The notes: generated by a model from the letters alone, not told the origin. Positions 1 through 64,000 are shown, numbered from the stretch's first letter. The stretch: 64,000 nucleotides of DNA from Clostridia bacterium (GCA_017397175.1 JAFQKA010000001.1:8266-72265), one strand, 5' to 3'. A program made the numbers and translations.

Positions 1-294
1 AGTGTCATCAAGGGCGAATACGCCGCTTGGTATTCAAAAAATCTGAAGCTCGTGCGCTGCAAGATCTCCGGCACCCAGCCCTTTTGCTACGTGGAAAATC
101 TCGTTATGGAGGATTGCGAGACCGAGGGCTGCGATTTGTCCTTTGAGTACAGTACGGTCAACGCCACCATTCGCGGACGGGTCGACAGCGTGAAAAATCC
201 CCTTTCGGGAAGCATTATAGCTGACGAGATCGGTGAGATCATTATTGACGAAAACAGCCGTGAAGGCTCTGATTGCAAGATAATCGTCAGATAA
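1..294 (+). CDS. C-terminal fragment of a beta-helix-like repeat protein (possibly DUF3737 family); 5' end lies outside the window
   Basis: Frame 1 is open from base 1 to TAA at 292-294; the ORF track shows only the part after the Met at 52. The repetitive short-strand sequence (CETEGCDLSFEYSTVNATIRGRVDSVKNP) suggests the family, but this is from memory and weak. Confidence 0.4.
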   Translation, partial: SVIKGEYAAWYSKNLKLVRCKISGTQPFCYVENLVMEDCETEGCDLSFEYSTVNATIRGRVDSVKNPLSGSIIADEIGEIIIDENSREGSDCKIIVR

Positions 295-296
295 AT

Positions 297-325
297 AAAA
301 AGGTGCGCGTCAGCGCACCTTTTTA
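297..325. terminator. Bidirectional intrinsic terminator between convergent genes
   Basis: Stem AGGTGCGC (301-308) / GCGCACCT (313-320) with a GTCA loop, an A-run upstream and a T-run downstream. It lies between the stops at 294 (+) and 327 (-). Confidence 0.8.
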
Positions 326-326
326 T

Positions 327-1103
327 TTAGCAAAAATCCTTCCTCATTTGCTCAAGGGCGTATTTTTCAAGCCTGGACACCTGAGCCTGTGAGATCCCGA
401 TCTCCTCGGCGATCTCGGTCTGTGTCTTGTTGCCGAAAAAACGCAGCTTGATGATCCTTTGCTCTCGTTCACCCAATTTTGCCATAGCGTCCTGCAGAGC
501 AATGTTTTCAAGCCAGGTCTTGTCGCCGCCGTCCTCGTCACTTATCTGATCCATGACGTAAATGGAGTCTCCGTTTTCCGAATAGACGGGATCGTAGAGG
601 GAAATGGGTTCAACGATCGCCTCCATGGCGCGTATCACCGCTTCTCTCGGTTCGCCTAATTTCGCGGCGATCTGTTCTACTTTTGGCTCGGACTGATTTT
701 CCCGCATCAGCTCCTCGCGGACGGTCAGGGCGCGATAGGCAAGGTCGCGTACCGAGCGGCTGACACGAATGGCATTGTTGTCCCTCAGATATCGCCGTAT
801 CTCGCCGATTATCATGGGAACGGCATAGGTGCTGAACCGCACGCCCACCGAGGTGTCAAAATTGTCCACCGCCTTGGTAAGCCCTATGCAGCCCACCTGA
901 AAAAGGTCGTCCAGAACCTCGCCGCGCCCTGTAAAACGCTGGATCACGCTGAGGACAAGTCGAAGATTTCCGTATATGAGCGCGTCTCTTGCCCGTGCCG
1001 ATCCGAGCCGCGCCTGTTCAAGAAGAGTCAGGGTCTCCACGTGAGTCAGAGTTTTCAGCTTTGCGGTGTTCACACCGCAGATCTCAACTTTGTTATAGTA
1101 CAT
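327..1103 (-). CDS. sigG: Sporulation sigma factor SigG (forespore late sigma-70 family factor)
   Basis: 258 aa. The N-terminus MYYNKVEICGVNTAKLKTL and the blocks LRLVLSVIQRF, DLFQVGCIGLTKAVDNFD, STYAVPMIIGEIRRYLRD and GISQAQVSRLEK match my recollection of B. subtilis SigG better than SigF. Confidence 0.9.
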   Translation of the reverse strand: MYYNKVEICGVNTAKLKTLTHVETLTLLEQARLGSARARDALIYGNLRLVLSVIQRFTGRGEVLDDLFQVGCIGLTKAVDNFDTSVGVRFSTYAVPMIIGEIRRYLRDNNAIRVSRSVRDLAYRALTVREELMRENQSEPKVEQIAAKLGEPREAVIRAMEAIVEPISLYDPVYSENGDSIYVMDQISDEDGGDKTWLENIALQDAMAKLGEREQRIIKLRFFGNKTQTEIAEEIGISQAQVSRLEKYALEQMRKDFC

Positions 1104-1112
1104 AAAAATAAC

Positions 1113-1148
1113 ACTCCCGTTCGGTAAAAGTATTTACCGAACGGGAGT
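1113..1148 (-). promoter_or_regulatory. Perfect 16-bp stem-loop that sequesters the sigG Shine-Dalgarno; it also serves as terminator for the upstream deacetylase gene
   Basis: Positions 1113-1128 pair perfectly with 1133-1148, with a 4-nt loop. On the minus strand the 3' arm contains the only SD-like GGGAG (1118-1114), 10 nt before the sigG ATG at 1103. A T-run follows the stem. Confidence 0.7.
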
Positions 1149-1158
1149 TCTTTTATGC
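1130..1158 (-). promoter_or_regulatory. Candidate sigma-F/sigma-G-type forespore promoter for sigG
   Basis: The minus strand reads GCATA (1158-1154), 15 nt, GGTAAATAC (1138-1130). This is close to the B. subtilis sigma-F consensus GCATR-15-GGHRARHTX. The predicted start falls inside the 3' arm of the hairpin. Confidence 0.45.
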
Positions 1159-1196
1159 GAATTCAGCTGTCTTTGGAAAAACCAAATTATTCCGCT

Positions 1197-1991
1197 TTAA
1201 AAAAGCTTTGTGTGCTCTCCACCCTTGCATTCCACGAGCTTACCGTCGACCTCGACCCAAACGGAGGTGGCGGAGGGGTTGTAGAGCATGGTGCAGTCGG
1301 CGGACATTTCGCAGCTTCGCAGAGCGGTCACATAATCGTAAATTTCAATATTCGTTGCGTACCAGGTGTCTTCCATACCCTCGGCCGCCGCGCAGAATTC
1401 CTCAATCAGCTCCCAGTTGTTGTCGTTGTTGAACTCATAAGAGTGTCCCCAGACATAGAACAGGTTCAAGGGAAATTTGCTGTTCTTGAAGCGCTCGAGC
1501 TTTTCCATGATTCCTCCCTTGTGGTGGCAAGTGGGATGCCAGAGCATGAAATCATCGGGAAGACCGAAGCCGTTGTGGGACGCTGTTGTGCGGGAGTATT
1601 TCATTCCCATCGAACGGAGGATCTCAACAGAACGGCTGTCGTGAGTGCCGAAGGGATAGGACATTCCGCGCACGACGTAGCCGCAAAGGCTCTCCAAGGT
1701 TTCCTTGTCGGAGATTATTTGGCGTACTACCTCCATATTGGGAACACGCTCAAGGAAGGGGTGTGTATAGGTGTGGCAGGATACCTCGTGACCTATGTAA
1801 AGGGTCGCCACTTCGCAGGGATCTATTTTTCCGCTGTTTTCAAAGGGTCCCGAATTTAAGTGGAAGGTTCCCTTGATGCCGTGAGCGTTGAAGATCTCAA
1901 CCAATCTGCGGTCGTGGATCGTGCCGTCATCGTAGCTCATTGTAAGAGCTTTCATTTTGCCCTGAGGATATCGGTATCCTATTTTTTTCAT
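1197..1991 (-). CDS. Polysaccharide deacetylase (NodB-homology) family protein
   Basis: 264 aa. It carries the NodB-type motifs MSYDDG (Asp pair) and HEVSCHTYTHP (His pair). Confidence 0.8.
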   Translation of the reverse strand: MKKIGYRYPQGKMKALTMSYDDGTIHDRRLVEIFNAHGIKGTFHLNSGPFENSGKIDPCEVATLYIGHEVSCHTYTHPFLERVPNMEVVRQIISDKETLESLCGYVVRGMSYPFGTHDSRSVEILRSMGMKYSRTTASHNGFGLPDDFMLWHPTCHHKGGIMEKLERFKNSKFPLNLFYVWGHSYEFNNDNNWELIEEFCAAAEGMEDTWYATNIEIYDYVTALRSCEMSADCTMLYNPSATSVWVEVDGKLVECKGGEHTKLF

Positions 1992-2007
1992 GTGCTTGTT
2001 CTCCTTT

Positions 2008-2949
2008 TTAAAGCTTAATTTCTCTCATTTCAACGAATCTCGCAAGCTGCGCTTCGTTGGGGATAGACGTGCTGGCGCCGCTCTTGCCCACTATCATAGC
2101 GCCAACGGCGTTGGCATAGCGGCAGGCGTGCATGATGTTGCCGGTGCGGACGTATTCCAAGGCGAGTGCGGCGGTAAATCCGTCGCCGGCGGCGGTGGTG
2201 TCCACCACCTTTGTCATATATGCGTCGGCTATTTTGTAGTACGTTTTGTCGTAGACCAAAGCACCGCGATCGCCCAATTTGATCACGTAATACTTTGCCT
2301 TGACCATTTTTTCAAGTCGTATTGCCGCCTTTAACGCCAGGTCTGCGGTGGCGGGGTAGATCCCCGTGTATGCCTCGGTCTCCTGTTCGTTGGGGGAAAA
2401 GACCTCAAGCTCGGGAAGCTGATCAAAGGGAAAATCAGGCTTTGCGGGGCCTGCGTCGATAAAGATGGGCGCACCCTGCTTTGCGGCGTATTTTGCCGCG
2501 GACAGAATTGCCTCGTTTGGTATCTCGAAATGAAGAAGCACCGCGTCGGGGTAGCAGAGAAGTGCCTCCTCGGCGTCGTCCGCTGTCAGGCAGTCGTTTG
2601 CACCTGGGAAGACGGTTATGCGGTTGTCTCCGTTTTCCTCCACGGAGATCGCCGCCAGTCCCGTTGGCGCGTCGGGGGTGGAGTGCATATAGGTGACGTT
2701 GATGCTTTCGTTTTGATACAGCTGACGGAGAACCGAGCCGCTGTGGTCACGTCCCAGCTTGGCACAGAAAACGCAGTCGCCTCCGAGTCTTTGCACGGCA
2801 ATGGCGGAATTTCCTCCCTTGCCCCCCGGAATAAAGCTGTAATTTCCCGTTTCCTCAAGCAAGGTCTCGCCCGCTTCGGGCAAACAAGATACGTTCATAA
2901 CGAAATCCATATTTGCAGAGCTTACGACCAGTATTCTTTTCTTCATCAA
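2008..2949 (-). CDS. rbsK: PfkB-family sugar kinase, ribokinase-like
   Basis: 313 aa. The PfkB signatures GGKGGNSA (N-terminal) and DTTAAGDGF (C-terminal catalytic region) are present, and the overall layout resembles ribokinase. Confidence 0.7.
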   Translation of the reverse strand: MMKKRILVVSSANMDFVMNVSCLPEAGETLLEETGNYSFIPGGKGGNSAIAVQRLGGDCVFCAKLGRDHSGSVLRQLYQNESINVTYMHSTPDAPTGLAAISVEENGDNRITVFPGANDCLTADDAEEALLCYPDAVLLHFEIPNEAILSAAKYAAKQGAPIFIDAGPAKPDFPFDQLPELEVFSPNEQETEAYTGIYPATADLALKAAIRLEKMVKAKYYVIKLGDRGALVYDKTYYKIADAYMTKVVDTTAAGDGFTAALALEYVRTGNIMHACRYANAVGAMIVGKSGASTSIPNEAQLARFVEMREIKL

Positions 2950-2978
2950 GTCACCTCTTTTCGTTTATTTAAGTCGAT

Positions 2979-3548
2979 TTATCGGAACTCATCGGCAAGG
3001 ACCGCGCATTTGCCGATGTCGCGGTATTGGCCTTTTATAAGCATTGATCCGCGGGCCACGCCCTCAAACCTCATTCCCATCTTTTCCATGACCCGTCGGC
3101 TGGCGTCGTTGCCCACAATATAGTGAGCCTCGATTCGGTTTAAAAGCAGATTCTCAAAGCCGAATCTCATAATTGCGTGCAGGGCCTCGGGAATGATCTG
3201 GTGACCGCGGTAATCGGGATTCAGAACGTAGCCCACTTCGGCAGAGTCGTTCTCGAAGTCAAAACGGGTAAAGCCGCAAGTACCGATCATCTTGCCGTTT
3301 TCCCGCAGAGTTATGGCCCAGTCGAAAAAGTCCCCTGTGGCATATTTGCCCTCAAGATATTCGAGATAATCCCTCGTGTAGTGAACGCTTGTGTGAGGAT
3401 ACCAGGTCAGATATTTTGTTACGTCCGCGCGGCAGGCGTATTCGAACATATCCTGCGCGTCAGACGGCTCCATGCGGCGAAGAACAAGGCGTGGCGTGTT
3501 CAATTTCGGCATGCGGGAAAATATTCTGTTAATTGCATTTTTGTTCAT
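2979..3548 (-). CDS. GNAT family N-acetyltransferase (RimJ/RimL-like)
   Basis: I moved the start to ATG 3548 (MNKNAINRIF...). The extra 73 codons of the track ORF run through the AT-rich divergent promoter region. The acetyltransferase core is recognisable (LVLRRMEPSDA..., NPDYRGHQIIPEAL). Confidence 0.75.
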   Translation of the reverse strand: MNKNAINRIFSRMPKLNTPRLVLRRMEPSDAQDMFEYACRADVTKYLTWYPHTSVHYTRDYLEYLEGKYATGDFFDWAITLRENGKMIGTCGFTRFDFENDSAEVGYVLNPDYRGHQIIPEALHAIMRFGFENLLLNRIEAHYIVGNDASRRVMEKMGMRFEGVARGSMLIKGQYRDIGKCAVLADEFR

Positions 3549-3711
3549 AGCAGACCTCGGGGGCGTTTCTTTTATTATATTATAGACTTTATTTTGAATA
3601 TTTTCAATAGAATAACGCAAAATTTTGCAAAAATACTGTACAGAGCGATTTTTTTGTGATATAATAAAATGAATATTTATGCCCGTAAATGGAAAAGAAA
3701 AGGGGATCATT

Positions 3712-5559
3712 ATGTGCGGTTTTGTTGGATTTTCCGGCAAGATAGATAGAAAAAAAGAGATAATCAATAAAATGATGGACAGAATAGTTCACCGCGGACC
3801 CGACATGGCGGGTGATTTTCTGTCCGATGAGATAGCTCTGGGCTTCAGACGTCTGAGCATTATCGACCTGTCCGACAGCGGAACTCAGCCTATGACAAAC
3901 GAGGACGGATCTGTTGTTATTACGTTCAACGGCGAGATCTACAACTTCGGTGAGCTGAGAGAAAAGCTGCTTGCCGCAGGTCACGTTTTCAAGAGCGGAA
4001 GCGATACCGAGGTGTTGCTCCACGGCTATGAGGAGTACGGCGAGGGTATAGTTGACATGATACGCGGAATGTTCGCTTTTGTCATCTGGGACAGCAAGAC
4101 CAAAAAGCTTTTCGGCGCCCGCGACCACTTTGGAATCAAGCCATTTTACTACACATTTACCAAGTCGGGCGACATTATCTTCGGCTCGGAGATAAAGAGC
4201 TTTTTGGAACACCCCGACTTTGTGAAAAAGGTCAACAAAAAGGCGCTTCGCCCTTATCTTACCTTCCAGTATTCTTCCATGGAGGAAACATTTTTTGAGG
4301 GTGTTTTCAAGCTCCCCGCTGCCCACTGCTTTACATGGGCACCCGGTGAGAAAATGAATATCCGCCGTTATTGGGACGTTGATTTTTCCGACAGCGACCG
4401 CGATTTTGAGACCCTGAAAAAAGAACTTGACGAGACCGTAAAAGAATCCGTGGCGGCGCACAGAATAAGCGACGTGCGTGTTGGCTCCTTCCTTTCGGGC
4501 GGCGTTGATTCCAGCTATATCACAGCGGCTCTCATGCCCGACGAGACTTTTTCCGTGGGATTTTTCGACTATGAAAAATTCAACGAGACAAACGAGGCAA
4601 AGGAGCTTTCCGACAAGCTGGGGATCAAAAATTTTCGTCGGAACATAACGGCGCAGGATTGCTTTGACAATTTTGCGGACATTCAGTACCACATGGACGA
4701 GCCTCAGTCGAACCCTTCCTCCGTTCCTCTTTATTTTCTTGCCAAATTGGCGCGTGAGCAGGTGACGGTAGTCCTTTCGGGCGAGGGTGCGGACGAGATC
4801 TACGCAGGATATGAGTGGTACGACGAGACCCCCATGATGAGAAAATACAAGAAGCTCCCTGCCTTCCTTCGCCGTTTTGCGGCGGCGGTGGCACGGCGTC
4901 TGCCCTATTTCAAGGGACACGACTTCATTATCAGGTCAAGCGGCCGTCCCGAGGATTATTTCATCGGACAGGCACTTGTATTCCCCGAAAAGGAGGCACT
5001 TTCGGTGCTTTCGAAGGAGTGTCGGAACGCACCCTCAGTAAAGGAGATTACCTCTCCTGTCTATGAGCGTGTAAAAGGGAAGACCGAGCTGCAGAAAAAG
5101 CAGTATCTCGACCTTAACCTCTGGCTTCCCGGCGACATTCTGCTAAAGGCAGATAAAATGAGCATGGCAAGCTCTCTCGAGCTGAGAGTGCCTTTCCTCG
5201 ACCGGGAGGTGATGGCGCAGGCTCAGTCGATACCCGACAAATTCAAGATCGCAAAGGGCACCACGAAATACATTTTGCGCGAGGCATCAAACGAGATCCT
5301 GCCCGACGAGTGGGCAAACAGACCCAAAAAGGGATTCCCTGTGCCGATCCGCTATTGGCTCATGCAGGACGAGTATTACAGACAAGTAAAAGAGTATTTT
5401 GAGGCGGATTTTGCCGCAGAATTCTTTGACCGCAGTGCAATTATCAAATTGCTTGACGAGCACAAGTCGGGCAAGAAGATGAACCAGAGAAAGATCTGGA
5501 CGGTGTTTACCTTCCTTGTCTGGTACAAGAGATTTTTTATTGATGAGAGCGCAAATTAA
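3712..5559 (+). CDS. asnB: Asparagine synthase (glutamine-hydrolysing), AsnB/AsnH-like amidotransferase
   Basis: ATG 3712 gives the obligatory N-terminal Cys2 (MCGFVGF) of class II amidotransferases, and a purine-rich SD lies upstream. The PP-loop FLSGGVDSS is present. 615 aa. Confidence 0.9.
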   Translation: MCGFVGFSGKIDRKKEIINKMMDRIVHRGPDMAGDFLSDEIALGFRRLSIIDLSDSGTQPMTNEDGSVVITFNGEIYNFGELREKLLAAGHVFKSGSDTEVLLHGYEEYGEGIVDMIRGMFAFVIWDSKTKKLFGARDHFGIKPFYYTFTKSGDIIFGSEIKSFLEHPDFVKKVNKKALRPYLTFQYSSMEETFFEGVFKLPAAHCFTWAPGEKMNIRRYWDVDFSDSDRDFETLKKELDETVKESVAAHRISDVRVGSFLSGGVDSSYITAALMPDETFSVGFFDYEKFNETNEAKELSDKLGIKNFRRNITAQDCFDNFADIQYHMDEPQSNPSSVPLYFLAKLAREQVTVVLSGEGADEIYAGYEWYDETPMMRKYKKLPAFLRRFAAAVARRLPYFKGHDFIIRSSGRPEDYFIGQALVFPEKEALSVLSKECRNAPSVKEITSPVYERVKGKTELQKKQYLDLNLWLPGDILLKADKMSMASSLELRVPFLDREVMAQAQSIPDKFKIAKGTTKYILREASNEILPDEWANRPKKGFPVPIRYWLMQDEYYRQVKEYFEADFAAEFFDRSAIIKLLDEHKSGKKMNQRKIWTVFTFLVWYKRFFIDESAN

Positions 5560-5569
5560 GGAGATTATC

Positions 5570-6799
5570 ATGAAAAATACAGACGTAAATATGATCCCCG
5601 TGTTGCTTGGCGGAGACCTTAACAGCTACAACGTGGCACGCGCTTTCCATGAAAAATACGGCGTTATCTCCCACGTTTTCGGACGCTATCCCATAGGTCC
5701 TACAAAAAACTCCAAGATAGTCAATTTCCACGTTGTGAAAAAGATGGACGATCCCGACATTATGGTCACGGAGCTATCTGATTTCGCGGACAAACATCCC
5801 GACGCGCACCTTATTCTGCTTGGTTGTACGGACGATTACGCAACCCTTATCATAAATAATCGCCACCGTCTCGAGTCCCGCTATATCTGTCCTTACATTG
5901 ATCCCGAATTGTCCGAACGTCTGGTCAGCAAGGCAGTGTTTTACGAGATGTGCGACAAATACGGTATTCCTTATCCCAAGACAGTGGTGCTGGACGGGGG
6001 TTTTGCGCCCGAGGATCTGTCTGAGGATGCTCTCGGCTTCAAATATCCCGTTATTGTCAAGCCATCCAGCAGTATTCAGTATTGGAAGCATCCCTTTGAG
6101 GGAATGAAAAAGGTGTATACTGCCGCAGACCCCGACGAAGCGGTAAAGATCATGACGGAGATCTACGGCGCCGGTTATCCCGACAAGATGATCATTCAAG
6201 ATATGATCCCCGGGGACGACGCGAACATGTACGTTCTTACGGCATATTCGGACAGCACGAAAAAGGTGAAGATGACCTGTCTCGGCCACGTTCTGCTGGA
6301 GGAGCACACTCCCCGCGGACTTGGCAACCACGCGGCAATCATCACAGAGCAGAATGGAGATCTGACCGAGCGTTTCCGCGCTATGCTTGACGATCTTTCA
6401 TATGTGGGATTCTCTAACTTTGACATTAAATTCGACCCCCGCGACGGAAGTCTGCGCGCATTCGAGATAAATTTACGCCAGGGACGCAGTAACTATTACG
6501 TAACGGCGGCGGGTATCAATATAGCGGAGCTTCTGGTGGAGGACAGGATCTTCCACCGTGACAGCGAGTACCGTCCGTGTGAAAATTCACACCTGTGGCA
6601 CTGCATTCCCTTTGCGGTGGTGAAAAAATACGTTCATAACCCAAAGGCACTGGCGGATGCCAAGCGATTGAAAAAGGCGGGAAAATCCACCTCGTCTCTG
6701 TGGTATGCGCCCGATCTGCGCTTTAATCCCAAGCGCCTTGTCTGGGTGCTTGAGCACCTGCGCCGACAGCATGGCAAGTACAAAAAATACTGCAAATAA
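5570..6799 (+). CDS. ATP-grasp carboxylate-amine ligase (COG3919-like); candidate D-aspartate ligase
   Basis: Start ATG 5570 follows SD AAGGAG (5558-5563). 409 aa with an ATP-grasp-like layout (IPVLLGGDLNSYNVARAF..., YPVIVKPSSS...). It begins 10 nt after the asnB stop and ends 12 nt before the racemase start. Confidence 0.65.
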   Translation: MKNTDVNMIPVLLGGDLNSYNVARAFHEKYGVISHVFGRYPIGPTKNSKIVNFHVVKKMDDPDIMVTELSDFADKHPDAHLILLGCTDDYATLIINNRHRLESRYICPYIDPELSERLVSKAVFYEMCDKYGIPYPKTVVLDGGFAPEDLSEDALGFKYPVIVKPSSSIQYWKHPFEGMKKVYTAADPDEAVKIMTEIYGAGYPDKMIIQDMIPGDDANMYVLTAYSDSTKKVKMTCLGHVLLEEHTPRGLGNHAAIITEQNGDLTERFRAMLDDLSYVGFSNFDIKFDPRDGSLRAFEINLRQGRSNYYVTAAGINIAELLVEDRIFHRDSEYRPCENSHLWHCIPFAVVKKYVHNPKALADAKRLKKAGKSTSSLWYAPDLRFNPKRLVWVLEHLRRQHGKYKKYCK

Positions 6800-6811
6800 G
6801 GAGTGCTGAAA

Positions 6812-7561
6812 TTGGAAAAAAACAGAAAGCTTCTGGGTATTCTCGGCGGTCTTGGCCCTATGGCGACGGTATATTTCTACGAAATGCTCACGTCGCACAC
6901 AAAGGCGGACTGCGATCAGGAGCATATTGATATTCTGATAAGCTCCCGCGCCTCAACTCCCGACAGAACGGCGTTTATCGTGGGGGCTTCGGGGGAAAGT
7001 CCCATCGGCGCTATGATAGAAGAGGGTAAGCGGCTGCAAAATTGCGGCGTCGATCTTATCTCCATACCCTGCAATACCGCTCACTATTTTTACGACGAGT
7101 TGACTGCGGCGCTTGACATTCCTGTGGTGAACATTCTCCTGGAAACGGCGGCTCACGCCAAGCGCACGGGAGCTGAAACGGTCGGGATCCTTGCCACCGA
7201 GGGCACGGTGAGATCGGGAGCTTACGCTCACGTTTGCCAACAGGTCGGGATCAACTGCATAGTGCCCGACGAGGAGCATCAGTCAATTCTTTCCGACATG
7301 ATCTACGGTCAGATAAAGCAGGGAAAGCCTGCGGACATGAGGAAATTTGAACGCGTGTGCGACCACATGATCTCACGGGGCGCAGACAAGCTGGTGCTTG
7401 GCTGTACCGAGCTGTCACTGATCAAGCGCGACAATGATCTGGGTGATCTTTTCATTGATTCTCTTGAGGTGCTGGCGTGCAGGACTATCGCACTTTGCGG
7501 CAAGGAGCCTGTTGGATTTGATGCGGGTTTGACGGCGGACGAAGACATACTGAAGGCATGA
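6812..7561 (+). CDS. racD: Aspartate racemase (Asp/Glu racemase family)
   Basis: GILGGLGPMAT and both catalytic-Cys motifs (IPCNTAHYF, LGCTELSL) are present. I prefer TTG 6812, which lies 8 nt after SD AAGGAG (6798-6803); the track's GTG 6803 overlaps the SD. Confidence 0.85.
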   Translation: MEKNRKLLGILGGLGPMATVYFYEMLTSHTKADCDQEHIDILISSRASTPDRTAFIVGASGESPIGAMIEEGKRLQNCGVDLISIPCNTAHYFYDELTAALDIPVVNILLETAAHAKRTGAETVGILATEGTVRSGAYAHVCQQVGINCIVPDEEHQSILSDMIYGQIKQGKPADMRKFERVCDHMISRGADKLVLGCTELSLIKRDNDLGDLFIDSLEVLACRTIALCGKEPVGFDAGLTADEDILKA

Positions 7562-8517
7562 AAATTACCCAGCGAGACACAAATCCCTTCAAATTTTCCG
7601 ACACCAACAAGCGCTATCACACATACGATTATTTCATGAAGCGGCGATACGGCGGCAAATGCGCCAAAATTCCCTTGGACGGCGGATTCACCTGCCCGAA
7701 TGTTGACGGAAGATGTGGTGTAGGCGGCTGTATTTACTGCTCGGGACGGGGAAGCGGTGATTTTGCACAGCCTGCCGAAATGCCGATCTCAGAGCAGTTC
7801 AGGATCACGGCTGAAAGCCTTTCGTCGAAATGGAAAACGGACAAATACATCGCCTATTTTCAGGCTCACACAAATACCTATGCGCCCGTTTCGGTATTGC
7901 GCGAAAAGTTTGAGGAGGCTCTCAAAATAAAGGGCGTGGTAGGTCTTAACGTAGCAACCCGCGCCGACTGCCTGCCACCTGACGTGGTCGAATATCTGGC
8001 GGAGCTTTCCAGCAGGACGGATCTCACGGTTGAGCTTGGATTGCAGACGGTAAACGACGATGTGGCGCGTTATATAAACCGCGGTCACACCTTTGAGGAA
8101 TTTTGCGAAGGCTATGCCCGACTGAGGTCGGCAAGTGATAAGATCATGACCTGCGTCCACCTTATTTTCGGTCTTCCCGGGGAAACACCCGAGCATATGC
8201 TTGAAAGCGTGAGACAGGTCGCAAAATTGAAGCCGAACCAGGTGAAGATCCACCTGCTCCACGTAATAGAGGGCACAAAATTGGCGCAGATATACAGGGC
8301 AGGTGAGTACACCCCCATGGACCGTGAGCTTTATATTGAGACGGTCTGCCGGGCTCTGCGCTTACTGCCTGCCGAGACCGTCATCGGACGGTTGACGGGT
8401 GACGGTGCGCCGGACACCTTGCTTGCACCTGACTGGAGCCGGAAGAAGGTAGCGGTTATCAATGACATTGACAAAATGATGTTCGAGCGCAATTGGTTTC
8501 AGGGGGATCAAATATAA
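7558..8517 (+). CDS. TIGR01212-type (YhcC-like) radical SAM protein
   Basis: 319 aa. The N-terminal Cys cluster FTCPNVDGRCGVGGCIYCS and the surrounding pattern are typical of this family. Its ATG overlaps the racemase stop (ATGA at 7558-7561). Confidence 0.8.
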   Translation: MKITQRDTNPFKFSDTNKRYHTYDYFMKRRYGGKCAKIPLDGGFTCPNVDGRCGVGGCIYCSGRGSGDFAQPAEMPISEQFRITAESLSSKWKTDKYIAYFQAHTNTYAPVSVLREKFEEALKIKGVVGLNVATRADCLPPDVVEYLAELSSRTDLTVELGLQTVNDDVARYINRGHTFEEFCEGYARLRSASDKIMTCVHLIFGLPGETPEHMLESVRQVAKLKPNQVKIHLLHVIEGTKLAQIYRAGEYTPMDRELYIETVCRALRLLPAETVIGRLTGDGAPDTLLAPDWSRKKVAVINDIDKMMFERNWFQGDQI

Positions 8518-8523
8518 AAAATC

Positions 8524-8560
8524 AAAAGCACTTATGGCGAGTAGCCATAAGTGCTTTTTT
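8524..8560. terminator. Bidirectional intrinsic terminator
   Basis: AAAAGCACTTATGGC (8524-8538) pairs with GCCATAAGTGCTTTT (8544-8558), followed by a T-run. It lies between convergent genes ending at 8517 and 8573. Confidence 0.85.
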
Positions 8561-8572
8561 AACGATAATTTT

Positions 8573-8809
8573 TTAATCTTCTATGTCCGTAAGCTTTGAA
8601 ACGGTGGTGCCGAGAACCTCCGCGATTTTAAACAGGGTTTTCAGCGATGGGCAGAAAAAGCAATTCGGGGCTTCAAGCTGTGAAATATATCCGGAGGATA
8701 AGTCGCAAGCCTCAGCAAGCTCCTCTTGGGTCATTCCCTGAAGCTTTCTGTAATAAGCGATTTTTAAGCCTATTTTTATCAAATTCATTTTATATTGACT
8801 GTCTGTCAT
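8573..8809 (-). CDS. XRE-family helix-turn-helix transcriptional regulator
   Basis: 78 aa with an HTH_3 pattern (IAYYRKLQGMTQEELAEACDLSSGYISQLE). It starts 20 nt downstream of the AI-2E transporter gene on the same strand. Confidence 0.8.
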   Translation of the reverse strand: MTDSQYKMNLIKIGLKIAYYRKLQGMTQEELAEACDLSSGYISQLEAPNCFFCPSLKTLFKIAEVLGTTVSKLTDIED

Positions 8810-8829
8810 TATGTATTCACCAAACTGTT

Positions 8830-10113
8830 TTATTCCTTCGGCTCAATCGTTTTTTTCGGCTTTTCCTTTTTTGCCTTGGGAGGCTTTTTTGCCTTTGGTT
8901 CCTTTTTGGGGCTTTCTTTTTTTGGTGCGGGCGGGGTTTCTTCTTCATCATCCTGAAGATCGGCAAAATCGCAGGCGGGCAGTTTTCCGTCGGCTACCTT
9001 CTTTTCGATCTTTTTTGCCGCGTGTTCCTTGAACAGCTCAAGAATTACCGCAAAGAGAGGAATAAAGAAGATGATTCCTATAATTCCCAGCAGATTGCCG
9101 CCGATAAGCGCGGCAACAAGTGTGTAGAGAGGGGAAAGTCCAACAGCCGTGCCTACCACGCGGGGGTAGATAAGCTGTGTTTCGACAAACTGAACGGCAA
9201 GATAGATGATAAGGCACAAAAGAGCCTTTTCGGGCGCGACCAGCAAAGTCAGGAATACGCTGACAGCGCAGGAAATGAACGCGCCTATGTAGGGAATGAT
9301 GGCGCAGACCGCAGTCAGAACCGCCACAAGGCTTGCATAGGGCATTTTAAAGATCGAAAAGGATATGAATATGAGTACGCCCAGGATCAGCGCCTCGCTG
9401 CACTGTCCGAACAGGAATTTTGAGAATATGTCTGCAAATGAACGGCAGAATCTCAAAATGCCCTTTGCCCACGAGGGCTTCAAATATGCGCCGATCAAGA
9501 GCTTTCCGTGCCTTGCCACGGTTCTTTTTTCAAGAGCCGCGTAGATGGAAATAATTATGGCAAAAAGTGCGGTGGTTACTATATTTATGGTGGAGGAGAA
9601 CACGCTGATGACGTTGACGAAAATAAAGTCCGCGCCTGTTGTCAGCTTGTTTACGATATCCGAGAAGTTGTCCAGAATCGCTTTGAAATTGATCTTGCTT
9701 ACAAGATCCTGTATCCACTGAACGTCAAAATGCTTGAGGCTCAGTTCCTTTATTCTTGCCTCGATCTGGGTGTAAAGCACTTTTACGGAGCTTGTGATCT
9801 CGGGGATAAGCAGTGTCAGTACCAGGGTCAGCACCAGGGCGATGCAAGCCAGGGTGAGAAGGAAGCTGACGATGACGAAAGCCTTTTCCGAGGGCTTTCT
9901 TTTTGCTTTTGCAAACATTCTTTTCAGGATCTTCTGGATCCCGTTCATGGGAACGATGAGAAAAAGCGCGATTATTCCGCCCACGATCACGGGCAGAATA
10001 AGGGTTATAAGTTTACTTGTATAAGATGTGACCGCCGAGAAATTCATGAGCGCGGCGAACAGTACTACGCCCGTTATTGTTACGAGCAGGGCCTTTTTTG
10101 TGTTGATTCCCAT
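8830..10113 (-). CDS. AI-2E (PerM/YdiK-like) family transporter with a Lys/Pro-rich C-terminal tail
   Basis: 427 aa with about 8 hydrophobic segments in an AI-2E-like arrangement. The last ~45 aa are low-complexity (PPAPKKESPKKEPKAKKPPKAKKEKPKK). Confidence 0.75.
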   Translation of the reverse strand: MGINTKKALLVTITGVVLFAALMNFSAVTSYTSKLITLILPVIVGGIIALFLIVPMNGIQKILKRMFAKAKRKPSEKAFVIVSFLLTLACIALVLTLVLTLLIPEITSSVKVLYTQIEARIKELSLKHFDVQWIQDLVSKINFKAILDNFSDIVNKLTTGADFIFVNVISVFSSTINIVTTALFAIIISIYAALEKRTVARHGKLLIGAYLKPSWAKGILRFCRSFADIFSKFLFGQCSEALILGVLIFISFSIFKMPYASLVAVLTAVCAIIPYIGAFISCAVSVFLTLLVAPEKALLCLIIYLAVQFVETQLIYPRVVGTAVGLSPLYTLVAALIGGNLLGIIGIIFFIPLFAVILELFKEHAAKKIEKKVADGKLPACDFADLQDDEEETPPAPKKESPKKEPKAKKPPKAKKEKPKKTIEPKE

Positions 10114-10339
10114 TTTGCAACCTTTCTTTTTTATCGAATAGAGGAAAAACTTTTACACTTTACATTATAAATCTTTTTCAGGGGCGTGTCAAGAAGTGTG
10201 GAAAAAATTCACAAAATCCGATAAATTTCGTATTGATGCCGTGGTAAAATAAAAGAAAAAGGAGGGGTGCTTTCTGCAAAAAAAGGAAAATCTGATACTT
10301 CGCATATGGAAAAGGCGCAAAAGTGACAGAGTTTTTCGA

Positions 10340-10960
10340 ATGAAGCTGTCCCTTTTCGGCGGCGGGGCGGTCAATCTCGCTTACGTCGGCATAAAACTTT
10401 TTGCGGGTGTCGCATCCAATTCTTTTTTTCTCATTTCTCTTTCTGCGTACTATGCCCTGCTGTTTTCCCTGCGATTTTATCTGCTGGGACACATAAGAAA
10501 GAAAAACCCGGGAGATTGTCTTTTGTCCGAGCTGAAACGGGCGAGGAATTGCGGAGTGCTTCTTTTTGTTATGGGACTTGCCCTGTCCGTTATAGTGTTT
10601 TTTGTGGTCTATCTGAATCGCGGATACCGATATCCGGGTATACTTATATATGCGGTGGGCGGGTACACCGTTTATTCGGTGACATCGGCTTTTTTCGAGC
10701 TTTTTCTGCACGGGAAGAACGCTACGCCGGTGGAAGCTACCACGGGTATTGTGAAACTGACGGCAGCGCTCGTCTCCTTTCTTGCTCTTGAAAGTGCCGT
10801 ATTTGAAAGGCTTGGCGGTTCTGTATCGTTCGGTTCCAGACGGATAATTCTTGGAACTACGGGTGGCGGCATTTGCCTGGCGGTGCTTTCAATGTCGGTG
10901 CTCATGATCTCCCGAGCTCACAGAAAATTGCGGCGTTTCAACGAAAAAACGGACGGGTGA
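10340..10960 (+). CDS. Integral membrane protein of unknown function
   Basis: 206 aa with 5-6 hydrophobic helices; I recognise no family. ATG 10340 lacks an SD. A strong SD (GGAGG, 10261-10265) precedes an in-frame CTG at 10274, so the start is uncertain. Confidence 0.6.
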   Translation: MKLSLFGGGAVNLAYVGIKLFAGVASNSFFLISLSAYYALLFSLRFYLLGHIRKKNPGDCLLSELKRARNCGVLLFVMGLALSVIVFFVVYLNRGYRYPGILIYAVGGYTVYSVTSAFFELFLHGKNATPVEATTGIVKLTAALVSFLALESAVFERLGGSVSFGSRRIILGTTGGGICLAVLSMSVLMISRAHRKLRRFNEKTDG

Positions 10961-11039
10961 AACTCCTGCATAAGGTGGTCATTTTGTCGAAAACGAGCTA
11001 ATTGCGATGCACTAATGTCCGAAAAATCAAAAATCCGTC

Positions 11040-11068
11040 TTGAAAAAGAAAAAAGAATGTGATATAAT
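11040..11068 (+). promoter_or_regulatory. Near-consensus sigma-A promoter driving the orphan RNA
   Basis: TTGAAA (11040-11045), a 17-nt spacer, then TATAAT (11063-11068) with an extended -10 TG (TGaTATAAT). Confidence 0.7.
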
Positions 11069-11072
11069 ACGT

Positions 11073-11286
11073 ATGTCACATCATCTTAATAACACAGATA
11101 ACCTACAAAGGGGGTACTATACCCTTTTTTCAGCCATACTATATTTCGGTAGAAATACGGTATCGCAATAATCGGCTGAAAAGTAGGTTATAGATGGTGT
11201 GACAACTACGCGAGAGGTATTCTACGGTGTCACCTCGCAAGGGGTGGCACCTTATTGTAAAACGGACGGGTGAACCGTCCGTTTTG
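11073..11286 (+). ncRNA. Orphan structured small RNA (~210 nt), family not recognised
   Basis: Nested perfect helices are present:
- P1: 11074-85 / 11193-204 (12 bp).
- P2: 11098-106 / 11183-91 (9 bp).
- P3 hairpin: 11110-26.
- P4: 11127-35 / 11174-82.
- P5 hairpin: 11136-63.
- An 11-bp hairpin with a GCAA tetraloop: 11226-51.
- Terminator stem: 11262-69 / 11275-82, followed by a U-run.
There is no SD-led ORF and no downstream same-strand gene. Confidence 0.6.
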
Positions 11287-12954
11287 TTATTTGAGATTGT
11301 CTCCGTAGCGTTTGATCTTTTGAGTTGTGGTTCTCTCGAGAGGCGAGGTGAGGATATCGAATTTCTGAATCTTCTTATATGCGGGGACGGCGTCGTTTAC
11401 CGCGTTTACCGCGTCGGTGACAGCCGCCTTGATCTCCTCGGGGGCGGGTGTGTGTCCCAGCTTTTCGGCAAGGTAGGCTTCGGAGGGGTATATCTTGGCT
11501 CTTACGCAGGGGTCGCCGTGGCGATCCTTGCCCTCCAGCACCAGACATTCGGCTATTGCCTCGTTTTCTCCGAGCCTGTCCTCGATCTCCTCGGGGAAAA
11601 TGTTCTTGCCGTTTGCGGTGACGATGACGTTTTTGATCCTGCCCTTGATATGAACTCCGCCGTTTTCGTCGATGAAGCCCAGGTCTCCCGTGTGGAACCA
11701 GCGGTTTTTGATCACCGCCGCCGTAGCTTCCTCGTCGCGGTAGTAGCCGAGCATTACGTTGTCACCCGAGGCTATTATCTCGCCCACTCCGTTCTCGTCG
11801 GGATTGGCGATTCGCAGAGTTACGCCGGGAATTGCACAGCCTGCGGTCTCCGGATCGTAGAAGAAATCGTTGTTTGCGGAAAGAATGGGAGATGTCTCGG
11901 TGAGTCCGTAGCCCTGTATAGTTTTAATACCAAGGGCGTTGAAATCCTCGATGAGTGCAGGGTCGATCGCCGCCGCACCGACCACCATCATTCGCAATTT
12001 TCCGCCAAGGCTCTTTTTGACGTTTGAGCAAATGACCTTTCTTACAAAGAAGGGCAGAGTGCCGAGCGCCTCGGCCAGAGACAGCTCGTCAAAGGCCTTT
12101 TTGTATTTCTGCGGACATTCCTTTGCGATAGCCATGCGAAGTCGTTTGCTGAGCACCTTGAGAAGTGCGGGGACGACCACAAGCACCGTGTTGTTGTATT
12201 CTTTGAGATTGGTTGCAATGCGGTTAAGACCGTCGCAATAGGAAATACAAGCCCCTCTCGCCAGAACGCAGAGCATATCTATGGTCGCGGCATAGGTGTG
12301 GTGCAAGGGCAGGATCGAGAGCACCTTATCCGTGGTGTAGACCCGAATGACCCTCAGGATCTGATGGACGTTTGAACATACGTTGAACTGAGACAGGCAA
12401 ACTCCCTTTGAAGAGCCCGTGGTGCCCGAGGTAAAGATGAGGATCCTCATCTGATCGGGGGGATAAGTGTAGGAATTTATCCTTTGAAGATCCCGAGGGG
12501 TGTATTTTATGGGACGATCGGGAATTTCGGAAAGGTCGTACACACAGTCGAAACGGCGAACTCCCTCAAGCTTGCCCTGAACCTTTTTGTCAGCGCAAAT
12601 AGCAGTGCAATCCGCCGCATCGCAGAAATCGGCGATATCGCGGCCGGACAGCTCCTTATCTATTGGAACGACCACGCCGACGGTAGCCGCCGCCAGGTAG
12701 GCGATCGCCCACCCTCCGCTGTTTTCGCCGCTGACGGCGATGCGCTTGCCCTCAAGTCCGTGACGGATAAAGGACGCGCACAGGGATATATATATTTCAT
12801 ACAACTCCTTGTAGGAGATATATCTGTATTTTCCCGCAGAGACCTTCAGCTGAAGCGCCGCTTTGTCACCTGCTTTCTCGACTGAGTAGGCCAGAAGATC
12901 CCTGAAGCAGTCAAATCGGGGTACGTTATAGTAAGAGGTCGTTTGTGTTTTCAT
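11287..12954 (-). CDS. AMP-dependent acyl-CoA synthetase/ligase (long-chain fatty acid-CoA ligase-like)
   Basis: 555 aa. The AMP-binding motifs TSGTTGSSKGV, QGYGLTE and WFHTGDLG are present. Confidence 0.85.
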   Translation of the reverse strand: MKTQTTSYYNVPRFDCFRDLLAYSVEKAGDKAALQLKVSAGKYRYISYKELYEIYISLCASFIRHGLEGKRIAVSGENSGGWAIAYLAAATVGVVVPIDKELSGRDIADFCDAADCTAICADKKVQGKLEGVRRFDCVYDLSEIPDRPIKYTPRDLQRINSYTYPPDQMRILIFTSGTTGSSKGVCLSQFNVCSNVHQILRVIRVYTTDKVLSILPLHHTYAATIDMLCVLARGACISYCDGLNRIATNLKEYNNTVLVVVPALLKVLSKRLRMAIAKECPQKYKKAFDELSLAEALGTLPFFVRKVICSNVKKSLGGKLRMMVVGAAAIDPALIEDFNALGIKTIQGYGLTETSPILSANNDFFYDPETAGCAIPGVTLRIANPDENGVGEIIASGDNVMLGYYRDEEATAAVIKNRWFHTGDLGFIDENGGVHIKGRIKNVIVTANGKNIFPEEIEDRLGENEAIAECLVLEGKDRHGDPCVRAKIYPSEAYLAEKLGHTPAPEEIKAAVTDAVNAVNDAVPAYKKIQKFDILTSPLERTTTQKIKRYGDNLK

Positions 12955-13050
12955 TTGTGACCGTTCCTTTCATTGGTTTGAATTGTGGCATCCGTCGGGT
13001 GCGGAGCTGCCGTGCAAGGTCGGAGCAATTTTGCTCACGTTACCTATGTA

Positions 13051-13083
13051 ATTATAACGCAAACTTGTTGAAATGTCAACAAG
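13051..13083 (-). promoter_or_regulatory. Consensus sigma-A promoter of the acyl-CoA synthetase gene, with an overlapping 8-4-8 palindrome (candidate operator)
   Basis: The minus strand reads TTGACA (13079-13074), 17 nt, TATAAT (13056-13051). A perfect inverted repeat CTTGTTGA-AATG-TCAACAAG (13064-13083) covers the -35. Confidence 0.6.
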
Positions 13084-13150
13084 AAGCTGTTTGCCGAAGA
13101 AAATATTTACCATATTTTAACTTTTGGCACAAAAAATGAAAACAAGACGA

Positions 13151-13654
13151 TCAGAAGCTGCTGATTGGCAGATCCTCGTTGTCTTCTCCCTTTTCGACCG
13201 ATTTTACAACGACGACAAATGAGCGGTCGGGAGTGACCTGAACCGTCACGCGATCCCCTGCCTGTTTGCCCAGCAGGGCTTTTCCCAAGGGGGATTCACG
13301 GCTTATAAAGCCCTTTGTGGCGTCCTGGCGGAGGGTCGTGACGATCTGGATCTTTTTCGTCTGACCGTTCATTTCGTAGAAAAGCTCGACGTAGTCAAAA
13401 AGTCCGATCTTGCCCTCGTCACCGCCTACCTCGACCACCTTGGCGGTGGCTATCATGTTTTTCAGATAGCGTATGCGGCTCTCGTTGCGGTTTTTCTCCC
13501 GCTTTGCTTCCTTATATTCGGCGTTTTCGCTGAGATCTCCATACTCGCGCGTGCGCTTGACCTCCGCCAACAGCTTGGGGCGCAGTTCTTTTGCGCGGTA
13601 GTCTATCTCCTCTTGCATTTTCTTTATGTCTACTGCCGTAAGCTCGTTATGCAT
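13151..13654 (-). CDS. greA: Transcription elongation factor GreA
   Basis: 167 aa. The coiled-coil N-terminal domain carries GDLSENAEYKEAK, followed by a GreA/B C-terminal domain. Confidence 0.9.
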   Translation of the reverse strand: MHNELTAVDIKKMQEEIDYRAKELRPKLLAEVKRTREYGDLSENAEYKEAKREKNRNESRIRYLKNMIATAKVVEVGGDEGKIGLFDYVELFYEMNGQTKKIQIVTTLRQDATKGFISRESPLGKALLGKQAGDRVTVQVTPDRSFVVVVKSVEKGEDNEDLPISSF

Positions 13655-13706
13655 AGCTTGATTCCTTTCATATTATGTGTTTTTTCTTCAAAAAAATTCG
13701 CTTTTG

Positions 13707-13738
13707 AAAAAAACAGCGGCGGTATGCCGCTGTTTTTT
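13707..13738 (-). terminator. Intrinsic terminator after the DUF4340-like gene (end of ABC operon 1)
   Basis: Stem ACAGCGGC (13713-20) / GCCGCTGT (13726-33), flanked by an A-run and a T-run. Confidence 0.8.
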
Positions 13739-13746
13739 GATTTATA

Positions 13747-13768
13747 GGCTCCCTCCCGGAGGGAGGCT
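13747..13768. repeat. GC-rich palindrome CTCCCTCCCGGAGGGAG (copy A of a short repeat family)
   Basis: AGGCTCCCTCCCGGAGGGAGGCTTT. The same core recurs at 40905-40926 and 41096-41119, always in intergenic DNA. Confidence 0.7.
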
Positions 13769-13791
13769 TTGGTTGCCATAATGCAATTTAA

Positions 13792-15339
13792 TTACTTACC
13801 TGATGCAAAGATCTCTTCGCCTGCCTGCAAAAGCTTGGCATCGTTTACCAGCTTGTCGGGCATGGTGCGAAGTACGAAAAATTCGCCTACGCCGTTCAGC
13901 GTAACGTAAGAGCGGCGTTCGGAATACTGATAGAATCGGTAGGTCAGTTCTCTCCCCGTTTCGGTAACCACGGTCAGCACAAGCTGTGCCTCGCTGTCGT
14001 CAAGTGCCTTGAAGGTGTCCATTTCCTCGCGGGTAAGACTGCAGTTGCCCTCGTAGGAGGTGACAAGCAGATTCCAGTAATAATTTCGGAACTGAGGGGT
14101 GGAGAGTACCTTGCCTGTTGCGCGGTCGGTAACCACCAGGTCCTGTCCCTCGCCCGTCAGGTCAAAGTCAGCCTTGTAGCTTCCGCTTCTTACGGAGACC
14201 GAATCGACGTAATCTATCTTCATCTGGAACATAGGGGATTCTACCCAATCAAAAAGGGTCCAGTTGATGAAAAACATTACCTCGGAGTCGATCAGATCTA
14301 TCTGGTCAAACAGAGTGGAGGCAACGTAGCAGGAGCCGTCCTCGTTTGGGGGACTGATAACGATGAAGTTTTCGTGTCCCCGGTAGAAGAAGCGCATTGA
14401 ATAGCAGTTGTCCCGGTCGATATTGAACTGCGCCAGCTTTTCGTCGGTGATGCCGAGGGCTACCACCTTCATGTGATCCTCCATCTCGGCGGTGTAAAGT
14501 GCGTTCATAGCCTTTGAGATGGCGGTAGACGAAGGCACAAGTCCTGCGGGATAGATCATTTCGTAGGTTACGGTTTCGTATTCGGTTCCCTCTCGGTCGG
14601 ACTGCTCAACGTAGTCCAGGTGGAAGATCATGTCCTTACCCTTCATGAGAACCAGGTCATGGACCATGAAATAGTCGTTTTGGTTCATGGGGGTGATGAC
14701 CATGGGGAACACGATAGACTCAACGGTGGAAAGGAGAGTAGTCTCTACGGATTTGTCGACCACGTAGACCGAATCAGGTCGGCCAAGGTACTTAAAATAG
14801 TATCCGTTGCCCGTGGGGATAGGGTGACCGATAAGACATTCGTAAATTCTGTATTCATAGTCGCCGCCGTCGGTTTTATGACGGGTCTTCATGGTGAATT
14901 TTGCGGGCTTGTAGAGTGTTCCGTCCTCAAGTGTTTGCTCCTCGAAGCCGTAGTCCTCGCCCTCGACCACGTTTACACGGGTGATTGCAAGAGGATAAGT
15001 GCAGCTTGACATAAGTGAGGTAATATTTTCCTCGTGGACTGCAATTCCCTCAAAGCCTGCTATCTGTGGCTGCCAATCCTCGTCTCTTGTCATTTCGTAG
15101 CTTCCGTGCTCGTTTTCCACCTTGATTGAAACGACGTCCTTGTTTTCAAGTCCGTCGTAGACCACGACCTTGGTGGCCGCCATTCCAAGACCCTCGCCGT
15201 CCTCGGGAACTACCGTTTCGAGTCCGCCCGTTTCCACAGGCTCAATGGCGGTAAAGGGCTTGATGACCGCAAAATATGCGATCATCATTACAAAGGAAAC
15301 GGCGAACATGACGATGGTAGCAATTAGCTGTTTTCTCAT
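13792..15339 (-). CDS. DUF4340-like membrane-anchored protein (operon 1)
   Basis: 515 aa with a single N-terminal TM anchor (IATIVMFAVSFVMMIAYFAV) and a large extracytoplasmic domain. It overlaps the upstream GldG-like gene by 4 nt. The family call comes from architecture and context. Confidence 0.55.
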   Translation of the reverse strand: MRKQLIATIVMFAVSFVMMIAYFAVIKPFTAIEPVETGGLETVVPEDGEGLGMAATKVVVYDGLENKDVVSIKVENEHGSYEMTRDEDWQPQIAGFEGIAVHEENITSLMSSCTYPLAITRVNVVEGEDYGFEEQTLEDGTLYKPAKFTMKTRHKTDGGDYEYRIYECLIGHPIPTGNGYYFKYLGRPDSVYVVDKSVETTLLSTVESIVFPMVITPMNQNDYFMVHDLVLMKGKDMIFHLDYVEQSDREGTEYETVTYEMIYPAGLVPSSTAISKAMNALYTAEMEDHMKVVALGITDEKLAQFNIDRDNCYSMRFFYRGHENFIVISPPNEDGSCYVASTLFDQIDLIDSEVMFFINWTLFDWVESPMFQMKIDYVDSVSVRSGSYKADFDLTGEGQDLVVTDRATGKVLSTPQFRNYYWNLLVTSYEGNCSLTREEMDTFKALDDSEAQLVLTVVTETGRELTYRFYQYSERRSYVTLNGVGEFFVLRTMPDKLVNDAKLLQAGEEIFASGK

Positions 15340-16874
15340 GCACGCTTTCTCCTTACGTAGATGATGGCGATGCCCGAGATGAATACTACTGCAGCAGGAA
15401 TGATAGCGAGCATAGCTGTGGTGGTTTTGGCATCCGATGCCGTCAGGCTTTCGATCTGAGTTGTAGCAAAGGGCTTTCTTCCCACGTCAAGATAAACCAC
15501 CTCTTTTTGCATGATCCTCATCATGGAATAGAGGGATTCGCTGTTTCCGTAGACGTTGGAGGTAAGCTGCTGACCTGCGGCAAAATCAATAGAACCGCTG
15601 ACCATAACGTAGGAGTATTCTGTGGTTGTGGAGTTGCCCACCTGTCTGCCCTGTGTGGTGATGGTGAGCAGGGGGATCTTATTGTATTTATCCGCTTTCT
15701 GAACGGTCTGCTGATTTGCCTCGACAAAAGCGTCTGCACTTGTTACGAAGATGTCGTTTATCTGTCTTGTGATGCCGTTTGAGGAGTAGTAGCCGTTCTG
15801 ATCATAGCTGTCGGAATGGCGCAGGGGCATAGCGTCGGGGAAGATGATCTTTGGTGCTGTGCCTGCGTTTGTCAGGTCTTGATTTACCTGTGTTCCAAGG
15901 GTTCCCTCGCCCGTTACGTACTCGGCAACAACGTTGTAGTTTGCATAGTCGATCGAGTGAGAGGGGTCCTTTACGATGCCTGCGCTGAGACGGTTGTTTT
16001 CGTCCGCATATCTTCCGAACTCAACGCCCCACTCGTACATATATTCCTCAAGGTTGGGGAGCACGGGGGTGCTGGGAGAAACGAAGAGCATGAATGCATT
16101 GACACCGTCAAGGAAGGCTTCAAGCTTGTCTATCTCGGAGATGTCAGAGCCTGCGTCCTTCTTTGTGAGAAAGTCGGAGGTGGGGTTGTAGCATACCATC
16201 AGACGGCAATCCTGAGGGATCTCGTCCTTTGACAGGTCGATAAGCTCGTAATCGTAGCCTGCGTTTGTGATAAGTTCAAGCAGGTGGATATCGGTCACAG
16301 CCTCACCGTGGTTGGTAAGCACCGCACAAACGGGAGCCTCCGCACGGGTGACGGCGATGATGGTGGAAGCAAATTTTGCCTCGGCGTTGTAAGCCCATAC
16401 CACGTTCTGGTTGTTGAATGTAAAGAAGGATTCGAGGGCGAGCTGTCTGAACTCGCTTCCGCTTTCGATGATAACGTCGGTGGTCTTGATATTGGTCGTT
16501 GCCGTGGTCTTATATTTGCTGACAGCCGAGCGGTTGTCGATGATATTTACCGTCTCAACCTTTACGTTCTTAAGCTTTTTCTGAAGCTGGAGCGCTGTGT
16601 TGTAAACGAGACGGGAGGTGTTGGTGTCATTGAGCGTATCGGGGTCGGAGCAGAAGAGGATCTTTACTTCCTTGTCGATATCCTTGAGAAGATCGATGCA
16701 CTGATCGGAGACGGTGTAAAGCTCCTCGGGTGTCATGTCAATATACCAACGGAACTTTTCCGCAAATGCGGAGAAGACCACGTTGAAAACGATAACGAGA
16801 GTAATAAACGCCGCTGTAAGTGCTACGGAGATCCCGCCGTAGCGCAGCTTTTTGTTTTGATTGTAGCTTTTCAT
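15336..16874 (-). CDS. GldG-like ABC-transporter auxiliary protein (operon 1)
   Basis: 512 aa. N- and C-terminal TM anchors flank a large external domain, which is the architecture of COG3225/GldG-type proteins. It directly follows the ABC-2 permease. Confidence 0.65.
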   Translation of the reverse strand: MKSYNQNKKLRYGGISVALTAAFITLVIVFNVVFSAFAEKFRWYIDMTPEELYTVSDQCIDLLKDIDKEVKILFCSDPDTLNDTNTSRLVYNTALQLQKKLKNVKVETVNIIDNRSAVSKYKTTATTNIKTTDVIIESGSEFRQLALESFFTFNNQNVVWAYNAEAKFASTIIAVTRAEAPVCAVLTNHGEAVTDIHLLELITNAGYDYELIDLSKDEIPQDCRLMVCYNPTSDFLTKKDAGSDISEIDKLEAFLDGVNAFMLFVSPSTPVLPNLEEYMYEWGVEFGRYADENNRLSAGIVKDPSHSIDYANYNVVAEYVTGEGTLGTQVNQDLTNAGTAPKIIFPDAMPLRHSDSYDQNGYYSSNGITRQINDIFVTSADAFVEANQQTVQKADKYNKIPLLTITTQGRQVGNSTTTEYSYVMVSGSIDFAAGQQLTSNVYGNSESLYSMMRIMQKEVVYLDVGRKPFATTQIESLTASDAKTTTAMLAIIPAAVVFISGIAIIYVRRKRA

Positions 16875-16886
16875 TTTCTGCCTCCT

Positions 16887-17645
16887 TTAACCCCAGCGTC
16901 TCTTGTCGTAGACGCGGACAGTAGCGAAAACGAAGACGCTGCAAAGGGAGATGTAGTAGAAGATGGCGGCAAAATCGAACTTGCCTGCGCTGAAGTTCGC
17001 AAAACGGCTGAGAACGTTGAACCAGTCGATAACGAAACGAACCGCATAGCTTGAGATTATTGCCTCGTTGTTAATAGAAGCGGGTGCAAGCATTGCAACG
17101 AGCGTTGCAATGGTAATAACTGCCGCGGCAAGCTGATTTTCCGTCAAGGTCGAGATGAACATACCCACGGCTATGAAGACCGCGCCGATAAACAGGATTC
17201 CCACAAGAGAACCGAGGATCTGTGCGTCAGAGGGGCCGATGTGAATGTAATTTGCCTGCTGACCTGCCTCACTTCTTTCCATGGCGGCAACCGCATAAAG
17301 GGGAAGGAAGTTGATGCAGGATATGATGATCGAAGCGGCGTACATAGTGAAGGCCGCAAAGTATTTTCCCAGCACCATAGAGGTGATCGAAACGGGTGCG
17401 GTGAGAAGCATCTGTTCGGTGCGGAGTTTTTTCTCCTCGGCAAAGAGCTTCATGGTAAGCAGGGGAATGAGTACGACCAGCACCAAAATAAGCATACTGA
17501 AATAGTTTGAGGTGCTGTACGTGTTAGAGATAAGCGTCGTATAGCAGAACAGCAGAGCGGATATGGCAAGGAAGATTCCGATATACACGTATCCGATTGC
17601 GTTGATGAAATACGAACGCAGTTCCTTTAAGTATATGGCGAGCAT
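16887..17645 (-). CDS. ABC-2 type transporter permease (GldF-like, operon 1)
   Basis: 252 aa with six hydrophobic segments, between the ATPase and the GldG-like gene. Confidence 0.8.
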   Translation of the reverse strand: MLAIYLKELRSYFINAIGYVYIGIFLAISALLFCYTTLISNTYSTSNYFSMLILVLVVLIPLLTMKLFAEEKKLRTEQMLLTAPVSITSMVLGKYFAAFTMYAASIIISCINFLPLYAVAAMERSEAGQQANYIHIGPSDAQILGSLVGILFIGAVFIAVGMFISTLTENQLAAAVITIATLVAMLAPASINNEAIISSYAVRFVIDWFNVLSRFANFSAGKFDFAAIFYYISLCSVFVFATVRVYDKRRWG

Positions 17646-17675
17646 TTATCTGTTTTCCTTTCTTTCTGCGTCCTG

Positions 17676-18752
17676 TCAGTCGTCCCGACGGTCAAAGATG
17701 CTTTTTGCGGCAGACTTTTGGGACTGAGCGGTCTTTTCCATGATTCTGGCGGCAACGTCACGCTCGGCATCGGCTCCGCGTTTTACCCGACTGTTTTTTG
17801 CCTTATCGTTCTTTTTCTGACCCTGTGCGTCAACGATGGTGATGAAGATGTCCTCAAGGCTCATGCCCAGAGATTCAAGACCGATAAGCGGCCAGCCGCG
17901 CTCGGCCAGCGTATAGAAAAGTGTCTTGCGGATGTCGATTCCCACGTCGCTTTCGATCATGTAGGTGAAGGCGTCGCCGTCACGCTCTGCCAGAGGCTCG
18001 GCATAAACGATGCCCGGCTTTTCACGCAGCATTGCCAGCACCTCGCGCTGAGGACCGCAAATTTTGGCGCTGAAGCGGCGGCTGGTCTCAACGGCGCGTG
18101 TGATATTCTCTGTCTTTTCGTCCGCTACGATCTGACCTTTGTTGATGATAATGATTCTGTCGCAGACCGCCTGAACCTCCTGCAGAATGTGGGTAGAGAG
18201 AATGACCGTGTGGTCACGTCCCAGGTTTCGGATCAGGTTTCTGATCTCGATTATCTGCTTTGGGTCAAGTCCGATGGTAGGCTCGTCGAAAATAATGACC
18301 TTGGGGTTGCCGATAAGCACCTGGGCGATGCCCACGCGCTGCTTATATCCCTTTGAAAGGTGGCCGATGAGCTTGTGGTAAACGTCCTTTATCTTGACCA
18401 CCTCGCAGATCTCGTCGATGTGCTTTTTGCGGTCGAGACGACAGCCCTTGAGATCGTAAGCGAAATCAAGGTATTCCTTTACCGTCATATCAAAATAGAG
18501 AGGGGGCTGCTCGGGCAGGTATCCTATTCTCTTTTTTGCCTCGAGGGGCTTTGCCAGAATGTCGATGCCGTCGATCTCAATGCTTCCGGCGGTGGAGGAC
18601 AGGTATCCTGTCAGCATATTCATGGTGGTACTTTTTCCTGCGCCGTTGGGTCCCAGGAATCCTACGATCTCGCCTGCGCCCACCTCAAAGGAGATGTCGT
18701 CAACGGCTGTGAAATTGCCGTAGGTTTTTACCAGATGTTCGATCTTAATCAT
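17676..18752 (-). CDS. ABC transporter ATP-binding protein (GldA-like, operon 1) with a ~55-aa Lys/Arg-leaning C-terminal tail
   Basis: Walker A GPNGAGKST, signature LSKGYKQR and Walker B IIFDEPT are present. The tail reads QGQKKNDKAKNSRVKRGADAERD... Confidence 0.9.
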   Translation of the reverse strand: MIKIEHLVKTYGNFTAVDDISFEVGAGEIVGFLGPNGAGKSTTMNMLTGYLSSTAGSIEIDGIDILAKPLEAKKRIGYLPEQPPLYFDMTVKEYLDFAYDLKGCRLDRKKHIDEICEVVKIKDVYHKLIGHLSKGYKQRVGIAQVLIGNPKVIIFDEPTIGLDPKQIIEIRNLIRNLGRDHTVILSTHILQEVQAVCDRIIIINKGQIVADEKTENITRAVETSRRFSAKICGPQREVLAMLREKPGIVYAEPLAERDGDAFTYMIESDVGIDIRKTLFYTLAERGWPLIGLESLGMSLEDIFITIVDAQGQKKNDKAKNSRVKRGADAERDVAARIMEKTAQSQKSAAKSIFDRRDD

Positions 18753-18789
18753 GTGGTATCCTTTCGTTTTACGTTTTCCTTTTGGAAGC

Positions 18790-19137
18790 TCACTGTCTTC
18801 CTGCGGTAAGTTTTATCAGAAGCTTTATGTCGTCGGGCTGGTCTTTTGCCTCGTGGGCGGCGCGGTTGCGTTTGATCTCACCGCACTTGGTGCATTTGTG
18901 GACGATAACGTAGCCCTTTTTGGGGTCCGGCTCAACTCGGATGGGCTCCATGAGCCCGCCGCAGTCGTTTGCCCGGTCTCCGGGGTTTATATCAACGTGC
19001 AGAGAGCACAGGCAGAAAGGGCAGTGGTTGCGGGAGGAATAGCCAAGGCTTTTGACCTCTTTTCCGCAGCCGGCGCAGATAAATCCGCTGTCATTTTTTG
19101 TGAATCTTTTGACTTCCGTTCCGACCACTCCTTTCAT
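18790..19137 (-). CDS. RNHCP domain zinc-ribbon protein
   Basis: It contains the literal RNHCPFC motif plus the CxxC pairs CAGC and CTKC. ATG 19137 (MKGVVG...) is preferred, with TTG 19146 as an alternative. It ends 37 nt upstream of the ABC ATPase gene. Confidence 0.7.
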   Translation of the reverse strand: MKGVVGTEVKRFTKNDSGFICAGCGKEVKSLGYSSRNHCPFCLCSLHVDINPGDRANDCGGLMEPIRVEPDPKKGYVIVHKCTKCGEIKRNRAAHEAKDQPDDIKLLIKLTAGRQ

Positions 19138-19172
19138 CGGACACAATACCCGATTTTAAACATATTCATTAT

Positions 19173-19201
19173 ATTCTATCACACTTTTTGTCCTTTTTCA
19201 A
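19173..19201 (-). promoter_or_regulatory. Sigma-A promoter for the RNHCP gene and ABC operon 1
   Basis: The minus strand reads TTGAAA (19201-19196), 17 nt, TAGAAT (19178-19173) with an extended -10 TG. Confidence 0.55.
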
Positions 19202-19293
19202 GACCTTGTCATTTATTTTAACAATTTGCTTTGAATAAAGTGCGTTTGTTCTGTGATTTTTTTATGAAAAGCGCTCCAAAATGCTTAAAAAAG

Positions 19294-19322
19294 TTGACAA
19301 CGGGGAAAAAATGAGGTATTAT
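19294..19322 (+). promoter_or_regulatory. Sigma-A promoter for the yicC-remA-gmk string
   Basis: TTGACA (19294-19299), 17 nt, TATTAT (19317-19322). Confidence 0.6.
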
Positions 19323-19367
19323 ATATTATGTATATCTATAACTATATTTTTTTGAGGTGACATAAAC

Positions 19368-20252
19368 ATGAGAAGCATGACAGCCTTCGGGCGATACAAA
19401 GGTGCGCTTGACGGAAAGGATATTACGGTAGAGATAAAAAGCGTAAACAGCCGTTTCCTCGACTGCACGGTTAAAATTTCCCGGGTCTTTTCCTTTCTTG
19501 AGGAGAGGGTAAAAACCTATCTGCGCGACAATGGCGTATCCCGTGGTAAAGTCGACGTTTACATAGGAGTTGAGATGCTTGAAAGCTCGGACGCGCAGAT
19601 AAACTGCGACATGGGCTTGGCGAAAGGCTATCTGAGCGCTTTGACAGAGCTTCGTGACGAGCTTGGAGTTCGTGACGACATAAGCGTTATGAGCATTGCC
19701 AGAATGCCCGACGTGCTGACGGTGAAAAAGCCCGAAGAGGACGAGGAAAAGGATTGGCAAACGGTCAAAACCGCTCTTGACAGCGCGCTTGACGTATTCT
19801 TTGAGGCAAGAGAGCGGGAGGGCGAGAGACTGCGCGAGGATATTGCGCAGAAGATCGAGGCTATCCGCGAGATGATAGCTGAGGTGGACCGCCGCTCAAA
19901 GGACGATATTTCTTCCTACAAGTCAAGACTCGAGGAAAAATTGCGTAAAGTGCTGGCGGACAACAAGGTGACCGCCGACGAGAACAGGATACTCACCGAA
20001 TGTGCCATCTTTGCGGACAAGGTTGCCATCGACGAGGAAGTGGTACGTCTTGGCTCTCACTTCGATGCGTTTTACGATATCGCCGCTTCAAAGGAGCCTG
20101 CGGGCAGACGCCTTGATTTCCTGCTTCAGGAAATGAACCGCGAGATCAATACTATCGGTTCCAAGTGCAACAGCGCCGAGATCGCTCACATCGTGGTCGA
20201 CGTGAAGAATGAGTTTGAGAAGATCAGAGAACAGATACAGAATCTTGAGTAA
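19368..20252 (+). CDS. yicC: YicC/YloC family endoribonuclease
   Basis: 294 aa. The N-terminus MRSMTAFGR...[11 protein letters not shown] is typical of the YicC N-terminal domain. Confidence 0.9.
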
Positions 20253-20266
20253 GGGGGATTGACACC

Positions 20267-20539
20267 GTGAAATTTATAAACGTAGGCTTTGGAAATATGG
20301 TGGCTGCGGACAGAGTTGTGGCACTTGCCGCATCCGATTCTGCACCGATCAAGAGACTTATTCAGGATTCAAAGGACGCAGGCAGAGTTATCGACGTCAC
20401 CTGCGGCCGCCGCACCCGCGCCGTTATCGTTACCGACAGCGATCTGGTCATTCTTTCCGCTATTCAGGCAGAGACTATTGCAAACCGTCTTGAAAACGGC
20501 TCTGACGACGGAGACGACGAGGAGGACGAGGTCAAATGA
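20267..20539 (+). CDS. remA: RemA/YlzA (DUF370) extracellular matrix regulator
   Basis: 90 aa with a GTG start. [17 protein letters not shown]...[10 protein letters not shown] is present, followed by an acidic tail. Confidence 0.85.
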
Positions 20540-21147
20540 GCCGGGGATTATTGCTTGTTATCAGCGGACCTGCCGGAAGCGGTAAGGGTACCGTTATAAA
20601 ATACCTCATGGAAAAGGAGCGGGATATCGCTTATTCGGTTTCCGCTACGACACGCTCACCCAGACCCGGTGAGGTGGACGGTGTGAACTACCATTTCATT
20701 TCCGTTGACGAGTTTAAATCCCGAATCGAGCATGGCGGTATTCTTGAATACACCGAATACTGCGGAAACTTCTACGGCACCCCCAAAAAGGAAGCCGAGG
20801 AGGTTCTTGATGCGGGAAAGAATCTGATCCTTGAGATCGAGGTCGAGGGAGCCGCTAACGTAAAACGGATTTGCCCCGACGCGGTGCTTATTATGCTTTT
20901 GCCTCCGTCTCATGCCGAGCAGGAAAGAAGACTGAGAGGCCGCGGCACCGAGCCCGAGGACAAGATCCTCGCCCGTTTGGCACAGGCGAGAGAGGAGATC
21001 AAGCAACTTGGCATTTACGACTACATAGTTTACAATCAAGACGGTGCTGCAGAGGAATGCGCGCAGGACATTTCGTCCATTATACGCGCGGAGAGACTGA
21101 GCCGCCGCCGCAACCCCGATGCCGAGAGCAAATTTCTGGGCAACTAA
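20536..21147 (+). CDS. gmk: Guanylate kinase
   Basis: 203 aa with P-loop GPAGSGKGT and the [17 protein letters not shown] motif. Confidence 0.95.
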
Positions 21148-21198
21148 ATCAAGTCAATAAAAATTAACATAAAAACATACAAAGGAGTTCAATTCACT

Positions 21199-21621
21199 AT
21201 GATTTATCCTACGATTCAGGACCTGACAAAAGACAAGATCAACCGTTATGAGCTGGCTATCGCTACCGCAAAGTGCGCGCGCATCATCACAGACGAGTAC
21301 GTGCGTGAAAGAGAAGCGGCAGAGAAGATGGCTGCGGCAAATAAGGAATCGGACAAGGCCATTCTCAACATGGTCACAAAGGAATACAGAGACGAAAAGG
21401 CCGTAAAGTGCGCCATCAAGCGTATGCACACGGGCGAGTTTGCTATCCTCAGCCCCGAGGAGGCTGAGATCAAGAGAGCTCAGCGTGCGGCAGAGGCAGA
21501 GCAGAGACGTCTTGAGGAAGAAGCGAGAAGAAACGCTCCCGTATTCTTTGGCGACGATGACGAGGAGGAGCTTTCCGAGGAGACTTCCGAAGAGGAAGAG
21601 GCTGAAGAGATAGAGGAGTGA
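21199..21621 (+). CDS. rpoZ: DNA-directed RNA polymerase subunit omega, with a long acidic C-terminal extension
   Basis: The N-terminal ~70 aa are omega-like (NRYELAIATAKCARIIT). The remaining ~70 aa are Glu/Ala-rich. The position between gmk and priA matches the B. subtilis yloH position. Confidence 0.8.
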   Translation: MIYPTIQDLTKDKINRYELAIATAKCARIITDEYVREREAAEKMAAANKESDKAILNMVTKEYRDEKAVKCAIKRMHTGEFAILSPEEAEIKRAQRAAEAEQRRLEEEARRNAPVFFGDDDEEELSEETSEEEEAEEIEE

Positions 21622-21646
21622 TCCTCACACACTCCGAGGGTAAAAG

Positions 21647-24118
21647 ATGAACGCACAGAATTTTGCAAAGGTCTATATTCTCGACGCGCCATATGGCGCC
21701 GACAGGGCATATGATTATTTCGTGCCCGTCGAATTGCTTTCTGCTGTCAAGGTGGGAGGCTTTGTCGTTGTGCCCTTCGGAGGAGGAAACAGAAAAAGAA
21801 TAGGTATCGTCACCGAGATGTCCGGTGAAAGTGAATGTGAGGAGCGGCTTGTAAAGCCCGTGTCATCGGGGTGCTCACCCGACCTTTGTCTGTCAGCTGA
21901 GCTGCTCAGGCTTGCTCTTTATGTAAAGGAGCATTGCCTTTGCACTCTGGGTGACGTGGTTCATGCCATGATCCCTGCCGCGGCATTTGCGTCCCTTGAG
22001 GAGCAATACAGAGCCGCGGACGACGCAAAGCTGTCTTCCAGAGCAAGCAAGCAGACGGCAGAGTTTTTTTCCTTTATCTGTGATCAGGGATTTGTTTCGG
22101 AAACGCGTCTTAAAAGCGTTTTCGGGGCAGGATACCGCGCCGAGCTTGAAAAGCTTCTTAAAGGTAAGAAGATCGTTCGTGAAATGCGTCTCAGGGATAG
22201 CTCAAAGCAGCTTTTTGACAAGCGTTATTCCCTTAGCGAGGAAAACTTTGACGAGGGTAAGATACGCTCTGTGTCACAGCGGGCGGTAATCGAGTTTTTA
22301 AAGCTCTCACCCGATGCTGACGCAACACAGATCAAAGCCGAAACGGGCGCGTCAAGCGCGATCTTGAAGACCCTTGAGGAAAAGGGGATAATCTGCTGCT
22401 CGAAGGTCGAGAGGTATCGCAACCCTTACGAGACCGATAAGGCGGGAAAACGAAGCGAAAACAAGCTCAGCGATGAGCAAAGGACGGCGGCGGATACTCT
22501 GATAAAAATGTCCGAGGAGGGTCGTCCCTGCGCGGCTTTGCTTCACGGTGTTACGGGAAGCGGAAAGACCGTGGTCATGACTACTCTCATGGACAGAGTG
22601 CTCGATAGCGGAAAAAGCGTTATCCTTCTTTTACCCGAGATATCCCTTACGCCGCAGACCATCGGAATCTTCTGCGGTAGGTACGGAAACACCGTGGCGG
22701 TGGTTCATTCGGGACTTTCGGCAGGGGAACGTCTTGATGCCTATACAAGGATCTCAAAGGGAGACGCGAGAGTGATCATAGGAACACGCTCCGCGGTCTT
22801 TTCTCCCGCGCAAGATCTCGGCCTTATCATTATGGACGAGGAGCAGGAGACCACCTATAAATCCGATCAGAACCCCAAGTATCACGCGCGCGATGTGGCG
22901 CGCTTCCGCTGTGCGGCGGAAAACGCCATGCTTTTGCTTGCCTCGGCAACTCCGTCGCTTGAAAGCTATCACAAGGCGGCGAGCGGTGCGTATACGTTAA
23001 TAAAATTGAAAAATCGCTTCAGCGGAGCAGAGTTGCCTTGTGTAAAGGTCTGCGATATGCGGTCCGAGCCGCAAAGCGGCAACCTGTCCCCTATCGGAGA
23101 TCAACTTTGCGCCGAGCTTAACCGCGTGCAGAGCGAGGGCAACCAATCGGTGCTTTTCCTCAACCGTCGCGGCTACAATAAATTTGTCAGCTGTCGCAGC
23201 TGCGGAAATGCCATTCGATGTACCTCCTGCAGCGTTTCCATGACCTATCACACAAGTGACAACACTTACCGGAGCGGTTATCTCATGTGCCATATTTGCG
23301 GAAGAAAGATTTCTCTGCCGCAAAACTGTCCCGACTGCGCCTCGGATAAGCTGGTGAGAATGGGATATGGCACTCAAAGGGTAGAGCAGGAGCTTTCCGA
23401 AATCGTTCCCGGTGCAAAAGTTCTGCGAATGGATACCGACACGACAACGAGCAAGTTTTCTTACGATAAGATCCTGGGCGATTTCCGTGCCCGTCGGGCA
23501 GATATACTGCTGGGTACACAGATGGTGACAAAGGGACATGATTTTCCCGGCGTGAAGCTGGTGGGCGTCCTTTTGGCGGACTCGTCTCTTTACCTTGACG
23601 ACTATCGGGCGGGAGAAAGGACCTTCTCTATGCTCACTCAGGTCATAGGCCGCGCGGGACGAAGCGGCGGAGGAGGACTGGCGGTCATTCAGACCTGCAA
23701 CCCCGACAGCGACATAATAAAGCTTGCTTGCGCTCAGGACTACGAGACCTTTTATCAAAGGGAAATAAAATTGCGTCAACAGCTGAAATTTCCACCGTTC
23801 TGCGATATTGCGCTGATCACGGTCAGCTCGACCGACGAACGGGAGATGATGAGTGCCGCCGCGGCTGTCAGAACGGAATATCTGAAGCTGACGAAAAAAG
23901 GCGGCAAGTTCGAGCAGGTCCCGACGGTGGTCTTCGGGCCCTTTGAGGCTCCCATTTACCGTGCCGAGGGACGCTGTCGAATGAGGTTTGTCATCAAATG
24001 CAAGCTGAACACCGATACAAGAGCTCTTTTTGACGCCTTGCTGAAAAAATTCTCAATGGACCGTCAAACGGGAGCAAAAACACAAATATCTCTCGATTTC
24101 AACCCAACAAATCTTTGA
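21647..24118 (+). CDS. priA: Primosomal protein N' (replication restart helicase PriA)
   Basis: 823 aa with Walker A GVTGSGKT, DEEQ, and the Cys-rich zinc-binding insert (CRSCGNAIRCTSCS...CHICG...CPDC). Confidence 0.95.
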   Translation: MNAQNFAKVYILDAPYGADRAYDYFVPVELLSAVKVGGFVVVPFGGGNRKRIGIVTEMSGESECEERLVKPVSSGCSPDLCLSAELLRLALYVKEHCLCTLGDVVHAMIPAAAFASLEEQYRAADDAKLSSRASKQTAEFFSFICDQGFVSETRLKSVFGAGYRAELEKLLKGKKIVREMRLRDSSKQLFDKRYSLSEENFDEGKIRSVSQRAVIEFLKLSPDADATQIKAETGASSAILKTLEEKGIICCSKVERYRNPYETDKAGKRSENKLSDEQRTAADTLIKMSEEGRPCAALLHGVTGSGKTVVMTTLMDRVLDSGKSVILLLPEISLTPQTIGIFCGRYGNTVAVVHSGLSAGERLDAYTRISKGDARVIIGTRSAVFSPAQDLGLIIMDEEQETTYKSDQNPKYHARDVARFRCAAENAMLLLASATPSLESYHKAASGAYTLIKLKNRFSGAELPCVKVCDMRSEPQSGNLSPIGDQLCAELNRVQSEGNQSVLFLNRRGYNKFVSCRSCGNAIRCTSCSVSMTYHTSDNTYRSGYLMCHICGRKISLPQNCPDCASDKLVRMGYGTQRVEQELSEIVPGAKVLRMDTDTTTSKFSYDKILGDFRARRADILLGTQMVTKGHDFPGVKLVGVLLADSSLYLDDYRAGERTFSMLTQVIGRAGRSGGGGLAVIQTCNPDSDIIKLACAQDYETFYQREIKLRQQLKFPPFCDIALITVSSTDEREMMSAAAAVRTEYLKLTKKGGKFEQVPTVVFGPFEAPIYRAEGRCRMRFVIKCKLNTDTRALFDALLKKFSMDRQTGAKTQISLDFNPTNL

Positions 24119-24134
24119 TTTTGGAGGACGAAAA

Positions 24135-26510
24135 ATGGATTTTCCCAAGATTTTCGTTTGTGCAACGCGGGAAAAATGTGAATACTACAAGCACGTAAAC
24201 GCGCCCGCATTCCGCCGCAGCTTTGTTCTTGCCAAAAAGCCCGACCGCGCGGAAATACTTATCTGCGGTCTCGGATTTTACGATCTTTTCGTCAACGGTG
24301 AGAAGGTCACAAAGGGACTTTTGGCACCATATATCTCAAATCCGGACGATTATACGATTTTTGATAAATACGACCTGACCGACAAGCTGAATGAGGGCGA
24401 AAACGTCATCGGCGTCGTGCTTGGTAACGGTATGCAGAATCCCATGACCGAGACTTGGCAGTTCAATGAGGCAAAATATGCCTCCTCCCCCAAGCTTGCG
24501 CTTGCTTTTGAGGCAAAGTGCGGAGATGATACGGTGACCTTTGACGCCACCTCCATGAAGTGGGCACCGTCACCTATAACATTTGACAACCACCGTCTTG
24601 GAGTTCACTACGACGCTCGTCTTGAAACAGACGGCTGGTGCGAGGCGGGCTTTGACGATTCGGATTGGCAAGCGCCTCTTTTGGCAGAGATCCCGCGTGG
24701 GGAAGCAAAGCTCTGCGATACCGATCCCATCGTTGTAAAGCGTGAAATCCCCGCGCTTTCCGTCAAGGAAGGGGGACTTGCACCTTACGAGAATAACAAA
24801 AAGAACAGCGTTCCCGCGCCCGAAACGGATTTTGACCGTGACGGCGGATATATTTACGATTTCGGCGTGAACACCGCCGGGATCTTCCGACTTGTGCTCA
24901 GAAACACGACACCCGGACAGAAGATATCCGTTCAGGTCTCCGAAAAGCTGGACGGCGAGGGAAGAGTTGATTATTCGAATATTTCGTTCTATCCCGACGG
25001 CTACTCACAAAGAGATATTTATATCTGCCGCGGCGCCGCCGAGGAGATATTTGAGCCTATGTTCGTCTACCACGGTTACAGATATCTGCACGTCAACGGT
25101 CTGACCGAGGAGCAGGCTGTGCCCGAAACGGTGACCATGCTCCAGGCGTATTCCGACGTCTGCTCACGCGCAAAATTTAACTGCTCGGACGAGACGGCTA
25201 ATACGCTTTACAAAATGGCGCTTAATTCCGACGTTTCAAACCTGCACTATTTCCCCACCGACTGCCCTCACCGTGAAAAGAACGGATGGACAGGTGACGC
25301 GGCGGCATCGGCCGAGCATATGGTGCTCACGCTGACCGTTGAGCGCACCTGGCGCGAGTGGCTTCGCCACATCGTAAAGGCGCAGGACACGCAGGGCAGA
25401 TTCCCCGGAATCGTGCCTACCGCAGGCTGGGGATTCAAATGGGGCAACGGTCCCGCATGGGACAGAGTTCTTTTCAATCTGCCTTACTTTGATTACCTTT
25501 ATACGGGAAGCACCGTTTCGATCCGTGAGTGCGGTCAGGCAATGCTCCGCTATCTCAACTACGTTTCGGGTATGCGGGACGCGGACGGACTTATCCGTCT
25601 AGGTCTGGGCGACTGGTCTCCATTTGGCACCACCAACTGCCATGCACACAAGGCTGATCTGAAGTTTACCGACACCGCAATGGTATATGAAATGTGCCGT
25701 GAGGCAAAGGTCATGTTCGAGGCTGTGGGCAGAAAGCATGAAGCGCTCTACGTTGCTTCGCTCGGAGAGGAGATTCTCTCGGATATAAGAAAGCATCTGA
25801 TCGACTTTGGCAGAATGAGGACGACGGATAACTGCGTTGCCTCTCAGGCTTTGGCGATTTACCACGGTATCTTTAACGACAGCGAAAAAAAGGCCGCGGG
25901 ACAGGAGCTTTTAAAGCTGCTTGACGGCGGCAATGGACTTATCGGCATGGGATATCTCGGCGCGAGAGTTTTTTTCCACGTGCTCACCTCTATCGGTGAG
26001 GAGGAGCTTGCATTCGAGCTTATTACAAGACGTGAGTTCCCCTCTTACGGATATCTGATCGACTGCGGTCTGACCTCGCTTCCCGAGAAATTCGTGCCCA
26101 AGGTGGCAGATATGGCGTCCCTTAACCACCATTTCTTCGGGGACATCAATCATTGGTTTATCCGCACGGTTTTGGGAATCAACGTAAATCCCGACGAAAA
26201 CGATCCCAACAGGATCATTGTAAAACCTCACTTTATCAAAGGACTTGATCACGCTGAGGGCGAATATGACGCGCCTGCAGGTAAAGTGACGGTCAAGTGG
26301 ACACGCATAGACGAGACCGCGGTGGACCTGGACGTTCAATTCCCCGAGGGCGTGAGAGGAAGCATTATCCTGCCCGAGGGATATACATACGAGGAAGGAA
26401 AGGGATCATTCCGACCTTACGAGAAAAACGCTCTTCGAAACTTCGCGGACATGAGCGTTCGAGAGATAGTAAAAACAGATTCAAAATACACATATATTTC
26501 AAAAGGATAA
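24135..26510 (+). CDS. Alpha-L-rhamnosidase-like glycoside hydrolase (GH78 family), cytoplasmic
   Basis: 791 aa with no signal peptide. The N-terminal pattern (FRRSF...ILICGLGFYDLFVNGEKV) and overall size and layout are those I associate with GH78 rhamnosidases. Confidence 0.65.
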   Translation: MDFPKIFVCATREKCEYYKHVNAPAFRRSFVLAKKPDRAEILICGLGFYDLFVNGEKVTKGLLAPYISNPDDYTIFDKYDLTDKLNEGENVIGVVLGNGMQNPMTETWQFNEAKYASSPKLALAFEAKCGDDTVTFDATSMKWAPSPITFDNHRLGVHYDARLETDGWCEAGFDDSDWQAPLLAEIPRGEAKLCDTDPIVVKREIPALSVKEGGLAPYENNKKNSVPAPETDFDRDGGYIYDFGVNTAGIFRLVLRNTTPGQKISVQVSEKLDGEGRVDYSNISFYPDGYSQRDIYICRGAAEEIFEPMFVYHGYRYLHVNGLTEEQAVPETVTMLQAYSDVCSRAKFNCSDETANTLYKMALNSDVSNLHYFPTDCPHREKNGWTGDAAASAEHMVLTLTVERTWREWLRHIVKAQDTQGRFPGIVPTAGWGFKWGNGPAWDRVLFNLPYFDYLYTGSTVSIRECGQAMLRYLNYVSGMRDADGLIRLGLGDWSPFGTTNCHAHKADLKFTDTAMVYEMCREAKVMFEAVGRKHEALYVASLGEEILSDIRKHLIDFGRMRTTDNCVASQALAIYHGIFNDSEKKAAGQELLKLLDGGNGLIGMGYLGARVFFHVLTSIGEEELAFELITRREFPSYGYLIDCGLTSLPEKFVPKVADMASLNHHFFGDINHWFIRTVLGINVNPDENDPNRIIVKPHFIKGLDHAEGEYDAPAGKVTVKWTRIDETAVDLDVQFPEGVRGSIILPEGYTYEEGKGSFRPYEKNALRNFADMSVREIVKTDSKYTYISKG

Positions 26511-26513
26511 ATT

Positions 26514-26972
26514 ATGGCAAAGCTTAAAATTGTAAAGATAGGCGACGAGACGCTGAGAAAGACCTGCCGTCCCGTTGACGTTATAACACCCAGAATACTT
26601 CAGCTTCTTGACGACATGGTCGAGACCATGCGCGCGGCGGACGGTGTGGGTCTTGCGGCCCCTCAGGTGGGTATTCTGCGCCGAATCGTGGTTATCGAGA
26701 CCGAGCCGGGCAACGTGATCGAGCTGATCAACCCCAAGATCATTGCACGCGCAGGCGAGCAAACGGGAACCGAGGGCTGTCTCTCTGTCCCCGGAAAGTG
26801 CGGAACGGTTACCCGACCCATGCACGTGACCGTTCGCGCATTGAACCGTCACGGTGAAGAATTTGAAATGTCGGGCAGCGAGCTTCTCGCAAGAGCCTTC
26901 TGCCACGAGCTTGACCACCTTGACGGCAAGCTCTACGTAGATGTGGCTGACGAGATGTTTGACAATAATTGA
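26514..26972 (+). CDS. def: Peptide deformylase
   Basis: 152 aa with the motifs GVGLAAPQ, EGCLS and HELDH. Confidence 0.95.
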   Translation: MAKLKIVKIGDETLRKTCRPVDVITPRILQLLDDMVETMRAADGVGLAAPQVGILRRIVVIETEPGNVIELINPKIIARAGEQTGTEGCLSVPGKCGTVTRPMHVTVRALNRHGEEFEMSGSELLARAFCHELDHLDGKLYVDVADEMFDNN

Positions 26973-27009
26973 TAAGAATAATTGACCCAAGGAAAAGGTA
27001 ATATATTAA

Positions 27010-27942
27010 ATGAAGATTTTGTTTATGGGAACGCCGGATTTTGCACTGGCTTCTCTTAAAGAACTATGCGAGTCGGGGCTTGACGTTGTCGGCGTCGTTA
27101 CCCAGCCCGACAAGCCAAAGGGCAGAGGATATACTCTTACTCCTCCGCCCGTTAAAGTCTACGCGCTTGAGCGCGGACTGCCCGTATACCAGCCCGCAAC
27201 GCTTCGCGGTGACGATTTTGCCGCGCTTCTGTCCGAGATCGACCCTGAAATGATAGTTGTGGCGGCATACGGTAAGATACTTCCCGAAAACGTGATCAAT
27301 TATCCCAAATTCGGTTGTATCAACGTTCACGGATCGCTTCTGCCCAAATACAGAGGCGCCGCGCCCATGCAGAGGGCGATAATTGACGGCGAGGACGAAA
27401 CGGGAATCACCATCATGTATATGGACGTTGGACTTGACACGGGCGATATGCTCAAAAAGCGAGCCGTCAAGATCGAGCAGGACGACAATTTTGAGGACAT
27501 TCACGACAAGCTGGCAGAATGCGGAGCGAAATTGCTTCTTGAGGTCATCGATGAAATAGCCTGTGGAAAGAACGCTCGCATAAAACAGGACGACAACTTA
27601 GCAACTTATGCAAAAAAGATAGAAAAATCCGACTGTCTTATTGATTTTACTAAGTCGGCACAGCAGGTCCACAACCTGATCCGCGGACTTTCCCCCATTC
27701 CTCTTTCCTTTACCCATACCCCCGACGGAAAGCTGCTCAAGATCGTAAAGAGCAGACTTGTCAGTTCCGAAGGTCGATGCGGCAAGGTAGGCGAGGTCGT
27801 TTCCCTTGACGGCGAGATCGTGGTTGCCTGCGGCGAGGGCAGTATTGCTCTTTGCGCGGTCCTTCCCGAGGGCAAGGGCAGAATGGCGGCAGCTGATTTT
27901 ATCAGAGGAAGAAAAATTTTACAGGGAGATATTCTCTCATAA
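27010..27942 (+). CDS. fmt: Methionyl-tRNA formyltransferase
   Basis: 310 aa with ILFMGTPDFA and INVHGSLLPKYRGAAP. Confidence 0.95.
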   Translation: MKILFMGTPDFALASLKELCESGLDVVGVVTQPDKPKGRGYTLTPPPVKVYALERGLPVYQPATLRGDDFAALLSEIDPEMIVVAAYGKILPENVINYPKFGCINVHGSLLPKYRGAAPMQRAIIDGEDETGITIMYMDVGLDTGDMLKKRAVKIEQDDNFEDIHDKLAECGAKLLLEVIDEIACGKNARIKQDDNLATYAKKIEKSDCLIDFTKSAQQVHNLIRGLSPIPLSFTHTPDGKLLKIVKSRLVSSEGRCGKVGEVVSLDGEIVVACGEGSIALCAVLPEGKGRMAAADFIRGRKILQGDILS

Positions 27943-27957
27943 TCTGAAAGGAACAAT

Positions 27958-28650
27958 ATGTATTTTCCCTTTTATTTTGATATGTCGATAATCGTGCTGA
28001 TACCTGCCATGCTTTTTGCTCTGTGGGCATCGGCAAACGTAAATTCGACCTATAAAAAGTTTTCAAAGCAACTCACGTCAAGCAGAATGACAGGCTACGA
28101 TGCCGCAAGAAGGATCCTTGACGTAAACGGTCTGCGCCACGTTAATATTGAGCAGATAGCAGGCGAGCTGACCGACCATTTTGACCCTCGGGCAAACGTT
28201 TTACGATTGTCGGGAGCGGTCTACGGCGGAACCAGCGTTTCATCTGTGGGAATTGCCGCCCACGAGGCGGGTCACGCGGTGCAGTATGCCGTGGGATACG
28301 GTCCCATGAAGTTCCGTGCCGCAATAATTCCCGTGACGAATATCGGCTCTACTCTTGCATTTCCTATTTTTCTTGTGGGACTTCTTCTGTCCTATTATCC
28401 CTTGGCGGCCTTCGGAATAATTCTCTTTTCGCTGACGGCTCTGTTCCAGGCGGTGACGCTTCCCGTTGAGTTCAACGCCAGCCGCCGCGCCATGGAAGCT
28501 CTTGAGAGCTGCCGCGTGCTGTCGGGTGACGAGCTTGGCGGCGCGAGAAAGGTTTTGCGCGCGGCTGCCTTGACTTACGTTGCCGCGTTAGCATCGGCTT
28601 TGGCTCAGATATTGAGGCTTGTGCTTGTAATGAACAGACACAGGGACTAA
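27958..28650 (+). CDS. YugP-like membrane zinc metallopeptidase (Zn_peptidase_2)
   Basis: 230 aa with an N-terminal TM segment, HEAGH zinc motif and C-terminal TM helices. Confidence 0.8.
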   Translation: MYFPFYFDMSIIVLIPAMLFALWASANVNSTYKKFSKQLTSSRMTGYDAARRILDVNGLRHVNIEQIAGELTDHFDPRANVLRLSGAVYGGTSVSSVGIAAHEAGHAVQYAVGYGPMKFRAAIIPVTNIGSTLAFPIFLVGLLLSYYPLAAFGIILFSLTALFQAVTLPVEFNASRRAMEALESCRVLSGDELGGARKVLRAAALTYVAALASALAQILRLVLVMNRHRD

Positions 28651-28653
28651 GAT

Positions 28654-29964
28654 ATGGAAAACAAAACAAATGCCAGACGGGTGGCGCTCGACGTGATCGA
28701 AAAGATCGAGAGCGCGGGGCAATATTCGAATATTGCTCTTGACACAGCACTGAAAAGAAACGACCTGTCCCCGTCGGACAGGGGGCTTGTGACGGCCCTC
28801 GTCTACGGAACCGTTGAAAACAAGATAAAATTCGACTATATCATTGACGGCATGGCAACGATCCCACCGTCAAAGATCGAGCGGACCACCAGAAATATTC
28901 TGCGAATGGCTCTTTACCAATTGATGGATATGGAAAAGATTCCTCCTCACGCGGCAATAAACGAGGCGGTCAATCTGACTTCAAAGCGGTCAAAAGGCTT
29001 TGTCAACGCGCTTTTGCGGAATTTTGTCCGCAGAGAAATGAAATTCGAGCTTCCTGATGAGCCGATCGAGCGGATCTCGGTCAAATATTCCGTTCCGGTC
29101 GAGCTTTGCAGGGCTATCATCTCTGATTATGGCGAGAACAGAGCAGAAAATATCATCTCGGGACTTTCACACACACGCGGTTTGAATCTTAGGGTGAATA
29201 CTTTGAAGATAAGCCGAGAGGAGCTTCTTTTGAAGCTGACAGCGGCAGGATTTTCCGCCTCGGCATCCGAGATTTCTCCCTTTGGAGTTGAGCTTGAAGC
29301 GTCGGCGGCACTTGACAGAATCCCCGGATTTGAGGAGGGATTGTGGTACGTTCAGGACGCAGCGTCCCAGCTCACCTCCTACATACTTGATCCAAAGGCG
29401 GGAGAGCGCGTAATTGACTGCTGTGCCTGCCCCGGAGGAAAGAGCTTTTCCGCCGCTGTCTCCATGGGAAATATCGGTGAGCTTTATTCCTTTGACCTGC
29501 ACGAAAACAAGCTCTCGCTTATTGAAAAGAGCGCGGAGCGTCTGGGTATCAGCATTATAAAAACCGCAACCGCCGACGGACGAACGGGTGTAAAAGAGCT
29601 TTTCGGAACGGCTGACCGCGTTATTTGCGACGTTCCCTGCTCGGGGTACGGAGTAATTGCCAAAAAGCCCGAGATCCGCTACAAAAAGCTCTCCGAAAGC
29701 GCAAGGCTTCCCGAGATCCAGCTTGCTATTGCGGAGACGGCAGTAAAATATCTGAAAAAAGGCGGTGTGATGGTCTATTCTACCTGCACCCTGCTGAAAA
29801 AAGAAAACGAAGAGGTGGTACGCGAGCTTCTTTTGCGCCACCCTGAATTAAAACCCCTTGATTTTTCGGCAGGCGGCGTATCGTCGAAGGACGGAATGTT
29901 TACCTTCCTGCCCGACCGGCTTGAATGCGATGGATTTTTTGCCGCGAAATTTGTGAAAACATGA
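28654..29964 (+). CDS. rsmB: 16S rRNA (cytosine967-C5)-methyltransferase RsmB
   Basis: 436 aa with a NusB-like N-terminal domain and a SAM methyltransferase core (DCCACPGGKS, DVPCSG, YSTCT). Confidence 0.9.
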   Translation: MENKTNARRVALDVIEKIESAGQYSNIALDTALKRNDLSPSDRGLVTALVYGTVENKIKFDYIIDGMATIPPSKIERTTRNILRMALYQLMDMEKIPPHAAINEAVNLTSKRSKGFVNALLRNFVRREMKFELPDEPIERISVKYSVPVELCRAIISDYGENRAENIISGLSHTRGLNLRVNTLKISREELLLKLTAAGFSASASEISPFGVELEASAALDRIPGFEEGLWYVQDAASQLTSYILDPKAGERVIDCCACPGGKSFSAAVSMGNIGELYSFDLHENKLSLIEKSAERLGISIIKTATADGRTGVKELFGTADRVICDVPCSGYGVIAKKPEIRYKKLSESARLPEIQLAIAETAVKYLKKGGVMVYSTCTLLKKENEEVVRELLLRHPELKPLDFSAGGVSSKDGMFTFLPDRLECDGFFAAKFVKT

Positions 29965-29982
29965 TTTGACGAGGTTTTACAT

Positions 29983-31068
29983 ATGACCCGAATTTCCCTG
30001 AACGGAAAAACCGACCTGCTTTCCCTCAACCGGGACGAGCTGAAATCGTTTATGGTTGAGCTTGGAGAGCCTGCGTACCGCGCAGAGCAGATATTCACTC
30101 AGTTTCACCGCGGAATTTTTCCCGATGAAATGACCAATATCCCCAAAAAATTAAAAGAGACTCTGTTGCAGTGCGCTTGTTATCCTTTGCCGACGGTAGA
30201 GAAAAAGCTGACCTCGGCTCTTGACGGCACGGTAAAGTACCTGATGGGACTTTACGACGGCAACTGTGTTGAATCCGTTGTGATGAAATACAATCACGGC
30301 AACACCATTTGCATTTCCTCCCAGGTGGGCTGTCGAATGGGCTGCAGATTCTGCGCTTCGACCATCGGCGGACGTGTCCGCGACCTGCTTCCTTCCGAGC
30401 TTCTCGGCCAGATAATCGTGGCAGAGCGGGATACGGGTGAGAGGATCGGCGGTGTTGTTATGATGGGTATAGGCGAACCTCTTGATAACTTTGATAACGT
30501 AATAAAATTTTTAGAGCTTGTGGGCGATGAAAAGGGGCTTAACATAGGTTACCGCCACATCTCTCTTTCCACCTGCGGACTGGTGCCGAGGATCCGTGAG
30601 CTGGCAGAGCTGAATTTCCCGATAACTTTGTCGATCTCACTTCACGCTCCCGACGACGAGACGCGCTCGAAGATAATGCCCGTAAACAACAGCTACGGCG
30701 TCGACGAGCTTCTGTCTGCCTGCAAGGCGTATTTTGCTAAGACCAATCGAAGAATATCCTTTGAATATACCCTTATAGCAGGCGAAAACGATTCTCCCGA
30801 GAACGCCCAAAAGCTGGCGAAGGTGCTGAACTCAGCGCTTCGGTCAAGGACAGAGACCATGCCGATACACGTGAACCTGATACCGGTCAACCCCGTAAAG
30901 GAAACGGGCTTTGAAAGCTCGGGTAAGGCATCGGTTCAGAAGTTTGCGGCAGTCCTTGAAAAGCACGGGATCCGAGCTACTGTGAGACGAAAGCTCGGCT
31001 CGGATATCAACGCCTCCTGCGGTCAGCTCAGACGGGAGTCCGCAAAAGAAAAAAACGAAAATAACTGA
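29983..31068 (+). CDS. rlmN: 23S rRNA/tRNA (adenine-C2)-methyltransferase RlmN (radical SAM)
   Basis: 361 aa with the CRMGCRFC cluster and C-terminal GSDINASCGQL. Confidence 0.95.
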   Translation: MTRISLNGKTDLLSLNRDELKSFMVELGEPAYRAEQIFTQFHRGIFPDEMTNIPKKLKETLLQCACYPLPTVEKKLTSALDGTVKYLMGLYDGNCVESVVMKYNHGNTICISSQVGCRMGCRFCASTIGGRVRDLLPSELLGQIIVAERDTGERIGGVVMMGIGEPLDNFDNVIKFLELVGDEKGLNIGYRHISLSTCGLVPRIRELAELNFPITLSISLHAPDDETRSKIMPVNNSYGVDELLSACKAYFAKTNRRISFEYTLIAGENDSPENAQKLAKVLNSALRSRTETMPIHVNLIPVNPVKETGFESSGKASVQKFAAVLEKHGIRATVRRKLGSDINASCGQLRRESAKEKNENN

Positions 31069-31113
31069 TTTTATATAGATCTCAAGATCCCCCAAGGAAA
31101 GGAAGGAACCATA

Positions 31114-31875
31114 ATGATACACTTTGGAAAAACCGACGTTGGAATGAAGCGGTCCGGAAACCAGGACAGCTTCGGAATATACGAGCTTGCCGAAAATGCC
31201 ACTCTGCTTGTGGTTTGCGACGGCATGGGCGGCGTTGTGGGCGGAGAAAAGGCGAGCCGACTTGCTCTTGACGCATTTTTTGCCGAGGTCAAAAAAGTCT
31301 GCGACCCAAAGACCGAAAACGGTGTGCTTGACGCTTCTTCTGTAAAGATCCCCATGCTCCTTGAAACGGCGCTGGGAGAAGCCAATCGTGCGGTCTTGCG
31401 CGAGGCAAAGGCAAATTCCGAGCTTGAGGGCATGGGAACTACCCTTGTCGCGCTCTTTTTCTGTGACGGTACTGCATATTCGCTGAACGTGGGCGACAGC
31501 CGTCTTTACGGAATCGTTGACGGAAAGGCCACTCAGATAACCCGAGATCATTCATACGTCCAGATGCTTGTGGATTTGGGAAGGATCACCCCCGAGGAAG
31601 CGAAGGACAACCCCAAGAAGAACATTATTACCCGTGCCGTAGGTACGTCCGAAGAGCTTGAAGCGGACATCGCGCCCGTTGACAGCGCACTTTTGTGTGA
31701 CGGCGCATATTTTCTTCTCTGCTCGGACGGACTTTCAAACATGCTTGGCGACGACGAGATCGCCGCTATTGCCTGCGGTGAAGGTACACTTGAAGAGAAG
31801 GCGGCAAAATTGGTGGAAAACGCAAATGAAATGGGCGGTACAGACAACATAACTGTTGTTCTGGCGCAGATTTGA
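31114..31875 (+). CDS. stp: PP2C-family Ser/Thr phosphatase (Stp/PrpC)
   Basis: 253 aa with GMKRSGNQDSF, VCDGMGG and GGTDNITVV. Confidence 0.9.
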   Translation: MIHFGKTDVGMKRSGNQDSFGIYELAENATLLVVCDGMGGVVGGEKASRLALDAFFAEVKKVCDPKTENGVLDASSVKIPMLLETALGEANRAVLREAKANSELEGMGTTLVALFFCDGTAYSLNVGDSRLYGIVDGKATQITRDHSYVQMLVDLGRITPEEAKDNPKKNIITRAVGTSEELEADIAPVDSALLCDGAYFLLCSDGLSNMLGDDEIAAIACGEGTLEEKAAKLVENANEMGGTDNITVVLAQI

Positions 31876-31885
31876 GGTGGCACGC

Positions 31886-34249
31886 ATGAACAACATGGAA
31901 GGATATGACAGATACGTCGGGCAGACCTTCGACGGCAGATACCGCATTATAAAGATAATCGGTCTTGGAGGAATGTCGGTAGTATTCGAGGCTTATGACC
32001 TGGTGGCACAGAAGATAGTTGCGCTGAAGATGCTTCGTGACGAGCACGCCGCGGACCCTCAGCAGGTGCGCAGATTTGTAAATGAATCAAAGGTCGTTTC
32101 AATGCTCTCTCACCCCGGAATCGTAAAGATATTCAACTATTCCGTCCGGAACGATACCAAATACATCGCAATGGAATACATCGAGGGAATCACTCTGAAG
32201 GATTATATCCGGAAGAGGGGGGTTCTTTCGTTCAACGAGATAATCAGCTATACCGAGCAGATCCTTCATGCTCTGGAGCATGCCCATGAGAACGGGATCG
32301 TTCACCGTGACATCAAGCCCCAGAACATCATGCTTCTGCGTAACGGCCTTATCAAGGTCACGGACTTCGGTATTGCCAAGGTAAACGGCGGCGATACCTT
32401 TACCATTACCGACAAGGCTATCGGAACAGTGTCCTATATCAGCCCCGAGCAGGCTGAGGGCAAGCAGATTGACGCACGAAGCGATTTGTATTCGCTTGGC
32501 ACTCTCATGTATGAGATGTCCTGCGGCAAACTGCCCTTTGACGACGAAAGTCCCATTTCGGTGGCTCTTATGCACATAAACCGCGAGCCCGTTTCGCCAA
32601 AGACCATCAATCCCGCAATTCCGAAGGGTCTGGAGCAGATAATCCTGTCCGCCATGGAAAAGGACAGAAGTCTCAGATTCCAGAGCGCGGCACAGATGCT
32701 CCGCCAGATAGCCCGTCTTAAAGCTGATCCCAACATCGTCTTCAAGCCAAATCCCAAGATACAGGCTGCTCAGAAAAAGGCGGAGGAGAAAAGGGCAAGG
32801 GCAACAAAGAAAAAGGGAAGCAGAAAGCAGAACACCTCCATGACCCCCATAATTCTCGGCATCGTCAGTGCTTTTATTTTGGTTCTGGGTATATTCGGAG
32901 GAGCCGCGGGACAGTATCTCTTTACGGGAAAGAGCTTTCTGCCGATCTTTCCCGAGGTCAAGTCCACAACGCTTATTATCCGCGATTATAAGGGAATGAC
33001 TTTGGCTGAAGCGAAAAAGATTATTGACGAGCGTTATTTTGATATCAAGACCGATCCCGAGGAGATTGACAATGAAGATGAATGGATAATCACACAGCAG
33101 ACGCCTGCCGCCGGAGACTCAAGAAAGATCGAGATCGGCAAGCGGAAGTGCCAGTTGACCTTTACTCTTGCAAATCAGAATAATACCGAGGATCAGGTCT
33201 ACCTTTTCTATGAATCCAATACGGTCACCCGTGTGAGAAACGAGCTTCTGAAGCTCGGTTTCAAGGTCAAGTCACAGGTGGTCGATGAGTACAGTAACAC
33301 AGTTCCCAAAGGCCAGGTGACAAGAACCGAGCCTGCCGCAGGGCAGTATTTGCCAAAGGGAAGCGAGGTTACCATTTACCGCAGCTTAGGCCCCTCAAGC
33401 GGAGCAAATAAGACTGTTTTTGTACCCAACTTTGACGGCATGAAGGAAGAAGCGGCAAAGGCGTTGGCCGAGGAAAAGGGATTGACTGTGTACGTTGAAA
33501 CCGCAGTATCCAGCTTTGCCAAGGGAACTGTTATCGGACAGGAGCCTGCCGCAAATACGGAGGTCGAACCGGGAACGTCGGTAACTTTGATCGTCAGCGG
33601 AAGCAGCGGCTCTATTGTTCTGCCCGATCTTGGCGGAAAGTGGGCCGCAAACGCAAAGGCTCAGATCGAGGAAATGGGACTTGTGGCGGTTATGAAATAT
33701 ATTGCATCGAGCACGACCCGAGATCTGGTAGTCGACCAGGAGCCTGCCGCATCCGACAAGGTCAATCCCGGAGCTACGGTCATTATCATTGTCAGCGGCG
33801 GACCCAGCTATTCCGAGGGCGGTAACACAGAGACGAGGAAAATGCCCAGCATTGTGGGTCTGACCGAGAGCGAGGCACAGAAATACCTTGATTTCTACGG
33901 ACTGTCTCTTGGAAAGAGATCCGAGCAGTACAGCGATAAGCCCTTAGGCACCATTATCTCTCAATCTCCCGGTGAGGGTGAGGTGATCGGATCGACCAAG
34001 ACCGTGGCATATACTGTGAGCCTCGGAAAGCTTCCTGCGGCCGAGGATATTCTCGTGGACGGATTCTTTGTCCCGAATATTATAGGAATGTCCTATGAAA
34101 GCGCGATTCCCCTGCTCAAGGCAAGCTATCTTGAAATAGGTTCCATAACATACGTTGACAGCACATACGCCTCGGGAACCATCGTTTCCATAAAGAGCGT
34201 TCGGTTGGTTGGCAGAAAGGCGTTGGTTGACTGTACCGTGAGCAAATGA
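31886..34249 (+). CDS. prkC: Ser/Thr protein kinase PrkC with multiple PASTA repeats
   Basis: I moved the start to ATG 31886, which has SD GAGGTGG upstream; the track start would overlap stp. The kinase motifs GLGGMSVV, HRDIKPQN and DFG are present, followed by one TM and then about 5-6 PASTA-like repeats. Confidence 0.9.
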   Translation: MNNMEGYDRYVGQTFDGRYRIIKIIGLGGMSVVFEAYDLVAQKIVALKMLRDEHAADPQQVRRFVNESKVVSMLSHPGIVKIFNYSVRNDTKYIAMEYIEGITLKDYIRKRGVLSFNEIISYTEQILHALEHAHENGIVHRDIKPQNIMLLRNGLIKVTDFGIAKVNGGDTFTITDKAIGTVSYISPEQAEGKQIDARSDLYSLGTLMYEMSCGKLPFDDESPISVALMHINREPVSPKTINPAIPKGLEQIILSAMEKDRSLRFQSAAQMLRQIARLKADPNIVFKPNPKIQAAQKKAEEKRARATKKKGSRKQNTSMTPIILGIVSAFILVLGIFGGAAGQYLFTGKSFLPIFPEVKSTTLIIRDYKGMTLAEAKKIIDERYFDIKTDPEEIDNEDEWIITQQTPAAGDSRKIEIGKRKCQLTFTLANQNNTEDQVYLFYESNTVTRVRNELLKLGFKVKSQVVDEYSNTVPKGQVTRTEPAAGQYLPKGSEVTIYRSLGPSSGANKTVFVPNFDGMKEEAAKALAEEKGLTVYVETAVSSFAKGTVIGQEPAANTEVEPGTSVTLIVSGSSGSIVLPDLGGKWAANAKAQIEEMGLVAVMKYIASSTTRDLVVDQEPAASDKVNPGATVIIIVSGGPSYSEGGNTETRKMPSIVGLTESEAQKYLDFYGLSLGKRSEQYSDKPLGTIISQSPGEGEVIGSTKTVAYTVSLGKLPAAEDILVDGFFVPNIIGMSYESAIPLLKASYLEIGSITYVDSTYASGTIVSIKSVRLVGRKALVDCTVSK

Positions 34250-34275
34250 TCCTTTTAAAATAAGGAAGGTTTTAC

Positions 34276-36426
34276 ATGAATAAAGATCCAAATAACATAG
34301 AAAGGAAAGAGGGCGCCGAGCCTCGCATGACGGCTTTTCAGCGCGCAATGGCAGAAAAAAACGGAAACTCCGAGCCTCACCCGCAGACTCCGCCTCCTGC
34401 AAGGCAGGAGCCTGTGAAGACTTCTGCGTCACTTGACGGACGGGTTCGTTCGGATCAGCCCAGAGAAGCTGTACGCCGAGCCTCCATGCCCGATCAGGCA
34501 CCGCCTGCTGCCACAGCGGAGCAGCCTCGCACTATGCCTGCCCGTGAAACGGTGCGTCCTATTCCTTTGACTCCGCCCGAAGGCCTGCGTCGCGTGGTGC
34601 CTCCTCAAAAGGAGACCGCTCGGCGCGGTCCTGCAGTGCCTGCTCGCGGACAAGCTCCCGTAAGATCGCAGAACACGGGCGTTTTCACACCCGTATCGGG
34701 ATCCAAGCCCGGCTCGGCGACAAAGAAGCCTGCAAGACCTGACGTAAAACCCGCGGAGATCAGAGCCGAACAGAAGGCGCAGAACCCCGTGATCCCCAAT
34801 GCGGTGCTTCAGTCCGAAAAAACGCAGACAGGCAGAAGCTTTTTGCGTGATTTCTTCAGCCTGAAGGAGGACGCCTATGTACAGAGGAAAATAAGCTCGG
34901 CCAGACGTATTGCAATATTGGTGTTTGCTTTAGTGACTGTCCTGGCTCTTATCGCCTGTACGTGGGGAAGCTACTCGGTCTCGGGACTGAGCATTCGGGA
35001 AAACAGTCAGATCATTCTGGCAAATAAGTCGGATTCAAAGAACTACCGCATAGTTTACAGCGCCGAGGATGCCTTCGGTGCCGATGCGGCGACGTCATTG
35101 CAGTCCCATCTGCTTGCAAAAACGGGTGCAACTCTCAGCATAGTGCCCGATACCGAAGCACCTGCAAAGAATGAGATCAGGATCGGCTACACGAAACGTG
35201 CTCCCGACAGCTACATAACCTCCCTCGGTTCTCTGGGAAGAAACGGCTATGCCATTATCTTCGGAGCTAACGGCGGAGTTGACCTTATAGCGTTTTCCCG
35301 TGTCGGTGCGGAGGCGGCTATCATGTGCTTTACCGACGGATACGGAGTTTCCTATCTGGCGGGGAATCTGAATTTTGCTTCATCTTCAAATCTTGCTTAC
35401 GTCAGCCGTGACGGAAGCGAGCCCGATACCTCTCTTTACGAGAGCAAGCTGACTCTCGGCTTTGGCTCTGACGGAAAATTTAAAATGCTGGTATTTTCCG
35501 ACCCCGATATAAACACCAATACTATCTCCGCCATGGAAGCAATGCTCGACGAAGAAAAGCCTGATCTGGTCATATTGAACGGAGACGTTTCAAGCGGTAT
35601 TTCGACCAAGAGCGAGCTTGAGGAGTACCTGAGGGTGCTCTGTGCTCCAATGGAGAGCCGAAAGATAGCCTGGTGCCACATAAACGGCGAGCAGGACGGG
35701 GACGCGGGATTGTCCGTGACCCTCCAGAACGAGGTGTATTCCTCATTCAAATATTGCGTTTCAAAGTCGGATTTTGAGAGCTTTGGCGCAAGCAGTTATT
35801 TTTTACCCGTATTTGCCGATTCCTCGGCCGAAAAAGGTTCGGCACCCCTGTTTGGAGTGTGGATGCTTGGTCAGACAGGCCTTATTTCAAACTCTCCCGT
35901 AGCCCCGGGAGTAAGCGACGGACTTCTTACCTCACTGTCAGGTGAGGGCAAGGATTACGGATACGTGACCCAGTCCCACGTGGATTGGTTCTCCAATTCG
36001 GCTTCGCTGATGAAAAAGGACAGGGAAAAGGGTATTCCCTCTATTGCGGTGACACATACGCCCGTTGACGAGTTCAATATTATTGCGGAAAATCCCGACA
36101 AGTGCGCCTTTGACGGTGTAATGGCGGAAAAGGTCTCCGCGTCCCCCGTGCAATCGGGACTTTTTGCCGCATTGCTTGAAGCCAAATCGGTTTTGGGACT
36201 TTACTGCGGACACGATCATCTGAACAATTTCTCGGGTAAGTACCTTGGTATCGAGCTTGGGTACGCTGCTTCGATCGGCTATGACGGCTACGGTCACGGC
36301 GGCACCTTTGAGAATAATAATTCCGCTCGCGGCGGCAGGGTGATTGAAGCTACTCTCATCGGTGAATCGGTGAGCGTTTCCTCTCGATTTGCCTTTGCCT
36401 CCGAATACGGAATTACTAGAGAATAA
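34276..36426 (+). CDS. Membrane protein with a Pro/Arg/Thr-rich cytoplasmic N-terminus and an extracytoplasmic calcineurin-like metallophosphoesterase domain
   Basis: 716 aa. About 215 aa of low-complexity Pro-rich sequence is followed by one TM (IAILVFALVTVLALIACTW). The phosphoesterase motifs LNGDV and CGHDHLN are present, but the first motif reads SDPD instead of DxH. Confidence 0.6.
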   Translation: MNKDPNNIERKEGAEPRMTAFQRAMAEKNGNSEPHPQTPPPARQEPVKTSASLDGRVRSDQPREAVRRASMPDQAPPAATAEQPRTMPARETVRPIPLTPPEGLRRVVPPQKETARRGPAVPARGQAPVRSQNTGVFTPVSGSKPGSATKKPARPDVKPAEIRAEQKAQNPVIPNAVLQSEKTQTGRSFLRDFFSLKEDAYVQRKISSARRIAILVFALVTVLALIACTWGSYSVSGLSIRENSQIILANKSDSKNYRIVYSAEDAFGADAATSLQSHLLAKTGATLSIVPDTEAPAKNEIRIGYTKRAPDSYITSLGSLGRNGYAIIFGANGGVDLIAFSRVGAEAAIMCFTDGYGVSYLAGNLNFASSSNLAYVSRDGSEPDTSLYESKLTLGFGSDGKFKMLVFSDPDINTNTISAMEAMLDEEKPDLVILNGDVSSGISTKSELEEYLRVLCAPMESRKIAWCHINGEQDGDAGLSVTLQNEVYSSFKYCVSKSDFESFGASSYFLPVFADSSAEKGSAPLFGVWMLGQTGLISNSPVAPGVSDGLLTSLSGEGKDYGYVTQSHVDWFSNSASLMKKDREKGIPSIAVTHTPVDEFNIIAENPDKCAFDGVMAEKVSASPVQSGLFAALLEAKSVLGLYCGHDHLNNFSGKYLGIELGYAASIGYDGYGHGGTFENNNSARGGRVIEATLIGESVSVSSRFAFASEYGITRE

Positions 36427-36499
36427 TGAAAAAGCTGTAATAAACGGCAAATAAAAACCGTCTGTATTTACAGAAGGGAAAAACGGAAGGTTCCTTTTA

Positions 36500-37465
36500 A
36501 TGGAATATAGGATCAAAGGAAAAATCATACAGGGCGTGGGCGGTCTTTATACCGTAGGCGATCTGGAAGGACTGACGGCTGACGGCGGTGCGGGCAAAAT
36601 GCATGTTCCCGACACCATCGAATGCCGTGCCCGCGGAGTTTTCAGACACAACAAAATAAAGCCTTTGGTGGGCGACGAAGTTGAGGTGACCTTTGAGGAC
36701 GGCGGAGACGACGAAAAGGGAATGAAGAACATGCAGATCGCGGAAATCCTTCCCCGAAAAAATTCGCTTATCCGACCTCCATTGGCAAACCTTGATACGG
36801 TCTTTGTTGCCATGGCATCAAGCTGTCCCAAGCCTATGCCCGACGCGACCGACAAATTGCTGTCGATACTTGAATTCAACAAGATCGACGCGGTGGTAGT
36901 CATCGGCAAATGCGAGCTTGACGGCGACGAGGCTCAAAGACTTAAAGAAATTTACACCTTGGCAGGCTACCGAGTATTTGTTCTCAGCTGTAAAACGGGT
37001 GAGGGCGTGGACGAGATAAAGGATTTTGTCCGTCGTGAGCTTTGCGGCAAGATAGCCGCCTTTGCGGGTGCTTCGGGAGTTGGGAAATCCACTCTTATGA
37101 ACGAGATCTTCCCCGGGCTTGACCTTGAAACCTCGGGTGTCAGCCAGAAGATCGAGCGAGGAAAGAACACCACCCGCACCACTCGGCTTTTCCCTTTGGA
37201 GGGTGGCGGTTATTTGGCGGATACCCCCGGTTTCAGTATGCTTGATTTTGAAAGATTTGATTTTTTTACAAAGGAGGATCTGCCCGAGACCATGCGTGAG
37301 TTCAGGGAATATCTTGGAAAATGCCGATATACCAAGTGTACTCATACGAAGGACGAGGGTTGCGCCGTGCTGGAGGCTTTGCGGGACGGAAAGATTGCAA
37401 AAAGCCGCCACGACAGCTATCTTGAGCTTTACGCGGTGCTCAAAGAGAAGAAAGCCTGGAAATAA
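36500..37465 (+). CDS. rsgA: Ribosome small-subunit-dependent GTPase A
   Basis: 321 aa with an OB-fold N-terminus, circularly permuted GTPase motifs (GKCEL, GASGVGKST) and the C-terminal zinc finger CRYTKCTHTKDEGC. Confidence 0.95.
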   Translation: MEYRIKGKIIQGVGGLYTVGDLEGLTADGGAGKMHVPDTIECRARGVFRHNKIKPLVGDEVEVTFEDGGDDEKGMKNMQIAEILPRKNSLIRPPLANLDTVFVAMASSCPKPMPDATDKLLSILEFNKIDAVVVIGKCELDGDEAQRLKEIYTLAGYRVFVLSCKTGEGVDEIKDFVRRELCGKIAAFAGASGVGKSTLMNEIFPGLDLETSGVSQKIERGKNTTRTTRLFPLEGGGYLADTPGFSMLDFERFDFFTKEDLPETMREFREYLGKCRYTKCTHTKDEGCAVLEALRDGKIAKSRHDSYLELYAVLKEKKAWK

Positions 37466-37489
37466 TTTAATAAAAGGAGGAGTACTGTT

Positions 37490-39028
37490 ATGACAAAAAG
37501 GATCTTTGCGCTTATGCTGACTGCATTCATGCTTTTCAGCACCGTTGCCTGCGGCAAAAAAGCGGTCGATCGTGAAAACAGCGGTTTGGAGCCGGATATG
37601 GGCATCACAGAGCCGGACAGTGTTGACACGGGCACAGCCCAGACCACGAACAGTGCTCTTGCCGATTTTATCGACAACTTTGTGCCTGTCACGGAGGACG
37701 AAAGCTCTTGGAATCCCGAGGATCCTCCCGATTTTGGCGGTCACGAGTTCAAGTTTCTCAATTCCTCTCCGATCCACTCAATGTACGTCTACCTTGCTCC
37801 CGATGCCACGGGCGACTTTATGGACGAGAGTTGCGTTCTTCGTAATGTTATCGCACAGGAGAAGTTCAATATCCGGATAATCGAGGAAACACAGCCCTTT
37901 GAGGAACTGGCATCATACGCTCAGACGCTTATTCAGTCGGGCGATCAGGTCTACGACGCCATGTATATCGGCTGCACCGACCTGACCCCTCTCATTTCCG
38001 AAAATTTGTTCGTTGACCTGCTTGAAGTCCCGCTTTTGAACATTGACAAGGTCTGGTGGGATCAGCAGTTCATTCAAAGAAACATCGTGGAGGATCAACT
38101 TTTTTACACCACCTCCGACCTTAACCTTATGGCGTTTGACAGCGTTTGGGCGATGTATTTCAATGAAGATATGATGCAGGATCTGGGTCTCGAATTCCCC
38201 TACGAGCTGGTCTTGGACGGTAAGTGGACCATGGAGGAGCTTAACAAGTATGCAAAGGCTGCCGCAGACCTTAACGGCGACAGCTCCTTTGAATACGATG
38301 CAAGCGGCTTGGCCACCTACGGAGAGGTTTCCGTGGCGGGTATTGAGAATCAGCGCCTATACAGCTTAGGCGCCGAGTACGTAGAAAGAAACTATATGGG
38401 CAGATATGAGTTTACTGCTCATGAAAATGAAAACTTTTGGGATGCCTGGGTGGCACTTTCCACCTACTTTGGCACCATCGACGGCAGATTCCTTTACGGC
38501 GGGGAAGATGACTTTTTAGAGATATTTGCGAACAGGCGCGCGCTGTTTCTTTCCGCCGAGCTGAAATATGCCCCGATCATTTGCGATACTAAGAACGCTT
38601 TCGGTCTGCTTCCTCAGCCAAAGTATGACGAGGAACAGGACAGCTACGAGTCAAGCGTCGGCGGCAATGTTCTTTCATTTTGCATTCCCGCGACCAACAA
38701 GGAGCTTGCCAGAACGGGACTTATAGTTGATTATCTTACATATGAGAGCTACCGTTCGATACTTCCCAGGTACTATGACACTCATACAGGATACAAAGCA
38801 TTGACGAGGGACGAGTCCTGCCAGTGCCTTGAAATTATTCGCAATACCAAGGGCTTGGAGGTATCCGTGCCCTTTGGCTGGACAAGAGAGCTTTCCGACG
38901 AGCTTTGCTCTCTGGCAAGGGAAGGCAGAACCGAGATCGCTTCTACGATCGAAACGTATCAGGACGCTTGCATCGCGGCTATTGATAAGACGTATGCAGA
39001 GTATCCCACACACGGCAAACAGGGCTGA
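37490..39028 (+). CDS. Lipoprotein, extracellular solute-binding-protein-like (paralog 1)
   Basis: 512 aa with a signal peptide and lipobox (LFSTVAC-G). The size and layout resemble large family-1 SBPs. By eye it is roughly two-thirds identical to the next gene. Confidence 0.6.
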   Translation: MTKRIFALMLTAFMLFSTVACGKKAVDRENSGLEPDMGITEPDSVDTGTAQTTNSALADFIDNFVPVTEDESSWNPEDPPDFGGHEFKFLNSSPIHSMYVYLAPDATGDFMDESCVLRNVIAQEKFNIRIIEETQPFEELASYAQTLIQSGDQVYDAMYIGCTDLTPLISENLFVDLLEVPLLNIDKVWWDQQFIQRNIVEDQLFYTTSDLNLMAFDSVWAMYFNEDMMQDLGLEFPYELVLDGKWTMEELNKYAKAAADLNGDSSFEYDASGLATYGEVSVAGIENQRLYSLGAEYVERNYMGRYEFTAHENENFWDAWVALSTYFGTIDGRFLYGGEDDFLEIFANRRALFLSAELKYAPIICDTKNAFGLLPQPKYDEEQDSYESSVGGNVLSFCIPATNKELARTGLIVDYLTYESYRSILPRYYDTHTGYKALTRDESCQCLEIIRNTKGLEVSVPFGWTRELSDELCSLAREGRTEIASTIETYQDACIAAIDKTYAEYPTHGKQG

Positions 39029-39046
39029 TAACGATCCCTGAATAGT

Positions 39047-39073
39047 AAACCCGCCCGTAAATGGGCGGGTTTT
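39047..39073 (+). terminator. Intrinsic terminator after lipoprotein paralog 1
   Basis: AAACCCGCCC (39047-56) / GGGCGGGTTT (39063-72) with loop GTAAAT, followed by a T-run. Confidence 0.85.
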
Positions 39074-39219
39074 GGTCATTTTGGGCAAAAAAAAGAGAAA
39101 AAATAGTTTCATGTGCAACGAATAATTGTCGTTCTGCACAAATAGAGCTTGACGGATTTGTGTGAAAATACTGAAATTCGGAATATGGTTCTCTTGGTCA
39201 CAATTTGTTAACAAAGAGG

Positions 39220-39228
39220 TGGTATAAT
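39220..39228 (+). promoter_or_regulatory. Extended -10 promoter element for lipoprotein paralog 2
   Basis: TGgTATAAT is present and the -35 is poor. This implies an ~83-nt leader before ATG 39318. Confidence 0.4.
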
Positions 39229-39317
39229 TCTCCTACGAGAAACGATGCAGTGGGCGAACTGTCGCTATTTTGCGGTCGTTTCACTGCTAAACCCTAATAA
39301 AAAAGGAGAAAACTATT

Positions 39318-40841
39318 ATGGCAAAGAAACTTTTGGCTCTGTTGCTGGCTGCTCTTATGCTTGTTTCCATTGTTGCCTGCGGCGGCAACGGTGACAAGGA
39401 TGACAACAAGGGCAACGATGCGACCGACAATGGCGAGACCACAAGAGACGTGGTTGCCGACTTCCTCGAGACTTACGATCCCGGGGCAACTGCTGAAACC
39501 CGTCCGCCCGAACAGGAACTGGAATATGATTTCGGCGGTCACGAGTTCAAGTTCCTCAACTCTGCGCCCATCTATTCAATGTATATCTACCTTGCGCCCG
39601 ACGCAACGGGAGACGTACTTGACGAGGCTTGCGTTCTTCGTAACGTCATGGCTCAGGAGAAGTTCAATATCACTATCACCGAGGAAACTCAGCCCTACCA
39701 GGAGATCGCTGCATACGCTCAGACTCTTATCCAGTCCGGAGAAGACGTTTATGACGCTATGTATATCGGCTGTCAGGAGCTGACTCCTCTCGTATCCGAG
39801 AGCATGTTCGTGGACCTTCTTGAGGTTCCCGAACTGAATATCTACAAGATCTGGTGGGACCAGCCTCTCGTTCAGAGAAACATCGTTGCTGACAGACTTT
39901 TCTATGCAACCTCTGACCTTAGCCTTATGGCGTTCGAGGGTGTATGGGCTATGTACTTCAGCGAAGGCATGATGAACGAGCTCGGCCTTGAATTCCCCTA
40001 CCAGCTGGTTATGGAAGACAAGTGGACACAGGAGAGACTCAACGAGTACACAAAGGAAGCTGCTAACCTTAACGGCGACCAGTCCTTTACATATGACGTA
40101 AACGGAGCTGCTACCTACGGTGAGGTTACAATGGCGGGCGTTGAGAGATATCGTCTCTATGCGTTCAACACCGAGTACGTTGAAAGAGATGCAACAGGCA
40201 GATACCAGTTCACAGCTCACACAGACGATAGATTCAAGACATCTTGGGAGACTATCATCAGTTACTTCGGCGCCGGCGACGGTAGATTCATGTACGGTAA
40301 CTCCACTGACCTGGCAGAGGACGGTTACTTCCAGGTATTCATTGACGACCGTGCACTCTTCCTCTCTGCTGAGCTTAAGGGTTGTACCATGCTCCGTGAG
40401 TGGGAAGGTACATTCGGTCTGATTCCTCAGCCTAAGTTCAATGAGGAGCAGGAAAGCTATGAGTCTACGGTATTCTCTAACGTTCTTTCCTTCTGTATCC
40501 CCACAACGAATCAGGAGCTTTCAAGAACAGGTATCATCGTTGACTACCTTACATACGAGAGCTATGTAAATCTTCTTCCCAGATACTACGATATTCACGT
40601 AGGTCTGAAGGCTCTTTCCCGTGACGAATCCAAGCAGTCTCTTGAGATCATTCGTAACACAAGAGGTATCGAGATCGCAATTCCCTTCAAGTGGACATCC
40701 GACCTCTCTACTGCACTTTGCAGCCTTGCAAAGAAGGGTAGCATGGAGATCGCTTCTACCATCGAAACATATCAGGAAGCTTGTATCGCCGCTATCGACA
40801 AGACATACGAGGAGTATCCTTCACACGGAAAAAAGGGCTGA
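39318..40841 (+). CDS. Lipoprotein, extracellular solute-binding-protein-like (paralog 2)
   Basis: 507 aa with a signal peptide and lipobox (LVSIVAC-G) and a strong SD (AAAGGAG). Synonymous codon choice visibly differs from paralog 1, with more GGT/GCT/ACA/AGA/TCT. Confidence 0.6.
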   Translation: MAKKLLALLLAALMLVSIVACGGNGDKDDNKGNDATDNGETTRDVVADFLETYDPGATAETRPPEQELEYDFGGHEFKFLNSAPIYSMYIYLAPDATGDVLDEACVLRNVMAQEKFNITITEETQPYQEIAAYAQTLIQSGEDVYDAMYIGCQELTPLVSESMFVDLLEVPELNIYKIWWDQPLVQRNIVADRLFYATSDLSLMAFEGVWAMYFSEGMMNELGLEFPYQLVMEDKWTQERLNEYTKEAANLNGDQSFTYDVNGAATYGEVTMAGVERYRLYAFNTEYVERDATGRYQFTAHTDDRFKTSWETIISYFGAGDGRFMYGNSTDLAEDGYFQVFIDDRALFLSAELKGCTMLREWEGTFGLIPQPKFNEEQESYESTVFSNVLSFCIPTTNQELSRTGIIVDYLTYESYVNLLPRYYDIHVGLKALSRDESKQSLEIIRNTRGIEIAIPFKWTSDLSTALCSLAKKGSMEIASTIETYQEACIAAIDKTYEEYPSHGKKG

Positions 40842-40860
40842 TAATAAAGCCTGAATAATA

Positions 40861-40889
40861 AGACCCGCCCGTTATACGGGCGGGTCTTT
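40861..40889 (+). terminator. Intrinsic terminator after lipoprotein paralog 2
   Basis: AGACCCGCCC / GGGCGGGTCT stem with loop GTTATAC, followed by TTT. Confidence 0.85.
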
Positions 40890-40899
40890 GTCTTGTCTT

Positions 40900-41320
40900 G
40901 CGTAAGGCTCCCTCCGGGAGGGAGCGAAGCGGCGCGAGGGGGTTGAATGACACCATAGTATGGTGTCAGATCCCGAGCGTGACCGACCCGCAGGGAGACG
41001 CTGTCACCGTAGGTGACTGAGGGAGGACGCGTTTACATGAAGTTTATTAAAACCTTACGTAACGCATTCTCCTTCCGTCTTTTGCTACGCAAAATCCACC
41101 TCCCTCCCGGAGGGAGGCTAACAGACGACCGATGGTCGTCCCCTACAAGAGAGCGTTCGATCTGTGCGTACCCGGTAGGGGAGGATATCATCCTCCCGCT
41201 CATTCGCGAATGATTTTTTGCGGCGGGAGAGGTTAAAACCCCCGTTCTACGGAGTGATCCGTTTGTTTGATCTAAACCCGGTAGGTGTCGACGTCCTCGG
41301 TGACCCGTTTGTACGGGGAA
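40900..41320. repeat. Mosaic of GC-rich palindromic/hairpin repeat units in a 487-bp intergenic region
   Basis: Hairpins lie at 40907-25, 40948-68, 41003-17, 41099-117, 41124-40 (followed by CCCTAC) and 41178-96 (preceded by GTAGGG, so inverted orientation). The 10-mer ACCCGGTAGG is repeated at 41170-79 and 41276-85. Confidence 0.7.
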
Positions 41321-41328
41321 AAAGCGAT

Positions 41329-42453
41329 TTAAAAAACCAATTCCTTGACCGCCCGATAAAGCGCGTCAGTGTCACTTTCACGATTGAAAATTCCAAAGCT
41401 CACTCTTACTGCGCCATCTTCGGGGGTTCCGAGCACATTGTGACCCGAGGGACAGCAATGAAATCCGCTTCGCGTGCAGATCCCGCAGCTGTCAAGATGG
41501 GCTGCAACCGTGTCCGAGGGAATACCGCTTACAGTGAAAAGCAGGGTCGAGCCTTGATGTTTTGGGGCATAGATCTTGACCCCATTGATAGAAGAAAGTC
41601 TGTCAAGTGAGAGAACAAAAAGGTTTGCCAAATGCTTTTTTATTTCGTCTGTTCCAACGGAACGGACGAATTTTATCCCTTCGCCGAGAGCTGCTATGGC
41701 AGGGGTGGGAAGAGTTCCCGCTTCAAGTCGTTCGGGGAGCTGGTCGGGCATTTGCCATTCAAGCGAATTGACACCGCTGCCGCCTTCAATGACCGTTTCG
41801 GGCAAAGACAGTCCCTCACGCAGGACGAGAAGACCGCAGCCTTGAATACCCATCAATCCTTTGTGGGCGGGGGCACAAAGCACATCGATCCCCATTTTTT
41901 CCATGTGGATCTCTTCATGTCCTGCCGACTGCGCCGCGTCAAGAATGAAGATCATTTTATGCTTTCGGCAAAGCTCGCCGATCTTTTCGACGGGCAGGGT
42001 CAGAGAGCAGACGTTTGACGTGTGATTTACTATGACCGCCCGTGTGTTTTTTCGGATCAGTTTTTCTATCTGTCCCACAGTATCGGGCGCCAGGGCATCG
42101 AATATACTGAATTTAATAAGCCCGCAATCCGCCATGGCGCGAATAGGGCGATAGACAGAATTGTGCTCGAAATTGCTGATTATCACGTGGTCGCCCGGGT
42201 GAAGAAAGCCTTTTATTGCGAGGTTCAGCGCGTAGGTGTCATTGAGCGTAAAGACTACGTTTTCCGAATTTTCACACCCGAAAAAGTCGGACACCTGTTC
42301 CCGAACCTCAAAGATCTTTTCACCTGCCGCATTTGACAGGCGGTGAGAACCTCTGCCGGGATTTCCGCAGTAGGAAGACAGGCATTTTTGTACCTCCCGC
42401 AACACCTGCGGAGGCTTTGGAAAAGTGGTGGCGGCGTTGTCGAGATAGATCAT
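41329..42453 (-). CDS. Class V aminotransferase-fold PLP enzyme (cysteine desulfurase / selenocysteine lyase-like)
   Basis: 374 aa. IYLDNAATT is at the N-terminus, the PLP-Lys context is CAPAHKGL, and a Cys-containing C-terminal loop is present (TRSGFHCCPSG). Confidence 0.8.
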   Translation of the reverse strand: MIYLDNAATTFPKPPQVLREVQKCLSSYCGNPGRGSHRLSNAAGEKIFEVREQVSDFFGCENSENVVFTLNDTYALNLAIKGFLHPGDHVIISNFEHNSVYRPIRAMADCGLIKFSIFDALAPDTVGQIEKLIRKNTRAVIVNHTSNVCSLTLPVEKIGELCRKHKMIFILDAAQSAGHEEIHMEKMGIDVLCAPAHKGLMGIQGCGLLVLREGLSLPETVIEGGSGVNSLEWQMPDQLPERLEAGTLPTPAIAALGEGIKFVRSVGTDEIKKHLANLFVLSLDRLSSINGVKIYAPKHQGSTLLFTVSGIPSDTVAAHLDSCGICTRSGFHCCPSGHNVLGTPEDGAVRVSFGIFNRESDTDALYRAVKELVF

Positions 42454-42689
42454 AGCGACCTGTCACCGCCGGAATATTCTCGCACCGCAACCTTGTTTTG
42501 TTCAAGGATCGTCTTTACCTGCGAAAGCATACTGCAGGGAAATTCCACCCCGTAGCCGCAACCGCGCTTGCCGTCCTGCACGGTGGTGGCTACCACCGTG
42601 CAGGGAATTGAAGCGCGGGTCAGTATATGCTGAGCCTTGATGGCCCGGGTCTGAGAGCCCAGCGAGGCAGTGCAATTCTGATAATACAT
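42450..42689 (-). CDS. DUF3343-like small protein (putative S/Se carrier)
   Basis: 79 aa with the pattern RAIKAQHILTRASIPCTVV...GCGYGVEF. It overlaps the downstream desulfurase-like gene by 4 nt. Confidence 0.6.
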   Translation of the reverse strand: MYYQNCTASLGSQTRAIKAQHILTRASIPCTVVATTVQDGKRGCGYGVEFPCSMLSQVKTILEQNKVAVREYSGGDRSL

Positions 42690-42755
42690 ATTGTCTCCGT
42701 TCTGCCGTTGGGCGGTAGTTTTGTGACCGCTTTTGGCGGCATTGAGAAAAAGATT

Positions 42756-42781
42756 CAGAGGAGCGGTTTGGCACTCCTCTG
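42756..42781 (-). terminator. Probable terminator after the pseudouridine synthase gene
   Basis: Stem CAGAGGAG / CTCCTCTG (8 bp, 10-nt loop). On the minus strand it is followed by AATCTTTTT. Confidence 0.5.
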
Positions 42782-42809
42782 ATAATTATTTTATGCTTTT
42801 TTCCTTGTT

Positions 42810-43514
42810 TTAGTTAAAGACGTTTTCTATTGTATCCCTTTCAAAAAGGCACCAGGGAAATTCCGTCCTGTCGGGAAGCGCGGTCAGATCAAATGCGGCG
42901 TTTTTCCCTGCCTTTACCGACAGGTGTGCGGCGCAAAGGGCAATGTTATTTGAAGTTTCTCGGCAAAATCTTCCGCCGTATTTTCCGTCACCTGCAAGCG
43001 GCAGGGCGCGGGAAGAAAATTGCGCCCTTATCTGATGTGTGCGCCCCGTATGAAGTTTTATTCTGACCAGCGTAAGCGCCTGTCCCTCATGCTCTTTCTC
43101 GGCTATAACTTTGTATTCAAGGGACGCTTCCTTTGCTCCCGCTCTCTTCCTGTCCACCACGAAGGTCTTACCCGCGCGTGAATCCCGAAAAAGCAGATCT
43201 GTCAGAGTGTCCGATCCCTTTTCGGGCCGTCCGCAGAGGACTGCCAGGTATTCCTTTTCCGTGACTGTCTTATCGGAAAGCGCTCCCGACAGCTTACCCG
43301 TGAAATCCTCGCGCTTTGAAAAGACCATAATTCCCGAAACGTTTCGGTCAAGGCGGTGGACTATTCCGATATAGTCAGGCTCTCCCTTTTGGTGGCGGTA
43401 TTGGGACAGGATCTTGACCATGTTTTCGCTATCCTTGCCGTCGTCCTGGGAAAGTACACCCGAGGGCTTGACACAAACGATCAAATATTTATTTTCAAAC
43501 AGTATCCGAACCAT
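42810..43514 (-). CDS. RluA-family pseudouridine synthase
   Basis: 234 aa with the catalytic motif HRLDRNVSG and the downstream HQIRAQ motif. Confidence 0.85.
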   Translation of the reverse strand: MVRILFENKYLIVCVKPSGVLSQDDGKDSENMVKILSQYRHQKGEPDYIGIVHRLDRNVSGIMVFSKREDFTGKLSGALSDKTVTEKEYLAVLCGRPEKGSDTLTDLLFRDSRAGKTFVVDRKRAGAKEASLEYKVIAEKEHEGQALTLVRIKLHTGRTHQIRAQFSSRALPLAGDGKYGGRFCRETSNNIALCAAHLSVKAGKNAAFDLTALPDRTEFPWCLFERDTIENVFN

Positions 43515-43681
43515 ATTATTCTCCGCAGGACGTAATCTTTGACAATATTATACATCTTTTTTTGTGAAAAGTCATGATTTTGAAAAAAATATTTGCAAAT
43601 TTAAGTAAAAACTTGACTTTTGGAGTGTAATATATTAAAATTATGGTAGAATTTCCCGCGCGGCGGGTTTTGGAGGATAAC

Positions 43682-44458
43682 ATGAAAGAATTAGGATTAC
43701 AGCTTTACTCCATTCGCTCAAAAATGGAGACGGAAGAGGATTTCCGCGTTGCAATGAAGACTATTGCCGACATGGGCTACAAGGATCTGCACACGGCAGG
43801 TATGCCCACCTTTGATAATAAAACGTTCATTGACGTTATCAAGGAAAACGGCATGAGAGTCTGCGGTACTCACTATAATTGGGATAAGATCCAGAATGAG
43901 GTACAGGAAACTATCGACCTGCACCGTCTGTGGGAGACCACAAACATAGGTATCGGCGGTTACTTCGCAGGGCTTGAATATGATATTGTAAAGGCATTCA
44001 TCAAGAAGTTCAACGAGATGGCGAAGATTTACGCAAAGGAAGGCTTCAAGCTCACGTACCACAACCATGCGTTTGAGTTCAAGCGCATTGAGGGACACGG
44101 TAAGCTCACAATGTGGGATATGCTGGTTGAAGAACTTGATCCCGAAAACACATCCTTCGTTCTCGACACCTGCTGGGTACAGGCAGGCTGCGGCGACGTT
44201 CGTCATTGGATCGAGAAGCTGGCAGGCAGAATCGACATTCTGCACCTCAAGGACTGCTACCCTGTAACCGAGCCTACCTCAAAGAAGATCCTTACCACCA
44301 TGACCGAGGTCGGTAACGGTGGAATTTACTGGGACGGCGTAATCGAGACTGCACGCAAGGCAGGCGTTAAGACCTACGTTGTTGAGCAGGACACGTGCCC
44401 CGGCGATCCTTTCGATTCGGTAAAGATCAGCGCAGATTACTTGAAGAAATATCTTTGA
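43682..44458 (+). CDS. Sugar phosphate isomerase/epimerase (xylose isomerase-like TIM barrel)
   Basis: I moved the start to ATG 43682 (SD GGAGGA). 258 aa with a layout typical of the AP_endonuc_2 TIM-barrel family. Confidence 0.7.
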   Translation: MKELGLQLYSIRSKMETEEDFRVAMKTIADMGYKDLHTAGMPTFDNKTFIDVIKENGMRVCGTHYNWDKIQNEVQETIDLHRLWETTNIGIGGYFAGLEYDIVKAFIKKFNEMAKIYAKEGFKLTYHNHAFEFKRIEGHGKLTMWDMLVEELDPENTSFVLDTCWVQAGCGDVRHWIEKLAGRIDILHLKDCYPVTEPTSKKILTTMTEVGNGGIYWDGVIETARKAGVKTYVVEQDTCPGDPFDSVKISADYLKKYL

Positions 44459-44462
44459 TAAT

Positions 44463-44497
44463 AAAAAAAGACGATGGCTCAGCCATCGTCTTTTTTT
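44463..44497. terminator. Bidirectional intrinsic terminator
   Basis: AAGACGATGGC-TCA-GCCATCGTCTT, flanked by an A-run and a T-run, between convergent genes. Confidence 0.85.
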
Positions 44498-45488
44498 ATT
44501 CGTGCTTCAATTCCCGTCCCATAAGCATGGGAAGGGCCTGTGAAACGGGAAGTTCGCCTGTGACCACGCTGTAAACAGCCTCGCAGATGGGAAGCTCAAC
44601 GCCCACCGATCGGGAAAGATCAATGGCGGCGGGCAGGGCGTTAAGTCCTTCGACCACCATTCCCACCTCGTTTATAGCATCTTTGGCGCTGTAACCTCGT
44701 CCGATGAGGAATCCTGCGCGGTTGTTTCGGCTGTGCTGGCTGGTGCAGGTGACGACCAAGTCTCCGATACCTGCGAGACCGCTGAAGGTCTCAAATTTAC
44801 AGCCCATTTTCAAGCCGAGACGGGTGATCTCAGCAATTCCACGGGTGACGATGGCTGCCTTTGCGTTGTCTCCGTAGCCAAGACCGTTTGAAATACCGGC
44901 GGCCAATGCGATAATGTTCTTCAATGCGCCCGAAAGCTCGATTCCCTTGATATCATCGTTGGTGTAAACGCGGATAAAGTCGTTTGAGAAGACCTGCTGA
45001 ACAAAAGCGGCAGCTTCCTCGTCCGCGCTGGCGGCAACGATGGTGGTCGGCAGCTTCAGCGCCACTTCTTCTGCGTGAGTGGGACCGGAGAGAGCGACAA
45101 GGCGGCACCGTCCCGCACCAACCTCGCGGTCAATGACCTCGGTGAGGGTCATGTGAGTTCCTTCTTCAAGTCCTTTTGCCACGTCCGCAATTATCGCACC
45201 GTCGGAAATATACGCCCCGGCTTTTTTTGCGGTTTCGGCAACGAATACCGAGGGAACGGCAAAGACAAGAAGATCGGCTCCCGTGCAGGCAGTACCCATA
45301 TCAAGTGTAAACTTAACTTGAGGCGGGATCCTCATTCCGGGAAGATTTTTATGAGATCTTATTCCCGATAGCAAGTGAATTTCTTCGGCGATGGCAGACC
45401 AAACGGTCACGTTGTGGCCGTTTGAAGCAAGTGCAGCCGCTAAGGCTATGCCCCATGTTCCCGCGCCGAGAACAGATACGTTTGACAT
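44496..45488 (-). CDS. gpsA: NAD(P)H-dependent glycerol-3-phosphate dehydrogenase
   Basis: I moved the start to ATG 45488 (MSNVSVLGAGTWG, SD GGAAGGA). The C-terminal GpsA pattern is present (NRNRRAG..G). Confidence 0.9.
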   Translation of the reverse strand: MSNVSVLGAGTWGIALAAALASNGHNVTVWSAIAEEIHLLSGIRSHKNLPGMRIPPQVKFTLDMGTACTGADLLVFAVPSVFVAETAKKAGAYISDGAIIADVAKGLEEGTHMTLTEVIDREVGAGRCRLVALSGPTHAEEVALKLPTTIVAASADEEAAAFVQQVFSNDFIRVYTNDDIKGIELSGALKNIIALAAGISNGLGYGDNAKAAIVTRGIAEITRLGLKMGCKFETFSGLAGIGDLVVTCTSQHSRNNRAGFLIGRGYSAKDAINEVGMVVEGLNALPAAIDLSRSVGVELPICEAVYSVVTGELPVSQALPMLMGRELKHE

Positions 45489-45575
45489 TGCAGTCCTTCC
45501 TGCCGCAAGTGCGGCATCTTTAAATATACCCGTATATTTTACCACAAAAAGCTCTTTTAGTCAAGGGAAAGAGGC

Positions 45576-46595
45576 TTACTTGGCAAATTCCCACAGTCCG
45601 TTTTCCGCCAGCTGATAGATGAGGGCGCTTTCTGCATCGGTTTTTGCATAAAGGGTGCCGTCCCCGTCCGAAGACAAGCAGATCGTGTACGTTTCGTCTT
45701 TTTCAACGTATCCTCCTGCGGCACTGTCTGCTTCAAGCTTCTGGCGAACCGTGTAGGTGACACTCAGTGTGACGGGGTTAGAAAAATACAGTTCGTTGTC
45801 TGCTTGGCTGTAGAAATAATCTCCCGAGGGCTTTATTGCCGCCACCGCTTCTGCCAATCGGTAGAAGTCGGCGTAGGAGTAATCGGCGGTCTTGCCGTTT
45901 GACGTTTTTGTTGCAGTGTGAGAATAAACCGCGCCGTTTGGATTGTCGTCCGTTATTTGATCCTCGTCGTTGTAGAGAAATTCCGTTACGGAGTTGTAAA
46001 TTATACTTTCATCTCCCGTTTTAAACTCTACCGATTTTATACTGTCGGCTTCGGGGGGCTGAGGAAAGTCAAGGACGAGAAATTCGGAGAGGGCAAGCTG
46101 AAATGCCTCGCAAACCGAGCTTTCAACGGTGAAAACGTATTCGGGGTGCTGCTCGCTGCAGAAATAATATGCTTTGATAATGCCATTGAGGTTTCCTATG
46201 CGGTAGGTCTCCTCGCCGTTTTTATCGGTGACACTTACCTTGATTTTCGGTTCGTCAAGGCCGTATTGGGCAAGGTCCGTCACTCCGTCGATTCGGTTTG
46301 TTCCCGTAACGTCTATCATATTCTGTGCAAGCTGTGCAATAATATCCGACTGAATTTCAAGGTCCGGGGCCTCGGCCAAAACCCAGGCGTCGCCCTGCTT
46401 TTTGAATGCAAAAGTGCCGTTTTCGTTTGTGACGGTCAGAGCCGATACGCTGTCGCCGTCAATGTCGGAGGCGTCGTAGATGATCTGCTGTTGTGCGGGA
46501 GGTGCATCGTCATCGCAGGATCGGACGAGCAGACAGAGACACACCAGAACCAAAAGCAAAAGGATCATCAGCAGTAGCTTTGGAGTTCTCTTCAT
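45576..46595 (-). CDS. DUF4340-like membrane-anchored protein (operon 2)
   Basis: I moved the start to ATG 46595 (MKRTPKLLLMILLLLVLVCL), which shares one base with the upstream TAA (TAATG). It has an N-terminal anchor and an external domain, and it is shorter than the operon-1 counterpart. Confidence 0.5.
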   Translation of the reverse strand: MKRTPKLLLMILLLLVLVCLCLLVRSCDDDAPPAQQQIIYDASDIDGDSVSALTVTNENGTFAFKKQGDAWVLAEAPDLEIQSDIIAQLAQNMIDVTGTNRIDGVTDLAQYGLDEPKIKVSVTDKNGEETYRIGNLNGIIKAYYFCSEQHPEYVFTVESSVCEAFQLALSEFLVLDFPQPPEADSIKSVEFKTGDESIIYNSVTEFLYNDEDQITDDNPNGAVYSHTATKTSNGKTADYSYADFYRLAEAVAAIKPSGDYFYSQADNELYFSNPVTLSVTYTVRQKLEADSAAGGYVEKDETYTICLSSDGDGTLYAKTDAESALIYQLAENGLWEFAK

Positions 46596-48088
46596 TATCT
46601 TCTTCTCCTTAAATACCAGCGAAGGACGCCCCAGAACAGCACTGCCAGAGGAATGATCGCTGTGAGCAGAGTGCCCCAAAGTGTTGCCTGTGATTCTTCA
46701 ACTATCAGCCTGGAGTTGGTCAAAGCCGTTGAAGGAATGATTTTCACCACCTGCTGGCGCTCGCATACGTTTGTGAGAATTGAGAGGAAATATTTGTAGT
46801 TTCCGCCGCTGACGTAGCTGTTGTCGCTGTCGTTGAAGAGGTTGGTGGAGGACCAGATGATCTTGCCTCCGTTTTCCTTTTCGGCTAAAGCCGAGACGGT
46901 AAACTGACCTTCAACCGAAGCATCTGTCCTATCGGTGGTGGTAGCATCAACGGCAACGGTGTAGGCCTTTGCCGAGGTGGTGAGCAGAGGAGTGACCTTT
47001 ATGCTGTCGGGCAGATCGGGATCGGTCACAATAGGATGAGCCAAGGGGGTATAAACGGAAGTTGATATTATTGACGAGGTGATCTTATTGTCGGCGGAAA
47101 GGGTGGGGAGAAGCCCGTAGGGCTGACCGCGGTAATACATATCGGACGCCGTTTCGATGATGATTCCCTCCTGTGCCATAAGACCGTACAGAGCTAATAC
47201 TCGCATTAGATTTGGCAGATCAAGACGGTTGCACAGGGTGTTAACGATAAGAGTTCCGCCCTTTGCAAGATAGTCGATAAGCATCTGCGCCTCGTCCTCG
47301 TTTATGTCGGCAGTGGGCGCATTTAGGTAGATCGCCTCGGCATCCGCGGGAATATCGCTTGTTCGCAGAGAAAGTGCGCTCAGAAGCATATTCTGATTTT
47401 CAACCTGTGCAACAAGTGACGCGGAGGGGGCTGTTCCGTGGTCGGAAAGGTAATATACTGCGGGGATCTTGTCGGTAGTGACGTAATCCAGCGCATTTGT
47501 GATAACACTTTCGCCGTCAAAGTTCAGAACACCGCCCAGTGTCTGTCCGTAGACCATGTTGTAATAATTTTCGATCTGCGCGTATTCTGCGTAGGAGATG
47601 TTTCCGTAGCCCTCCACCGCGTAAAAATACAGGTCGTAGAAATCAATTATCTTGTGGCGTTTTGCGCTTTCAACGATGAGAGTATAGTTTTCAAGCTCGG
47701 TCTCGGAGTATTTTGAATAGAAGGTGGGATTTGCCACGGGGTCGATTATCTCTACCGAGATATGAGAGGAAAGATCCTCGTATTTTGACAGGAAGGTCGT
47801 CAGGTGAGGAATATTTTCCATGGCGTTTCCGCTGTTGTCGGTGCCGCCTTGGCAGAGAAAATAGATGTTGATGTCTTCCTTTAACTCGGGGATCGTGCTT
47901 TCTGTCACCTTCGAAAGGGTGTAAAGCTCAAGGGATGTCATGTCAAGCTTTGTGTACTTTGATGGTGCGGATAGCACGAAAACGTTTGCCAGGATCAGAA
48001 CGGCCAGTACAACGGCCGTCATGACCACCGTATAGGTGCCGACCTTGGAGGTACGGTTCATAAAATTCTTCTTTTCCATAGTATCCAC
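46595..48088 (-). CDS. GldG-like ABC-transporter auxiliary protein (operon 2)
   Basis: 497 aa with N- and C-terminal TM anchors, the same architecture as 15336-16874. Confidence 0.65.
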   Translation of the reverse strand: MDTMEKKNFMNRTSKVGTYTVVMTAVVLAVLILANVFVLSAPSKYTKLDMTSLELYTLSKVTESTIPELKEDINIYFLCQGGTDNSGNAMENIPHLTTFLSKYEDLSSHISVEIIDPVANPTFYSKYSETELENYTLIVESAKRHKIIDFYDLYFYAVEGYGNISYAEYAQIENYYNMVYGQTLGGVLNFDGESVITNALDYVTTDKIPAVYYLSDHGTAPSASLVAQVENQNMLLSALSLRTSDIPADAEAIYLNAPTADINEDEAQMLIDYLAKGGTLIVNTLCNRLDLPNLMRVLALYGLMAQEGIIIETASDMYYRGQPYGLLPTLSADNKITSSIISTSVYTPLAHPIVTDPDLPDSIKVTPLLTTSAKAYTVAVDATTTDRTDASVEGQFTVSALAEKENGGKIIWSSTNLFNDSDNSYVSGGNYKYFLSILTNVCERQQVVKIIPSTALTNSRLIVEESQATLWGTLLTAIIPLAVLFWGVLRWYLRRRR

Positions 48089-48094
48089 CTCCTG

Positions 48095-48958
48095 TCAGCT
48101 CCAACGGCGCTTTTCTACAGCTTGCACCGTCAGATATACGAAGAAAACGGCAAAGGAAAGGAGATAGACGAGAGCAGTCACGTCAAAAATGCCGCCTGTC
48201 ATATCCGTGAAGCGGTCGAACACCGCCAGATAGGAGATCACCTTTCCGAAAAGTCCGCCGAATGCGGCGTTGTTTGTGAAATAGAAAATGTTGAGAGGTA
48301 TCAGACAAACGATTGCCGCAATCGCAGAGATGATATAATCGCGGGTAAGCAGCCAGAACACAACGCCAAGTGCTATCGAAAGCACAAAGAAGCAGATGTA
48401 GGAGGCGATAGGCGATGTGGGAACGGTTGTTGAGAGACCGTTCATCATATACATAACAAGGAGAGCGCCGAAGCTTATAACGGCGGAAATTACCTGGCTC
48501 TCGGTCAAGGTGGACATAAACATACAAATGGCGATAAGCGCCGCGCCCAGGACAAAAAATCCAAGAAGCGCAATGTATGCGCCTTTAAAGAAGACCTCAC
48601 CGAAAAGACTCAGGATAAGGGGATAAAGTCCTGTGATAAATACGGGGATCGCGAATACCGCCAGCATAGCAAAATACTTGCCCAATACGATCTTTGTGAC
48701 GCTCATGGGCAGAGAGTAGAGAAGCTGGTCGGTCTTTGATCTTTTTTCCTCCGCAAAGGAACGCATACCAAGCAGAGGCGCCAAAAGCAGGAAAACAATA
48801 GTGCAGTTTGAAAGCACGTATTCAAAGGAGGTGTAGCCGCCTCGCAGGTTGACGGCAGTGACGTAGATTCCCGCGAAAAAGAGCAGGAAAGCGATAAATA
48901 CCGCGCCTGTCACGTTGTTCATGTAAGAACGAAATTCTTTTCTGAAAACAGAGATCAT
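48095..48958 (-). CDS. ABC-2 type transporter permease (operon 2)
   Basis: 287 aa with six or seven hydrophobic segments. Confidence 0.8.
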   Translation of the reverse strand: MISVFRKEFRSYMNNVTGAVFIAFLLFFAGIYVTAVNLRGGYTSFEYVLSNCTIVFLLLAPLLGMRSFAEEKRSKTDQLLYSLPMSVTKIVLGKYFAMLAVFAIPVFITGLYPLILSLFGEVFFKGAYIALLGFFVLGAALIAICMFMSTLTESQVISAVISFGALLVMYMMNGLSTTVPTSPIASYICFFVLSIALGVVFWLLTRDYIISAIAAIVCLIPLNIFYFTNNAAFGGLFGKVISYLAVFDRFTDMTGGIFDVTALVYLLSFAVFFVYLTVQAVEKRRWS

Positions 48959-50073
48959 TCTGCATCGTCCTCCTCTCTGTCAGTGGTGAAAAGGGGTGTA
49001 TATTCCTCGTCCGAGCCGGTTTCATTATCCTCGGATAGTGGTGTGTTTTCCCCAATTTCCTCGGTCGCATCTTCTTCGACCGACTTTCCGCGGCGGCTGA
49101 GGATCTCCTCTATCGAAGGAAGATTTCCCTCCTCATCGGGATAAACGTCGTCCTCGGTCATGGCAAGGAAGATGTCCTCCAGGGTGGTCTCCTCGTAGTC
49201 CATTGACAAAATGGGGGTCTTGTTTTCGCTCATGGCAAAAAAGATGCCGTCGCGGTGATCGCCTTCTTTTTCAAGCTCAAGGCGGACGGTCGAAATTCCG
49301 TCCTTTTCCTCGCCATCGGCAGAGATCACGCCGTCAAGCGCGCGAAGCTTTTCGAGAATGGCTTCAAGCCCGCCGCGAACAGAGAGGCGGAGCTTGTTCG
49401 ACTTATTCGCAATCGCTTCAAGGTTTTCGAGTGTGTCGTTTGCCACCAGATTTCCTCTTGAAATTATCATGATATGCTCACATACGGCACTTATCTCCGC
49501 CAGAATGTGGCTTGAAAGAATGACGGTCTTTGTTTCGCCCAGGCGGCGGATAAGATCGCGTATTTCAAGTATCTGCTTGGGGTCAAGACCGACAGTCGGC
49601 TCGTCCAAAATTATTACCTCGGGGTTGCCAAGCATTGCCTGGGCTATGCCTACTCTCTGACGGTAGCCCTTTGAGAGGTTCTTGATGAGCTTGTTCTTGT
49701 ATTCCTCAAGCCCCGTGACCTCAATTACCTCATTCACCTGTCCCGTTACGTCAAATCCGCGCAAGCCTTTTGCTTCGGCTACGAAAGTAAGGTATTCTGT
49801 GGGTGTCATATCGGTGTAAAGCGGCGGCATTTCGGGCAGATATCCAATGAGACGCTTTGCCTCAATCGGCTCCTCGAAAATGTCGTGACCGTCCACGGTC
49901 ACACTGCCCGACGTTGCCGCAAGGCAGCCTGTGATTATGTTCATTGTAGTAGACTTTCCCGCGCCGTTGGGGCCGAGAAGTCCGTAGATCTTTCCTTTTT
50001 CAACCGTAAAGCTGATCGAGTTTACGGCGCGGTGCGCACCGTATTGCTTTACGAGATTTTTTACCTCTATCAA
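48955..50073 (-). CDS. ABC transporter ATP-binding protein (operon 2) with a ~70-aa strongly acidic C-terminal tail
   Basis: I moved the start to TTG 50073, 7 nt after SD GGAGG, giving M-IEVKNLVKQYG, which is colinear with the operon-1 ATPase. Walker A GPNGAGKST, LSKGYRQR and ILDEPT are present. The tail reads ...EEDATEEIGENTPLSEDNETGSDEEY...REEDDAE. Confidence 0.85.
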   Translation of the reverse strand: MIEVKNLVKQYGAHRAVNSISFTVEKGKIYGLLGPNGAGKSTTMNIITGCLAATSGSVTVDGHDIFEEPIEAKRLIGYLPEMPPLYTDMTPTEYLTFVAEAKGLRGFDVTGQVNEVIEVTGLEEYKNKLIKNLSKGYRQRVGIAQAMLGNPEVIILDEPTVGLDPKQILEIRDLIRRLGETKTVILSSHILAEISAVCEHIMIISRGNLVANDTLENLEAIANKSNKLRLSVRGGLEAILEKLRALDGVISADGEEKDGISTVRLELEKEGDHRDGIFFAMSENKTPILSMDYEETTLEDIFLAMTEDDVYPDEEGNLPSIEEILSRRGKSVEEDATEEIGENTPLSEDNETGSDEEYTPLFTTDREEDDAE

Positions 50074-50156
50074 AGCGATACCTCCAAAAAATATATACGT
50101 TTTAATTATATTCGTTTTTTGTGTTGTCAAGTTGACGGTTTTCTGTAAAATATGGT

Positions 50157-50183
50157 AAAAGTGCGGTCCACGACCGCACTTTT
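50157..50183. terminator. Intrinsic terminator after the transketolase genes
   Basis: AAAAGTGCGGTC-CAC-GACCGCACTTTT. Confidence 0.8.
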
Positions 50184-50197
50184 ACTATTATAAATGA

Positions 50198-51136
50198 TTA
50201 TTTCTTTGCCAGAAGCTCCCGAGCCTTCTCTGCTACGTGTGCAGGGGTGAGGCCGTATTCCTCAAGCAGTGCGGGAACGGTGCCCGACTTGCCGAAGGTG
50301 TCCTGTGTACCCATTCTCATAACGGGAACGGGACATTCCTCGCTCAAAACTTCGCAAACGGCAGATCCGAGACCTCCGATAACGCTGTGTTCCTCAACTG
50401 TAAGGATAGCGCCGGTTTCCTTTGCGGCTTTTGTGAGGATCTCGCGGTCGATGGGCTTGATGGTGTGAATGTTGATAACTCGTGCTGAAATTCCCTTTTC
50501 GGCAAGAAGATCGCGAGCTTCAAGGGCCATCTGAACGGTAAATCCCGATCCGACGATGGTCAGATCCGTACCCTCAGCCATAGTTACACCCTTGCCTATT
50601 TCAAATTTGTAGGTTTCGGCGTCGTTGAAAACGGGAACTGCGTATCTGCCGAATCGCATATAAACTGGACCGTCAACAGAGAGGGACGCCTCAACTGCCG
50701 CTCTTGCTTCAACTGCGTCCGCGGGATTGATGATAGTCATGCCGGGGATCGTTCGCATGAGAGCGATGTCCTCAAGGCACTGGTGGGTTGCTCCGTCCTC
50801 GCCCACGGTGATACCTGCGTGGGTCGCACCGATCTTTACGGGAAGATGAGGATAGCCGATAGAGTTTCTGATCTGCTCAAAGGCACGTCCTGCCGCGAAC
50901 ATTGCAAAGGAAGATGCGAAAACCGTTCTTCCCGTTGCGGCGATACCTGCCGCTACCGACATCATATTTCCCTCTGCGATTCCACAATCGTAGAATCTGT
51001 CGGGGAACTTCTTTTTGAACATTACTGTTTTTGTAGCCTCTGCCAAATCGGCATCGAGAACCACGAAATCATGCTTTTCGCCAAGCTCGGCAAGTGCCGC
51101 GCCGTAGGCTTCTCTCGTTGCTTTCTTGTCTGCCAT
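50198..51136 (-). CDS. Transketolase, C-terminal (pyrimidine-binding) subunit
   Basis: 312 aa. It is the split-transketolase partner of the upstream gene, with a one-base TGATG overlap. Confidence 0.9.
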   Translation of the reverse strand: MADKKATREAYGAALAELGEKHDFVVLDADLAEATKTVMFKKKFPDRFYDCGIAEGNMMSVAAGIAATGRTVFASSFAMFAAGRAFEQIRNSIGYPHLPVKIGATHAGITVGEDGATHQCLEDIALMRTIPGMTIINPADAVEARAAVEASLSVDGPVYMRFGRYAVPVFNDAETYKFEIGKGVTMAEGTDLTIVGSGFTVQMALEARDLLAEKGISARVINIHTIKPIDREILTKAAKETGAILTVEEHSVIGGLGSAVCEVLSEECPVPVMRMGTQDTFGKSGTVPALLEEYGLTPAHVAEKARELLAKK

Positions 51137-51972
51137 CAGATGTTACCCTCCTGCGCGTCAAGCTCGGCCATAGCCTGCTTGTATTCGTCTTCATTTGGCG
51201 CCTTTCCGTGCCAACCAACGCTGTTTTCCATGAAGGAAACGCCCTTGCCTTTTACAGACTTTGCGATGATGGCGGTAGGCTTGCCCTTACATTCCTTTGC
51301 TGCCTTGAAGGCCGCCTCGATCTGGTCGAAGTCGTGGGCGTCGATGGTAATTACGTTAAAGCCGAATGCTTCAAATTTCTTATCGTGGGGGGCGGGATTC
51401 ATGACCTGTGCCGTAGGGCCGTCGATCTGAAGACCGTTCAGATCCAAAATAACGCAGAGGTTGTCCAGCTTGTAGTGAGCGGCGAACATAGCCGCCTCCC
51501 AAACCTGACCCTCCTCGCTTTCACCGTCGCCCACAGCGGTGTAAACTCTGAAATCGTCGCCAAAGTGCTTAGCCGAAAGAGCCATTCCGCAAGCGGCGGA
51601 GATGCCCAGACCCAGAGAGCCTGTGGTCGTGTCAACACCGGGAATATGCTTCATATCGGGGTGACCCTGAAGAATACTGTCGATCTTACGGAGAGATTTA
51701 AGAAGATCTTTTTCGAAATATCCGCGCTCTGCGAGAGTTGCATAAAGAGCGGGTGCGCAATGTCCCTTTGAAAGTACGAAACGGTCGCGCTTTTCGTCAC
51801 GGGGATTTGCAGGATCAACGTTCATTTCCACAAAATAAAGATACGTGAGAATGTCGGTGATCGAAAGAGAGCCGCCGGGATGTCCCGACTTTGCGTTAAA
51901 GGTGCCTTCGATTACGCCGCGGCGTATATTGAGGGCGTGTTTTTTAAGTTGAGTTACAGTGGTCTGTTCCAT
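51136..51972 (-). CDS. Transketolase, N-terminal (thiamine diphosphate-binding) subunit
   Basis: 278 aa with GHPGGSLS and the GDGESEEG ThDP motif. Confidence 0.9.
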   Translation of the reverse strand: MEQTTVTQLKKHALNIRRGVIEGTFNAKSGHPGGSLSITDILTYLYFVEMNVDPANPRDEKRDRFVLSKGHCAPALYATLAERGYFEKDLLKSLRKIDSILQGHPDMKHIPGVDTTTGSLGLGISAACGMALSAKHFGDDFRVYTAVGDGESEEGQVWEAAMFAAHYKLDNLCVILDLNGLQIDGPTAQVMNPAPHDKKFEAFGFNVITIDAHDFDQIEAAFKAAKECKGKPTAIIAKSVKGKGVSFMENSVGWHGKAPNEDEYKQAMAELDAQEGNI

Positions 51973-52010
51973 ATTTGCACCTTTCGCTTGAACTTATGTT
52001 TTACAATATA

Positions 52011-52039
52011 ATTATATAGCAATATACCTCTTTTGTCAA
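52011..52039 (-). promoter_or_regulatory. Consensus sigma-A promoter of the split transketolase operon
   Basis: The minus strand reads TTGACA (52039-52034), 17 nt, TATAAT (52016-52011). Confidence 0.65.
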
Positions 52040-52087
52040 GTGTTTTGGCGGGTGATTAGAGCCGAGGCGTGCTGTTTTTTTCGCACA

Positions 52088-52900
52088 TCAGACGAAACGT
52101 GATACCGCAAGGGATAAGAGGAAAAGGATTCCGTTGAGAACTACTATCGCCGCGCCTGTGGGCAGATCGAAAAAGCAGGCCGCCATGATACCGCCAAAGG
52201 AACAGAGCACGCTGATGACAGCCGATGAAAGTACTACCGCGCGAAAGCTTTTGAACAGTCGCATTGAGGTGAGTGCGGGGAAAATTATGAGAGCGGAGAT
52301 GAGAAGCGCGCCCATAACTCTCATACCGACCACGACCGTCAGGCCGCTGACGGTGGCGATAAGCATTTTGTATGCCTTTGTTTTGATTCCCGTAGCACCG
52401 GAAAAGCTCTCGTCGAAGGTGACCGCGAAAATGCGGTTGAAAAAGAGCAGATAGATGATCAGTACCGCCGCAGAAAGGCTGATTGCAAGGATAACGTCCG
52501 AGCGGGACATTGCGTTGATAGAGCCGAACATATAGCTTGAGATATCCGAGTTGACGCCGCCGCTGACCGAAATAACGCAGACCCCCAGAGCCAAAGCACC
52601 GCTTGAGATCATGGCGATGGCGGAATCACCGCTTATGCGGGAACTGTCACTGATCCGAAGCAGCAGTATTGCCGAAAGCACCACCACGGGGACGGAAAAG
52701 GCAAGAGGCGCCATTCCCGCAACGGTGGCGACGGCGATGGCACCGAATGCAACGTGGGAAAGACCGTCTCCGATCATGGAATAACGGCGCAAAACAAGAC
52801 TTACGCCGAGAACAGATGAGCAGAGTGCCACAAGACAGCCTACGATAAGCGCGTTTCGAACAAACCCGTAGGAAAGGTAGCGTAAGAGCATATCAATCAT
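52088..52900 (-). CDS. znuB: Metal (zinc) ABC transporter permease
   Basis: 270 aa, ABC-3 family-like polytopic membrane protein, last gene of the zur-znuACB string. Confidence 0.85.
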   Translation of the reverse strand: MIDMLLRYLSYGFVRNALIVGCLVALCSSVLGVSLVLRRYSMIGDGLSHVAFGAIAVATVAGMAPLAFSVPVVVLSAILLLRISDSSRISGDSAIAMISSGALALGVCVISVSGGVNSDISSYMFGSINAMSRSDVILAISLSAAVLIIYLLFFNRIFAVTFDESFSGATGIKTKAYKMLIATVSGLTVVVGMRVMGALLISALIIFPALTSMRLFKSFRAVVLSSAVISVLCSFGGIMAACFFDLPTGAAIVVLNGILFLLSLAVSRFV

Positions 52901-53630
52901 TCTTCTCTCCTCCTTTTCCCGCGGAAAAACGCTCGAAGACCGATGATCGCAGATAATCCGACGTGTCGCCGAAGAATTTTACCGTGTGGTCAAGATGGAG
53001 AACGCGGCTTGAGTATTTCAGCGCAGCGTCAAGATCGTGGGAGACCATGACAACGCTGACACCCGAGCGGTTGATCTCGGATATTATGCCGTACATTTCT
53101 TTGGTCACGCCCACGTCGAGACCCGAAACAGGCTCGTCCAAAAGCAGGATCTTTCCTGCGGCGCAAAGAGCACGCGCCAAAAGCACGCGTTGCTGCTGAC
53201 CGCCCGAAAGCTCGCGGTAGCAACGGGTGGCAAGATGGGAGATCCCCATTTTCTCCATTGCGTCCTGCGCCTTTTTCTTGTCTGCGGCGCGGTAAAATGG
53301 GAAGAATCCTCCCCCAAGACAACCCGAGAGAACAACTTCGCGCACGGACGCGGGAAAATCCTTTTGTATCTGTGTCTGCTGAGGCAGATATCCCACAAGG
53401 CTTTGGGTAAGCCCCGCGCCGTAGATTATCTTTCCGTCGGTGGGAGCTTTAAGACCCAGCAGTGCCTTTAAAAGGGTGCTTTTTCCCGAACCGTTTTCGC
53501 CTAAAATGCAAAGGTAATCCCCCGCGTCAATATGAAAATCCACCTCGCAGAGCACCATTCTGCCGTCGTATGCAAGGCAGAGATCCTTTGCTTCCATAAG
53601 ATGTGGGGACGATCTATCGAAATTTATCAT
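52893..53630 (-). CDS. znuC: Metal (zinc) ABC transporter ATP-binding protein
   Basis: 245 aa with GENGSGKST, LSGGQQQR and LLLDEP. Confidence 0.9.
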   Translation of the reverse strand: MINFDRSSPHLMEAKDLCLAYDGRMVLCEVDFHIDAGDYLCILGENGSGKSTLLKALLGLKAPTDGKIIYGAGLTQSLVGYLPQQTQIQKDFPASVREVVLSGCLGGGFFPFYRAADKKKAQDAMEKMGISHLATRCYRELSGGQQQRVLLARALCAAGKILLLDEPVSGLDVGVTKEMYGIISEINRSGVSVVMVSHDLDAALKYSSRVLHLDHTVKFFGDTSDYLRSSVFERFSAGKGGEKND

Positions 53631-54535
53631 GTAAGGGCCTCCGTCAGAGCCTTGAGATTTCTTGTCATCAGATCAATATAGGTGACACCGTCCCTGAAAT
53701 CCTGTGCGGAAAGGGTGTGGCAGGAGTATAAGGTCAGTACCTTTGCGCCCGTTTCATCTGCTATTGAGGCGGCGATCTTTTCGTTTGAAAGGCTCATTTT
53801 GAAAATATATCCGACATTTTCGGCGCGCACAAGGTCGATAATATCCGCAATGTCGCTCGCCGATGCCTCGGTCTGCTCGCTGCAACCGTTAAAGGGTGAG
53901 ACGATATCAAGTCCCGTGTCGCGCGCAAGATACGCAAAGGGGTTGCGGTCGCCGAAAACAACGGTTTTTGCTTTTGCGTTTTCGGAAAGCTCATCAAAAT
54001 CCGCTGCCAGTGATTCCAACTTTTCAATATATATTTCGGTATTCTTTCGGTAAGTTTCCGCGTGTTCGGGGGAGATTTTGCACAGGGCATCGCAGATGTC
54101 CCGCGTTATCTTTATTGCGTTTTTGGGTGACGTCCACACGTGCTCGTCCTTTTCGCTGTGTCCGTGACCGTCATGGTCTGCGGTGTCCAGAAGCTCGACA
54201 GAATCGGTGATGTTCAGCACTGTCATTTTGCCTTCTCCCGAGCCGAGCACCGTCTGCGCCCAGGTCTCGCTGACACCGCCGATGCCGATGAAGAGATCGC
54301 ACTCGTCAATTTTGATCCGGTCGTTTGGTGTCGGCTCATAGGAATGAGCCTCGCTGCCCGGCTTTATGAGCATTGTCAGCTCCGCTCCCGTACCGTCGGT
54401 TATCTGCCGCGCAAAATCGTATTGAGGGAATGCCGTGCAAACTATGCTGACCCCCTCCGACCCGTTTTTTGCTCCGCACCCCGCCATGGCTATCAGGGTC
54501 ATGGCAAGCAATATATAAAATCCGATCTTTTTCAT
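53627..54535 (-). CDS. znuA: Zinc ABC transporter substrate-binding lipoprotein
   Basis: I moved the start to ATG 54535, giving a lipobox (LIAMAGC-G). The His/Asp/Glu-rich loop DTADHDGHGHSEKDEH is typical of zinc-specific cluster-9 SBPs. Confidence 0.85.
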   Translation of the reverse strand: MKKIGFYILLAMTLIAMAGCGAKNGSEGVSIVCTAFPQYDFARQITDGTGAELTMLIKPGSEAHSYEPTPNDRIKIDECDLFIGIGGVSETWAQTVLGSGEGKMTVLNITDSVELLDTADHDGHGHSEKDEHVWTSPKNAIKITRDICDALCKISPEHAETYRKNTEIYIEKLESLAADFDELSENAKAKTVVFGDRNPFAYLARDTGLDIVSPFNGCSEQTEASASDIADIIDLVRAENVGYIFKMSLSNEKIAASIADETGAKVLTLYSCHTLSAQDFRDGVTYIDLMTRNLKALTEALT

Positions 54536-54963
54536 GTGTTTTCCCTCTTTTTTCTGCATTTTTCGCATTCGCCCAGCAGTATCGACTTGCCTGCCGACAC
54601 GGAAAAACCGTGGTCGGAGGAGATGTGGCGAAGCAACTGGTCACCGATCTTACATTCAAGATGCACCACCTGCCCGCACTCCGAGCATTTCAGGTGGAAG
54701 TGATCGTCGCAGTGCTCTCCTGCGTACTGATAGAGCCGTTTCGATGTTTCGCTGTCAAAGAAACAACGCAAAGCTCCCATTTCTTCAAATTTTGAGATGA
54801 TTCTGTAAACCGAGCTTTTTCCGGGGAGCTTTTCTCCCGTTGCGCGGCATTTTTCCTCAAGGGCGTTTATTACGTCGTCGGCGGTGAACTGACGGTCACG
54901 ATGGGACCTGAAAAAGTCGAGAACCGCGTTTTTTCCGCCTGTGTTGTAGCCTGTTTTTGCCAT
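54532..54963 (-). CDS. zur: Fur-family metalloregulator, probably Zur
   Basis: I moved the start to ATG 54963 (MAKTGYNTGG...), because the track start at 55005 lies upstream of the predicted transcription start. The CxxC pairs CSECG and CEKC are present. It overlaps znuA by 4 nt. Confidence 0.8.
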   Translation of the reverse strand: MAKTGYNTGGKNAVLDFFRSHRDRQFTADDVINALEEKCRATGEKLPGKSSVYRIISKFEEMGALRCFFDSETSKRLYQYAGEHCDDHFHLKCSECGQVVHLECKIGDQLLRHISSDHGFSVSAGKSILLGECEKCRKKRENT

Positions 54964-54978
54964 TCCATACCTCTGAAA

Positions 54979-54995
54979 ATGAGAATTGTTCTCAT
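54979..54995. promoter_or_regulatory. Fur-family (Zur-type) operator candidate
   Basis: Inverted repeat ATGAGAA-TTG-TTCTCAT, which can also be read as a 7-1-7 TGAGAAT-T-GTTCTCA. It lies immediately downstream of the -10 and covers the predicted +1. Confidence 0.6.
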
Positions 54996-55024
54996 ATTGT
55001 ATCATCTATCTGCCTGTTTGTCAA
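54996..55024 (-). promoter_or_regulatory. Sigma-A promoter of zur-znuACB
   Basis: The minus strand reads TTGACA (55024-55019), 17 nt, TACAAT (55001-54996). Confidence 0.6.
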
Positions 55025-55042
55025 TATTTTGTGTGCTTTTTC

Positions 55043-55071
55043 TTGACAGATTTTCGGATTTATGATATATT
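55043..55071 (+). promoter_or_regulatory. Sigma-A promoter for the small lipoprotein gene and cdd
   Basis: TTGACA (55043-55048), 17 nt, TATATT (55066-55071) with an extended -10 TG. Confidence 0.55.
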
Positions 55072-55105
55072 TTAAGTGTAAAAAACGAAAGGAATGGGAA
55101 AATAT

Positions 55106-55264
55106 ATGAAAAAGCTTACAGCACTTCTTATGGCGATTCTTCTGGCGTTTGGCACAGTTGCCCTTACATCTTGCGATGACGAGAAGGACGAAAAGAAGGA
55201 TAACAAAAAGGACGATATCGAAATAGTTGACAACAAGGGCTGGAGCCCCTCTTTCAAGCCCTGA
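55106..55264 (+). CDS. Small lipoprotein (52 aa), below the ORF-track length cutoff
   Basis: MKKLTALLMAILLAFGTVALTSC-DDEKDEKKDNKKDDIEIVDNKGWSPSFKP. It has a classic signal peptide and lipobox (LTSC). The stop is at 55262-55264, one base before the cdd ATG. Confidence 0.55.
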   Translation: MKKLTALLMAILLAFGTVALTSCDDEKDEKKDNKKDDIEIVDNKGWSPSFKP

Positions 55265-55265
55265 T

Positions 55266-55661
55266 ATGGACAAAGTCTGGCAAGAAATGTACGATGCCGC
55301 AAAGTCGGTTTTGTGCGAGCGCAGAATTTCCGATTACGTGACCTGCGGCGAGGTTTCGGCGGCGGTCCGATCAAAATCGGGCAGGATATATACGGGCGTG
55401 TGTGTTGACACCTGCTCGACCCTGGGGATATGCGCTGAAAGAAACGCCATTTTCAACATGATAACGAACGGAGAGCAGGAGATAGACAAGGTGCTATGTA
55501 TCCTGCCCGACGGTTCAAACGGCGCGCCCTGCGGTGCTTGCCGTGAGCTTATGGTGCAGATGATGGCGGGAAAATATCGGGATATAGAAATAATGCTTGA
55601 TATTAAAAGCGGACGGATAGCAAAGCTTGGAGATCTGACCCCCGAATGGTGGATAAAATAA
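55266..55661 (+). CDS. cdd: Cytidine deaminase
   Basis: I moved the start to ATG 55266 (MDKVWQEMY...). 131 aa with the zinc motifs CAERNA and PCGACRE. Confidence 0.9.
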   Translation: MDKVWQEMYDAAKSVLCERRISDYVTCGEVSAAVRSKSGRIYTGVCVDTCSTLGICAERNAIFNMITNGEQEIDKVLCILPDGSNGAPCGACRELMVQMMAGKYRDIEIMLDIKSGRIAKLGDLTPEWWIK

Positions 55662-55691
55662 AAAAAGCAGACCGTGAGGTCTGCTTTTTTT
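55661..55691. terminator. Bidirectional intrinsic terminator
   Basis: AAAAAAGCAGACC-GTGA-GGTCTGCTTTTTTT, between convergent genes. Confidence 0.85.
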
Positions 55692-56688
55692 ATTCAAAAA
55701 ACATTTTGGCATCAAGGGCGGCGGACTGTACGGAATAGAATTCCTTGCCTGTTTTCAGGTATTCGTCCATTTTCAGCAGGCAGGTGGCGACGGCTGTTTC
55801 CTCGTCGGAAAGGCGCGCACAGGGAAACGGCGTGCGGTAAAGCTCCTGTCCGTTGCCCGTTATACGCAGAAGTCCGAGACCGTCAAGATTGCCGTTTTGC
55901 CCAAGCTCCTGCCGTTCAAGCGTGAAGCTGACGGGCAGACCGTCACAAAGATAAGTACAGCGGTCGTTGACTATCTCGCCGTTGGTTCCGCGGACGGTCA
56001 GCTGTCTTGAACGTATATCCGAGAAATACTGAACGCTCTCAAAATCGTAAATGGCGGTCTTTCCGTCAAAACGGAAGATCTTCAGCTTTTCGTCGCTGTC
56101 GATCGGCTCGGGGGTCAAAAAACCTTGACGGGAATTGTATTTTGTTACGCGGTCGGTGATATATGTCGTTTCGATCGCGGGCATCTCTTCACCCGTGCCG
56201 AGAAAATATCGGATAAGGCTTGCCGCGTGGTAATCATGGCAGCAGTACAGACGTGCCGATATGATGTTGCCCAGAATCCCGCTGTCGATAATTGCCTTTA
56301 TCGCCATATTCATGGGCTGAAGATGAAACTGCTCTGCCACCTGAATGCGCCATTGGGGGTCGTATCTGTCAAAAAAGCGTTTTTGGCTTTCATCGTCAAT
56401 ACCCATAGGGGTCTCCATCAGCACGGGAACTCCTTTTTGGCACAGATCGGCGGCTATGTCGATCATACTTGCTTTGTTTACGCAACAGACGATGAAATCA
56501 CAGTCAAGGTCGAGAAGCTCCTCGAGGGTTGAAACCACGTTTACCGAATATTTTTCGGATATGTATTTTGCTTTTTCGGGGTTTCTGGCGCAGATTCCCG
56601 AAACGGCAAATTTATCGGGGCAGAGTGCGGCGATCCGCAGATAAAACTCTGCTCTCCAACCTGCGCCCAAAATTCCGTATTTTATCAT
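55690..56688 (-). CDS. Gfo/Idh/MocA family oxidoreductase
   Basis: 332 aa with an N-terminal Rossmann motif YGILGAGWRAEFY. It overlaps the upstream regulator gene by 4 nt. Confidence 0.75.
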   Translation of the reverse strand: MIKYGILGAGWRAEFYLRIAALCPDKFAVSGICARNPEKAKYISEKYSVNVVSTLEELLDLDCDFIVCCVNKASMIDIAADLCQKGVPVLMETPMGIDDESQKRFFDRYDPQWRIQVAEQFHLQPMNMAIKAIIDSGILGNIISARLYCCHDYHAASLIRYFLGTGEEMPAIETTYITDRVTKYNSRQGFLTPEPIDSDEKLKIFRFDGKTAIYDFESVQYFSDIRSRQLTVRGTNGEIVNDRCTYLCDGLPVSFTLERQELGQNGNLDGLGLLRITGNGQELYRTPFPCARLSDEETAVATCLLKMDEYLKTGKEFYSVQSAALDAKMFFE

Positions 56689-57743
56689 AACTCCTCCGCT
56701 GAGTGAACGTATTTTTTCAGTGTATCAACAAGATCCTGCCTGTCGGCAAAGTCTGATACGGCAAGTATCTTTTTGATTCTGTATTTCAGTGCGTTTTCGG
56801 TGAGAAAACATTCACAGGTCAGTTCCGCGAGCGTTTTTTGCGCCAGAAGACCGCGTATTATGCTGCGGTCGGTGTCGTCGGCGCAATCAAGCAGCTTTTC
56901 GATCGCCATCATTTCGCGTATTTCCTCGTCGCGGTTGAAATCTCCGCCCTCCCAGGTTCGGTCTATTTCGATGGGAGACGTGACGGCAGAGGTATCCGCT
57001 GTATTCCAAGAGACTTTCAGGGAAACTCCCGAAATGTACTTGTGCTTTTGGATCATCTTGTACAGGTGGATAGCCGCCTTTCCAAAAGGCGAATAGTCGA
57101 TATTCAGTGATTTTATGTAAGGGCTGTAATACCGCGAGAGGGTACCGCCCGTTAGGCTGTAGATCGTCAGGCTGTCAAGGCGGTCAGGGGATTTTTGCCT
57201 GAGATTTCGAACCAGAGATACGGCGGCAAGATCGCTTGTGCATATGACCGCCTCGATATCGCCTCCGTTTTCTTCAAAATCGGCAAAGCAGTTTTCAAGA
57301 CTTCCGTCGTAACAGAAAAGTCGGAGCTTGTCGGTCTTGTCCTCGCTGTATGAGAACAGAAGATCTACCTTGCTTATGTCAGAAAGACTGTTGGTGTTCA
57401 CTCCGTAGACGGCGGCAGGCTTGTCCCCGATCTGGGAAAGAAGCTGTTTTATAGAGCCGTAAATATCCGAGGAAACGCTGCTGTAAACGCAACCGGGCAG
57501 ATGCTCGGTGTTGTTGCTTATAAGTATGGGGAAGATGCCCGAGGAGTTGAGACGCTTGATAGTTTTCCTCGTCCAGTTATAGTTTGATGCGATGATGAAC
57601 ACCGCCTCTGCATCTGCGGGAACGCAGTCAAATACTTCACCGAAGGTCATTCGGTTTTTTCTCAGCTGATCTATGAGACTATCGAGGAAATTTCTGCACC
57701 ACACGCTGTCGGTGTAGGTGGGATCGGTAAGTATATATATCAT
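56685..57743 (-). CDS. Transcriptional regulator: periplasmic-binding-protein-like sensor domain plus C-terminal LuxR/GerE-type HTH
   Basis: I moved the start to ATG 57743 (SD GGAGGTG). 352 aa. The C-terminal ~60 aa (RSIIRGLLAQKTLAELTCECFLTENALKYRIKKIL) fit a GerE-type HTH. The N-terminal domain call is from secondary-structure-like periodicity only. Confidence 0.55.
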   Translation of the reverse strand: MIYILTDPTYTDSVWCRNFLDSLIDQLRKNRMTFGEVFDCVPADAEAVFIIASNYNWTRKTIKRLNSSGIFPILISNNTEHLPGCVYSSVSSDIYGSIKQLLSQIGDKPAAVYGVNTNSLSDISKVDLLFSYSEDKTDKLRLFCYDGSLENCFADFEENGGDIEAVICTSDLAAVSLVRNLRQKSPDRLDSLTIYSLTGGTLSRYYSPYIKSLNIDYSPFGKAAIHLYKMIQKHKYISGVSLKVSWNTADTSAVTSPIEIDRTWEGGDFNRDEEIREMMAIEKLLDCADDTDRSIIRGLLAQKTLAELTCECFLTENALKYRIKKILAVSDFADRQDLVDTLKKYVHSAEEL

Positions 57744-57764
57744 TTTCTTCACCTCCTCTCCTAT

Positions 57765-57793
57765 ATTATAATACATACTCGCGGATTTGGCAA
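57765..57793 (-). promoter_or_regulatory. Sigma-A promoter of the regulator-oxidoreductase pair
   Basis: The minus strand reads TTGCCA (57793-57788), 17 nt, TATAAT (57770-57765). Confidence 0.5.
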
Positions 57794-57884
57794 TAAAAAA
57801 ATCATGCAAATTTCAGCAAACTTTTTTGTCTTTCGGAAATTTGAGTGCAGGGGTATAATGAGAACGAAATAAATTCGATTGTCC

Positions 57885-57922
57885 GCTTTTCTCTTTGACA
57901 CCAAAGGCACAAAGAGAAAAGC
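57885..57922 (+). promoter_or_regulatory. Perfect 13-bp inverted repeat in the leader of the DUF5107/TPR gene
   Basis: GCTTTTCTCTTTG (57885-97) / CAAAGAGAAAAGC (57910-22) with a 12-nt loop. It lies between a TATAAT at 57854-59 and the SD GGAGGA at 57938-43, and no U-run follows. Confidence 0.6.
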
Positions 57923-57947
57923 TTGGCAAAAATTATTGGAGGACGAA

Positions 57948-60900
57948 ATGAAGAAGGTAACAGCTGAGAACAAAAAGACCATAATCCCAACCTACGTGCC
58001 CAAAAAGGCACACGACCTGCCCATGTTTTTTGAGAACAAGCCCTACCAGGGCGCATCGGGAAGAATTTATCCCATTCCCTATGCAGACGGTATCACCGAC
58101 GAAAAACAGGACGTGGAATACGACATCTACACCCTTGAAAACGAGTATATCAAGGTTCAGGTGGCACCCGAGCTTGGCGGCAAGATTTTGCGCGGACTTG
58201 ACAAGGTGGGAAATTACGATTTTATTTATTACAACGAGGTGGTAAAGCCTGCGCTTGTTGGTATTGCAGGTCCCTGGATCTCGGGCGGTATCGAGTTCAA
58301 CTGGCCCCAGCACCACCGTCCTACAACTTTTATGCCCCTTGAGGCGGTCTTGGAGGAAAACCGAGACGGCTCAAAGACCGTCTGGACAGGCGAGGTCGAG
58401 GCATTCAACCGCATGAAGGGTATGGCGGGCATCACCGTTGACGAGGGCAGAAGCTACATAAAGGCGAAGGTCAGAGTTTACAACCGCACCGCACTTCCTC
58501 AGATATTCATGTGGTGGGCAAATCTGGCGGTTCCCGTAAACGATGCTTACAGAACCGTTTTCCCGCCCGACTGCGAGTGGGTAAACGACCATGACCGTCG
58601 TGCGGTTCTTGAGTGGCCTATCGCAAAGGGTACCTACAAGACTGCGCGTCCCTACAATTTCGGTGACGGAACCGATCTTTCCCACTACGATGCGGTAAAG
58701 GTTCCTTCCTCTTACCTCATCTCCCAGGGACAGTCCGATATGGATTATATCGCGGGCTACGACACGGGAATTCAGAAGGGTATCGCTACCGTCGCAAACC
58801 ACCACATCTCTCCCGGTAAGAAGATGTGGCACTGGGGTAAGGGTGACTTTGGTGATATGTGGTGCGACAATCTGACCGATGAAAACGGCCCTTACATTGA
58901 GCTGATGACGGGCGTTTACACCGACAACCAGCCCGACTTCACCTGGATCGCTCCTTACGAGACCCGCGAGTTTGAGCAGTATTGGTATCCCATCCGCGAG
59001 ATAGGCGAGATCAAGAATGCAACCATCGACGCGGCTGTGAACGTTGAAAAGAGAGCAGACGGACTTTACTTCGGCTTCAACGTAACCGGCACCTTTGAGA
59101 GTGCAAAGATCGTTGTTACCGACGGCATAAACGAGATATACACAGAGACACTCACTCTCACTCCCGACAAGGCTTATCACAAGACCTTGGCGCAGGAGAT
59201 CTCCGACATTCACAACGTGAAGGTTGCGCTTTATGACGCAAACGGAAAAGAGCTCGTTTCCTACAAGACCTACAAGAGAGGTCAGAAGCAGCCTATCGAG
59301 GTAAGACAGCCCGTAAAGCGCCCCTGTGAGTATGATACGGTCGAAGAGCTTTACATAAACGGCTATCACTTAGAGCAGTACAAGCAGCACAACTACCGTC
59401 CCGAGGACTATTATATGGAAGGTCTTCGCCGCGACGCGGGCGACATTCGTTGCAACACCTCCATGGCGCGTCTTGCTCTGAAGAACGGAAAGTTCTGCGA
59501 GTGCGTAAAATTCTGCGATAAGGCCATTGAGCGCCTGACCTCCAGAAACCAGCACCCCACCGACACCGAGGCGTTCTATCTCAAGGGATTGGCGCTTCAG
59601 TATCTTGGACAGTACAAGGAAAGCTACGATATTCTTTACCGCGCCGCTTGGAACTATGCTCACCGCAGTGCGGCTATGTTCGAGCTTGCTTGTCTTGATT
59701 GCCGCGAAAAGGATTACGTTGCTGCCCTTGAAAAGATAGACGAGTCTATCGGTCTTAACCGCGGTCACACAAAGGCTCAGAACCTCAGAACTGCTATTCT
59801 CCGCGCTCTCGGCTGTGACAAGGCAAAGGAAAACGCCGAGATCAACGTAAAGGACGACCTTCTTGACCTGTTTGCTCTCGTTGAGTATTCGCATTTTGCG
59901 GATTGCTCGGACAAGATCGCGCAATTTGCTCTCAAGAGCGAAAATATTCTTGACGTTGCAAAGGATTATATGAAGGCGGGTCTCTTTGAGGACGCTCTCT
60001 ATGCGCTCTCTCTCGACCGCGGAAATTCTCCTCTCATTGATTATTACAGAGCATATATCAACGCGCAGCTCGGCCGCGAGTTTGTTGCGGACATTAAGGC
60101 TGCTGAGGCGAAGGATACAGGCTATTGCTTCCCCAACGCTCTTGAGGACATCGCTGTTCTTGAATTTGCTATTGCAAGCTCCGCTGCGACAGCAAATGCG
60201 GAATATTATCTCGGCTGTCTCCTCTACGACCGCTTCCGTTACGACGATGCGGCAGAGCATTGGAACGCTTCCGTTACAAAGGACGGCGCTCACGGCAAGT
60301 CCTGGAGAAACCTGTCACTTTACTACTTCGACAAGAAGAAAGACGGCGAGCGTGCAAAATACTGCATGGAAAAGGCACTTGAGTTCAAGGGCGACGACCC
60401 CAGACTCCTGCTTGAATACGAGCAGCTGCTCAAAAATATGAATTACTCTATTGAAGACCGTCTTGCAATTTACGACAAGTATCCCGAGCTTCTCGCCGAG
60501 CGCGACGACTGTTATCTTGACCGTCTGACTCTCCTTTCCCAGCAGGGCAAGTATGAGGAGGCTATCAACATGGCGGCGGTGAAGCGCTTCCACATCTACG
60601 AGGGCGGCGAGGGCAAGCTCACAAAGCAGCATGCCTGGATGCACGTTCTCTACGGTAAGGAATTGACCGAGAGTGGTGATGCTCAGAAGGCCGAGAAGAT
60701 CTTCATGAACGGCATTAATATGCCCAAGTCCTACGGTGAGGCAAAGACCTTCTTCAATCAGGAGGCGCACATCTACTTCTACCTTGGCAAGCTTTACGAG
60801 GCGCAGGGTAAGGCCGAGGATGCAAAGAAGGCTTACACCGAGGCGGCTGTCTACAAGGCAGCGGTTTCCGAGATATCCCTCTTCCGCGCACTTGCTTTGC

Positions 60901-61193
60901 GCGAGCTTGGACAGAATCTTGAAGCCGAGGCTGTGCTTGACGAAATGCTTGAGAGTGCCGAGAATTCTATCAAGAATTGCGATATGCGCTCTTATTACGG
61001 AGTAGGTTCTCCCAGCCCCATGCCCTTCGAGCTTGACGTTGAGAAGCTGAATCTGATGAACGGTTACACACTTAAGGCTTTCGCGCTTTACGGCAAGTGT
61101 GATTACCTTGGCGCAGAGCTTGCTATCCGCGAGGCGGCAAAGCTCGATCCCAACGATTTCAGAATCCATGCATACAAGCAGATAAGCAAATAA
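57948..61193 (+). CDS. Large DUF5107-like N-terminal domain protein with C-terminal TPR repeats
   Basis: I moved the start to ATG 57948. 1081 aa with no signal peptide. The N-terminal pattern (PMFFENKPYQGASGRIYPIPY...GGIEFNWPQHHRP) is what I recall for DUF5107. The C-terminal ~600 aa are TPR-like helical repeats. Confidence 0.6.
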   Translation: MKKVTAENKKTIIPTYVPKKAHDLPMFFENKPYQGASGRIYPIPYADGITDEKQDVEYDIYTLENEYIKVQVAPELGGKILRGLDKVGNYDFIYYNEVVKPALVGIAGPWISGGIEFNWPQHHRPTTFMPLEAVLEENRDGSKTVWTGEVEAFNRMKGMAGITVDEGRSYIKAKVRVYNRTALPQIFMWWANLAVPVNDAYRTVFPPDCEWVNDHDRRAVLEWPIAKGTYKTARPYNFGDGTDLSHYDAVKVPSSYLISQGQSDMDYIAGYDTGIQKGIATVANHHISPGKKMWHWGKGDFGDMWCDNLTDENGPYIELMTGVYTDNQPDFTWIAPYETREFEQYWYPIREIGEIKNATIDAAVNVEKRADGLYFGFNVTGTFESAKIVVTDGINEIYTETLTLTPDKAYHKTLAQEISDIHNVKVALYDANGKELVSYKTYKRGQKQPIEVRQPVKRPCEYDTVEELYINGYHLEQYKQHNYRPEDYYMEGLRRDAGDIRCNTSMARLALKNGKFCECVKFCDKAIERLTSRNQHPTDTEAFYLKGLALQYLGQYKESYDILYRAAWNYAHRSAAMFELACLDCREKDYVAALEKIDESIGLNRGHTKAQNLRTAILRALGCDKAKENAEINVKDDLLDLFALVEYSHFADCSDKIAQFALKSENILDVAKDYMKAGLFEDALYALSLDRGNSPLIDYYRAYINAQLGREFVADIKAAEAKDTGYCFPNALEDIAVLEFAIASSAATANAEYYLGCLLYDRFRYDDAAEHWNASVTKDGAHGKSWRNLSLYYFDKKKDGERAKYCMEKALEFKGDDPRLLLEYEQLLKNMNYSIEDRLAIYDKYPELLAERDDCYLDRLTLLSQQGKYEEAINMAAVKRFHIYEGGEGKLTKQHAWMHVLYGKELTESGDAQKAEKIFMNGINMPKSYGEAKTFFNQEAHIYFYLGKLYEAQGKAEDAKKAYTEAAVYKAAVSEISLFRALALRELGQNLEAEAVLDEMLESAENSIKNCDMRSYYGVGSPSPMPFELDVEKLNLMNGYTLKAFALYGKCDYLGAELAIREAAKLDPNDFRIHAYKQISK

Positions 61194-61200
61194 AACAACA

Positions 61201-61224
61201 AAGGGAGCTTTTCGAAGCTCCCTT
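61201..61224. terminator. Terminator hairpin 1 between convergent genes
   Basis: AAGGGAGCTT-TTCG-AAGCTCCCTT. Confidence 0.7.
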
Positions 61225-61235
61225 TATTCATAATA

Positions 61236-61261
61236 AAACGGCGGTCGGAGACCGCCGTTTT
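61236..61261. terminator. Terminator hairpin 2 between convergent genes
   Basis: AAAACGGCGGTC-GGAG-ACCGCCGTTTT. Confidence 0.8.
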
Positions 61262-61276
61262 ATTTGGTTTATTTAA

Positions 61277-62638
61277 TTACTCGGACTTTCTGCCCTTGGA
61301 AAGAATAATGTTTACGATGATACCGAGAATAAGTGCGCAAGCAATGTTGGTAATGTAAACCTTACCTATAGCCATAGCCATGCCGCCGATGCCGGGGATA
61401 AGGATAGCGGATACGGTAAAGAGGTTTGCGTTGTCCTCAAGGTCGACCTTCTGGATCATCTTGAGACCGGAAACCGCGATAAAGCCGTAGAGTGTTACGC
61501 ATACGCCACCCATTACGCAGCCGGGGATGGAATCAAGGAATGCAACGAAGGGAGATATGAAGGAAACGAGAATTGTCATGATAGCGGCGGTAGTGATAGT
61601 GACGATAGAAGCGTTCTTGGTGATAGCTACGCAACCAACAGACTCACCGTAGGTGGTGTTGGGGCAACCGCCGAAAAATGCGCCCACTATGGAACCAACG
61701 CCGTCACCGAGAAGGGTTCTGTGGAGACCGGGATCCTCAAGAAGATCAGAATCAATGATAGAGGAGAGATTCTTGTGGTCAGCGATATGCTCAGCAAATA
61801 CAACGAATGCAACGGGAATATATGCAACTGCAACCGTTGCAAGATAGGAAACGTTGAAGTCGCCTATACCCTTAAAGGCTTCAAGGAAAGAGAAGTCGGG
61901 GAGAGAAATGAAGGTGCTTAAATTTACACCGTTAGCAACGAGAGCCTTGAAGGGAGTGAAGTCGATGACCTGCGAAACACCTGTAAGGGTGAAGACCAGA
62001 GCCACAGCGTAACCAGCCAGAACGCCGATGATAAAGGGAATGAGCTTTGCCATCTTCTTACCGAATACTGAGCAGAGAATTACAACGGCAAAAGTAACGA
62101 TGGCACAGATGAAGGAAACCCAGATGTCGGTGGTCATAACAAAGTAGCTTGAAACACCGTATGTTACCTTCTCTCCGTATGAGAACACGTCATTGATAGC
62201 CGCACCCGCAAGGGAAAGGCCTATGAGAGCAACCGTGGGACCGATAACAGCGGCAGGCATCAGCTTGCCAATCCATTTTACGCCTGCAAATTTAACTACG
62301 ATAGCGATAATTACGTAAATAAGACCTGCGGAAGCCGCACCAATGAGAAGTCCGAGATAACCGAGGGACATAGATGTTGCGCCTGCAAATGCGGCAACCA
62401 TAGAGCCTATAAAAGCAAATGAGGAGCCGAGGAAAACGGGGCTTCTGAATTTTGTGAAGAGCTGGTAAACGATAGTACCTACGCCTGCGCCAAAAAGTGC
62501 CGCAGAAGCTGTCATGCCGTTACCGACAATTGCGGGAACAGCGATTGTAGCAGCCATGATCGCCAGCACTTGCTGGAACGCGAAGATCAAAAGCTGACCG
62601 AATTTGGGTTTGTCTTTTACACCGTAGACAAGTTTCAT
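61277..62638 (-). CDS. NCS2-family nucleobase:cation symporter (uracil/xanthine permease-like)
   Basis: 453 aa with about 13-14 TM segments and an N-terminal pattern QLLIFAFQQVLAIMAATIAVP typical of the family. The substrate is not assignable from sequence alone. Confidence 0.8.
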   Translation of the reverse strand: MKLVYGVKDKPKFGQLLIFAFQQVLAIMAATIAVPAIVGNGMTASAALFGAGVGTIVYQLFTKFRSPVFLGSSFAFIGSMVAAFAGATSMSLGYLGLLIGAASAGLIYVIIAIVVKFAGVKWIGKLMPAAVIGPTVALIGLSLAGAAINDVFSYGEKVTYGVSSYFVMTTDIWVSFICAIVTFAVVILCSVFGKKMAKLIPFIIGVLAGYAVALVFTLTGVSQVIDFTPFKALVANGVNLSTFISLPDFSFLEAFKGIGDFNVSYLATVAVAYIPVAFVVFAEHIADHKNLSSIIDSDLLEDPGLHRTLLGDGVGSIVGAFFGGCPNTTYGESVGCVAITKNASIVTITTAAIMTILVSFISPFVAFLDSIPGCVMGGVCVTLYGFIAVSGLKMIQKVDLEDNANLFTVSAILIPGIGGMAMAIGKVYITNIACALILGIIVNIILSKGRKSE

Positions 62639-62696
62639 TTTATTTCGTCCTTTCTCGTGTCGGACTCATCTTGCAGTTCCGACACATATCAACATT

Positions 62697-62725
62697 ATTT
62701 TATCACGCAACGGCATTTTTGTAAA
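62697..62725 (-). promoter_or_regulatory. Candidate sigma-A promoter of the nucleobase permease gene
   Basis: The minus strand reads TTTACA (62725-62720), 17 nt, TAAAAT (62702-62697). Confidence 0.45.
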
Positions 62726-62834
62726 GGAAAAAAGCACTTTTTTGCCCTTGCCAAAAGATAGAAAAAACGCGTTAAAATTTGTTGATTTGTTACAAAATCC
62801 AAAATTTATTCACAAAATAGGTTAAAAATCTTTG

Positions 62835-62863
62835 TTGACATTCCTGTCGGTCGGATATATAAT
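62835..62863 (+). promoter_or_regulatory. Consensus sigma-A promoter of the RpiR-family regulator gene
   Basis: TTGACA (62835-40), 17 nt, TATAAT (62858-63). The predicted +1 near 62870 rules out the track start at 62869. Confidence 0.65.
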
Positions 62864-62901
62864 GTAAAATGATAAATTTGTTCTTTTGCGTAGGTGCGAA
62901 A

Positions 62902-63765
62902 ATGAAAACAGACATTTTAGGAAGAATAAAGCAGGATTTTACGAGCTATTCCAAAGGACAGAAGCTCATAGCGACCTTCATCCTTGAAAATTACGACAAG
63001 GCTGCTTACATGACGGCAGCAAAAATGGGTGCATTGGTGGGAGTATCCGAGTCTACGGTGGTTCGCTTTGCCACGCAGCTCGGCTATGCAGGTTACCCGG
63101 AATTTCAGCGATCGCTGCAGGAGGTTATCCGCAGTAAGCTGACCTCGGTTCAGAGAATACAGGTGACAAACAGCCGGATCGGTGATGGAGACGTGCTTGA
63201 AAGCGTTCTGACGGCCGACGCGGAAAAGATCCGCAGAACTCTTGAGGGGATAGACAAAGTATCCTTTGACCAGGCGATCAAAAAGATCGTAGACGCGAAA
63301 AATATTTATATTATCGGCGTTCGCTCGTCCTCATCTCTGGCGGGATTTCTGAATTTCAATCTGCGCCTTATTTTCAGCAACGTTCATTTCGTGCAGACCA
63401 CCTCGGGCAGTGAGATGTTCGAGCAGCTCATGCACATGGGAGAGGGGGACGTGATGATAGCCATCAGCTTCCCCAGATACTCAAAGAGGATAATCAACGC
63501 CGTAGAATACGCCCGCAGTGTAAAAGCCGACGTGATCGCGCTTACCGACAGTCCCTCGTCGCCCATTGCCGAATATGCCGATCAGCTATTGACGGCACAG
63601 AGTGACATGGCGTCATTCGTTGATTCGCTTGTGGCACCGCTGAGCATTATCAACGCCATAATCGTCGGCGTTTCGAGAGTAAAAGGAGAGGAGATCAGCC
63701 GGCAGCTTGAAAAGCTGGAGGGGATCTGGGACGAATACGAGGTTTATGACAAATCCGGAAAGTAA
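62902..63765 (+). CDS. MurR/RpiR-family transcriptional regulator (HTH plus SIS domain)
   Basis: I moved the start to ATG 62902. The N-terminal HTH_6 pattern is present ([30 protein letters not shown]), and the C-terminal SIS domain carries IYIIGVRSS. Confidence 0.85.
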
Positions 63766-64000
63766 GAAAATAGCCGTTGTCGGCGGAGGTGCCGCAGGCA
63801 TGATGGCGGCGATCTTTGCCGCCGAAGCCGGCGGTGACGTTACCCTCTTTGAGCGGAACGACCGTCTGGGCAAAAAGCTGAGGATAACGGGCAAAGGGCG
63901 TTGCAACGTGACCAACAACTGCGACCTGCAGGAGTTTCTCTCAAACGTCCCCGTGAACTCCCGTTTTCTGTACGCCGCGCTGAATCGCTTCGGCACGGAC
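63746..64000 (+). CDS. N-terminal fragment of an HI0933/BaiN-like NAD(P)/FAD-dependent oxidoreductase; 3' end lies outside the window
   Basis: ATG 63746 overlaps the end of the RpiR gene, and the frame is open to the window edge. It carries the dinucleotide-binding motif [15 protein letters not shown], followed by [24 protein letters not shown]. Confidence 0.75.

Follow-up and report, generated by a model that had tools for sequence, protein, structure and literature searches.

Three genes packed tightly along one strand fill positions 3712-7561 of the window, the whole 64-kb stretch of DNA that we analyzed, and they raise the question of whether they encode a pathway for a D-aspartate side chain on peptidoglycan. 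Their products are an AsnB-type amidotransferase, an ATP-grasp protein, and a two-cysteine racemase of the Asp/Glu family (Table 1). The source is an uncultured gut spore-forming Clostridium. A preliminary description of this DNA had proposed such a pathway, and its statements on the sequence of the three genes all hold, namely the coordinates, the 10-nt gap, the Shine-Dalgarno overlap, Cys2, SGGVDSS, and both racemase Cys motifs. It had also taken the host to be a spore-former, and SigG is indeed encoded at 327-1103 of the window.

The asnB-like gene and the ATP-grasp gene are separated by the 10-nt spacer GGAGATTATC, and a Shine-Dalgarno sequence (AAGGAG, 6798-6803) overlaps the TAA stop codon of the ATP-grasp gene. 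Translation of the racemase likely begins at TTG 6812, 8 nt past this sequence, the same start that gene callers chose on six metagenome contigs. GTG 6803 is an unlikely start because it falls within the Shine-Dalgarno sequence itself. Upstream, a promoter candidate sits 47 nt 5′ of asnB in a 163-nt divergent intergenic region, where the consensus scan also found a second, divergent promoter-like site (3607-3579) facing a GNAT gene. An Rfam search revealed neither a riboswitch nor a leader RNA. Downstream, a radical-SAM gene forms a fourth member of the run, with a 4-nt overlap (ATGA) with the racemase stop codon. This junction recurs on independent metagenome contigs bearing an identical ligase, and the radical-SAM gene was not found beside the cluster in any other related locus examined. 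The gene is probably co-transcribed with the three others and functionally outside the module. There appears to be one transcript, running from the promoter-like site to the hairpin; the three genes and the unrelated tRNA-modification gene would probably be expressed jointly from a sigma-A-type promoter at ~3637-3665.

Table 1. Positions of the three genes and of the features that flank them in the window.
Feature	Position	Strand	Basis
Sigma-70-like promoter candidate: TGTACA, 17-nt spacer, TG-extended TATAAT	3637..3665	+	Consensus scan, 10/12 matches with TG; consensus match only
asnB/asnH-like glutamine-dependent amidotransferase	3712..5559	+	ATG 3712, TAA 5559; 615 aa
ATP-grasp carboxylate-amine ligase, candidate D-aspartate ligase, Asl type	5570..6799	+	ATG 5570, TAA 6799; 409 aa
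PLP-independent two-Cys racemase, candidate aspartate racemase RacD	6812..7561	+	TTG 6812, TGA 7561; 249 aa
Radical-SAM gene, TIGR01212 (MnmL/YtqA tRNA-modification family)	7558..8517	+	TIGR01212 318.7 bits vs cut-off 180
15-bp palindromic hairpin with A-run and T-run flanks; candidate bidirectional terminator	8524..8558	.	Terminator scan and direct sequence reading
HTH gene, 71 aa, convergent with the radical-SAM gene, the hairpin (8524-8558) lying between	8573-8788	minus	

We then considered the ATP-grasp protein, which the preliminary description had assigned from context only. A Pfam scan of the protein gave no match at 1e-3. Its AF2 (AlphaFold) model has a confident fold (pLDDT 97.1, pTM 0.94), and a Foldseek search with this model returned 463 PDB matches at E ≤ 1e-3. 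Among the matches listed, all were ATP-grasp enzymes, including 2pn1, PylC, and L-amino-acid ligases, at just 12-17% identity. PylC ligates a D-amino acid to the Nε of Lys. In 128 homologues, four residues never vary (K121, K164, Q210, N301) and two more, E299 and R303, are at least 90% conserved; from general knowledge of the family, we take these residues to bind ATP/Mg. Searches for homologues gave 3830 cluster representatives with E ≤ 1e-3, 384 of them with E ≤ 1e-30. The family is not functionally uniform, because some distant members carry a fused DegT aminotransferase or FemAB domain. The window ligase aligns over its full length with Lactobacillaceae ligases encoded beside racD or asnB (35-38% identity, E 1e-74 to 1e-81), as seen for those of Latilactobacillus curvatus (35.6%, 100% of query, E 9e-81), Lactobacillus crispatus (37.7%, from an asnB - ligase locus), and L. 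fermentum (34.9%), and it is 46% identical to the ligase of a ligase - racemase locus in Ureibacillus terrenus. When the Lactobacillaceae ligases were searched against the window, the sole match was the 5570-6799 gene. Relatives 31-37% identical to it carry the IMG annotation "D-aspartate ligase," and natural ligase-racemase fusion proteins exist (P0137 and P0159). With homology, fold, gene fusions, and comparative synteny now behind the assignment, we regard the protein as a candidate Asl-type D-aspartate ligase, its membership of the Aslfm/AslA family being judged through Lactobacillaceae orthologue proxies and automatic IMG names.

The racemase carries both catalytic-Cys motifs, with Cys87 in IPCNTAH and Cys198 in LGCTE. 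It matched Asp_Glu_race (PF01177) at 1.3e-40 and scored 210 bits with TIGR00035 (cut-off 93), and its scores with glutamate racemase models were far under their cut-offs. The NCBIfam model for the cysteate racemase CuyB (NF052483) also scored it above threshold (209.9 bits versus 190). This model does not discriminate here, because ligase-linked racemases from Ureibacillus (208) and Subdoligranulum variabile (221.6) pass as well; L. curvatus RacD reached 185. Identity between the window protein and the racemase encoded beside the ligase in L. curvatus is 33%, and we consider the window protein a candidate RacD-like aspartate racemase.

Gene neighborhoods were compared across 86 independent loci related to the window ligase. 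A racemase homologue lies directly 3′ of the ligase in 67 of 84 loci, and a MurE-type ligase comes next in order in 67 of 77. AsnB is encoded within 3 kb of the ligase in every locus at ≥60% ligase identity (10/10) and in 23 of the 31 at 50-60%. Among relatives with ≥50% identity, 33 of 41 have it next to the ligase, its position and strand varying: upstream, downstream, or divergent (Slackia). Linkage was seen in 4 of 34 relatives below 50% identity, and the Ureibacillus and L. curvatus ligase loci have no AsnB in the neighborhood. The adjacency of the cluster genes far exceeds what chance would give, since it appears in dozens of distinct species whose flanking genes differ. All three genes are present in 27 of the 86 loci, each clostridial or coriobacterial, so that the arrangement is not the rarity that the preliminary description had implied; asnB also stands directly 5′ of the ligase in L. 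crispatus. Literature searches gave no description of this gene order in Clostridia, in keeping with its having been thought uncharacterized there. The closest relatives, at up to 74% identity, belong to asnB-asl-racD-murE clusters of uncultured Oscillospiraceae/Eubacteriales with the same asnB-asl-racD order, and the nearest of these share the GNAT gene upstream. Counted with these closest relatives is the asl-racD-murE cluster of Peptostreptococcaceae (Intestinibacter bartlettii, Terrisporobacter, Peptostreptococcus, and Romboutsia). In both cluster types, which we define here from sequence comparison, a DNPD, DNPN, or DNPG MurE directly follows the racemase, whereas the window has the radical-SAM gene at that position.

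An ATP-grasp ligase beside a two-Cys Asp racemase is also found in two characterized systems, Aslfm/Racfm from Enterococcus faecium and AslA/RacD from Lactococcus lactis, in which the ligase is a D-aspartate ligase (EC 6.3.1.12). The window differs in its order, asnB, ligase, racemase, and in its host, a member of the spore-forming Clostridia. According to the preliminary description, L. lactis has asnH at a separate site from aslA-racD, whereas asnB here opens the putative operon that also contains the ligase and racemase genes. The L. crispatus asnB - ATP-grasp pair (WP_005718379.1 / WP_005718381.1) has asnB immediately 5′ of the ligase, as in the window, and in the L. curvatus aspS - racemase - "carboxylate--amine ligase" locus the racemase adjoins the ligase, again as in the window. 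Neither of these two loci unites all three genes, as the window does.

We put the probability at roughly three in four that the genes together constitute a module for a peptidoglycan side chain (cross-bridge) like those known from E. faecium and L. lactis. The RacD-like racemase would convert L-Asp to D-Asp. The Asl-like ATP-grasp ligase would then activate the β-carboxyl of D-Asp as an acyl phosphate and join the activated D-Asp to the side-chain amino group of the position-3 diamino acid of UDP-MurNAc-pentapeptide. Finally, the AsnH-like enzyme of AsnB type would amidate the α-carboxyl left free, at the expense of glutamine and ATP, yielding D-isoAsn. What we observed or computed here is the structure of the genes, the folds, the catalytic motifs, the homology, and the conserved linkage; the substrates and the reaction order we infer by analogy with the literature summarized in PMC4155827 and PMC13631041. 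Reviews credit AslA with the addition of D-Asp in L. lactis and in most lactobacilli, place racD in the aslA operon, and report that L. curvatus uses RacD, AslA, and AsnH. The division of the three genes into D-Asp supply, ligation, and amidation, as first proposed for this DNA, is supported.

No MurE is encoded anywhere in the 64-kb window, so the acceptor could be Lys, Orn, or meso-DAP. In the related loci, the meso-DAP signature DNPR is absent from every cluster-linked MurE. The motif of these enzymes is either DNP[D/N/G/A] or E/D-D-P/A-G, and the enzymes with the latter motif group with those of E. faecalis, L. curvatus, and C. aerofaciens. Where one of these loci has a second MurE paralogue a few kilobases away, that paralogue is of the DNPR type. 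Lys-Asp peptidoglycan has a precedent among spore-formers in Lysinibacillus (Bacillus) sphaericus, whose wall is of the Lys-Asp type; this endospore-former belongs to Bacilli, whereas the window organism belongs to Clostridia. The spore cortex of L. sphaericus uses meso-DAP via a sporulation-specific adding enzyme, and this fits the paired non-DNPR and DNPR MurE genes of several related loci.

The close relatives point to L-Lys or L-Orn as the most likely acceptor. Should the D-Asp side chain instead be built on meso-DAP, the host would, unlike most relatives, have no dedicated non-DAP MurE and its wall would be A4-gamma-like. This we judge unlikely, though it would account for the missing MurE and for S. 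variabile, where the trio (asl-racD-asnB) also occurs with no linked MurE and for which the sole MurE found is of the canonical DNPR (meso-DAP) type. That assembly, however, is possibly only partly covered in the plasmid collection, and the window organism may encode a non-DNPR MurE elsewhere. A DNPR-like motif is also compatible with Lys and does not strictly exclude it, since the Lys ligase of Thermotoga maritima has DDPR. Moreover, all ten relatives at least 60% identical to the window ligase have a DNPD-type MurE within the cluster. The same observations bear on two bolder claims of the preliminary description. Completeness of the module is not supported, as 67 of 77 related loci carry their own non-DNPR MurE in the cluster and the window has none, and the predicted A4-alpha Lys-D-Asp(NH2) cross-bridge is not supported, given the lack of a MurE in the window and the DNPR enzyme of S. 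variabile.

For the amidation step, we turned to the asnB-like product. It begins MCGFVGF (Cys2), has the PP-loop SGGVDSS from residue 262, and matched Pfam GATase_7 and Asn_synthase as well as TIGR01536, "asparagine synthase (glutamine-hydrolyzing)" (535 bits versus a cut-off of 267). With the model for E. coli-type asparagine synthetase B (NF006949), it stayed under the cut-off (317.6 versus 499 bits), and it gave sub-threshold matches to lasso-peptide and macrolactam cyclase models. Its nearest PLSDB homologues come from S. variabile (67.5%), Collinsella aerofaciens (63%), Planococcus (57.7%), and Sporosarcina (53%), followed by the AsnBs of L. curvatus and L. crispatus (47%) and of Bacillus (about 42-44%). 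The C. aerofaciens copy adjoins murE, and the hosts of the closest AsnBs either carry this module or are reported to have dicarboxylic-amino-acid bridges. As a glutamine-dependent AsnB-family enzyme with Cys2 and the PP-loop, genetically linked to genes for peptidoglycan precursors, the window protein resembles AsnH of L. lactis, which amidates the bridge D-Asp, and AsnB1 of Lactiplantibacillus plantarum, which amidates meso-DAP and is encoded beside murE. From its sequence, the window AsnB could act on D-Asp, act on meso-DAP, or make Asn. By analogy, we propose that it is AsnH-like, amidating the α-carboxyl of precursor-bound D-Asp to D-isoAsn.

It seems quite unlikely that the gene is a housekeeping asparagine synthetase that merely neighbors the others, with an unamidated D-Asp bridge made by the ligase and racemase. 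The TIGR01536 score would suit that role, as would the absence of asnB near the ligase in 30 of 34 relatives below 50% identity, in Ureibacillus, and in L. curvatus. Against this, adjacency persists in 33 of 41 closer relatives despite changes of order and strand, and asnB homologues stand beside the ligase in L. crispatus and beside murE in Collinsella. The window AsnB is also 63% identical to that copy from an actinomycetotal host versus about 43% to Bacillus AsnB, as if it moved with wall genes, and peptidoglycan-amidating AsnH and AsnB1 are themselves AsnB-family members.

A non-wall product, whether a D-amino-acid-containing dipeptide or secondary metabolite (from an L-amino-acid-ligase-like ATP-grasp enzyme and an amide-forming AsnB) or CuyB cysteate metabolism, is very improbable: the L-amino-acid ligases 3vot and RizA among the top Foldseek matches, the CuyB score, and the cyclase matches hint at it, but the structural identities are low, the CuyB model also scores ligase-linked racemases, genes for cuyA, a transporter, a precursor peptide, or tailoring enzymes are all missing from the vicinity of the cluster, and MurE linkage in 67 of 77 loci together with presence in at least 589 species genomes argues for core wall metabolism.

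The asnB-asl-racD gene set is widespread and is common in gut Clostridia. If our reading of it as a cross-bridge module is true, gut Clostridia would handle D-Asp in the cell-wall precursor as lactic acid bacteria do.

The three genes lying end to end in the window (see the table below) are best read as a candidate D-aspartate module, in which RacD would supply D-Asp, an Asl-type ligase would attach it to the peptidoglycan precursor, and an AsnH-type enzyme would then amidate the attached residue. We put the probability of this reading at about 0.75. The layout given in the preliminary description was recovered in full, with coordinates and motifs read in the sequence, and 10 nt (GGAGATTATC) separate the asnB-like gene from the 409-aa gene. 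The TTG start chosen for the racemase is also that of the gene caller on six independent metagenome contigs. Together, the sigma-70-like site and the hairpin make a four-gene transcript between them plausible, and an Rfam search found no leader RNA. The above-cut-off SigG match confirms that the host is an endospore-former, as had been proposed. Sporulation and envelope genes are found close to the cluster, namely SigG, a polysaccharide deacetylase, and an AI-2E/YtvI-like membrane protein. The GldA/GldF/GldG-like ABC transporter set, whose "gliding-motility-associated" name comes from Bacteroidota, is here part of a Clostridia genome. The divergent GNAT gene is kept upstream of the cluster, at 55–70% identity, in the closest related loci (L001, L006–L010, L012, L013, and L040).

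Features of the D-aspartate gene cluster and its surroundings (window positions)
Feature	Position	Strand	Details
SigG	327–1103	minus	401.9 bits (cut-off 372)
Polysaccharide deacetylase	1197–1991	minus	weak PdaB/PgdA-like matches; near cluster
RimJ/RimL-like GNAT acetyltransferase	2979–3548	minus	Acetyltransf_3; divergent from asnB
Sigma-70-like site	3637–3665		
asnB-like gene	3712–5559		615 aa; N-terminus MCGFVGF; SGGVDSS at residue 262
ATP-grasp ligase gene (asl)	5570–6799		409 aa
AAGGAG	6798–6803		shares bases with the TAA stop of the 409-aa gene
Racemase gene (racD)	6812–7561		249 aa; TTG 6812 most likely start; catalytic Cys87 and Cys198 both present
Radical-SAM gene, fourth gene	7558–8517		TIGR01212 MnmL/YtqA homologue; 4-nt overlap with racemase stop
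Palindromic hairpin	8524–8558		strong
AI-2E/YtvI-like membrane protein	8830–10113	minus	Lys- and Pro-rich C-terminal tail; near cluster
GldA/GldF/GldG-like ABC transporter set	15336–18752	minus	every score under equivalog cut-offs

The ATP-grasp protein had no Pfam match, no match in a PDB sequence search, and only a weak CPS-like match in NCBIfam (31 bits). Its family is large, with 3830 cluster representatives found at E ≤ 1e-3, of which 384 also pass E ≤ 1e-30. An AlphaFold model, with 128 homologues in the alignment (pLDDT 97.1, pTM 0.94), matched ATP-grasp enzymes alone among the Foldseek hits listed, at 12–17% identity, including a CPS-like protein (2pn1), L-amino-acid ligases, and PylC, which joins a D-amino acid to the lysine epsilon-amine. 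To our knowledge, the ligase's own family has no solved structure. Across the 128 homologues, K121, K164, Q210, and N301 were invariant and E299 and R303 at least 90% conserved, and in two homologous proteins (P0137 and P0159) the ATP-grasp domain is naturally fused to an Asp/Glu racemase domain. More distant relatives at 33–37% identity (P0183, P0268, P0203, and P0262) are fused to a GNAT domain, to a DegT/DnrJ aminotransferase at the N-terminus, or to both DegT and a C-terminal FemAB domain. The DegT and FemAB fusions show that the family is not uniform, and all of these architectures hint at further cell-envelope ligation roles. In Acetoanaerobium noterae (NZ_CP154629.1, 1664949–1667414), a distant relative (27% identity) adjoins a MurE-like ligase (29%), which suggests that ATP-grasp/MurE pairing reaches beyond the D-Asp ligase clade.

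Likeness to the characterised D-aspartate ligases Aslfm and AslA was judged through proxies, namely IMG names, Lactobacillaceae homologues, neighbouring genes, and fusions. Relatives at 31–37% identity carry the IMG name "D-aspartate ligase." Three lactobacilli gave homologues covering the full length in a tblastn search of PLSDB, which includes mislabelled chromosome pieces. In Latilactobacillus curvatus (35.6% identity, E 9e-81) the gene, annotated "carboxylate--amine ligase," follows aspS and the racemase gene; in Lactobacillus crispatus (37.7%) asnB is its direct upstream neighbour; the third was Limosilactobacillus fermentum (34.9%). In the reverse search, the L. curvatus and L. crispatus ligases matched the asl gene alone in the window. 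According to reviews, AslA is the D-Asp-adding enzyme of L. lactis and most lactobacilli, racD is located in the aslA operon, the bound D-Asp is amidated by AsnH, and L. curvatus uses RacD, AslA, and AsnH (PMC4155827, PMC13631041). The endospore-former Ureibacillus terrenus has a 46%-identical ligase adjoining a racemase. Its wall was reportedly described by Fortina and colleagues in 2001 as L-Lys-D-Asp. B. sphaericus has a dual wall. Lysinibacillus is a spore-former with a documented Lys-Asp wall. On the conjugative, 546-kb Bacillus mycoides plasmid pl546 (CP067054.1, 23990–25966), a ligase homologue (38.7% identity) annotated as two ORFs adjoins an "amino acid racemase," and this copy of the ligase–racemase pair may be decaying or mobile.

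The racemase matched PF01177 and TIGR00035 (210 bits). It could also be read as a cysteate racemase, since the NF052483 "cysteate racemase CuyB" model (cut-off 190) scored 208–222 bits for the window racemase and those of two related loci (L081, 11212–11889; L088, 9276–9971). That reading was rejected: the same model passes the racemases that adjoin the ligase in Ureibacillus and S. variabile, with L. curvatus RacD just below the cut-off, which leaves the CuyB label uninformative. The model is probably over-inclusive, and the name "cysteate racemase" may therefore be given by annotation pipelines to what are probably aspartate racemases. Readings of the cluster as a secondary-metabolite or lasso-cyclase system were likewise rejected.

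The AsnB-like protein has GATase_7 and Asn_synthase domains and scored 535 bits with TIGR01536, while its score for the E. coli-type AsnB model stayed below the cut-off. Its nearest PLSDB homologue is from S. variabile (67.5% identity), followed by Collinsella aerofaciens (63%), Planococcus (57.7%), Sporosarcina (53%), and L. curvatus and L. crispatus (47%), with Bacillus AsnB at about 42–44%. The Collinsella gene adjoins that organism's murE, with murI nearby. The window protein is 63% identical to an actinobacterial copy but only about 43% to that of Bacillus, pointing to an AsnB lineage that moves together with wall genes; this supports an AsnH-like role without proving the substrate. Ligase and AsnB copies of Coriobacteriia (Slackia, Collinsella, and Eggerthellaceae; L028, L041, L046, L083, L085, and L094) are 49–63% identical to clostridial ones, nearer than Bacillus or Lactobacillus copies are, a pattern of sequence identity consistent with transfer of wall genes between phyla.

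We then surveyed the cluster across one genome per GTDB species, using a 10-sequence ligase alignment as the query. Relatives turned up in at least 589 species genomes, none above 73% identity, and the best 80 loci were kept; none of these 80 came from Enterococcus or Lactococcus. Adding loci from metagenome look-ups and PLSDB, and leaving out two duplicates and the window itself, gave 86 independent loci. The racemase lay directly downstream of the ligase on the same strand in 67/84 loci, and a MurE-family ligase within 1.3 kb downstream in 67/77. AsnB was found within 3 kb in 37/75 loci overall: all 10 of the relatives at ≥60% identity, 23/31 at 50–60%, and 4/34 below 50%. The commonest order was asnB-asl-racD-murE; S. 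variabile, L014, and L020 have asl-racD-asnB, asnB is divergent in Slackia, and the flanks vary between loci. This variation in order and flanks argues that the linkage is functional rather than accidental.

Far from being a unique fusion, the three genes occur together in 27 related loci, 22 of which also have MurE. Nor is the module complete when set against the ancestral four-gene cluster, whose murE is absent beside the window genes. In the closest relatives (L001 and L006–L009, 71–74% identity), which have the upstream GNAT gene in common with the window, murE holds the position of the window's radical-SAM gene, making the window cluster a truncated version of a widespread one. The literature searched held nothing relevant on D-Asp bridges or the asnB-asl-racD arrangement in Clostridia and no paper on these genes there. 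In the 74% relative L001 (11497–14128), genes with ScmC and PqqD domains and two ORFs that carry no annotation follow the cluster murE and look like a RiPP-recognition-type gene set beside wall genes.

As NCBIfam MurE models fail to split Lys- from DAP-adding enzymes, we relied on the meso-DAP signature motif DNPR and on clustering with reference enzymes. The DNPR references were B. velezensis MurE and 8g6p, the top DAP-ligase structure, annotated as a 2,6-diaminopimelate ligase; Lys-adding references have DNPA (S. aureus), DDPA (E. faecalis), or DDPG (L. curvatus). The arginine is missing from every MurE linked to the cluster. In 41 loci the motif reads DNPD, DNPN, DNPG, or DNPA; a second class, more divergent, shows E/D-D-P/A-G and by its bit scores falls with the enzymes of E. 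faecalis, L. curvatus, and Collinsella. Intestinibacter bartlettii DSM 16795 and Terrisporobacter have asl-racD-murE with DNPD. Six loci (L047, L056, L057, L059, L065, and L027), from Lachnospiraceae and Peptostreptococcaceae genomes and including Bariatricus, Mordavella, and a Romboutsia MAG, have a second MurE of DNPR type a few kb away, with the non-DNPR enzyme directly after asl-racD (the L065 pair lies at 11948–13468 and 16398–17909). This fits a dedicated non-DAP MurE that moves together with the D-Asp genes, next to a DAP MurE of housekeeping or cortex type, and the paired genes may serve two wall chemistries, such as vegetative wall and spore cortex.

For the window organism, the specific A4-alpha Lys-D-isoAsn cross-bridge is a prediction. 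Tblastn found no MurE in the 64-kb window, and exact copies of the ligase came solely from metagenome contigs of ≤9.6 kb, in which the gene order was unchanged. The cultured Oscillospiraceae member S. variabile has asl-racD-asnB with no linked MurE, and the sole MurE found was of DNPR type, so meso-DAP could be the acceptor in such genomes. We know of no description of a D-Asp bridge on meso-DAP in Clostridia. A broader scenario, which we hold to be unlikely, would make the window module the remnant of an asnB-asl-racD-murE(non-DNPR) cassette, a wall-chemistry switch that has crossed between phyla. With both this cassette and a canonical DNPR MurE, spore-forming Clostridia would build two different peptidoglycans, one of Lys/Orn-D-isoAsn type for the vegetative wall and one of meso-DAP type for the spore cortex, and loss of the cassette MurE here would imply an unlinked copy or D-Asp on meso-DAP.

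For the window itself, the D-aspartate module adds a well-supported annotation but no new mechanism; wider relevance comes mainly from its breadth across Clostridia and the paired MurE genes. If the reading is correct, the ligase together with a MurE that has another residue in place of the DNPR arginine would be a simple genomic marker by which to predict wall chemotype in metagenomes, and the cultured carriers S. variabile, Intestinibacter bartlettii, Terrisporobacter, and Slackia equolifaciens are open to testing. In that case, many uncultured gut Clostridia, including Oscillospiraceae, Lachnospiraceae, and Peptostreptococcaceae, would lack the textbook meso-DAP direct cross-link and have instead a bridge of D-Asp or D-isoAsn attached to a non-DAP stem peptide. 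This would alter predictions of the host innate immune receptors stimulated by fragments of their wall, of their sensitivity to lysozyme, endolysins, and cationic peptides, and of the substrates of their transpeptidases.

Follow-up and report, generated by a model that had tools for sequence, protein, structure and literature searches.

The intergenic interval studied here lies between two convergent genes of a Clostridia bacterium and raises the question of what an RNA with a promoter and an elaborate fold does where no gene follows it. The original prediction, made on the 64-kb stretch of DNA analysed here (the window), had proposed a stand-alone structured RNA of unrecognised family that cannot act as a cis leader. 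The analysis below leads to a different origin for this RNA, as the leader left behind when a small mobile cassette lost its only gene.

Results

Promoter and fold of the window RNA

Fold and pattern searches found the predicted promoter, helices and terminator all in place (Table 1). The promoter (11040-11068, + strand) consists of TTGAAA (11040-11045), a 17-nt spacer and TGaTATAAT (11060-11068), which matches the consensus at 11 of 12 positions and adds the extended -10 TG. As two such patterns were found in a 2.5-kb region against 2.4 expected, the match alone is unremarkable; all members of the RNA family described below keep the TTGAAA -35 and a TGnTATAAT-type -10 at the position seen in the window. 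Transcription is predicted to start near 11074-11076. The + strand of 11070-11290 folds with a minimum free energy of -95.4 kcal/mol (z = -10.2), and 0 of 200 dinucleotide shuffles were equally stable, so that a structured RNA with its own promoter, as first proposed, is well borne out. The interval contains no conserved or SD-led ORF, and at this locus, as had been stated, no gene follows, the next one (11287-12954, - strand, an AMP-binding enzyme) being convergent to the RNA. Because promoter and RNA are intact, the RNA is probably still transcribed, and the window copy probably yields a transcript of ~180-215 nt ending at its own weakened terminator or at that of the host.

The failure to recognise a family was upheld by Rfam 15. 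At gathering thresholds, no match to a tRNA, rRNA, riboswitch or other family was obtained in the whole 64-kb window, and the window RNA fell below the thresholds of raiA, Clostridiales-1, 6S, SRP, RNase P and tmRNA. A local search with E up to 10 returned only noise (MIR4380, E 8.8; VR-RNA, E 1.5), and the RNAs of nine other family loci had no match in Rfam either.

Table 1. Positions of the features of the insertion and its RNA in the window
Feature	Position	Strand	Remarks
Left AAAACGGACGGGTGAA copy	10946-10961	+	Last codons and TGA stop of the upstream 206-aa membrane-protein gene
Left cassette end, 5' of promoter	10962-11039	+	~97% identical to L007/L008 and L003
Structured RNA core	11073-11208	+	Covariance model R1, 159 bits, sole match in window
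P1	11074-11086/11192-11204	+	Fold, 13 bp
5' internal loop with conserved AAUA	11087-11097	+	Fold
P2	11098-11106/11183-11191	+	Fold
P3 hairpin	11110-11126	+	Fold; arm of three-way junction
P4	11127-11135/11174-11182	+	Fold; arm of three-way junction
Apical hairpin with conserved GGUAG loop	11136-11163	+	Fold
Conserved joining strand UCGCAAUAAUC	11163-11173	+	Adjoins apical hairpin
Near-invariant linker ACUACGCGAGAGGUAUUCUAC	11205-11225	+	5' strand and loop of proposed antiterminator
11-bp GCAA-loop hairpin	11226-11251	+	Intrinsic terminator of the family
U-tract remnant UUAUUGU	11252-11258	+	ORF absent from here on in the window copy
Right AAAACGGACGGGTGAA copy	11259-11274	+	Right boundary of insert; 5' arm and loop of terminator hairpin
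Host bidirectional intrinsic terminator	11259-11296	both	Stem 11259-11269/11275-11285, loop GTGAA, T run

Insertion into a host terminator

A perfect 16-nt direct repeat, AAAACGGACGGGTGAA, which the original prediction did not include, occurs at 10946-10961 and 11259-11274 (0.08 expected by chance) and brackets a 313-bp insert. The repeat flanks the whole unit and shows it to be an insertion in a host terminator. Besides the end of the upstream gene, the left copy contains the 5' arm that the original host terminator had, together with its loop, and deletion of the 313 bp between the repeats restores one bidirectional terminator. The terminator first given to the RNA (11262-11282) is accordingly reassigned to the host, as a bidirectional terminator half duplicated by the insertion; it is common to the convergent AMP-binding gene (end 11287) and now also ends the orphan RNA.

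The site was found in other states in related contigs. In L094 and L095, whose AMP-binding protein is 100% identical to that of the window, the site is empty, the gap being 14 nt and the terminator present once (...CGAAAAAACGGACGGGTGAACCGTCCGTTTTGTTATTTGAG), and this allele of the same species carries the 16-nt sequence once only. The relatives L005, L006 and L011 (upstream protein 78-83% identical) also have an empty site, and the single-copy terminators of L094, L005 and L011 are identical to the host terminator of the window. Besides the window, no fewer than three contigs (L001/L092, L093 and L096), with several samples represented, carry the RNA-only allele. The site is occupied in L007 and L008 (81% identity in the upstream protein) by this promoter and RNA, followed by a 159-aa ORF, and the unit is flanked by the same 15-nt repeat. 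The insert is ~98% identical between the window and L007/L008 while the adjacent host flanks have diverged; likewise, 10962-11039 is conserved relative to L007/L008 and L003 although the host flanks just outside it have diverged. L003, with an upstream protein 100% identical to that of the window, has an identical RNA followed by a different ORF allele (MMREEKICSFFGHRS...), whose protein is 63% identical to that of L007. Within one species, then, the site occurs in three forms: vacant, with the RNA alone, and with the full cassette. The window copy is best read, from this comparison of alleles, as the full cassette minus its ORF, lost just after the leader U tract (CCTTATT/GT/AAAACGG), and no homologue of the ORF was found elsewhere in the 64-kb window.

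Two further observations concern these loci. In L093 (4769-4775, read on the - strand), an A-to-C change in the P2 3' strand (AAAAGTCGGTTAT) breaks a base pair, which may represent decay of an orphan RNA-only copy. The upstream membrane-protein gene (window 10262-10960) has orthologues of 228 aa, and its ORF in the window starts 22 codons later (ATG 10340); the frame 5' of this ATG still encodes the homologous N-terminus (...KKENLILRIWKRRKSDRVFRMKLSLF), without ATG, GTG or TTG, so that either the start codon has been lost or a non-canonical start is used. Divergent from this gene is that of an AI-2E family transporter (8830-10113, - strand), preceded at 10164-10192 (- strand) by a perfect sigma-70 consensus promoter, TTGACA-17-TATAAT (12/12).

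Occurrence and covariation of the RNA family

A profile scan of genome contigs with an alignment of the cassette protein yielded 80 loci in gut Clostridia MAGs from ruminants and other hosts; these loci were gathered via the protein, and RNA-only copies elsewhere stand outside this count. With the window RNA as the query, nhmmer placed the RNA directly upstream of the SLOG gene in ~45 of the 80 loci. The claim that the RNA cannot act as a cis leader therefore holds for the window copy and fails for the family, which precedes the gene in these loci and in L003; in the same way, the RNA stands alone at the window locus only, being by origin the leader of a mobile cassette gene. We place high confidence in the insertion, in the reading of the window copy as a remnant and in the linkage of RNA and gene.

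A covariance model, R1, built from 12 close members, found 48 copies in 83 sources, one of them in the window. Each of 47 members, folded singly, gave the same architecture, in the order P1, 5' internal loop, P2, three-way junction (P3 hairpin, P4 and apical hairpin), linker, GCAA hairpin, U tract and ATG. On the model alignment, 93.4% of cells were paired as compared with 75% in shuffles, compensatory changes on both sides were found in 39 of 49 pairs, including every pair of P2 and P4, and the covariation score was 0.49 as against 0.17 when shuffled and at most 0.085 with partners slid. This alignment is fitted to the model, and the single-sequence folds serve as its independent control. MAFFT with RNAalifold on the 47 sequences had recovered P1 and the terminator only, because variable helices misalign, and was replaced by the single folds and the covariance-model alignment. 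Helix sequences are wholly replaced between subgroups with the pairing kept, and a stretch of ~55 nt, which begins with the 3' strand of P1 and runs up to the GCAA hairpin, is almost invariant across the family. A literature search on DUF1273, YpsA or SLOG with riboswitches did not find such an RNA described. The RNA is real, conserved and absent from Rfam.

These data bear on whether the unit could be a palindromic repeat at the DNA level, MITE- or REP-like, that folds without any function as RNA. Near-perfect helices and flanking direct repeats would suit such an element, and the - strand of the interval also folds (z = -6.4). The + strand, however, folds far better (z = -10.2); several pairs are mostly G-U or U-G, which pair in the + strand RNA only; and pairing survives full replacement of the helices in 39 of 49 pairs. 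The unit is, moreover, bracketed by a conserved promoter and terminator, it lacks terminal inverted repeats, and it occurs once in the 64-kb window, where BLASTN and both covariance models found no RNA copy beyond 11073-11208. We regard a mere DNA palindrome as hardly credible.

Several loci depart from the single-cassette layout. Tandem promoter-RNA units of differing helix subtypes stand before one SLOG gene in L035 (1900-2500), L057 (1010-1490) and L058 (1960-2480), and the first L035 unit keeps a 40-codon ORF stub nearly identical to the L003 allele, which suggests that one cassette has inserted into, or recombined with, another. L038 has a normal cassette and, 0.8 kb downstream, a divergent relative of the RNA (3769-3950; 54 bits with model R2, E about 1e-9). 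This relative has a rod-like fold (z = -10) and its own promoter and terminator; an SD comes next, and then the ORF of an unrelated membrane protein of 201 aa, which has a zinc ribbon at its C terminus. In addition, a THF riboswitch (71 bits) is located 0.9 kb upstream of the cassette in L039 (1419-1510), and a tRNA gene ~0.3 kb upstream of the cassette RNA in L051 (1946-2018).

The cassette protein

The cassette ORF, absent from the window, encodes a protein of 155-160 aa. Its match to Pfam PF06908 (YpsA) scored 19.0 bits (E = 1.5e-3), below the gathering cut-off of 27.7, and searches of PADLOC, NCBIfam and PDB sequences gave no useful match. At least 545 homologues were found in the protein database; the 120 with the best scores are 68-99% identical to the query, and among these 120 the homologues with a named source come from Clostridia or Ruminococcaceae MAGs, one being annotated as 'DUF1273 domain-containing'. 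An AlphaFold2 model from 46 sequences (pLDDT 92, pTM 0.88) had its best PDB match by Foldseek in B. subtilis YpsA (2nx2; E 6e-6, probability 1.00, 12% identity in the structural alignment), and ShosA (8zva), DprA, a MoCo carrier protein, LOG and the TRPM8 N-terminal domain were also matched with probability 1.00. On this model, the protein has a SLOG fold, which is Rossmann-like. YpsA is described as one of the nucleotide/ligand-binding SLOG proteins and, when overproduced, blocks cell division (PMC6459960); tight control of SLOG expression is plausible for that reason.

Mobility of the cassette

Significant flanking direct repeats, locus-specific and 16-63 nt long, were found at 8 of ~38 testable loci, and in 7 of these 8 a terminator hairpin lies inside the repeats. 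On its right side, the cassette ends at the stop codon of the ORF, which target bases sometimes complete; on its left side, it begins 20-75 nt before the -35 element. At the cassette ends, no terminal inverted repeats were found, and in 45 loci neither a recombinase nor any recurrent neighbour gene was found next to the cassette. Some MAGs carry two copies. A 32-nt conserved pattern had 0 matches in viral contigs and 1 in JGI metagenome contigs (L097), distant-mode blastn gave one insignificant match in phage records and none in plasmid records, and a literature search on terminator-duplicating insertions returned nothing relevant. The near-identical RNAs with divergent ORFs suggest, from their sequences, that the modules are exchanged by recombination in the 3' part of the leader, which is invariant. 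By eye, a GCGCT pentamer occurs 10-60 nt inside the left end in L007, L019, L022 and L028, and again just beyond the right repeat in L019 and L028.

How such a cassette moves invites the thought that its own products are responsible, as it holds nothing but a promoter, the RNA and the SLOG ORF, with no recombinase or recurrent neighbour in 45 loci. In that case the RNA, as guide, scaffold or template, might act with a DprA-like SLOG protein to direct the insertions into terminator hairpins. The insertion polymorphism and the multiple copies in some MAGs agree with this, as do the terminator hairpins in 7 of 8 flanking duplications and the resemblance of the protein fold to the ssDNA-binding DprA. 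We nevertheless consider it very improbable, because the cassette is devoid of nuclease, recombinase and reverse-transcriptase domains, inspection of the variable RNA loop against the targets found no complementarity, duplications occur at just 8 of ~38 loci, and the cassette is absent from the scanned viral contigs; besides, the most conserved part of the RNA is the terminator/antiterminator region, which points to regulation. It is likewise improbable that the promoter-RNA-SLOG cassette is a new autonomous mobile element, both products of which drive insertion into terminator hairpins and so give the 16-63 nt duplications, with the window unit as a non-autonomous derivative.

A terminator and a predicted competing antiterminator before the SLOG gene

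The GCAA hairpin, originally listed as a separate hairpin, has to be redefined as the intrinsic terminator of the family, with a conserved competing antiterminator predicted beside it. In intact cassettes, it is followed by the U tract UUAUUUUUU, the canonical form of an intrinsic terminator, and it is paired in 99.8% of cells. The ATG follows the hairpin by 9-15 nt without an SD between them in 42 of 44 loci, and there is no space for a promoter in this gap. The SLOG gene lacks its own promoter and in most cases an SD, so that read-through of the GCAA hairpin would be the only way for it to be transcribed. In L034 and L072, homologues of SLOG with ~65% identity stand behind an ordinary promoter and an SD, and the RNA is absent.

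When the region was folded minus the 3' arm of the terminator, a 12-13-bp hairpin, UGCGAGAGGUAUU-CUAC-GGUGUCAUCUCGCA, appeared in nearly every member. This predicted antiterminator uses up the 5' arm of the terminator, and the two hairpins are therefore mutually exclusive. It persists where the terminator loop differs (L042, L044 and L050) and is paired in 94.6% of cells as compared with at most 53% when slid; its sequence is near-invariant and offers no informative variation, and covariation cannot confirm it because the region hardly varies. The linker CUAC (11222-11225) is also complementary to the invariant GUAG of the apical loop (11149-11152). One pair of this match varies (U-A in 41 members, U-G in 4 and C-G in 1) and the rest is near-invariant, which hints at a possible loop pseudoknot. 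For a second pseudoknot candidate, GCGA in the linker with UCGC in the junction, the sequence is invariant and covariation uninformative.

Two other pairings were rejected. In the case of an extended pseudoknot of GUAGAAAUAC with GUAUUCUAC, it is the local P5 hairpin that covaries, and U.U stands in place of A-U in 14 members. Sequence inspection spoke against an alternative pairing between the 3' strand of P1 and the 5' arm of the terminator, P1 variants in L025, L039 and L058 being unmatched by changes in the terminator.

We infer that the RNA is transcribed and switches between the two hairpins, and the following scheme would account for the data. The window segment 10962-11274 is the gene-less derivative of a mobile cassette of ~0.75 kb that comprises promoter, leader RNA and YpsA-like SLOG gene and that entered the terminator between two convergent host genes, duplicating 16 nt. 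In the intact cassette, the RNA is the 5' leader of the SLOG gene, and the near-invariant linker can pair with the terminator 5' arm into a predicted 13-bp antiterminator. While the folded P1-P5 domain held the linker, perhaps partly via GUAG:CUAC, the terminator would form and the gene would be off; once the linker was released, the antiterminator would form and the gene would be read. Some signal, a small molecule or a protein, would presumably shift this balance. With the linker released, the 3' arm, which is rich in G (AAGGGGUGG), would be exposed as well and might be used as a ribosome-binding site at a distance. The window copy has lost its ORF precisely after the terminator, leaving the RNA with nothing in cis to regulate.

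That the family is a transcription-attenuating, riboswitch-like leader, with the window copy as its remnant, is the reading we prefer, and we judge it rather probable. Our confidence in the attenuation mechanism itself is moderate, and in any statement on the signal it is low. Against an attenuator, P1 is very stable at 13 bp, and both antiterminator and pseudoknot lie in nearly invariant sequence, beyond the support of covariation. The tie of the RNA to essentially one gene family on a mobile cassette is atypical of metabolite riboswitches, and the SLOG homologues of L034 and L072, which lack the RNA, also weigh against this reading. RNA-only units with their own promoter recur (in the window and as the first unit in both L057 and L058), and the persistence of such units, complete with promoter and terminator, is not expected of a purely cis element.

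This recurrence, together with the layout of the cassette and the harm done by excess YpsA, keeps alive an antitoxin-like role in trans, in which the RNA would neutralise the SLOG protein, by binding it or in some other way, much as in type III toxin-antitoxin systems and the window copy would be an orphan antitoxin after loss of the toxin gene. The strong promoter would then give an excess of RNA, and a leaky terminator would pass little of a potentially toxic SLOG mRNA. The order of promoter, RNA, terminator and an ORF without promoter or SD is one that we take to be ToxIN-like, the cassette is mobile and polymorphic like addiction modules, and the deletion in the window took exactly the ORF and spared the RNA. 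Overproduced YpsA is, in addition, harmful to cells (PMC6459960). On the other side, tandem repeats are missing from the RNA, the fold predicted for the protein is SLOG and not that of an endoribonuclease, PADLOC gave no match, the same RNA (~98% identical) is paired with ORFs just 63% identical, the distant relative in L038 precedes an unrelated gene, and a conserved antiterminator would be superfluous. An antitoxin role is, on balance, unlikely.

Discussion

Like the transcription-terminating riboswitches and orphan candidates of Firmicutes, the RNA family described here is found in a 5' leader, possesses a covarying multi-helix junction with invariant joining nucleotides, and places a terminator right before the ORF with a predicted, mutually exclusive antiterminator drawn from a conserved linker; a loop-linker pseudoknot is a possible further likeness. 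It differs from them in a very long P1 (13 bp), that of most riboswitches being marginal, in having no Rfam match while being tied to one gene family of a mobile cassette, and in a conserved unit that includes its own promoter and also exists as stand-alone RNA.

Type III toxin-antitoxin systems (ToxIN, CptIN and TenpIN) resemble the cassette in the use of one promoter, a structured RNA, a terminator and a gene dependent on read-through, and the cassette is likewise mobile and has orphan RNA copies. The cassette RNA, however, is a single multi-helix fold of ~180 nt and not a series of tandem 34-36-nt repeats: TRF reported only an A-rich 7-mer in the promoter spacer, and internal direct repeats were not found in the RNA. 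The protein, with its SLOG/YpsA fold and no PADLOC match, also differs from endoRNases such as ToxN and AbiQ. As for YpsA of Bacillus and Staphylococcus (DUF1273, PF06908), its structure 2nx2 is the best match of the predicted fold of the cassette protein. The ypsA gene has a conserved gpsB neighbourhood, and the cassette gene, unlike it, is outside this neighbourhood, on a mobile cassette behind a structured leader.

Small mobile elements offer further comparisons. In the bridge RNA/seekRNA of IS110/IS1111 and the omega-RNA of IscB/TnpB, as in the cassette, a structured RNA with its own promoter stands beside the only ORF of the element. The cassette, in contrast, encodes no DEDD recombinase, RuvC nuclease, TnpB or IscB, its ORF being a SLOG protein of 155 aa; its flanking duplications are long and variable, and no guide-like match to the target was seen. 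For a retron (msr-msd), an adjacent reverse-transcriptase gene was looked for and not found, SLOG being the only cassette ORF, with no recurrent neighbour in 45 loci. Unlike a MITE or a classical insertion sequence, the cassette lacks inverted repeats and has flanking repeats of variable length (16-63 nt). The carrier is a minimal, recombinase-less cassette, polymorphic within one species, that duplicates host terminators, a signature that we could not match to a known mechanism.

For annotation, the locus teaches that a structured RNA which looks like an 'orphan' can be what remains after the gene it regulated in cis has gone; only the comparison with related loci changed the reading of the window RNA. 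The RNA family is new to Rfam 15, its covariation is unusually clear, its proposed terminator/antiterminator platform is easy to read, and it represents a concrete orphan riboswitch or attenuator candidate for ligand screening. Nucleotides and ligands are sensed by SLOG domains, which turn up repeatedly in conflict systems; with a YpsA-like SLOG protein as the cargo of the cassette, a signal derived from a nucleotide may be what the RNA responds to.
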